Part shown: positions 1 through 20,000 of the stretch, piece after piece
Numbering within the stretch: position 1 is the first letter of the stretch
Layout of the letters: every line of letters begins with the position of its first letter
Virus record (IMG/VR): IMGVR_UViG_3300027751_000014
From: an uncultured virus (IMG/VR IMGVR_UViG_3300027751_000014)
Taxonomy: Duplodnaviria; Heunggongvirae; Uroviricota; Caudoviricetes
Length of the DNA stretch: 20,000 nucleotides
Strand: one strand, 5' to 3'
Position numbers and translations under genes: made by a program
Notes under the pieces: model-generated
Database searches by the model: none
Told to the model about the DNA's origin: nothing
What the model saw: only the letters and a program-made list of their open reading frames with translations

Positions 1-9
1 AATGGCAAG

Positions 10-213
10 ATGGTCCGCACCCTATCTTTTTGCAAAGCCCGCACCCTCGACGGCGAGGTGATGATTTGGGGACCTAGATATATTGTGGTCACAAGCAATC
101 GCACTGGCACTGACATTTTTGACAGTGTTGAGGCTGTGGAAGCCTTTTTGATGGCACGGTTTGTAGACTGGGACGAAGCAGCGGCTAACGCTATTCCGAG
201 GAGAGGAGAATGA
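10..213 (+). CDS. small hypothetical phage protein
   Basis: 67-aa ORF. Its stop overlaps the next start (ATGA at 210-213), and AGGAGA precedes that next start. Confidence 0.55.
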   Translation: MVRTLSFCKARTLDGEVMIWGPRYIVVTSNRTGTDIFDSVEAVEAFLMARFVDWDEAAANAIPRRGE

Positions 214-524
214 AGGAATTTCATTTGCTGATTGACGACCTGCGCGAACCAGAGGGCATGGACGACATTGCTCGAACCAGCACCGACGCCTGTTTGGCAC
301 TTATGCAGCATGAGGGTGTGTTGACTCACCTCTACCTAGATCATGATCTTGGTGAACCTGAGGCAACAGGTTACACAATTTTGAATTGGGCAATCAAGCG
401 CAATTTGTTGCCACCAAACGTTTACCTGGTCACGGCTAATCCCGTTGGTCGAGACAACATGGCACGGGCCCTTGAGAGCGAAGGATACACATTTACCAGA
501 GGCTGGTACAGGAAAGAAGCATGA
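210..524 (+). CDS. stand-alone receiver-like domain (cyclic-phosphate-processing receiver family)
   Basis: Motifs LLIDDLR, LYLDHDLG, TGYTILNW and VTANPVGRDNM match this phage-common receiver family. Strong RBS and ATGA coupling. Confidence 0.75.
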   Translation: MKEFHLLIDDLREPEGMDDIARTSTDACLALMQHEGVLTHLYLDHDLGEPEATGYTILNWAIKRNLLPPNVYLVTANPVGRDNMARALESEGYTFTRGWYRKEA

Positions 525-883
525 GCAACATTACACTCTACCCAATACACGGCAGGAGAACGACCAATAAGGTTGCTGCGATTAAGGCTCTCCGTCAGTT
601 AACTGGTCTGGGCTTGAAAGAAGCGAAAGACGCAGTTGAGGATGTAATGGCAGGACACAGGATAGAGTGTTCTGTGTTGAGTGGCTATGATGTGGAATCC
701 CATAATTCAGAAGAATATAGGGTGCTGGAACAAGAAGGCATTGGGGCTGTTAGCCCCCGTGATGTGTTGGCACGGGAAGCAATCATCATTCCGTTGAAGG
801 AATTAGTCAGTATGGCTACTTGCGAGAGTCAGTACGAGCTTGCCCGAGATATTTTGACCGTGTTGGAGAAACACGACAAGTGA
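521..883 (+). CDS. protein with a ribosomal bL12 (L7/L12) C-terminal-domain-like motif
   Basis: NKVAAIKALRQLTGLGLKEAKDAVE closely matches the bL12 CTD signature (KVAVIKAVRxxTGLGLKEAKDLVE). The rest of the protein is unrelated to bL12. Confidence 0.8.
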   Translation: MSNITLYPIHGRRTTNKVAAIKALRQLTGLGLKEAKDAVEDVMAGHRIECSVLSGYDVESHNSEEYRVLEQEGIGAVSPRDVLAREAIIIPLKELVSMATCESQYELARDILTVLEKHDK

Positions 884-1179
884 AAACTTTTTACGTCACG
901 AACAAGCACTTACAATTCTTTGTGGAAGCGAACGAGAAAACAGAAGCAATTGCCACCGTGACTGGATTTGTAGACAAATTATTGTTCCAATCTAATTTGG
1001 GGAATCTTGATTACATAGAATTAATACCAAAACACTTCAATAACAACATACAATTGAATATGCATGATGGTTGGTCTGAACACGTAATTGACAAAAAATC
1101 CCTTGCTGCAACCGCGAGATTTGCGGCTTGTGAGGTCACAGCAGTTCGAAATCTGCACAGAAAGTCGATAAGTAGTTGA
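880..1179 (+). CDS. hypothetical protein
   Basis: Likely GTG start at 880 overlapping the upstream TGA (GTGA), with GGAG at about 865-868. The ORF track start at 820 is less plausible. Confidence 0.55.
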   Translation: MKTFYVTNKHLQFFVEANEKTEAIATVTGFVDKLLFQSNLGNLDYIELIPKHFNNNIQLNMHDGWSEHVIDKKSLAATARFAACEVTAVRNLHRKSISS

Positions 1180-1228
1180 TATATAAGGTGATTTAGTTCT
1201 TGACAAATGGCATATCTTCTTGTATAAT
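1169..1228 (+). promoter_or_regulatory. sigma70 promoter of rIIA with an upstream IHF-consensus box
   Basis: TTGACA 1200-1205, 17-bp spacer, TATAAT 1223-1228. TAAGTAGTTGATA at 1169-1181 fits YAANNNNTTGATW. Confidence 0.85.
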
Positions 1229-1260
1229 GTAATTACACACTGAGAACAGAGGAAGAAAAG

Positions 1261-3540
1261 ATGAAGTTAGAAGTCAAATCGACTCCCGTATTGACAAGTG
1301 GGCTGCAAACCCAAGGCGAGTTCCGCATCAAGAACTCCGCAAAGGCGTTTTCGATCCTATCCAGCGGCCTGTACTCCAATAAGTACCAAGCAATCCTGCG
1401 AGAGCTGGGCTGTAATGCTTATGACAGTCACGTTGCCGCAGGCAAAGCAGACGTTCCGTTCACTGTTCACCTTCCTACGAGGTTGAACCCGACCCTCAGC
1501 ATCCGTGATTACGGTGTTGGTCTGGATAATGACGGCGTTATCAACATCTACACAACCTATTTTGAAAGCACCAAGCAAGACAGCAACGATTTTGTGGGCT
1601 GCATGGGTCTTGGTAGCAAGTCACCTTTCTCTTACACGACCAACTTCAGTGTCACAGCCATTAAGGATGGCATGAAGCGGGTTTACAGCGCCTTTATTGG
1701 CGACCAAGGCATCCCAAACATTGCGCGGTTGACCGAAGAAAAGACAACCGAAGGCAACGGCGTAGAGGTGTCCTTCCCCGTAGAGCGCGACGATGTGCGC
1801 TATTTTGAACGCGAAGCACGGGGCGTCTTCAAATGGTTCAAGGTCACCCCAACTTTTGAGGGTGTAGATCTTACAGTAGAGAAGCAAGAATACTCGCAGG
1901 AAAACATTGTTCCTGGCGTGCATATTTTGAAGCCGGAGAGTAGCTGGAGCCGCCCCGACTCTGTGGCGGTTATGGGTAACGTGGCCTATCCGATCAACGC
2001 CAAAAACGCAAACCTCAGCAAGGAGTTGGAGAATGTTTACGACAACCTTGGCGTAGCGATTGAATTTGAAATTGGCGAACTGGACATTGCTGCTTCGAGG
2101 GAAGAGTTGAGTTACGTTCCGCTGACAAAGAAGACGCTGGAACGCAAGGGCGAGGAAATCCTCGCAGGATTGGTCGTCTACCTCGAAGAAAAACTGAAGA
2201 CAAAGAAGTCCCCGTGGGAACGTGGTGTACTTTTTAACGAATTGATGGCAACGAACGCGGACTTCTTTAGGCCAGCCATTATACGCTGGATACAGGACAA
2301 CCCCAAGAAGGTTGACAGCATGTCTAAGATCGGTTACACGGACTATAAGGCAGGTATTGAGTACCCGACCCTTATCAAGAAGTTTCCTGATCTGAGGTTT
2401 GTTAGCAACCAAATCCACCACATCAGTTCACGCAACGGTGATGGTCTGCGGATGAGCAACAACGGTGCACAGTATTTTGAAAACACATCTGGTTGCCTCG
2501 TTTGGTGCCCAGCGGAGACGTATGTTGTTCTGCATGATGGCGTTGGCGATGCTAACCGCAGGATTAAGGCGGCATATAACGCAAAAATGTTCCCGAAGAT
2601 GCGCGGAATGGAATTTGTGGTTATAAAGCCCACTGATAAGAAGGCTGATCCTGAAGCGGCGTTCAAGAAGGCATTGAAGATGCTTGGTCGTCCGCATGCA
2701 AGCCAAGTTTTTAGAACCAGCGACATGCCTGGAAACGTAAAAGGCGCAGCCGGCAAGATCGAGAGACAGATCGGTGTTTTGAATTTTGAACAAAGGGACA
2801 ACGGTCGCTATGGTTCAAGGATGTGGACACTAGTTAAGGCAGAAGATGATTTTGCCGATCTTGAGCCGTCAGTTGATACGACATTCCTTTATGTGCCGCT
2901 GATGAATAAGACTATTGTTGGTGAAAACCACAGCTATAGCGCGGAAGGGTTTGTAGAGACATACAAGGACGTAGTCCAGGAACTGTGTGGATTCAATTTG
3001 ACAGACCACCTTTACGGTGTGTTGAAGACGTCCACAAAGGCTATCCAGGAAAAGACGGATTGGAAAAACTTCTTCGATTATATTGAAGCTAAGTTTGACA
3101 AGCTGGATTGGAACAAGCTTCGCAATGCTGCCCTGCTCGTAGAGAACAGGTCACAGATTATTGATTTGGTCGATTTTACAAATGTCTCAGTCAAGGCATT
3201 AGAGAATTATGTAGCGGTTAGCCCAAATACTTCTTTTGGACAGTTGGCTACTATGTATTTGGAGTGCCGCGACGCAAAGAAGAATGATGCCGCAATGCGG
3301 ACCGCAGTATCCCGCTTCAATAACATCCTTGCTTCAATGCGCAAGCTCTTCCCCAAGAAGAACTTTGACAAATATAGCCTGGACTCAAACGAAGTGGCCG
3401 TGGAGAAGTTGGTAGATAAGATAAAAACCAAATACCCAATGTTGAGTGTGGTCAAGTTGGGCAACGATTACTACAATCGCATTGGGAAAGACAAATGGCA
3501 ACTAATGATTGATTATGTGAAGATGATTGACAACAGGTAG
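1261..3540 (+). CDS. rIIA: RIIA-like protein (N-terminal GHKL/HATPase domain)
   Basis: GHKL motifs LRELGCNAYDSH, IRDYGVGL and GCMGLGSKSPFSY; rIIA-type motifs MGNVAYPI and GELDIAASREELSY; 759 aa; directly followed by rIIB. Confidence 0.92.
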   Translation: MKLEVKSTPVLTSGLQTQGEFRIKNSAKAFSILSSGLYSNKYQAILRELGCNAYDSHVAAGKADVPFTVHLPTRLNPTLSIRDYGVGLDNDGVINIYTTYFESTKQDSNDFVGCMGLGSKSPFSYTTNFSVTAIKDGMKRVYSAFIGDQGIPNIARLTEEKTTEGNGVEVSFPVERDDVRYFEREARGVFKWFKVTPTFEGVDLTVEKQEYSQENIVPGVHILKPESSWSRPDSVAVMGNVAYPINAKNANLSKELENVYDNLGVAIEFEIGELDIAASREELSYVPLTKKTLERKGEEILAGLVVYLEEKLKTKKSPWERGVLFNELMATNADFFRPAIIRWIQDNPKKVDSMSKIGYTDYKAGIEYPTLIKKFPDLRFVSNQIHHISSRNGDGLRMSNNGAQYFENTSGCLVWCPAETYVVLHDGVGDANRRIKAAYNAKMFPKMRGMEFVVIKPTDKKADPEAAFKKALKMLGRPHASQVFRTSDMPGNVKGAAGKIERQIGVLNFEQRDNGRYGSRMWTLVKAEDDFADLEPSVDTTFLYVPLMNKTIVGENHSYSAEGFVETYKDVVQELCGFNLTDHLYGVLKTSTKAIQEKTDWKNFFDYIEAKFDKLDWNKLRNAALLVENRSQIIDLVDFTNVSVKALENYVAVSPNTSFGQLATMYLECRDAKKNDAAMRTAVSRFNNILASMRKLFPKKNFDKYSLDSNEVAVEKLVDKIKTKYPMLSVVKLGNDYYNRIGKDKWQLMIDYVKMIDNR

Positions 3541-3550
3541 TAAATACTAC

Positions 3551-3579
3551 TTGACAACGGCACAATATGGTGCTATAAT
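3551..3579 (+). promoter_or_regulatory. sigma70 promoter of rIIB (extended -10)
   Basis: TTGACA 3551-3556, 17 bp, TGC-TATAAT with the -10 at 3574-3579. Preceded by the small inverted repeat GTAGTA-AA-TACTAC (3537-3550). Confidence 0.85.
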
Positions 3580-3606
3580 GTACACAATGCACACAGGAGA
3601 GTAAAG

Positions 3607-4653
3607 ATGTTTCCGTATATTTTGGTTGATGAAGACACACTGACGATTGTGATTGAGAACACTCACCACATTATCAAGCGTGGTCTGCATCCGAAGTTTG
3701 AACAGATCGTAAATGCCATAAAGGCACAGGATTGGGATGCGATTCCTGACCTTGTCGATCTGACCCGTCAACTCGCTAACTATGCCCAAGGTCTCCTTGA
3801 GGTGAAGAATGGCGATGTTTATTGGGATGGTAAGCCCTTCCACAATGCGCTGACAGATCGGTTGCTGCGTATGCTGGAAGACGACTTCCCTGTTGAGCCG
3901 CTAGTCAACTTCCTGCACAATTTGAAGAAGAATCCTTCGAAGCGCGCAGTGGACGAGCTTTATGGCTTCCTGGAAGTTTGCAACCTGCCCATTACGCCCG
4001 ACGGTCACTTCCTCGCCTACAAGAAAGTTCGCAGGGATTATAAGGACGTTTACAGTGGCACGTTTGACAATAGCGTAGGCCAGGTGTGTTCTATGGCTCG
4101 GAACGAGGTGGATGAAGACAAGGATCGCACCTGCTCGCAGGGCTTGCATTTTTGCTCTATCTCCTACCTCAAGTCTTTTGGCGGTGAGCGTGTAATGATT
4201 CTCAAGATTAACCCCGCTGATGTGGTGTCCATCCCTTCGGATTACAACAACTCAAAGGGTCGCACATGGCGCTATGAGGTTATTGGTGAACACACTAGCG
4301 ACTACGACGGCGGCGACGAGTACGAAGATGCGTTTGAAGATGTGGTTGACACGTCTTGGGGCGATTACGAAGACGATTATGAAGATGATTACGAGGATGA
4401 AGAGGATGACGTAGATGACGAAACGCTTTCTGTTCGAGAAGTGTATGTAGACGATTACGGACAGTACCGCTACTCTGACAGTGGTCAGTATGCGAGCAGC
4501 GAAGCGTATCGTGCCTACAATGACTCGCAGGCGGCTAACGAACCTCGTGCGGTCTACAGAGATAGCCAAGGTCGCTATCGTTACGATGATAATGGTCAGT
4601 ATGCATCTCAGGATGCTTACGATGAATACTGGGACTGGAGAGACGACCAGTAA
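3607..4653 (+). CDS. rIIB: RIIB-like protein with an acidic, repeat-containing C-terminal tail
   Basis: Motifs NPSKRAVDELYGFL, LPITPDGHFLAYKKV, CSQGLHFCS and INPADVVSIPSDYNNSKGR are typical of rIIB. RBS AGGAG. Confidence 0.92.
   Translation: MFPYILVDEDTLTIVIENTHHIIKRGLHPKFEQIVNAIKAQDWDAIPDLVDLTRQLANYAQGLLEVKNGDVYWDGKPFHNALTDRLLRMLEDDFPVEPLVNFLHNLKKNPSKRAVDELYGFLEVCNLPITPDGHFLAYKKVRRDYKDVYSGTFDNSVGQVCSMARNEVDEDKDRTCSQGLHFCSISYLKSFGGERVMILKINPADVVSIPSDYNNSKGRTWRYEVIGEHTSDYDGGDEYEDAFEDVVDTSWGDYEDDYEDDYEDEEDDVDDETLSVREVYVDDYGQYRYSDSGQYASSEAYRAYNDSQAANEPRAVYRDSQGRYRYDDNGQYASQDAYDEYWDWRDDQ
4435..4629 (+). repeat. in-frame tandem duplication (period 111 nt, 37 aa) in the rIIB tail
   Basis: REVYVDDYGQYRYSDSGQYASSEAYRAY (4435-4518) versus RAVYRDSQGRYRYDDNGQYASQDAYDEY (4546-4629). 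Confidence 0.85.
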
Positions 4654-4659
4654 TGAATC

Positions 4660-4729
4660 GGGGTGTATTGGCGCAACTCAGTGTGTGAGTCCTTTGCTTC
4701 TTCTCAGCGCCTTTACACCCCACCTTTTT
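4660..4729 (+). terminator. long imperfect stem-loop with T-tract after rIIB (terminator or small RNA)
   Basis: GGGGTGTA/TACACCCC, GGCGC/GCGCC and inner ACTCA/TGAGT pairings, followed by ACCTTTTT. Confidence 0.55.
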
Positions 4730-4956
4730 ATGTGCAGAGCGACAGCTCTGGTTGTGAGCTTGGTCGGTTTTATGTCTTCAATGTGTCACCAAAAAGCACA
4801 CCTGTCGCCCAGGTTGCGAGACATACAATGGCATTGGACCGTAAGAGTGTAACTTTGCGGCTGTCGCCGCGTATGCTTACGGTGGGTGCCATCCTAGTTC
4901 GGCTAGGTTTGGCGCACTAAGTGGGGGGTCCTGAACGGGGAAGCAGGAGCACATAA
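4728..4956 (+). ncRNA. putative multibranched structured RNA of unknown family
   Basis: Closing stem TTATGTGC/GCACATAA encloses five helical arms with further internal hairpins (detailed in findings). No convincing CDS in this interval. Strand assumed from the flanking genes. Confidence 0.55.
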
Positions 4957-4971
4957 TTTATACGGAGGGAT

Positions 4972-6936
4972 ATGAAGAAAACAAGACTACTGTTACCAAA
5001 TTTCAAACTTTCTCCAGCGGAACAATTAGAAGAAGCTGTACGATGCGTATTAGCAGCAGACGAACAGATAGAAACCGCGCTAAACAATGAAACATATACA
5101 TGGGACAATTTGGTTGTCCCTCTTTTGCTTGCTGATAATGAAATCACAAAGGCAAACTCCATCGTGTCATTTTATTACGCTATTGTCAGTGGCGAGGAAT
5201 CCAGTACCGCGCTAAAACAGTTTACAATATTCAGCGCGGCACGAACTAGTAAAATTATTGAAGATGGAAGGATGTTCGCTGCATTGTCCTCGCTAAAGAA
5301 ATCCAAACTAACTAAAAAGCAAAAAGCAATTGTGGAACACCAGTTGCTTTACTTTACACAATCCGGCGCCAGCATTTCACAGGAGAAAAAAGCAGAGCTG
5401 GAAAAAGTTTCAAAACAGCTTACAGAGCAGACCATAGCCTTCCAGTTGAATTATAAAATCTGTGAGGAAGCATGGCAGTTGCACGTTACAGACGAGAGTA
5501 TGTTAGATGGTGTGGATGAAAGCACAAAAAAGATGCTGCACACCGCCGCAAAAGAACAAGGGCTTGATGGTTGGTTGATACGGTATGCAGAAAACACTAT
5601 AGATGAACTTATTAGGGATTGCACAAACCGCACAATGCGACAAAAGCTATTCTTTGCAACGCAGACTATGGCAAGCGATTATAGTACACGCGAAGAAGAT
5701 AATTTCAACCTAATAACAGACATCCTCCATTCAAGGCACAAGAAAGCAAAATTGCTTGGTCATAAAAACTTCGCCTCGTTAGCATTGGAAGGAATGTCGG
5801 TCACCGATCCTGTGCAGATCATACGAATACTAGAGCGCATGATTAGCAAAACGAACAAGAAACTAAAGCGAGAATACAGAGAACTTAGCAAACTGGCGAA
5901 GGGTGAAATCTCAAAACTGGAACGCTGGGACCTCGATCATTATTCTCAACGCTGGAGGGAGGAATTCCTCGAACAGAAACCTATGTCTGACTACCTAGAA
6001 ACAATCCCAACGTTTCGGAGGATGTTGGAATACTTTGGCACATTGCTGGATATAAAATTTGTGGAAGCATCACCGCCGTCAAAGCCGCACAAGTCCGTTA
6101 TGTTTTTTGAAGCCTATAAGGACGATAAACTGCTTGGTGGATTTTACGCAGACATACTACGGCGCCCAGGAAAACACGACGGGGCATGGGTGAATAATTA
6201 TTCCTTCCGTGTGTTTGACGAACCGCAGGTACTTGTGTATGCGCTAAATTATGAAAAGACTATGGGTCACTCAGACCTCATTGTTATGCTGCACGAGTTT
6301 GGTCACCTATTGCATGGCCTATATAATACTAGTCCATATTCCACGTACGGAGGATCGCTATCATTGTCGTGGGATGCGATAGAATTCCCAAGTCAATTTT
6401 TTGAAAACTTTGCCTGGCACCCAGCCTCATTGAAGGTGCTTGCTCGCCACTATGAGACTGGTAGACCACCCACAGCTAAAATGATTGCAACGCAAATAGA
6501 ATCACGTTACGCTGGTTCGGGCTGCTATATGCAACGCTATATTAAGAAAGCCCTAGCCGACATTACCCTCCATTATTCCTACAAGGACAAACCTGATTTT
6601 GTAGACGACACAACGGTGCCTATATTTCACGTAGACGGCATACGTTATCACCAATGGGAAAACAGAATCTTATCGCGTATGCATCATTCCTTTAGCTTTG
6701 ATTCAGGATACGAGTCAATGTACTATGTATACTTTTGGTCGGAAATGATTGCGCGAGATGCGTTTGAACCTTTTATAGAACTAAAAACAAGTTTTGACAT
6801 GGGAACAGAACTCAAAAAGTTTATGACAGCGTTTATTGAACCTGTTGACGAAGACATTAGAAAACTGTTTAAGAAATATATGGGTCGTTCCTTCAATACT
6901 AGAGCATGGGCAAAATTCTACGGCTTCGATAAATAG
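4972..6936 (+). CDS. M3 family zinc oligopeptidase (oligopeptidase A / Dcp-like)
   Basis: HEFGH zinc motif, WDAIEFPSQFFENFAW, GYESMYYVYFWSE and GFYADILRRPGKHDGAW; 654 aa; RBS GGAGG. Confidence 0.92.
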   Translation: MKKTRLLLPNFKLSPAEQLEEAVRCVLAADEQIETALNNETYTWDNLVVPLLLADNEITKANSIVSFYYAIVSGEESSTALKQFTIFSAARTSKIIEDGRMFAALSSLKKSKLTKKQKAIVEHQLLYFTQSGASISQEKKAELEKVSKQLTEQTIAFQLNYKICEEAWQLHVTDESMLDGVDESTKKMLHTAAKEQGLDGWLIRYAENTIDELIRDCTNRTMRQKLFFATQTMASDYSTREEDNFNLITDILHSRHKKAKLLGHKNFASLALEGMSVTDPVQIIRILERMISKTNKKLKREYRELSKLAKGEISKLERWDLDHYSQRWREEFLEQKPMSDYLETIPTFRRMLEYFGTLLDIKFVEASPPSKPHKSVMFFEAYKDDKLLGGFYADILRRPGKHDGAWVNNYSFRVFDEPQVLVYALNYEKTMGHSDLIVMLHEFGHLLHGLYNTSPYSTYGGSLSLSWDAIEFPSQFFENFAWHPASLKVLARHYETGRPPTAKMIATQIESRYAGSGCYMQRYIKKALADITLHYSYKDKPDFVDDTTVPIFHVDGIRYHQWENRILSRMHHSFSFDSGYESMYYVYFWSEMIARDAFEPFIELKTSFDMGTELKKFMTAFIEPVDEDIRKLFKKYMGRSFNTRAWAKFYGFDK

Positions 6937-6965
6937 CGTATACATTGTTTAAAGGAGCATTACAA

Positions 6966-7709
6966 ATGGATTATGGTTTAAAACTAGACAGCTTTGTCTT
7001 GGAAGATTTATACGGCAAAACATTAACAGATCGTCTAAATCAAAAATACCACATAACATGCCTATACCTAGCCAAGCTTGCTTGGCGTAACGTAGACACC
7101 GTGATAAAAGACCTCACGGATATGGGTGCGACAAAAATAAAATTTTATGACAGCCTTGGCGTCCAAGGCTACTTTGCAGAATTTGACGACGTGGCGGTTG
7201 TTGCGTTCCGTGCAACGGAATGGGGCGAGGCTCACGATCTAAAAATTGATTTTACATTTTGGAAGACGGATTTCCGAGGTCTAAAAGCACACAAGGGGTT
7301 TGCAACAGCCATACAAAAAGTGTTGCCTGAAATCGAAGCCGACCTAGCCCTTGTCCCACCAACCAAGCGTGTCCTTTATACGGGTCACAGCCTTGGTGGA
7401 GCATTAGCAGCCATGTTAGCAGTTGTGCGCAAACCAACTGACCTATGCACATTTGGTCAACCTCGCATCTTTGGTGGCACTATCCCCACTGAGATCTACC
7501 AAGGCGTGAACTACCATCGCGTCGTTGTGCAATGGGATTGGGTTCGCCTCATTCCCCCAAACATTCCATTCTTATTGAGCTACAAACACGCTGGGATAAG
7601 GCGTTTGTTGAAGCGAAGAATATCATTCTCTGTACTATGGGCAGGTGACCACAACCTAAGTACATATTTAGAGCTTTTGGTTAAGGAAGATGGCACCCTA
7701 GATTCATAG
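6966..7709 (+). CDS. class-3 lipase (alpha/beta hydrolase)
   Basis: VVAFRATE, AHKGF, nucleophile motif TGHSLGG, TFGQPR, DWVRLIP (Asp) and GDH (His). ATG at 6966 follows AAGGAG. Confidence 0.88.
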   Translation: MDYGLKLDSFVLEDLYGKTLTDRLNQKYHITCLYLAKLAWRNVDTVIKDLTDMGATKIKFYDSLGVQGYFAEFDDVAVVAFRATEWGEAHDLKIDFTFWKTDFRGLKAHKGFATAIQKVLPEIEADLALVPPTKRVLYTGHSLGGALAAMLAVVRKPTDLCTFGQPRIFGGTIPTEIYQGVNYHRVVVQWDWVRLIPPNIPFLLSYKHAGIRRLLKRRISFSVLWAGDHNLSTYLELLVKEDGTLDS

Positions 7710-7753
7710 ATTCTGGTAAATACGTGTATAACTACTAACACAGGGAAACACGT

Positions 7754-8359
7754 ATGAGCCTACAAGATCTAATTAATTCCATTAAGACTACGCCACCAAT
7801 GAATGATCCTAGCCATTTCAATAAGGCTATCATCACTACACTGGAACACGAAGGTGGTTTTAGTAACGATCCCGTTGATCCAGGTGGCGCCACAAACTGG
7901 GGCATGTCCATACGCTATTTGAAAGGTCGCGGCGATTCCGACGGCGACGGCTGGTTAGATGGTGACTTAGATCACGATGGCGACATTGATATTGACGACA
8001 TTAAAAACATGACTACGGAGCAAGCTATTGCACTGTACAAGTCGGGTTTTTGGGACAAATATAATTACGAAACTATACACGACTACACAGTAGCAGCCCG
8101 CGTATTTGACATGACTGTAAATATGGGCGCAATACAAACTGGTAAAATTGTACAGCGAGCACTAAATGCTTGTGGCAACAACTTAGTCGTAGACGGCAAG
8201 GTTGGCCCTAACACTTTTAATGCGATCAATTGCACTAACTCCGAAATGTTAATGTCTGAGATTCGCCAGTTCCATGCTCAATTTTACTTAGACCTAATTG
8301 CTGCAAAACCAGCAATGGCAAAATACAAGAAAGGGTGGTTGCGTAGGGCAGCCGCTTAA
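7754..8359 (+). CDS. glycoside hydrolase family 108 lysozyme with a C-terminal peptidoglycan-binding domain (endolysin candidate)
   Basis: EGGFSNDPVDPGGATNWG catalytic motif, VFDMTVNMG, VDGKVGPNT and KGWLRR. Confidence 0.9.
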   Translation: MSLQDLINSIKTTPPMNDPSHFNKAIITTLEHEGGFSNDPVDPGGATNWGMSIRYLKGRGDSDGDGWLDGDLDHDGDIDIDDIKNMTTEQAIALYKSGFWDKYNYETIHDYTVAARVFDMTVNMGAIQTGKIVQRALNACGNNLVVDGKVGPNTFNAINCTNSEMLMSEIRQFHAQFYLDLIAAKPAMAKYKKGWLRRAAA

Positions 8360-8487
8360 TACTAGTGTTTAATGAGATCCATTATAAAAGATAAATAATA
8401 GTCTCAGAGCACAGCTCTGAAAATATAAAACTGTGTACAAAATTGTGGATTGAAAACGAATAAATAAAATTGGTAATAGGAAAACAT

Positions 8488-9078
8488 ATGATGAATAAGC
8501 TACTCCTACTTTTAATAACAATGTTGCTTTTGACAATTTCAACTACTATGTTTGGTCAACAGCTAGATACTCCGCCTCAAGAAGAATCGGTTACAGCGTT
8601 GGACAAAATGCTAGTGGTATATGAGCAGAAGAAAGCTGAAAATGCTTCAGGACTATCTCCTGAATCCGAACGGCGCCGGCTGCAAAGTGAAATAATTGAC
8701 CTCAAAGTAGAAAAAGATCAACTAACATCTAGAGTAGAATATTTAAAGGCAGAGCTAACGAAGCAACAACGCCCCGTTAGCAATGCTGGGGTTTGTTCTA
8801 AAGAGACAACCTGTATCCCGGCTAAAGAAGTAGAACGCGAAAAGATTACATCACATCTCGTATATAGTCTCAGTCTATACAGATTAGCAGAACTAACTGA
8901 CACAAACTTACCAATCGGCAAGAAATACGTCGAAGCACATACTGCGGCACAGAGAGTAATGCAAAGTGCGATGGGGGATTTAAACCTCTTAGGCTTCGAC
9001 ACATCAGACCCAAATGAATTTCCAAGCCTGGAAGAACTAATTAAGGCTATGGAAATCTCACACGAAGCTCATCGTTAA
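8488..9078 (+). CDS. exported or membrane-anchored coiled-coil protein
   Basis: N-terminal MMNKLLLLLITMLLLTISTTMFG signal or TM segment, a heptad-rich centre and a Cys pair. Confidence 0.7.
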   Translation: MMNKLLLLLITMLLLTISTTMFGQQLDTPPQEESVTALDKMLVVYEQKKAENASGLSPESERRRLQSEIIDLKVEKDQLTSRVEYLKAELTKQQRPVSNAGVCSKETTCIPAKEVEREKITSHLVYSLSLYRLAELTDTNLPIGKKYVEAHTAAQRVMQSAMGDLNLLGFDTSDPNEFPSLEELIKAMEISHEAHR

Positions 9079-9115
9079 AATTATATACATATATTTTAAT
9101 TGAAAGGGATGTGAA

Positions 9116-9505
9116 ATGGAAGAAACATTGGAAAAAATAGACTTAAGGGCACTCATAAAATATGCAGCCACCACCATAGGAATATTATCTGTATTGCTAG
9201 GTAGCTTTGTGTGGATAGAAGACAGATACGTTAATGAAAGTGAATATGTAAGGCACATAGGTTCTCAACGAGATAAATTACTTGGATTAGAAAATAAAGT
9301 AGGCACACTTATAAGTTCAATTGAAGAAGACAGAGATCGAGAATATAACGAAATAATAAAAGAGATTAAAGACGGAAAAATATTTACGTTAGTTGTGCAA
9401 CGAGACATTTTACTAAGTAGAGGTAGAGAAAACCTAACAGCTACGGAATTAGCTGAACTAGATGTATTGAATATAAAGCTAAAAGAGTTGAACGCAACAC
9501 CATAA
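9116..9505 (+). CDS. single-TM membrane protein with a coiled-coil C-terminus
   Basis: Hydrophobic segment YAATTIGILSVLLGSFVWI; AT-rich coding sequence. Confidence 0.7.
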   Translation: MEETLEKIDLRALIKYAATTIGILSVLLGSFVWIEDRYVNESEYVRHIGSQRDKLLGLENKVGTLISSIEEDRDREYNEIIKEIKDGKIFTLVVQRDILLSRGRENLTATELAELDVLNIKLKELNATP

Positions 9506-9532
9506 AAAAGATAAGACAATAATAAGAACTTA

Positions 9533-9558
9533 GGCGCGGCTTCGGTCGCGCTTTTTTT
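9533..9558 (+). terminator. rho-independent terminator
   Basis: GGCGCGGC-TTCG-GTCGCGCT stem with a C(UUCG)G loop, followed by a T run. Confidence 0.92.
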
Positions 9559-9561
9559 GCC

Positions 9562-9590
9562 TTGACATTGTGTCCGTTTTATGTTAGAAT
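9562..9590 (+). promoter_or_regulatory. sigma70 promoter
   Basis: TTGACA 9562-9567, 17 bp, TGT-TAGAAT with the -10 at 9585-9590, immediately after the terminator. Confidence 0.8.
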
Positions 9591-9626
9591 ATGTTATATC
9601 ACGTAGTTTGAACGATAAATAATACG

Positions 9627-9902
9627 ATGAGACAATTAGCTAAATCCACATTAGATAGATTGAAGCGCACACAGAATGAAAGAAAGAAGTACGTGCCATA
9701 TTGCTATGTGGATGAGATGACATGGACGTCAGTTCCTGTGAAAAAATTTGAAGATCGGATTTCTACCGCCGAGCGGAGTAACTATATCCAAATTTTAGCA
9801 TGGGCGAAAGAAAACTGCAAAGGTGCTTACAGCAGAGATCATGAATTTTTCTGGTTCAAAGACGGAAAAGATGCATTTGTTTTTAGATTAAAATGGGGAT
9901 GA
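9627..9902 (+). CDS. hypothetical phage protein
   Basis: 91-aa ORF downstream of a promoter. Its C-terminal WAKENCKG...FWFKDGKDAFVFRLKWG pattern resembles small proteins of large myoviruses. Confidence 0.7.
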   Translation: MRQLAKSTLDRLKRTQNERKKYVPYCYVDEMTWTSVPVKKFEDRISTAERSNYIQILAWAKENCKGAYSRDHEFFWFKDGKDAFVFRLKWG

Positions 9903-9903
9903 G

Positions 9904-10128
9904 ATGAAACGCCAACCGAAAGATCGCAACTATGTCAAGAAGTATATGGATAAGCAAACCAAACCAGCTACCCATGCAGACAAGACTAAGTATGCAAGGA
10001 AAGAGAAGTACAAGAATGTAGTCGAGCCTGAGGATGATGCTTGGGACGATTATGAAGATGTTTTAGAACACGGTTCTAAGGCAGAAATGCGCCATTTTAT
10101 GGAATACATAGATGATGAGCAGGACTAG
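9904..10128 (+). CDS. hypothetical protein (basic N-half, acidic C-half)
   Basis: 74-aa ORF packed tightly between its neighbours. Confidence 0.65.
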   Translation: MKRQPKDRNYVKKYMDKQTKPATHADKTKYARKEKYKNVVEPEDDAWDDYEDVLEHGSKAEMRHFMEYIDDEQD

Positions 10129-10691
10129 TGTTAGTCTTTGTCTTACATGAGTTTGCGCAAACAGCGGAAGGCTCCGCAGCGGTACAGCAGATCGTTAAAA
10201 CGTGCTCTAACGATGACAGCGTCTGGTTCACACCTACGTATCCTACAAACAATCCGCACCTAGCCCATATATTCCTAACCGACCTAGTTCGCAAAGAAAT
10301 CGCAGACCACAACGACTATAACATTTTGTTTATAGGCGTTCAGCTTGGTGGATTTTGGGCACGCCACTTAGCACGAATTTTCCCACCAGCAAAAATAGCA
10401 CTACTCAACCCCACCATTTACCCATGGCGTGAGCTACAAAACTTTGTAGGCATGAACACAAACAAAGGCAACGGCACAAGGTTTGAACTGGCGATTGGCG
10501 ATGTACGAACATTTGAAATTTATAGGGTCGATCAGGATCGCAGCGATCAACAAGGCGTAGTGATTCAAAATAACACATTGGGCTTTGATGATAAAACACG
10601 ACTGAAGATGTACATGATGGAAGGGACAACGATTACTGACGATGAGATAAATATCGTGTACGAAGAATTTTTTGAGAAAGAAGAAATATGA
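10128..10691 (+). CDS. YqiA/YcfP-like alpha/beta-hydrolase-fold protein, probably catalytically inactive
   Basis: FVLHEF (cf. YLHGF), FIGVQLGGFWA (cf. GSSLGGYYA) and LLNPTIYP (cf. VNPAVRP). Confidence 0.7.
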   Translation: MLVFVLHEFAQTAEGSAAVQQIVKTCSNDDSVWFTPTYPTNNPHLAHIFLTDLVRKEIADHNDYNILFIGVQLGGFWARHLARIFPPAKIALLNPTIYPWRELQNFVGMNTNKGNGTRFELAIGDVRTFEIYRVDQDRSDQQGVVIQNNTLGFDDKTRLKMYMMEGTTITDDEINIVYEEFFEKEEI

Positions 10692-10879
10692 AAAGATATA
10701 TTTTAATCTTAGTAGCAGCATTTTTAATATCGTGTTCAGCAACGACCAGCCTACCGACGGCAGGCACAATGACTACAGGGGAAGTGACTAGCACACCTCG
10801 ACAATATCAAGAATTTTGTGAACGAGACACGGACAATATTTGTCCAGAGGAGGAGAGTGAGCCAGACCCTAACGACTGA
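10688..10879 (+). CDS. small lipoprotein corresponding to the N-terminal part of a BTLCP/C93 protease
   Basis: Lipoprotein signal MKRYILILVAAFLISC. MTTGEVTSTPRQYQEFCERDTDNIC resembles the N-terminal TSxPxxxxxFCxxxPxxC segment of BTLCPs. Confidence 0.7.
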   Translation: MKRYILILVAAFLISCSATTSLPTAGTMTTGEVTSTPRQYQEFCERDTDNICPEEESEPDPND

Positions 10880-11276
10880 TTTGTGGGAATCCTTGTGTCG
10901 AATCCAACAAGCAGTCAATAAAGACATCCGATACGTCGTAGATTCAAAACTATATGAACAAGAGGACTATTGGACTGTGGTTGAAGGTAAAGGCCGCGGC
11001 GACTGCGATGATTACGCCCTAACCAAAATTAAACGGTTGGTTGCTGAGACAAAGTGGGACAGAGAAAATCTTGCTGTGGCAATTTGCTTTACAGAAGATG
11101 AAAAGGGTAGACCAGGCAAAGGTGTTGGCCATGCCGTGTGCGTAGCTAGGACAAATCGAGGCGATTTTGTGTTAGACAACAGATACAAAGATGTGAAAGC
11201 ATACGATGAATTACCTTACCGCTGGGTTAAGATGGAAGATTTCACCAACAAATGTTGGGTAATAATTAACAGCTAA
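10857..11276 (+). CDS. transglutaminase-like cysteine protease (BTLCP / peptidase C93, LapG-like) catalytic domain
   Basis: EDYW, GDCDDYALTK (Cys), GHAVC (His) and FVLDNR (Asp). Probable GTG start at 10857 after GAGGAGG. Confidence 0.88.
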   Translation: MSQTLTTDLWESLCRIQQAVNKDIRYVVDSKLYEQEDYWTVVEGKGRGDCDDYALTKIKRLVAETKWDRENLAVAICFTEDEKGRPGKGVGHAVCVARTNRGDFVLDNRYKDVKAYDELPYRWVKMEDFTNKCWVIINS

Positions 11277-11361
11277 GTTATTGATTTTCTTACAGTTCTT
11301 GTAAGTTACTGATTTCCTTGAAGATTTAGTGCTTGACAAAAGATGTATTTTCGCTTATACT
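11274..11361 (+). promoter_or_regulatory. sigma70 promoter with two upstream IHF-like boxes
   Basis: TAAGTTATTGATT 11274-11286 and TAAGTTACTGATT 11302-11314; TTGACA 11333-11338, 17 bp, TATACT 11356-11361. Confidence 0.85.
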
Positions 11362-11393
11362 ATAGATAATGAGAAAGTAGATAGGAGATGGTG

Positions 11394-11660
11394 ATGAAAA
11401 CCGATAGAGAAATCCTGTTAGAAACGATGGCCCAGATCAAAGTTCTTGAAGCGAAGATTGCAGAAATCACTGACAGAGAACAGGCCGAGCGAGAAGCTTC
11501 TTGCAACCATCGGATAATTATAACGAGGCGTACCGAAGAAGATTGGCAACCTCACACTATTTACACTTATGAACAGGAGATTTGCACGAAGTGCAACAGA
11601 ACTTTCCGAACCCGGAATATTACTAACGTACCTGGTGAATGGATAGAAAATAAGAAGTAG
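11394..11660 (+). CDS. small hypothetical protein, possible Zn-binding (CNH...CTKC)
   Basis: AGGAG at 11383-11387 favours ATG 11394; coiled-coil N-terminus. Confidence 0.7.
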   Translation: MKTDREILLETMAQIKVLEAKIAEITDREQAEREASCNHRIIITRRTEEDWQPHTIYTYEQEICTKCNRTFRTRNITNVPGEWIENKK

Positions 11661-11673
11661 ATGGGAGACAACA

Positions 11674-11907
11674 ATGAGCGACCAACTGCATTTAGATTTA
11701 GATGAATTAGTTGATATTGATGAAGGCACGAAGTGCTGGAACTGCGGCAAAGGAAGATACGCCCGGCGCTCCCTAAACGATGAATGGTACGGTAACATAA
11801 CTTGCGATAACTGCTATCACCAAATTGACTCCACCCAGCGCAGGATTGAAATGCCCACCAAGAAACAGATTGCGGCATGGCGCAAAGAATACAGGGAACT
11901 GAAATAA
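11674..11907 (+). CDS. small zinc-ribbon protein
   Basis: CWNC...CDNC pairs; RBS GGGAG. Confidence 0.7.
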   Translation: MSDQLHLDLDELVDIDEGTKCWNCGKGRYARRSLNDEWYGNITCDNCYHQIDSTQRRIEMPTKKQIAAWRKEYRELK

Positions 11908-11910
11908 TAC

Positions 11911-11939
11911 TTGACATTACTGTTTAATGGTGTTATACT
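11911..11939 (+). promoter_or_regulatory. sigma70 promoter of the NAD salvage operon
   Basis: TTGACA 11911-11916, 17 bp, TGT-TATACT with the -10 at 11934-11939. Confidence 0.85.
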
Positions 11940-11960
11940 GTTGATAGTAGGTAAATAAAA

Positions 11961-12026
11961 GTACAAAGAGATAGACTTTTTGTACGCGGTTAGAAGCTAA
12001 CTGCAAAGACGATACGGAGGGTATCG
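11961..12026 (+). promoter_or_regulatory. structured 5' leader of three tandem hairpins, the last enclosing the RBS
   Basis: GTACAAAGAG-ATAGA-CTTTTTGTAC; GCGGTTAG-AAG-CTAACTGC; CGATAC-GGAGG-GTATCG, ending two nt before ATG 12029. Confidence 0.65.
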
Positions 12027-12028
12027 AA

Positions 12029-13075
12029 ATGCGTAAATACAAATTAGCCGTATTCATCGGCAGGATGCAGCCACTACACAACGGGCACGTCCAAAACATA
12101 AACAAAGCTTTAGAAATTGCAGACCAGGTTCTTGTGGTCTTAGGCTCGTCCAATGAGCCGCGCACAATCAAAAATCCCTTTACAGTTGAAGAACGCACAG
12201 CCCAAATAGAATCTCTTTGGGGCACCAAAGCCGAAGGAAATTGGCGAGTGCGGGTAGCATCTGTTGAAGATGACCTATACCAAGAAACAAAATGGCTGGA
12301 GGCTGTCCAAGCCGCAGTCCACAACTGGGAAACAAACGACGAGGACATTACAATCCTCGGTCATGAAAAAGATGATTCCAGCTACTACCTAAAAAGCTTC
12401 CCGACCTGGGACTTTACGACTATTGGTGCATACGCTGAGGCTGGCGGCACTGCAATTGACGCAACGAAGATACGCGAACTATATTTTGAAGGACATTTTA
12501 GCTACATAAAATCGGCACTGCCAGTGTCAGTTTACGAGACGCTGATGACCTTCAAAGACACTGAGGCATACGCCCAGCTTGTTAAAGAATTCAATTACAT
12601 CCGCACGTACAAAACTGCATGGGCGCACACGCCATATCCTGTGACATTTTTCACCACAGACGCAGTTGTAATACAGGGCGGACACATCCTACTTATTAGG
12701 CGGCGCGCAGAACCAGGCAAGGGTCTCTGGGCACTTCCTGGCGGCTTCCTCGGTCAAGACGAGACTGCGTTTGATAGCGCAATACGCGAACTGAAGGAAG
12801 AAACCAGATTGAAGGTGCCGGAAGCAGTGTTGCGCGGATCATGCAAAGCCCGCAAACTGTTTGACCACCCTAGCAGGTCATTACGTGGTCGCACAATTAC
12901 ACAAGCGTTTTTGTTTGACCTACCCGACCAGCCCTCACTGCCAAAAGTGAAAGGCGGCGACGATGCGGAAACAGCAAAGTGGTTCGCGCTAGACACAGTT
13001 AAGAACATGTCTCACTCGCTGTTTGAGGACCACAAGTCAATCATCAACATGCTTACAACGAGGGCTGACCAATGA
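12029..13075 (+). CDS. nadM: bifunctional NMN adenylyltransferase / ADP-ribose pyrophosphatase (NadM-Nudix)
   Basis: GRMQPLHNGH (HxGH), KNPFTVEER, GHEKDDSSYYL, DATKIRE, and Nudix box GGFLGQDETAFDSAIRELKEET. Confidence 0.95.
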   Translation: MRKYKLAVFIGRMQPLHNGHVQNINKALEIADQVLVVLGSSNEPRTIKNPFTVEERTAQIESLWGTKAEGNWRVRVASVEDDLYQETKWLEAVQAAVHNWETNDEDITILGHEKDDSSYYLKSFPTWDFTTIGAYAEAGGTAIDATKIRELYFEGHFSYIKSALPVSVYETLMTFKDTEAYAQLVKEFNYIRTYKTAWAHTPYPVTFFTTDAVVIQGGHILLIRRRAEPGKGLWALPGGFLGQDETAFDSAIRELKEETRLKVPEAVLRGSCKARKLFDHPSRSLRGRTITQAFLFDLPDQPSLPKVKGGDDAETAKWFALDTVKNMSHSLFEDHKSIINMLTTRADQ

Positions 13076-13419
13076 GATTTGGTGAAACGGTATATGCAGT
13101 GACGGCACTTGGTGTAGTTAAGGCACGTGTGGTAGGTCACACTACGAACATACGTAGCATATTGAAAGAATACAAACTGATGATGCATATTAACGACAAC
13201 GTAATGCAAGGAAGCTTGGAACGTTGGAAGAAGGAAGAAGTGTTTGCTACGAGGCGTGAAGCTGACAAGCTATATTTTAAACACAATTTGGCAAACACCA
13301 CAGACACATTGTTTAAGACTGAGGGACAGAAGCAAGCAGAACGTAAGGCTCGCGAAGTAGAAATGCAACTAATATTGGAAGCGCAGAATCCCAGTCAATA
13401 TACGTGGAGCAAGAAATGA
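13072..13419 (+). CDS. hypothetical protein
   Basis: ATGA overlap with the nadM stop; 115 aa. Confidence 0.7.
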   Translation: MRFGETVYAVTALGVVKARVVGHTTNIRSILKEYKLMMHINDNVMQGSLERWKKEEVFATRREADKLYFKHNLANTTDTLFKTEGQKQAERKAREVEMQLILEAQNPSQYTWSKK

Positions 13420-13931
13420 ACGTACAAGAACTAAAAACTTTTATGAAGAATCAGGCACACCTCATGCGGCATTTGCACGGAGTTGATGATGCTACTGCAA
13501 AACGCTGGACAGAAGCAGAAGCCGCGGTTCTAGGATTAACCGAGACAAGCGGCGAAAAGTTAGCGAAGTATTTACGCCTTTTGCAATGGTTAACGCTTCC
13601 AACGTACGATTCGGTTGAGGCTGGTCACGAAGTAATGTCGAAGATGTGTGAGCCAGGTTCAGTCATAAGATTCATCGTAAATATTCCGAAGCCAATTGTA
13701 GAAAGAAAGGTTCGTCCAGACGGAACTGAATATGATGAGGTGCAAGAATACTGTGCATATCGAATTCATCGCGGACATTGGCAACGAGATGAACACGGTG
13801 TATTCAGTGTTTTTGTATCCCACGTAGATTTTGCAATATCTCCAACAGATTTAAGTGATGCGCGGCGCGCAGCAATTATAGAGCTTGGCGAAAAGCATAT
13901 ATTAGAACATGAGAAAGGAGAACAGAAATGA
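13416..13931 (+). CDS. hypothetical protein
   Basis: ATG at 13416 overlaps the upstream TGA; GGAG at 13406-13409. Confidence 0.7.
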   Translation: MNVQELKTFMKNQAHLMRHLHGVDDATAKRWTEAEAAVLGLTETSGEKLAKYLRLLQWLTLPTYDSVEAGHEVMSKMCEPGSVIRFIVNIPKPIVERKVRPDGTEYDEVQEYCAYRIHRGHWQRDEHGVFSVFVSHVDFAISPTDLSDARRAAIIELGEKHILEHEKGEQK

Positions 13932-14125
13932 CTATTGCAACAATTGTAGTAAGCAAAGAACAGCTAACGAAGATTATTGAAGCCCACTATAATGCGCAAG
14001 GTCTTAAAACGTTAGGTGTTAGTATTAACGTAGGAATGACATATCCTGAACGTAGCGAGCAGACAATAGCAACGTTTAAAAATGTTGAAGTGAAAGTTGA
14101 ATTAGGTAACGTAAAAGCCCTGTAA
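13928..14125 (+). CDS. small hypothetical protein
   Basis: ATGA overlap, AAAGGAG RBS; 65 aa. Confidence 0.7.
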   Translation: MTIATIVVSKEQLTKIIEAHYNAQGLKTLGVSINVGMTYPERSEQTIATFKNVEVKVELGNVKAL

Positions 14126-14155
14126 TAGAACAGGCATATTTGTAAGGAGTTTACA

Positions 14156-15658
14156 ATGAGCATTTTAAATGAAATTAGAGAAACATATGGCGTTGCTGGC
14201 GATACAGACAGCTACAAATTTTCGCACCCTGCACAGTATGTAGAAGGTGCTGACAAGCTGATGAGCTACATTGAGAGCAGAGGCGGCGATTATAAAGAAG
14301 TGGTATTCTTCGGATTGCAGCTAATCCTCAAAGAATACTTCCTGGAAAGAATGACCCACAAACAAGTGGACAACATCATCGCCTTCCAGCGTGAACACCT
14401 ATTTGGTGTAGAAATTGACAAGCTTGAGGTTGCGCTACGAGCAGTAGTTGACGACTACGACGGCTACATGCCGCTGCGAATCAAAGCAGTCCAAGAAGGC
14501 ACAGTGGTTCCTACGGGCAACGTGTTGGTGACAGTTGAGACGACCGTGGAAGATCCGCGCGTATTCTCGCTGGTCACATACATGGAAACCAAGCTGATGA
14601 GGCTCTGGTCACCTACAACGGTTGCAACGACATCCTACCACATTAAAAAGATCATCTACAACGCACTGAAGCGCACAGCCGACGACGCTGATGCAGAAAT
14701 CGGTTTTAAACTGCATGACTTTGGTTCACGTGGTGTGAGTAGTTTGGAAACCGCTGCATTTGCAGGTGCTGCTCACCTTGTAAACTTCCTCGGAAGCGAT
14801 ACGACAGTGGGTATTATGGCTGCGAACATCGGCTATAACACGCAAATGGCTGGCTACAGCATTCCTGCTACAGAACATAGCACGACCACAAGCTTTGGAC
14901 GCCACGGCGAAGAGGCACTGGTGCAGCGTATGTTTGACAACTTTGCAAAACCTGGCGCAATTTTCGCTACGGTCGCTGACAGTTACGACATTATGAACTT
15001 TGTGGAAACGATTGCTCCCAAGTTTAAGAAGCAGTTACGCGAAAGCGGCGCGACTTGGGTCATCCGTCCTGACAGCGGCGATGCAGTTGAGACCCCTGTC
15101 GAATTGGTGCGCAGGTTGTCCAGGATCTTTGGATTTACGTACAACAAGAAAGGCTTTAAAGTTCTTGACGGTGTGCGCGTGATCCAAGGTGACGGCATTG
15201 ACATTAACGATGTGCGAGCAATTGTTGAGAAGCTGGAAGCTGAACAGTTTAGCATTAGCAACATTGCGTTTGGTATGGGCGGCGGCTTGCTGCAAAAAAA
15301 TAACAGGGACACCCTCAAGTTTGCGATGAAGGCTTGCGCGGTTCATGTTGACGGTGTGTGGCATGATGTGTACAAAGATCCGACTATCTACGATGCAACA
15401 AGCTGGAAGCCCCTCGCTTCAAGTTTTAAGAAGTCCAAAGCTGGTCGCTTGGAATTGCTGTACAACGGTACAGACTACAAGACAGTGCGAGTTGAGGAAG
15501 TTGCTGAATACGTAGCTGACGGTTACAAGGCAATGCTTGAGACTGTATACGATCATGGCAAGCTTGTGCGAGACATGAACTTTGAGCAGGTGCGCGAAAA
15601 CGCAAAACTGCCTGAGGAACGTGTACACACTGCAAAGGTTGAAAGCGAGGTGGCGTAA
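14156..15658 (+). CDS. nadV: nicotinamide phosphoribosyltransferase (NAMPT)
   Basis: DTDSYKFSH, VFFGLQ, KLHDFGSRG, SIPATEHS, VADSYD, VIRPDSGD, IQGDGI and FGMGGGLLQ. Confidence 0.95.
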   Translation: MSILNEIRETYGVAGDTDSYKFSHPAQYVEGADKLMSYIESRGGDYKEVVFFGLQLILKEYFLERMTHKQVDNIIAFQREHLFGVEIDKLEVALRAVVDDYDGYMPLRIKAVQEGTVVPTGNVLVTVETTVEDPRVFSLVTYMETKLMRLWSPTTVATTSYHIKKIIYNALKRTADDADAEIGFKLHDFGSRGVSSLETAAFAGAAHLVNFLGSDTTVGIMAANIGYNTQMAGYSIPATEHSTTTSFGRHGEEALVQRMFDNFAKPGAIFATVADSYDIMNFVETIAPKFKKQLRESGATWVIRPDSGDAVETPVELVRRLSRIFGFTYNKKGFKVLDGVRVIQGDGIDINDVRAIVEKLEAEQFSISNIAFGMGGGLLQKNNRDTLKFAMKACAVHVDGVWHDVYKDPTIYDATSWKPLASSFKKSKAGRLELLYNGTDYKTVRVEEVAEYVADGYKAMLETVYDHGKLVRDMNFEQVRENAKLPEERVHTAKVESEVA

Positions 15659-16518
15659 TGAACGCTCTAAAAACAAAACAGTTCACAAACGGTTTTGTAT
15701 CAGTTGTGCAATTGAATGACAATTTGCTGATTGAAACAACCTCGACCTGCTTACCTGGTCAAACTGAGGTGCGTAATACCCACCGCAAAGACAACAAAGT
15801 GGATGCTAATGCCTTCTCGATTCAAAACTGGAAGGAGAAGTGGACGGTAGGCATTAGCACACAGTCTGGTTGCCCAATCAAATGCAAATTTTGTGCGGTC
15901 AACCGCTTGACGGATAAGCAACACTGGCGTAATCTTACTGCCCAAGAAATGGTAGACCAAGTAACGTATGCGATTGCGGAAGCACAAAAGATCAACGGTG
16001 GTCTTGATCCAAACGACAGCGGAATTTTTAGGGTGTTGTTTACGAGGATGGGCGAGCCTGCGATGAACATAGATGAAGTTGTGCAGGCAGTTAATCGCAT
16101 CAAGGTAATGTTCCCGAAAGCTCGCATCCAAGTTTCCACTATTGGTATTCCAAGGTCAGTAGAACTGGTAGATCAATTGATGGTGCTTGAAGAAATATAC
16201 GGAAACGATTGGTTAGAGCTGCAATTTAGTATCCACAGCACAGACGACGAATACCGCAAGTGGCTACAGTCTATTACAGTTATGTCCAATGAAGACATTG
16301 GCAAGTTGGCAGCATCTTGGTACTACAGGTTCCCAAACCGCCCTTGGAAAGCAACGCTGAATTTTGCTCTTGCTGAAGGCACACCATTTGACGCCAACCA
16401 CCTAAGAACACAGTTTGATCCTAAGACCGTGTTCATTAAGGTGTCGCCAATAAACGAAAACCCTGTCTCCGATGAAAATTCATTGAAGACATTATTTACA
16501 TACGAGAACACAATCTAA
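15658..16518 (+). CDS. RlmN/Cfr-like (class A) radical SAM protein lacking the C-terminal AACGQ segment
   Basis: ISTQSGCPIKCKFC (CxxxCxxC at 15871-15894), RNLTAQEMVDQV, RMGEP, VSTIGI and LQFSIHS. TAATG coupling to nadV. Confidence 0.88.
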   Translation: MNALKTKQFTNGFVSVVQLNDNLLIETTSTCLPGQTEVRNTHRKDNKVDANAFSIQNWKEKWTVGISTQSGCPIKCKFCAVNRLTDKQHWRNLTAQEMVDQVTYAIAEAQKINGGLDPNDSGIFRVLFTRMGEPAMNIDEVVQAVNRIKVMFPKARIQVSTIGIPRSVELVDQLMVLEEIYGNDWLELQFSIHSTDDEYRKWLQSITVMSNEDIGKLAASWYYRFPNRPWKATLNFALAEGTPFDANHLRTQFDPKTVFIKVSPINENPVSDENSLKTLFTYENTI

Positions 16519-16528
16519 GGAGAATGAA

Positions 16529-16678
16529 ATGAAACAGGTAAATGAAATTGTGAATGAAATTGAAGAAGCTGGTTTTGAAGGTGCAGTAGCAATCGCAACC
16601 GAAGCCGAAGTCCAAGCAGGTGCCGCCTGCGGACAGATGTGCCTGGTTACAGAAGCACTAGAAACCCAGGAAGACTAA
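16529..16678 (+). CDS. 49-aa acidic peptide carrying the RlmN-type AACGQ motif (not in the ORF track)
   Basis: Translation MKQVNEIVNEIEEAGFEGAVAIATEAEVQAGAACGQMCLVTEALETQED*. Own RBS TAAGGAG at 16516-16522; different frame from the upstream gene; followed by a terminator. Confidence 0.85.
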   Translation: MKQVNEIVNEIEEAGFEGAVAIATEAEVQAGAACGQMCLVTEALETQED

Positions 16679-16693
16679 CATCTTGGCTGAACG

Positions 16694-16713
16694 AGGGCAG
16701 AAATGCCCTTTTT
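16694..16713 (+). terminator. rho-independent terminator closing the NAD/radical-SAM operon
   Basis: AGGGCA-GAAA-TGCCCT followed by TTTT. Confidence 0.75.
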
Positions 16714-16763
16714 CAGTGTCGCTTGGACTCCATATATAGTAAATACACATACGGAGGATAACA

Positions 16764-17417
16764 ATGTATAAACATGATGTAGAGATGAGAGATAGTTGGG
16801 TTTGGCCAAAAGATGATATTGGTGCGTGGATGTGGCTAAATAACGAAATGGATTTGCCGCAGCGGATAAGGAAACATGTCAGTAACTTTGACACATGCAT
16901 CCATGCTGGAGCCCACGCTGGTATCTATACGAAACAGTATGCATATATGTTTAGACATATTTATGCAGTTGAACCGCAAGGTAGAAACTTCTTTTGTCTC
17001 ACAACAAACGTCCATGAAGAAAACGTAACCAAAATACAGGCATGCTTCAGCAACAAGCGTAAGCGTGTAAATATGTATACCGCTGACCGAACCAATAGCG
17101 GCGGCTTCTTCGTAACACCAGGAGATGATTTCCATGTAATTTTGATGGATGACTTGATTGGTGATGTTGGACTGATACATTTGGACGTGGAAGGTCATGA
17201 GCTAGAAGCGTTACAAGGCGGCAAGGAATTAATCGACCGCTGCTCCCCCGTCATTGTGTTGGAGACAATCCATCCAGAAAAAGACAAGGTGGCCGCAGAA
17301 TTCTTGTTTGAGCTTGGATATGAGGTTGTTGAATTACTAGGCATTGACGATTGGGGCAAACCTGGCCTTGACACCGTTTACAAGCGTAAACCTAAGAGCA
17401 AGCGAAACAAGAAGTAA
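16764..17417 (+). CDS. FkbM-family SAM-dependent methyltransferase
   Basis: IHAGAHAGIY, AVEP, LIHLDVEGHELEALQGG and SPVIVLE; RBS GGAGG; TAAATA at 16740. Confidence 0.85.
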   Translation: MYKHDVEMRDSWVWPKDDIGAWMWLNNEMDLPQRIRKHVSNFDTCIHAGAHAGIYTKQYAYMFRHIYAVEPQGRNFFCLTTNVHEENVTKIQACFSNKRKRVNMYTADRTNSGGFFVTPGDDFHVILMDDLIGDVGLIHLDVEGHELEALQGGKELIDRCSPVIVLETIHPEKDKVAAEFLFELGYEVVELLGIDDWGKPGLDTVYKRKPKSKRNKK

Positions 17418-17615
17418 GTCTTTGATTTAGGGCTGCACAGGAACACGTAAGTCTTTGATTCTGATACTAGGAGTGCGCTCTGTGCGATTCTATTACGGAT
17501 CGTGCATCAGTGTGCTGCTAGGTTTTCCAGATCGATGTAAGTCTTTGATTCTCGGTGTGAGAACCCTATATAATTCAATAGGTTACCTCATTCATTTTTT
17601 TATAAGTTATTGATT
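17414..17615 (+). repeat. cluster of IHF-consensus direct repeats
   Basis: GTAAGTCTTTGATT three times (TAA at 17415, 17448, 17538), TAAGTTATTGATT at 17603-17615, and an inverted 1-mismatch copy at 17573-17585. Confidence 0.8.
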
Positions 17616-17633
17616 TTGTTAGGAACTTTGTTC

Positions 17634-17662
17634 TTGACATTTGGGTCATCTTATCGTATAAT
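17634..17662 (+). promoter_or_regulatory. consensus sigma70 promoter
   Basis: TTGACA 17634-17639, 17 bp, TATAAT 17657-17662. Confidence 0.88.
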
Positions 17663-17692
17663 ATAGGTATAGTTAGCAAAGGAACAGACACA

Positions 17693-18844
17693 ATGATCTC
17701 ATTAAGACGTAAGAAGAAAGGTTTGAAAGCGAAAGGTCGGAAGATTCTAGTAGGTCCCGATCTCTCCAATGTGGTATCCACTAACAAAGACTTTACGCGC
17801 CTCTTCTACGGCGCATTGCATTACGCCCAGTATGACGTTGCTGACAAGCAACTGAAGAAGGAAATGCTCAAATACGCCAAGGCTCAGAAGCTGGATCACA
17901 AGCTTTTGGGTTTGCTTAGTGACAAGGATTTTCAGACTGTGGGCAAGCTGGCGCTGATTATTAACGCTGGTGGCGAACTGCCTGAGAGTTTCGCAGTGGG
18001 CTTCCCCGCAGGCATCGAACGACTGATGGTTCGGGCACGGGCAATCCGCGCTGAACAGAAAGCGGCTGCTAAGGCGGCTAGTAAGGTTGTTAGCTCTCGT
18101 CCGAAGGCTACGATCCAAGATCGGATGCGCGACCAGGCCGCAAGCGTGGCGCAAGAATTTGACGGTTGGTTAGACATGCTGGCTACTGACCCGAAGGCAA
18201 ATATTACAGATAAGATGAATCCTACGACCGCCATCACCGTCGGTGGCTTGAAGGCTGGTCACACCCGCTGGATCAAAAAGTTCTACGAAGACGACCTCGA
18301 AGAATTGAAGGCAGCGTTGGCTGGTGAAGACGCTGACCTGAAGGAAGGCTACAGTAACCTCAGCAAGGCGCAGTTGAAGAAGATGATTGCATTGCTGGAA
18401 AGCATTATGACTGCGGTCAATGTTGCGGTCAAAGTACAGAAGGCGCAGAAGGCTCCTCGTAAGAAGAAGGCTGTAAGCGTGGACAAACTGGTTGCGAAAC
18501 TGAAGTACAAGGAAAAAGACGATGAGCTTGGGCTTGCAAGTCTCAACCCGCGGGATATCGTCGGCGCGCAGATGATTTGGATTTATAATACCAAGTATCG
18601 CAAGCTGGGACGCTATGTAGCGGCAGACGATGCAGGTCTCGGTGTTAAGGGTTCGAGCATCACCAACTTCTCTGAAGACAAGTCTCGCAACAAGAGTTTG
18701 CGCAAGCCTAAGGAACAGTTGAAAGAGTTCCAAAAGGCTGGCAAGGTCGCCCTGCGCACGTTCTTTGAGGACATCAAGGCAGTCGATCACAAGCTAAAGG
18801 CCCGCACAAGCGCGGATATGATAATCCTGAAGATTGTAAAATAG
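17693..18844 (+). CDS. Lys/Ala-rich phage protein of unknown function (possible nucleic-acid binding)
   Basis: 383 aa under a strong promoter. The C-terminal IVGAQMIWIYNTKYRKLGRYVA...GVKGSSI...KSLRKP region resembles a family I associate with large myoviruses. Confidence 0.8.
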   Translation: MISLRRKKKGLKAKGRKILVGPDLSNVVSTNKDFTRLFYGALHYAQYDVADKQLKKEMLKYAKAQKLDHKLLGLLSDKDFQTVGKLALIINAGGELPESFAVGFPAGIERLMVRARAIRAEQKAAAKAASKVVSSRPKATIQDRMRDQAASVAQEFDGWLDMLATDPKANITDKMNPTTAITVGGLKAGHTRWIKKFYEDDLEELKAALAGEDADLKEGYSNLSKAQLKKMIALLESIMTAVNVAVKVQKAQKAPRKKKAVSVDKLVAKLKYKEKDDELGLASLNPRDIVGAQMIWIYNTKYRKLGRYVAADDAGLGVKGSSITNFSEDKSRNKSLRKPKEQLKEFQKAGKVALRTFFEDIKAVDHKLKARTSADMIILKIVK

Positions 18845-18853
18845 GAGAGGGTT

Positions 18854-19351
18854 GTGAACGAGTTTTGGAAGGGCTTCTTTTACGCTGCCAGCACACTAAT
18901 CTCGATAACAATAATAGGTGCGGTGGCTAAGATCTTAGGTATGGCGTTGCCAAATCCTATAAGGTGGGGTGTTGTTTTTCTATTTTTGATTTGCACCTGC
19001 GTTGGTCTGATAAGGATGAGCATTGTGGGCAGTAAAGATAAGCCAGACGAAACACCACACAAGCTTACAACCCGTAATAATGTGGTACTGGGCGGTTTTG
19101 TGCTGACGGCATTGATTGGTCTGGTGTGGCTTGTATCTCAGGCATCTCTCGAGTATGAACTTAGCTCCGGTTACACCCGTCCAACGACTAGGTGCGAGCA
19201 ATCACAATTTATGAAAGAGACGATGATCCGTAATCTGAACGTGTGTCTCACTGGTGAAATAATTTGCACCGCGAAGCAGATAGAATCCTGGGAAACTTGG
19301 GTCGATAAAACAAGCGCAATGGTTGACGAAGACTGTGGGTGGACACAATAA
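18854..19351 (+). CDS. membrane protein with about 3 TM helices and a Cys-containing C-terminal domain
   Basis: Three hydrophobic segments; RBS AGGAGAGG; four Cys in the tail. Confidence 0.75.
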   Translation: MNEFWKGFFYAASTLISITIIGAVAKILGMALPNPIRWGVVFLFLICTCVGLIRMSIVGSKDKPDETPHKLTTRNNVVLGGFVLTALIGLVWLVSQASLEYELSSGYTRPTTRCEQSQFMKETMIRNLNVCLTGEIICTAKQIESWETWVDKTSAMVDEDCGWTQ

Positions 19352-19527
19352 TGACCACCCACTCGTCAACGTACAAAGGAAAGCGTGTTCGCATCAAGCT
19401 AAAGGATGGAACAGTGTTTGTTGACAAGTTTTTAGATTCAAAAAGCAGCTATATTTTCTTCGAAGAAAAAGGCAGAATCGCCAAAAAAGATATAGTAAAC
19501 TTTTCCATAAATAAGAGCACCTGTTAA
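19351..19527 (+). CDS. small basic beta-rich protein (possible Sm/Hfq-like fold)
   Basis: TAATG coupling at 19349-19353; YKGKRVRIKLKDGTVFVDKF pattern. Confidence 0.6.
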   Translation: MTTHSSTYKGKRVRIKLKDGTVFVDKFLDSKSSYIFFEEKGRIAKKDIVNFSINKSTC

Positions 19528-19591
19528 GGTTACGTTAAGGAATTCTATGCTACTATAATGGTAAATAATAGTAGAACATAAGGAGAAGGAC

Positions 19592-20000
19592 ATGCGTAAA
19601 TTATTTATAGCTCTTGCATTATTAACATTATCAGGTTGTGCAGGTTGGGAATACACCGTAGTAGATTACCACGCAGGTCATTCATACGGTTCACATCTTC
19701 ATCCAACAGGATACATTCATTATACCTTAGGCTATTATAACGATTCATACTACAATGGTTACAGAGTGTACGGTGATATGGGCTACCGCTATTATTATGC
19801 TCCACCGAATTACGTCCATCACCGCTATTATGATCTACCGCCAATCAGGCATACACCACCGCCACCACCACCTGTACGCCACCCTCCGCCACCATATCGC
19901 CACGTGCCGCCACCTGCTCCACCCCCAGCGCGTCACCCACCACCTCGCCGCCATGTGCCACCTCCACCACCCAAAAAGCATCCTCGTCGAGTCCCACGTG
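19592..20000 (+). CDS. Tyr/His- and Pro-rich lipoprotein (partial, runs off the window; not in the ORF track)
   Basis: MRKLFIALALLTLSGC lipobox, AAGGAG/AAGGA RBS, TAAATA at 19562, and an open frame to the window end with RH(V)PPP repeats. Confidence 0.8.
   Translation, partial: MRKLFIALALLTLSGCAGWEYTVVDYHAGHSYGSHLHPTGYIHYTLGYYNDSYYNGYRVYGDMGYRYYYAPPNYVHHRYYDLPPIRHTPPPPPPVRHPPPPYRHVPPPAPPPARHPPPRRHVPPPPPKKHPRRVPR

Follow-up and report, generated by a model that had tools for sequence, protein, structure and literature searches.

A conserved structured RNA with a kissing loop downstream of rIIB in a clade of T4-like jumbo phages

The rIIB locus and its two non-coding elements

The 20,000-nucleotide stretch of DNA analysed here (the window) lies in a T4-like jumbo phage fragment of 69 kb (about 19% complete), in which rIIA and rIIB are followed by 318 non-coding bases and then by genes for an M3 peptidase, a lipase and a lysozyme. 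The nearest cultured relatives of rIIA and rIIB are found in Xanthomonas phage Xoo-sp13 and in Pseudomonas phages of the PA5oct group. rIIB (3607..4653, + strand; PHROG 609, E 4e-76) lies directly 5′ of a pair of elements that we call A (4660..4721, +) and B (4728..4956, +), and the M3 peptidase gene (4972..6936, +; PF01432, E 1e-63) follows with a ribosome-binding site, GGAGG, at 4964-68. A first-pass annotation of the gap had proposed a single RNA there and missed element A. The sole candidate for transcribing both elements is a sigma-70-type promoter 5′ of rIIB (3551..3579, +), which matches the consensus at 12 of 12 positions; no further site of this type was found on the + strand from the rIIB start to 5200.

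Several other features of these genomes were recorded. The tail of rIIB (4300-4653) encodes an acidic stretch and two copies of a tyrosine-rich motif of about 30 residues, of which homologs carry one or two. Genes for a cREC receiver domain and for a protein like the C-terminal part of ribosomal L7/L12 lie 5′ of rIIA in four of five fragments (210-883 in the window, 7337-8222 in L124), and common to all five is a NAD salvage pair consisting of a nucleotidyltransferase-Nudix fusion and a nicotinamide phosphoribosyltransferase (12029-15658 in the window). Outside the window, ARAGORN called one tRNA with the anticodon CUA, a possible amber reader (G000:C1 28660-28735, minus strand), and a relative (L123 3792-4970), whose record also has two tRNA-Leu calls, encodes a PF01743 head domain of the poly(A) polymerase/CCA-adding type.

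Homologs, fold and kissing loop of element B

A protein search with rIIB uncovered a second locus, L002, where the sequence 3′ of rIIB is similar, and a short conserved motif was drawn from it. Searching viral sequences with this motif gave 6 stretches, 5 of them true including the window's own, and searching metagenomes gave 24, of which 22 were true and 2 were again the window's own. Once duplicates and cut contigs had been removed, 18 distinct full-length homologs were aligned with the window left out, and a covariance model of element B (R1) was built from them. R1 matches the window at 4729-4956 on the + strand with 34.8 bits (E 6.9e-10; next best 6.8 bits), in good agreement with the boundaries of 4728-4956 originally proposed. 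Training-set members score 128-194 bits, which makes the window an outlier and the most divergent member of the family.

A motif-independent search of the best 80 of 197 rIIB loci gave matches to the A and B models in the five best loci but in 0 of the remaining 75, many of which have terminator-like hairpins of the ordinary kind after rIIB. The family is limited to one clade of T4-like jumbo phages; element B is single-copy in the fragments searched and 200-245 nt long, roughly 230 in the window. BLAST of the element against cultured phages returned chance fragments only. R1 matched none of the four whole genomes of Xoo-sp13, MIJ3, XacN1 and RAS14, a weak result given that this search did not recover the element even from the genome that contains the window. 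A 3′-end pattern found 34 loci in prokaryote genomes, none full-length, and a second pattern found 77 loci in viral contigs, of which only the 4 already known scored. A partial R1 match of 22 bits in a bacterial genome bin (L139 498-585, minus strand), without the middle 140 positions, was rejected as probably an effect of the search pattern.

Element B folds into two four-way junctions joined by a helix, P3, and not into the one five-armed junction first proposed, in which P3 and the base of P6 had been missed. The RNA is closed by P1 (4728..4735 paired with 4949-4956; 97.8% of cells paired), followed by the P2 hairpin (4736..4749, tip L2 at 4739-4745), where all five pairs change on both sides, and by a single-stranded junction of about 9 bases, J2/3 (4750..4757), in which GGU is invariant and GGUAGAG is found in most homologs. 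P3 (4758..4764 with 4916-4922; three of the six pairs vary on both sides) then leads to the junction of the variable P4 domain (4765..4837, with a helix at 4771-78/4818-25), the P5 arm (4838..4883, tip L5 at 4861-4867) and the P6 arm (4886..4915, base 4886-91/4910-15). The chain returns via P3 to a G-rich junction strand and the P7 hairpin (4922..4948, P7 itself at 4929-33/4944-48), whose loop ends in GGAA and in which 5 of 7 pairs change on both sides. All of these parts are on the + strand.

The homologs demonstrate this secondary structure. Over the 18 sequences the 37 pairs of the eight helices are 90.5% paired, and 22 of the 37 change on both sides, a count that kinship inflates. None of 500 shuffles reaches the observed level, and sliding the partners lowers pairing to 31-44%; since the homologs share ancestry and were mostly recovered by way of the loop of element A, the shuffle counts overstate significance. 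The core pairs contain 93 G-U against 14 A-C combinations, an excess that places the RNA on the + strand. The R1 match and the covarying core helices uphold the first-pass annotation's main proposal, a structured multibranched non-coding RNA on the + strand.

The helices it had listed are all present in the sequence where it placed them, namely the closing stem 4728-35/4949-56, the first arm (a), TATGTCT/AGACATA, CCTG/CAGG, ATGGCA/TGCCAT, ACCGTAAG/CTTACGGT, GCGGC/GCCGC, CCTAG/CTAGG and TCCTG/CAGGA, along with GCGACAG at 4739-45. Their coordinates are sound overall, apart from C4735 being counted in both the closing stem and the first arm. ATGGCA/TGCCAT is not part of the conserved fold: it has no counterpart in the homologs and is a window-only alternative, with equal energies for the fold that contains it and the homolog-guided fold (−80.0 and −80.1).

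Folding energy, a check suggested at the outset, was less telling. The + strand of the window is only modestly beyond chance (z −2.04, with 9 of 200 shuffles as good), the − strand is stronger (z −3.91), and values across the homologs run from −0.39 to −4.07 (30 shuffles each) and are weak in several. The better-folding − strand, the ordinary terminator-like hairpins after rIIB in so many other loci and the late promoter described below, a DNA signal, would suit a region with no RNA function at all, acting as a terminator, promoter or cruciform in the DNA or holding an 85-codon frame (4663-4920). We consider this highly improbable in view of eight covarying helices and a covarying kiss, the G-U excess on one strand, and stops in every + strand frame of 18/18 homologs. 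Element B is almost certainly a real conserved structured RNA.

The tips of P2 and P5 are complementary over 5-9 bp in 18 of the 19 sequences and over 4 in the last. This complementarity, the kiss, persists through about ten different loop sequences while the arm length stays fixed; the P2 tip reads GCGACAG in the window and GATAAGA, CTATAC, TTATAG, TTTGGT, TGTGGG, ATGGA, GTTGG or TTGGC elsewhere. Cognate loops score 14.05 as opposed to 9.01 for swapped loops (0 of 200,000 permutations), and with the window left out nine loop types give 1 of 200,000, the loop windows for the test having been picked after the pattern had been seen. These results demonstrate the kiss. The P5 arm measures 36-42 nt in 17/19 sequences, the two exceptions having side hairpins, while P4 varies from 44 to 78; P5 behaves as a ruler, and its fixed length suggests that the kiss lies within one molecule.

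Two copies of CTGTCGCC had originally been put forward as partners of GCGACAG. Both copies are present, at 4802-09 and 4861-68, and the kiss at 4861-67 is conserved, but the copy at 4802-4809, in P4, is confined to the window: the same complementarity test on the P4 region gave no excess across homologs (p 0.40), so the second CTGTCGCC is private to it. This copy may be a spare docking site; among 20,000 dinucleotide shuffles, 1.3% contain a duplicated 8-mer together with a 7-base complement. That low chance rate would also fit an intermolecular kiss that assembles the RNA into dimers, rings or cages, in the manner of ROOL, GOLLD or the phi29 packaging RNA, with the second CTGTCGCC as an extra dock, and covariation is blind to the difference between an intra- and an intermolecular kiss. 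According to 10.1101/2024.12.08.627333, the ROOL kissing loop, first seen by covariation, proved to lie between chains, while the raiA RNA, similar to B in size, is a monomer. Element B has one conserved kiss only, the second site is absent from homologs and the P5 arm length would fit a within-chain contact, which make multimers distinctly improbable in our estimation.

Element A, expression and known RNAs

Element A, which always follows the rIIB stop directly and precedes B, consists of a covarying stem of 15-16 bp, a CU-rich loop (4689-4707) and a U run. Of the 16 stem pairs, 9 have both bases changed among the sequences compared, against 0 of 500 shuffles. The loop is identical in the homologs, while the copy in the window has one extra base and one substitution. 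As most homologs were found through this loop, part of its invariance comes from the search itself; it is present in 5/5 loci found by protein. Five loci, namely L095 and, among the 19 full-length ones, L094, L104, L105 and L112, carry an extra terminator-like hairpin of about 30-35 bases, G+C-rich with a T-rich tail, between A and B. No shared target for the A loop was seen among its ten best phage sites in five fragments. Against E. coli rRNA the loop has a 10-base complement at 16S position 493 with an energy no better than 40 shuffles, its pairing with the G-rich strands of B is no better than shuffles in 19/19 sequences, and matches of B itself to rRNA (8-11 bases) are of chance length.

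One metatranscriptome contig (run X1; 166 nt, identical, depth 3.4) covers 4787..4952, inside B and ending in the 3′ strand of P1. The run was chosen with this same stretch; the contig is its single match, and the missing cover over the rest of window positions 1200-9200 is given no weight. It is only a hint of expression, as library DNA is possible and the contig gives neither strand nor readable ends.

Searching Rfam 15 with the window gave 3 matches at E<=5, none of them in 4640-4990, and 10 homolog loci gave 5 matches at E<=10, all far below the gathering score. ARAGORN found no tRNA or tmRNA gene in the window. In line with the first reading of the sequence, element B therefore matches no tRNA, tmRNA, SRP, RNase P or intron known to Rfam 15 or ARAGORN; it also has no CCA after P1, a P7 loop of 8-10 nt as opposed to the 7-base T-loop, and no conserved open frame. 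Possible likenesses to tRNA, tmRNA, SRP, boxA and cobalamin-riboswitch motifs found no confirmation. In build, element B resembles kissing-loop riboswitches and the VS ribozyme, with no match to an Rfam 15 model of either. Cobalamin and lysine riboswitch aptamers likewise combine a junction with a kissing loop of free sequence and fixed pairing, 5′ of a gene, but B has no Rfam match, its next gene has been exchanged and a late promoter lies inside it, and no expression platform was seen in the consensus folds, with 8-27 bases between P1 and the start codon. The VS ribozyme, of about 150-230 nt, has two linked junctions and a distal arm docked by a kissing loop, as B does; its junctions are three-way and its kissing stem holds the substrate internal loop, whereas P2 of B is a plain hairpin of 5-6 bp.

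CsrB and RsmZ are protein-sponge RNAs with several GGA motifs, and B may be likened to them through the decoy role proposed below. GGA occurs 3-10 times per RNA in the B family, but mostly in junctions as GNGGA and within a globular fold rather than a row of hairpins, and ANGGA occurs 0-2 times per RNA in 19/19; membership was rejected. Retron and DRT non-coding RNAs were likewise rejected, the neighbours of B being rIIB and a protease and PF00078 appearing in 0/5 fragments. The Ro60/Rsr gene that marks bacterial Y RNAs (PF05731) is found in 0/5 fragments of 9-32% completeness, and in none adjacent to B.

Like B, ROOL and GOLLD are phage-encoded and ornate RNAs with covarying kissing loops and a function that is unknown according to 10.1101/2024.12.08.627333. 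They measure 650-800+ nt, often lie near tRNA islands and form cages, unlike B, which follows rIIB and has one conserved kiss; B is also too short for either class (200-245 nt, with >600 nt required) and matches neither model. The same paper describes the raiA motif RNA, also compact, multi-junction (about 205 nt) and of unknown function, which differs from B in being bacterial and chromosomal, B having no Rfam match and another helix order and context. The leaders of T4 gene e and I-TevI share with B a late promoter embedded in structure on early read-through transcripts, as set out in PMC3014915, but are single hairpins that bury the ribosome-binding site, which in B lies outside an eight-helix fold.

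A literature search, with most subscription papers outside its reach, found no published description of element B. Two motifs were not found in the searched supplements of PMC10690425, a set of ten thousand candidate viral RNAs, the rest of which may hold B. Element B apparently represents an undescribed RNA class, new at class level within a broad kind that is known, the orphan phage RNA.

Exchange of the downstream gene and possible roles

rIIB lies 5′ of the RNA pair in 17 of 18 homologs, the remaining contig being cut. The gene 3′ of element B is ClpP-like (PF00574, E 2e-20) in 17/18, the contig of the 18th ending there, and encodes the M3 peptidase in the window, which demonstrates an exchange of the next gene. 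Phage MIJ3 (L011 3816-5837) has an M3 oligopeptidase right 3′ of rIIB, after a short spacer without the RNA, and this protein is 25% identical to the M3 peptidase of the window. In 18/18 homologs, but not in the window, P6 contains the motif TAAATA. Of the 49 copies of TAAATA on the main coding strand of the window's genome, 29 are intergenic, against an intergenic share of about 12% for the genome, and the motif precedes many structural genes. It is looped in some predicted folds of B and paired in others, which fits a DNA signal, and ATAAATA has been described as the probable late promoter of phages CBB and GAP32 (PMC5259590).

The first-pass annotation had suggested a switch whose 3′ end lies just upstream of the peptidase gene, and this is weakened by the different protease in the homologs, the late-promoter motif inside the RNA, and the start codon 8-27 bases after P1. 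In a broader version, B would regulate the downstream protease in cis. Here the fold on early read-through transcripts, or a ligand- or protein-bound form of it, would limit translation, and late transcripts started at TAAATA, without the 5′ three quarters of B, would be translated, as in T4 gene e and I-TevI. A junction with a kissing loop is typical of riboswitch aptamers and was counted for this possibility; B also ends 8-27 bases before the start codon in 19/19 sequences, both downstream genes encode proteases, and T4 likewise places a late promoter within an inhibitory structure (PMC3014915). Against it, the ribosome-binding site lies outside P1 at a variable distance in the downstream sequences examined, the consensus folds show no covarying alternative helix or terminator at the 3′ end, and the RNA outlived both the replacement of the gene and the loss of the promoter motif in the window. 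The swapped next gene and the late promoter inside the RNA argue that B is not tied to the peptidase, and we regard cis regulation as unlikely.

Element B has junction and internal-loop bases that are invariant in 18/18 homologs. The window departs from several of these otherwise invariant bases, with two GGA changed to GGG and GAAC lost, and keeps the fold. Invariant bases held in a fixed geometry by a sequence-free kiss could point to a new class of ribozyme that cleaves its own RNA or the polycistronic transcript, in which the kiss would bring the P5 internal loop against the junction strands, with the VS ribozyme kissing loop as a parallel (PMC4138328). No Rfam ribozyme model matches, and several of the invariant bases are missing from the window; the loss of such bases from a kept fold would suit a partner-specific surface better than a catalytic core. 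Catalysis seems to us quite unlikely.

Our preferred reading, a tentative one that we would place just short of even, is that element B is a stable, free-standing, protein-binding early phage RNA acting as a decoy or scaffold. It would be transcribed early together with rIIB from the sigma-70-type promoter; the terminator-like hairpin between A and B in some loci means that read-through from this promoter must be assumed. The transcript would then be trimmed to the unit closed by P1 and would fold into the two four-way junctions that covariation supports. The fixed-length P5 would dock its tip on that of P2, a pairing backed by covariation and placed within one molecule by the arm length, and the resulting clamp would hold the purine-rich strands GGU, GNGGA, GGGGA, GGAA and GAAC as a protein-binding surface for a host or phage protein. 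The late promoter in P6 would be a DNA signal for the next gene, laid over a variable arm, and element A a companion RNA with its invariant loop read by something that does not vary. As candidate partners, neither Ro60/TROVE nor reverse transcriptase was found in five fragments, each 9-32% complete.

A bolder proposal, which we hold to be rather doubtful, joins A and B into a two-RNA phage module of a new class. B would be a new ribozyme or a counter-defence RNA that traps proteins and is made with rIIAB, and A would carry transcription through terminators into B.

To our knowledge, lytic jumbo phages have so far yielded few structured RNAs of such complexity. Element B is small enough to transcribe, probe and image, and its approximately ten natural compensatory loop pairs are ready-made controls for the kiss. 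Motifs of this kind, with invariant bases in the junctions of a new fold, have yielded new ribozymes, riboswitches and decoy RNAs, and element B adjoins rIIAB, genes whose work is poorly understood.

Follow-up and report, generated by a model that had tools for sequence, protein, structure and literature searches.

A phage RlmN/Cfr-like radical SAM enzyme whose cysteine loop is probably supplied in trans by a separate 49-aa peptide

The textbook examples of class A radical SAM methylases are RlmN and Cfr, the latter a major enzyme of antibiotic resistance; their mechanism needs two cysteines on a single chain. The window analyzed here, a whole stretch of 20,000 nucleotides from an uncultured virus of the Caudoviricetes (IMG/VR record IMGVR_UViG_3300027751_000014), holds a gene pair in which the apparent counterpart of the RlmN/Cfr methyl-carrying cysteine lies on a detachable peptide of the 40–50-residue class, and the second cysteine is gone. 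This raises the question of how a covalent intermediate would be released without the residue that corresponds to Cys118 of RlmN.

The larger gene of the pair (15658..16518, plus strand, TAA stop at 16516–16518) encodes a 286-aa protein with an RlmN/Cfr-like radical SAM core, as judged from profile, PDB sequence and fold matches. Its translation contains the motifs SGCPIKCKFC (Cys72, Cys76 and Cys79; codons of the CX3CX2C [4Fe-4S] motif at 15871..15894), RMGEP, STIGI and FSIHS, and the three cluster cysteines were the sole invariant cysteines among 18 diverse homologs. The CX3CX2C cluster in its xSxQxGC context, the GEP, STxG and SxH motifs and the core fold are all shared with E. coli RlmN (PDB 3RF9/3RFA and 5HR6/5HR7) and Cfr (PDB 9P0P). 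In the family profile search, the enzyme matched PF04055 (E 7e-9) and TIGR00048 (E 2.8e-18, match beginning at RlmN position 101), with 66 bits against a family cut-off of 290 for the latter and 47–54 bits against cut-offs of 468–550 for the Cfr models, which places it below the curated cut-offs of the class A families (TIGR00048 and TIGR04432); no peptide-maturase family reached its cut-off. When the PDB was searched with the enzyme profile, all five matches were RlmN or Cfr (E 1e-17 to 7e-15). A weak PADLOC match (E 8e-4) was disregarded, and the look-alike clusters in the Protein Atlas were mostly viral.

The predicted enzyme structure (pLDDT 90.8) had RlmN and Cfr as its best fold matches. 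Residues 1–282 superposed on residues 80–325 of E. coli RlmN with a Z of 23.6 and an rmsd of 2.5 Å over 235 aligned residues, while Cfr gave a Z of 17.2 and the next unrelated family 13.9. As model residue 1 pairs with RlmN residue 80, the N-terminal helical, RNA-binding domain of RlmN (residues 1–79) is missing, and the model stops at RlmN 325, hence before the C-terminal cysteine loop. Both observations bear out an earlier note on this DNA, made from the sequence alone, which had described a class A core that appears to lack the N-terminal domain of RlmN and stops before the usual C-terminal segment.

The loop was instead found on the second gene. After a gap of 10 nt (16519–16528), an ORF in the +1 frame relative to the enzyme (16529..16678, plus strand) encodes a 49-aa acidic peptide composed of a helix, a strand (GAVAIAT) and an AACGQ loop (AGAACGQMC, with Cys34 and Cys38). 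It has its own Shine-Dalgarno-like AAGGAG (16517..16522, plus strand, read from the sequence) 6 nt upstream of the ATG at 16529, and many homologous peptides are also preceded by purine-rich sites. The layout thus agrees with that given in the earlier note. Using hhalign, peptide residues 6–39 aligned with RlmN 329–360, the segment that directly follows the point where the enzyme ends, with the cysteines coinciding (E 4.9e-4, probability only 32%). The link between the peptide and RlmN rests on this alignment together with position and spacing; when PDB sequences were searched with just the peptide profile, allowing E values up to 10, only designed proteins and no RlmN came back, and Pfam, NCBIfam, PHROGs and PADLOC held no family for the peptide. 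Cys34 (codon 16628..16630, plus strand) aligns with Cys355, the methyl carrier in RlmN, and the pattern [DE]-[IV]-x-AACGQ[LM] after a helix and a G[FY] strand is common to the peptide and RlmN/Cfr, although the distance from GF to the cysteine is 20 residues in the phage pair and 18 in RlmN/Cfr. On these comparisons, the peptide is identified as the last helix-strand-loop of RlmN that the enzyme is without.

Conservation spans nearly the whole chain in a 19-row peptide alignment, in which Cys34 is invariant; the residue is lost in one relative (L150). A second cysteine four residues after the first, to which the earlier note had drawn attention, is present in the window as Cys38, but it is not conserved among homologous peptides. 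Across 13 pairs, pN was 0.07–0.27 versus a pS of 0.63–0.98, indicating that the peptide is under strong purifying selection. The peptide carries a net charge of −10, and all 19 peptides examined were acidic (pI 4.05–5.05), in contrast to the equivalent RlmN segment, which is basic (pI 10). Among 1.84 billion representatives, the peptide family comprised 130 members or clusters. Weak matches of the peptide profile to the ‘ATQAEVDAG’ repeat of two tail-fibre-like proteins (P0249 and P0254; six stretches each, E 6e-4 to 9e-4) were judged to be chance likeness. Downstream of the peptide lies a hairpin (16686..16717, plus strand; −19.5 kcal/mol, z −4.1) with a short run of U after it, where transcription of the unit probably ends. 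The terminator proposed in the earlier note is confirmed only in part, as the consensus terminator scan did not list this hairpin. Two RNA-library contigs (X15 and X16) covered only 16219–16475 and 16723–16875, outside the peptide, and DNA carry-over is possible for them.

Enzyme and peptide were predicted to bind each other. Folding of the two chains together gave an ipSAE of 0.81 versus 0.02 for the best control. Of 157 solved complexes, 116 attained this mark, as did 2 of 215 mismatched pairs, although the alignments built here and the riding ligands fall outside this calibration and the score may stem from single-chain RlmN structures on which the model was trained. The complex runs had at least 93% of contacts in common, with a partner pLDDT of at least 69. 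In the model, peptide residues 16–20 lie against enzyme residues 258–262, and residues 26–44 against 78–88, 129 and 131; the peptide strand is added next to the last strand of the enzyme and becomes the final strand of the sheet, and the AACGQ loop touches residues beside the iron-sulfur and SAM motifs.

Two ORFs in different frames with a gap of 10 nt between them, and with fused relatives, could in principle be one gene broken by a frameshift or stop error, or a decaying copy. To survey the relatives, we kept the best 80 of 257 confirmed enzyme relatives in the viral collection and the best 80 of more than 553 genomic ones. In all 87 sources examined, the peptide had an ORF of its own on the same strand as the enzyme, and it was never joined to the C-terminus of the enzyme, although the phage groups that share the split differ down to 37% enzyme identity. 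The family is widespread; its carriers include the abundant crAss-like phages of the gut, marine phages of the T4-like kind and phages that infect Pectobacterium, Yersinia and Moorella. The position of the peptide gene varies, sometimes lying up to 1.3 kb from the enzyme gene or upstream of it, and enzyme and peptide were the only gene families common to all 85 non-redundant loci. In addition, the exact enzyme sequence was called on 10 contigs and the exact peptide on 14, and contigs of two DNA runs that are not marked as possible sources (X4 and X5) span the enzyme-peptide junction without a difference. Together with the purifying selection on the peptide, these results make an artefact or a decaying gene a negligible prospect. 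They uphold the view of the earlier note that no sequencing frameshift is involved. Matches in Klebsiella ‘phages’ (H30 and H31) were set aside as host rlmN beside ndk and rodZ, and no near-identical DNA turned up when the region was compared with phage records by megablast. In the openly available article texts searched, there was no account of an RlmN-like enzyme that is split or that lacks Cys118.

The other departure from RlmN lies in the enzyme itself. Seven residues before the first cluster cysteine, at the Cys118 position, the window encodes Gly65 (GGC, 15850..15852, plus strand), as previously noted. This glycine is invariant in our enzyme alignment (A1), and it occupies the site in all 117 database homologs whose cluster motif is intact and at all 85 loci. 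Among the 18 diverse enzyme homologs, no conserved cysteine or other obvious base was found that could replace Cys118. Enzyme Cys31 was rejected as a substitute because distant members have Phe or Tyr there, and peptide Cys38 was rejected as a resolving thiol because it is not conserved. In the methylation mechanism of RlmN as discussed in PMC12871812, Cys118 is the general base that performs the releasing deprotonation, and by their titles PDB entries 5HR6/5HR7 contain C118A RlmN cross-linked to tRNA.

Single-chain relatives help to order these changes. Fused phage ‘mini-RlmN’ proteins of about 310 aa (Aeromonas phage Ahp1, Salmonella phage Arash, Stenotrophomonas phage ANB28 and Vibrio phage 166E36-1) resemble the window's enzyme in being without the N-terminal domain (27–30% identity), and the gene of Vibrio phage 166E36-1 also follows a nicotinamide phosphoribosyltransferase gene. 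Unlike the split pair, they carry both a Cys118-type cysteine and a C-terminal GGGCGQLW cysteine in cis. A different set of fused RlmN-like proteins, from Thermoplasmata, Bacteroidales, Ignavibacteria, Thermotogae and others as well as Bacteroides phage Versailles, has I, L, V or T at the Cys118 site. Like the split family, these proteins are without the N-terminal domain and have the 20-residue GF-to-Cys spacing, and they share with it R130, K231, F236 and K261, which are not found in RlmN; unlike the split pair, they are single chains with an IGSNCGQ loop in cis. The cellular members appear to be the closest relatives, or sister group, of the split family, and because these fused proteins are also without Cys118, the loss of Cys118 appears to be older than the split. 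Such fused cellular relatives accounted for 33 of 80 genome loci (the best 80 of more than 553 relatives). At 31 of 36 loci their genes adjoin one for a thioredoxin-reductase-like flavoprotein, and at 25 of 36 one for an isochorismatase-family hydrolase; neither occurs at the 85 phage loci. The group has no name in the libraries searched.

Taken together, we consider it probable that the pair is a two-subunit class A (RlmN/Cfr-type) radical SAM methylase-like enzyme whose cysteine loop is supplied in trans. The two-component system proposed in the earlier note, with the Cys355-type segment as a separate conserved gene product, is thus supported by the alignment, the conserved split and the docking model. 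By analogy with RlmN, the peptide would dock as the final strand of the enzyme sheet, and Cys34 would first be methylated by one SAM. Cleavage of a second SAM would then yield a 5ʹ-deoxyadenosyl radical that activates the Cys34 S-methyl group, and the resulting methylene radical would attack the substrate, most likely at an adenine ring. Candidate substrates are RNA or an adenine nucleotide; acidic peptides would fit poorly with RNA binding beside them. Since the fused cellular relatives are also without Cys118, the enzyme probably turns over, and product release probably depends on a different residue or on a reduction. A rare permuted form, in which the peptide is fused to the N-terminus of the enzyme (two sequence variants on three contigs, e.g., P0238), fits a subunit role. 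If the peptide acts in this way, the methyl-carrier step could be studied on a small, synthesizable peptide.

The conserved split would also fit a peptide that is consumed, as would the peptide of Vibrio phage D479, which is present as two copies in tandem, and the variable C-terminal tails of the peptides, which reach up to 70 extra residues. On such a reading, the peptide is a single-use co-substrate: once Cys34 has been methylated and activated, its methylene radical adds to the target, the thioether persists without a Cys118-type base, and the product is a peptide-S-CH2-adenine adduct of RNA or a nucleotide. The use of one peptide for each reaction would then account for the split. The conserved glycine at the Cys118 site, the cross-linked C118A structures and the strong ribosome-binding site of the peptide itself agree with this. 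If nothing replaced Cys118, however, the fused relatives, which are common in cellular genomes, would destroy themselves at each turnover, and the N-terminally fused form would likewise be a suicide enzyme; moreover, the tandem peptide is a single case, and no adduct-processing gene is conserved near the module at the 85 loci. We regard consumption of the peptide as unlikely, and the argument of the earlier note that a missing resolving cysteine leaves a stuck tag is weakened by the same fused relatives. A more specific extension, in which phages use the pair as a counter-defence conjugation system that welds the peptide through -S-CH2- to an adenine in some molecule of the host or of immunity (an RNA, or else a signal that is oligoadenylate or derived from NAD), seems very unlikely.

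Small acidic peptides beside radical SAM enzymes are typical of RiPP-like systems, and the peptide could itself be what the enzyme modifies and what is finally made. As a precursor of a RiPP-like or cofactor-like product, it would be modified at its cysteine or neighbouring residues by the RlmN-like enzyme, joined in some phages by a methyltransferase and another radical SAM enzyme. The pair is accompanied at 10 of the 85 loci, in shuffled orders, by a second radical SAM gene and a gene for a class I methyltransferase of about 148 aa, and a search with the second radical SAM enzyme showed that 52 of its 55 loci also hold an RlmN-like gene; the multi-copy peptide of D479 would be in keeping with a precursor as well. 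Against this, the remaining 75 loci carry just the two genes, and no gene for a protease, an exporter or a recognition element was found to be conserved across the 85. The homology of the peptide is to an internal structural element of RlmN, it is predicted to complete the enzyme sheet, and its conservation over nearly the entire length leaves no leader/core organization. A precursor role is therefore quite unlikely in our estimate, and a two-subunit enzyme remains the preferred reading.

The pair lies directly behind a gene for a nicotinamide phosphoribosyltransferase (NadV/Nampt; 14156..15658, plus strand; NAPRTase E 5.8e-47, NAMPT_N E 1.9e-18), whose stop codon overlaps the enzyme start codon. 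Further upstream is a gene for an NMN adenylyltransferase/Nudix-type protein (NatV-like; 12029..13075, plus strand; phrog_395 E 1.2e-83, phrog_3462), and the NatV-like gene and NadV constitute an NAD salvage pair of the NARP2 type. A Nampt or adenylyltransferase gene was found within 3 kb of the module at 8 of 85 loci, so the adjacency recurs. If the conjugation system considered above were real, the placement of the module inside NadV/NatV NAD-reconstitution pairs would suggest a shared anti-defence role. An FkbM methyltransferase gene nearby (16764–17417) was rejected as a partner because it has no homolog at the other 84 loci, and a tRNA gene next to the module was seen in only 1 of 23 sources scanned.

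The radical SAM enzyme (286 aa, 15658–16518, plus strand) ends at a TAA stop codon (16516–16518) and is followed by a 10-nt gap carrying an AAGGAG, after which a 49-aa peptide begins at 16529, in the +1 frame, and ends in ...AGAACGQMCLV..., with cysteines at positions 34 and 38. Within the enzyme, a Gly codon (15850–15852) lies seven residues ahead of the first cluster cysteine. These features, together with the enzyme motifs, had been described in an earlier note made from the sequence alone, and re-reading the sequence confirmed them all. The terminator proposed after the peptide was upheld in part: a hairpin at 16686–16717 folds well (−19.5 kcal/mol, z −4.1) but is absent from the list of a consensus terminator scan. 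A mini-ORF of two codons (ATG AAA TGA, 16524–16532) lies just past the ribosome-binding site and overlaps the peptide start codon. Further downstream, at 16749 in the spacer ahead of an FkbM methyltransferase gene, two bases are missing in the sequencing-run contigs X4, X5, and X15, which is a strain difference outside both ORFs.

When the enzyme was searched against NCBIfam, the top models were RlmN (E 2.8e-18) and Cfr, with scores far under the cut-offs and spanning only enzyme residues 58–206. A profile of 18 diverse enzyme homologs matched only RlmN or Cfr among PDB sequences (5/5), and the first eleven Foldseek matches of the AlphaFold model (pLDDT 90.8) were likewise RlmN or Cfr entries. 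With VIA-align, model residues 1–282 superposed on E. coli RlmN 80–325 (Z 23.6, rmsd 2.5 Å over 235 residues), the runner-up family being TYW1 with a Z of 13.9. Given these profile, fold, and structural matches, the large ORF is an RlmN core that, unlike RlmN itself, lacks the N-terminal domain (residues 1–79) and everything beyond about residue 325, including the C-terminal cysteine segment.

The missing segment corresponds to the peptide. Using hhalign with a profile of 19 homologs, peptide residues 6–39 aligned to E. coli RlmN 329–360 (E 4.9e-4, probability 32%), the matched segment beginning where the enzyme ORF stops and Cys34 falling on the cysteine of AACGQ. Common to both are a helix, G[FY], a strand, an acidic and then an aliphatic residue, and AACGQ[LM]; in contrast to the basic RlmN segment (326–384), all 19 peptides examined are acidic (net charge −2 to −10). 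Taken alone, this link is moderate, because a PDB sequence search with just the peptide profile brought up no RlmN. It was reinforced by the complex predicted from enzyme, cluster, SAM, and peptide, which gave an ipSAE of 0.81 in three runs, whereas the best of three controls scored 0.02; that mark was reached by 116 of 157 complexes of solved structure and by 2 of 215 mismatched pairs, with our custom alignments and riding ligands lying outside the calibration of the score. The runs had at least 93% of contacts in common, with a partner pLDDT of at least 69. In the modelled complex, the last enzyme strand (258–262) packs against peptide residues 16–20, and peptide residues 26–44 contact enzyme residues 78–88 and 129/131, beside the cluster and GEP motifs. 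The prediction model may have memorised single-chain RlmN structures, which could account for the high score.

To follow the split across genomes, we matched 31 phage records by tblastn, of which the eight closest (37–57% identity) were Vibrio phage D479, four Pectobacterium phages, a Yersinia phage, a crAss-like Kehishuvirus, and a Moorella phage; a scan of viral contigs confirmed 257 relatives, and the best 80 of the 257 were taken further. The peptide was surveyed in 86 loci besides the window; two of the 86 are the window's own sequence. It was present as a separate gene on the enzyme strand in all 87 sources, 84 with the strict motif and 3 with a looser one (AACGMM and AACSQL variants), and a C-terminal in-frame fusion to the enzyme was found in none. 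The usual position was about 100 nt downstream of the enzyme, while some lineages had it 385–1306 nt downstream with other genes between, and locus L017 had it 1.7 kb upstream. Clustering of all same-strand ORFs left only the enzyme and the peptide common to all 85 non-redundant loci. Between 13 peptide pairs, non-synonymous differences (0.07–0.27 per site) were far fewer than synonymous ones (0.63–0.98), which argues that the peptide is a translated gene under purifying selection. Exact copies of the window's enzyme and peptide were called on 10 and 14 contigs, respectively, and the enzyme–peptide junction was crossed unchanged by contigs from two DNA runs that carry no mark as possible sources. 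The earlier view that the split is no sequencing frameshift was thus borne out, and sequence data rule out a sequencing or decay artefact as far as they reach. Among 1.84 billion representative proteins, a profile search picked up 130 peptide family members, nearly all of 27–180 aa. One homolog (L150, about 5960–6070) has lost four residues, CGQL, and with them the key cysteine, beside an intact enzyme gene, and may be a decaying copy.

In RlmN, as discussed in PMC12871812, the methyl is carried on Cys355 and the product-yielding deprotonation is performed by Cys118. Among the 18 diverse enzymes, no cysteine other than the three cluster ligands is invariant, and the Cys118 site is an invariant Gly, as it is in all 117 database homologs with the cluster motif (three fragments without the motif set aside) and in 85 of 85 loci. 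Neither Cys31 of the enzyme nor Cys38 of the peptide, the second peptide cysteine to which the earlier note drew attention, is conserved among homologs.

Comparison with fused relatives separated three groups. Group I, with both cysteines in one chain, comprises canonical RlmN and phage "mini-RlmN" proteins of about 310 aa (Ahp1, Arash, ANB28, 166E36-1, and LR756500), which lack the N-terminal domain. Group II proteins (about 300–315 aa) are fused with an ...IGSNCGQ loop in cis, and have I, L, V, or T where RlmN has Cys118; they accounted for 33 of 80 loci in the species-representative genome collection (the best 80 of more than 553 relatives), with hosts including Thermoplasmata, Bacteroidales, Ignavibacteria, Thermotogae, and others, and occur in Bacteroides phage Versailles. 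Group III is the split family, represented by 14 of the same 80 loci, in each of which the site is Gly and the peptide is separate. Common to groups II and III are a G[FY]-to-Cys spacing of 20 residues (18 in RlmN) and R130, K231, F236, K261, T195, and F124, where RlmN has G177, R274, Y279, and N307. Since fused group II shares these features and also lacks Cys118, loss of this cysteine would predate the split, and it is found in ordinary cellular single-chain enzymes. A thioredoxin-reductase-like flavoprotein (31/36 loci) and an isochorismatase-family hydrolase (25/36) neighbour group II, hinting at thiol/disulfide or reductive chemistry; this neighbourhood is conserved across archaeal and bacterial phyla (L168–L206; e.g., L172 2869–5231), carries no name in the libraries searched, and has neither gene in common with the phage split loci (clustered ORFs of 85 loci). 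Group II appears to lie outside the Cfr/RlmN family as described in PMC2836569, because Kaminska et al. state there that these proteins are missing from Archaea save one species.

These comparisons bear on the roles considered for the peptide. On the evidence, the pair is best read as a two-chain class A radical SAM methylase-like enzyme that receives its Cys355-type loop in trans, within a Cys118-less clade; by analogy, its first steps would run as in RlmN. By their current definitions, the RlmN/Cfr families do not include the pair, which lacks three of the defining features: the Cys118-type cysteine, the N-terminal domain, and a score above the curated cut-off. A peptide consumed in the reaction and ending covalently attached, as the earlier note considered on account of the absent resolving cysteine, seems unlikely to us: the cysteine is indeed replaced by Gly, but the existence of cellular single-chain enzymes without it speaks against deducing a permanent cross-link from this loss alone, and suggests that the Cys118-less clade has another route for product release. 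That the peptide itself is the product, as a RiPP-like substrate would be, we consider quite improbable. The two-chain reading, with the peptide as a subunit, fits P0238 and P0255 (315 aa, 98% identical, on 3 contigs), in which the peptide is fused to the enzyme N-terminus, a circular permutation relative to RlmN; these proteins have RLGDP in place of the GEP motif. No description of a split or Cys118-less RlmN-like enzyme was found in the literature searched, with subscription journals and supplementary files outside its coverage.

Other variants concern the peptide alone. In Vibrio phage D479 (L001 3357–3581), one ORF holds a tandem of two near-identical helix–strand–AACGQ units, and some peptides have long C-terminal tails (L016/P0204, P0197, and P0203). 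The long repeat proteins P0249 and P0254 have a "LATQAEVDAG" unit resembling the ATxAEVxAG stretch of the peptide; they look like phage tail-fibre repeats, and we judged the likeness to be chance.

Beside the pair, 10 of 85 loci carry a second radical SAM gene and a class I methyltransferase of about 148 aa (for example, L009 4258–5338, L015 3905–5154, L017 2253–4327, L051 3783–4971, and L073 3789–5004); counted as enzyme clusters at 90% identity, this is 5 of 24. The two always co-occur, in varying gene order, and one 90%-identity enzyme cluster includes members both with and without the cassette. The second radical SAM protein (220–274 aa) has no SPASM domain, and its likeness to MoaA, viperin, or PapB is confined to the core. 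A search with it returned 55 loci, 52 of which had an RlmN-like gene within 4 kb, the exceptions being one truncated contig and two distant matches. The FkbM methyltransferase 3ʹ of the peptide was rejected as a partner, being not conserved across loci, as were tRNA genes, adjacent in only 1 of 23 sources.

The window belongs to a 69-kb viral contig, which rIIA and rIIB homologs (1261–4653; PHROG E 1.8e-129 and 3.6e-76) mark as that of a T4-like phage; the window also carries an endolysin-like gene and a 654-aa ORF (4972–6936) that matched no PHROG or PADLOC family. Directly upstream of the enzyme lies a pair of the NAD reconstitution (NARP2) type (12029–15658), consisting of a NatV-like adenylyltransferase/Nudix gene and a nicotinamide phosphoribosyltransferase (NadV/Nampt) gene whose stop codon overlaps the enzyme start codon. 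The NARP2 preprint places such pairs in about 1.1% of phage genomes, and its main text contains neither "radical" nor "methyltransferase". In 8 of 85 loci, belonging to 5 of 24 clusters, Nampt or the adenylyltransferase lay no more than 3 kb from the module, which sat beside or between the NAD-salvage genes; two or more gene orders and two distant lineages were represented. Such proximity may stem from a common anti-defence island or from synteny alone; in Vibrio phage 166E36-1, a fused group I gene follows Nampt.
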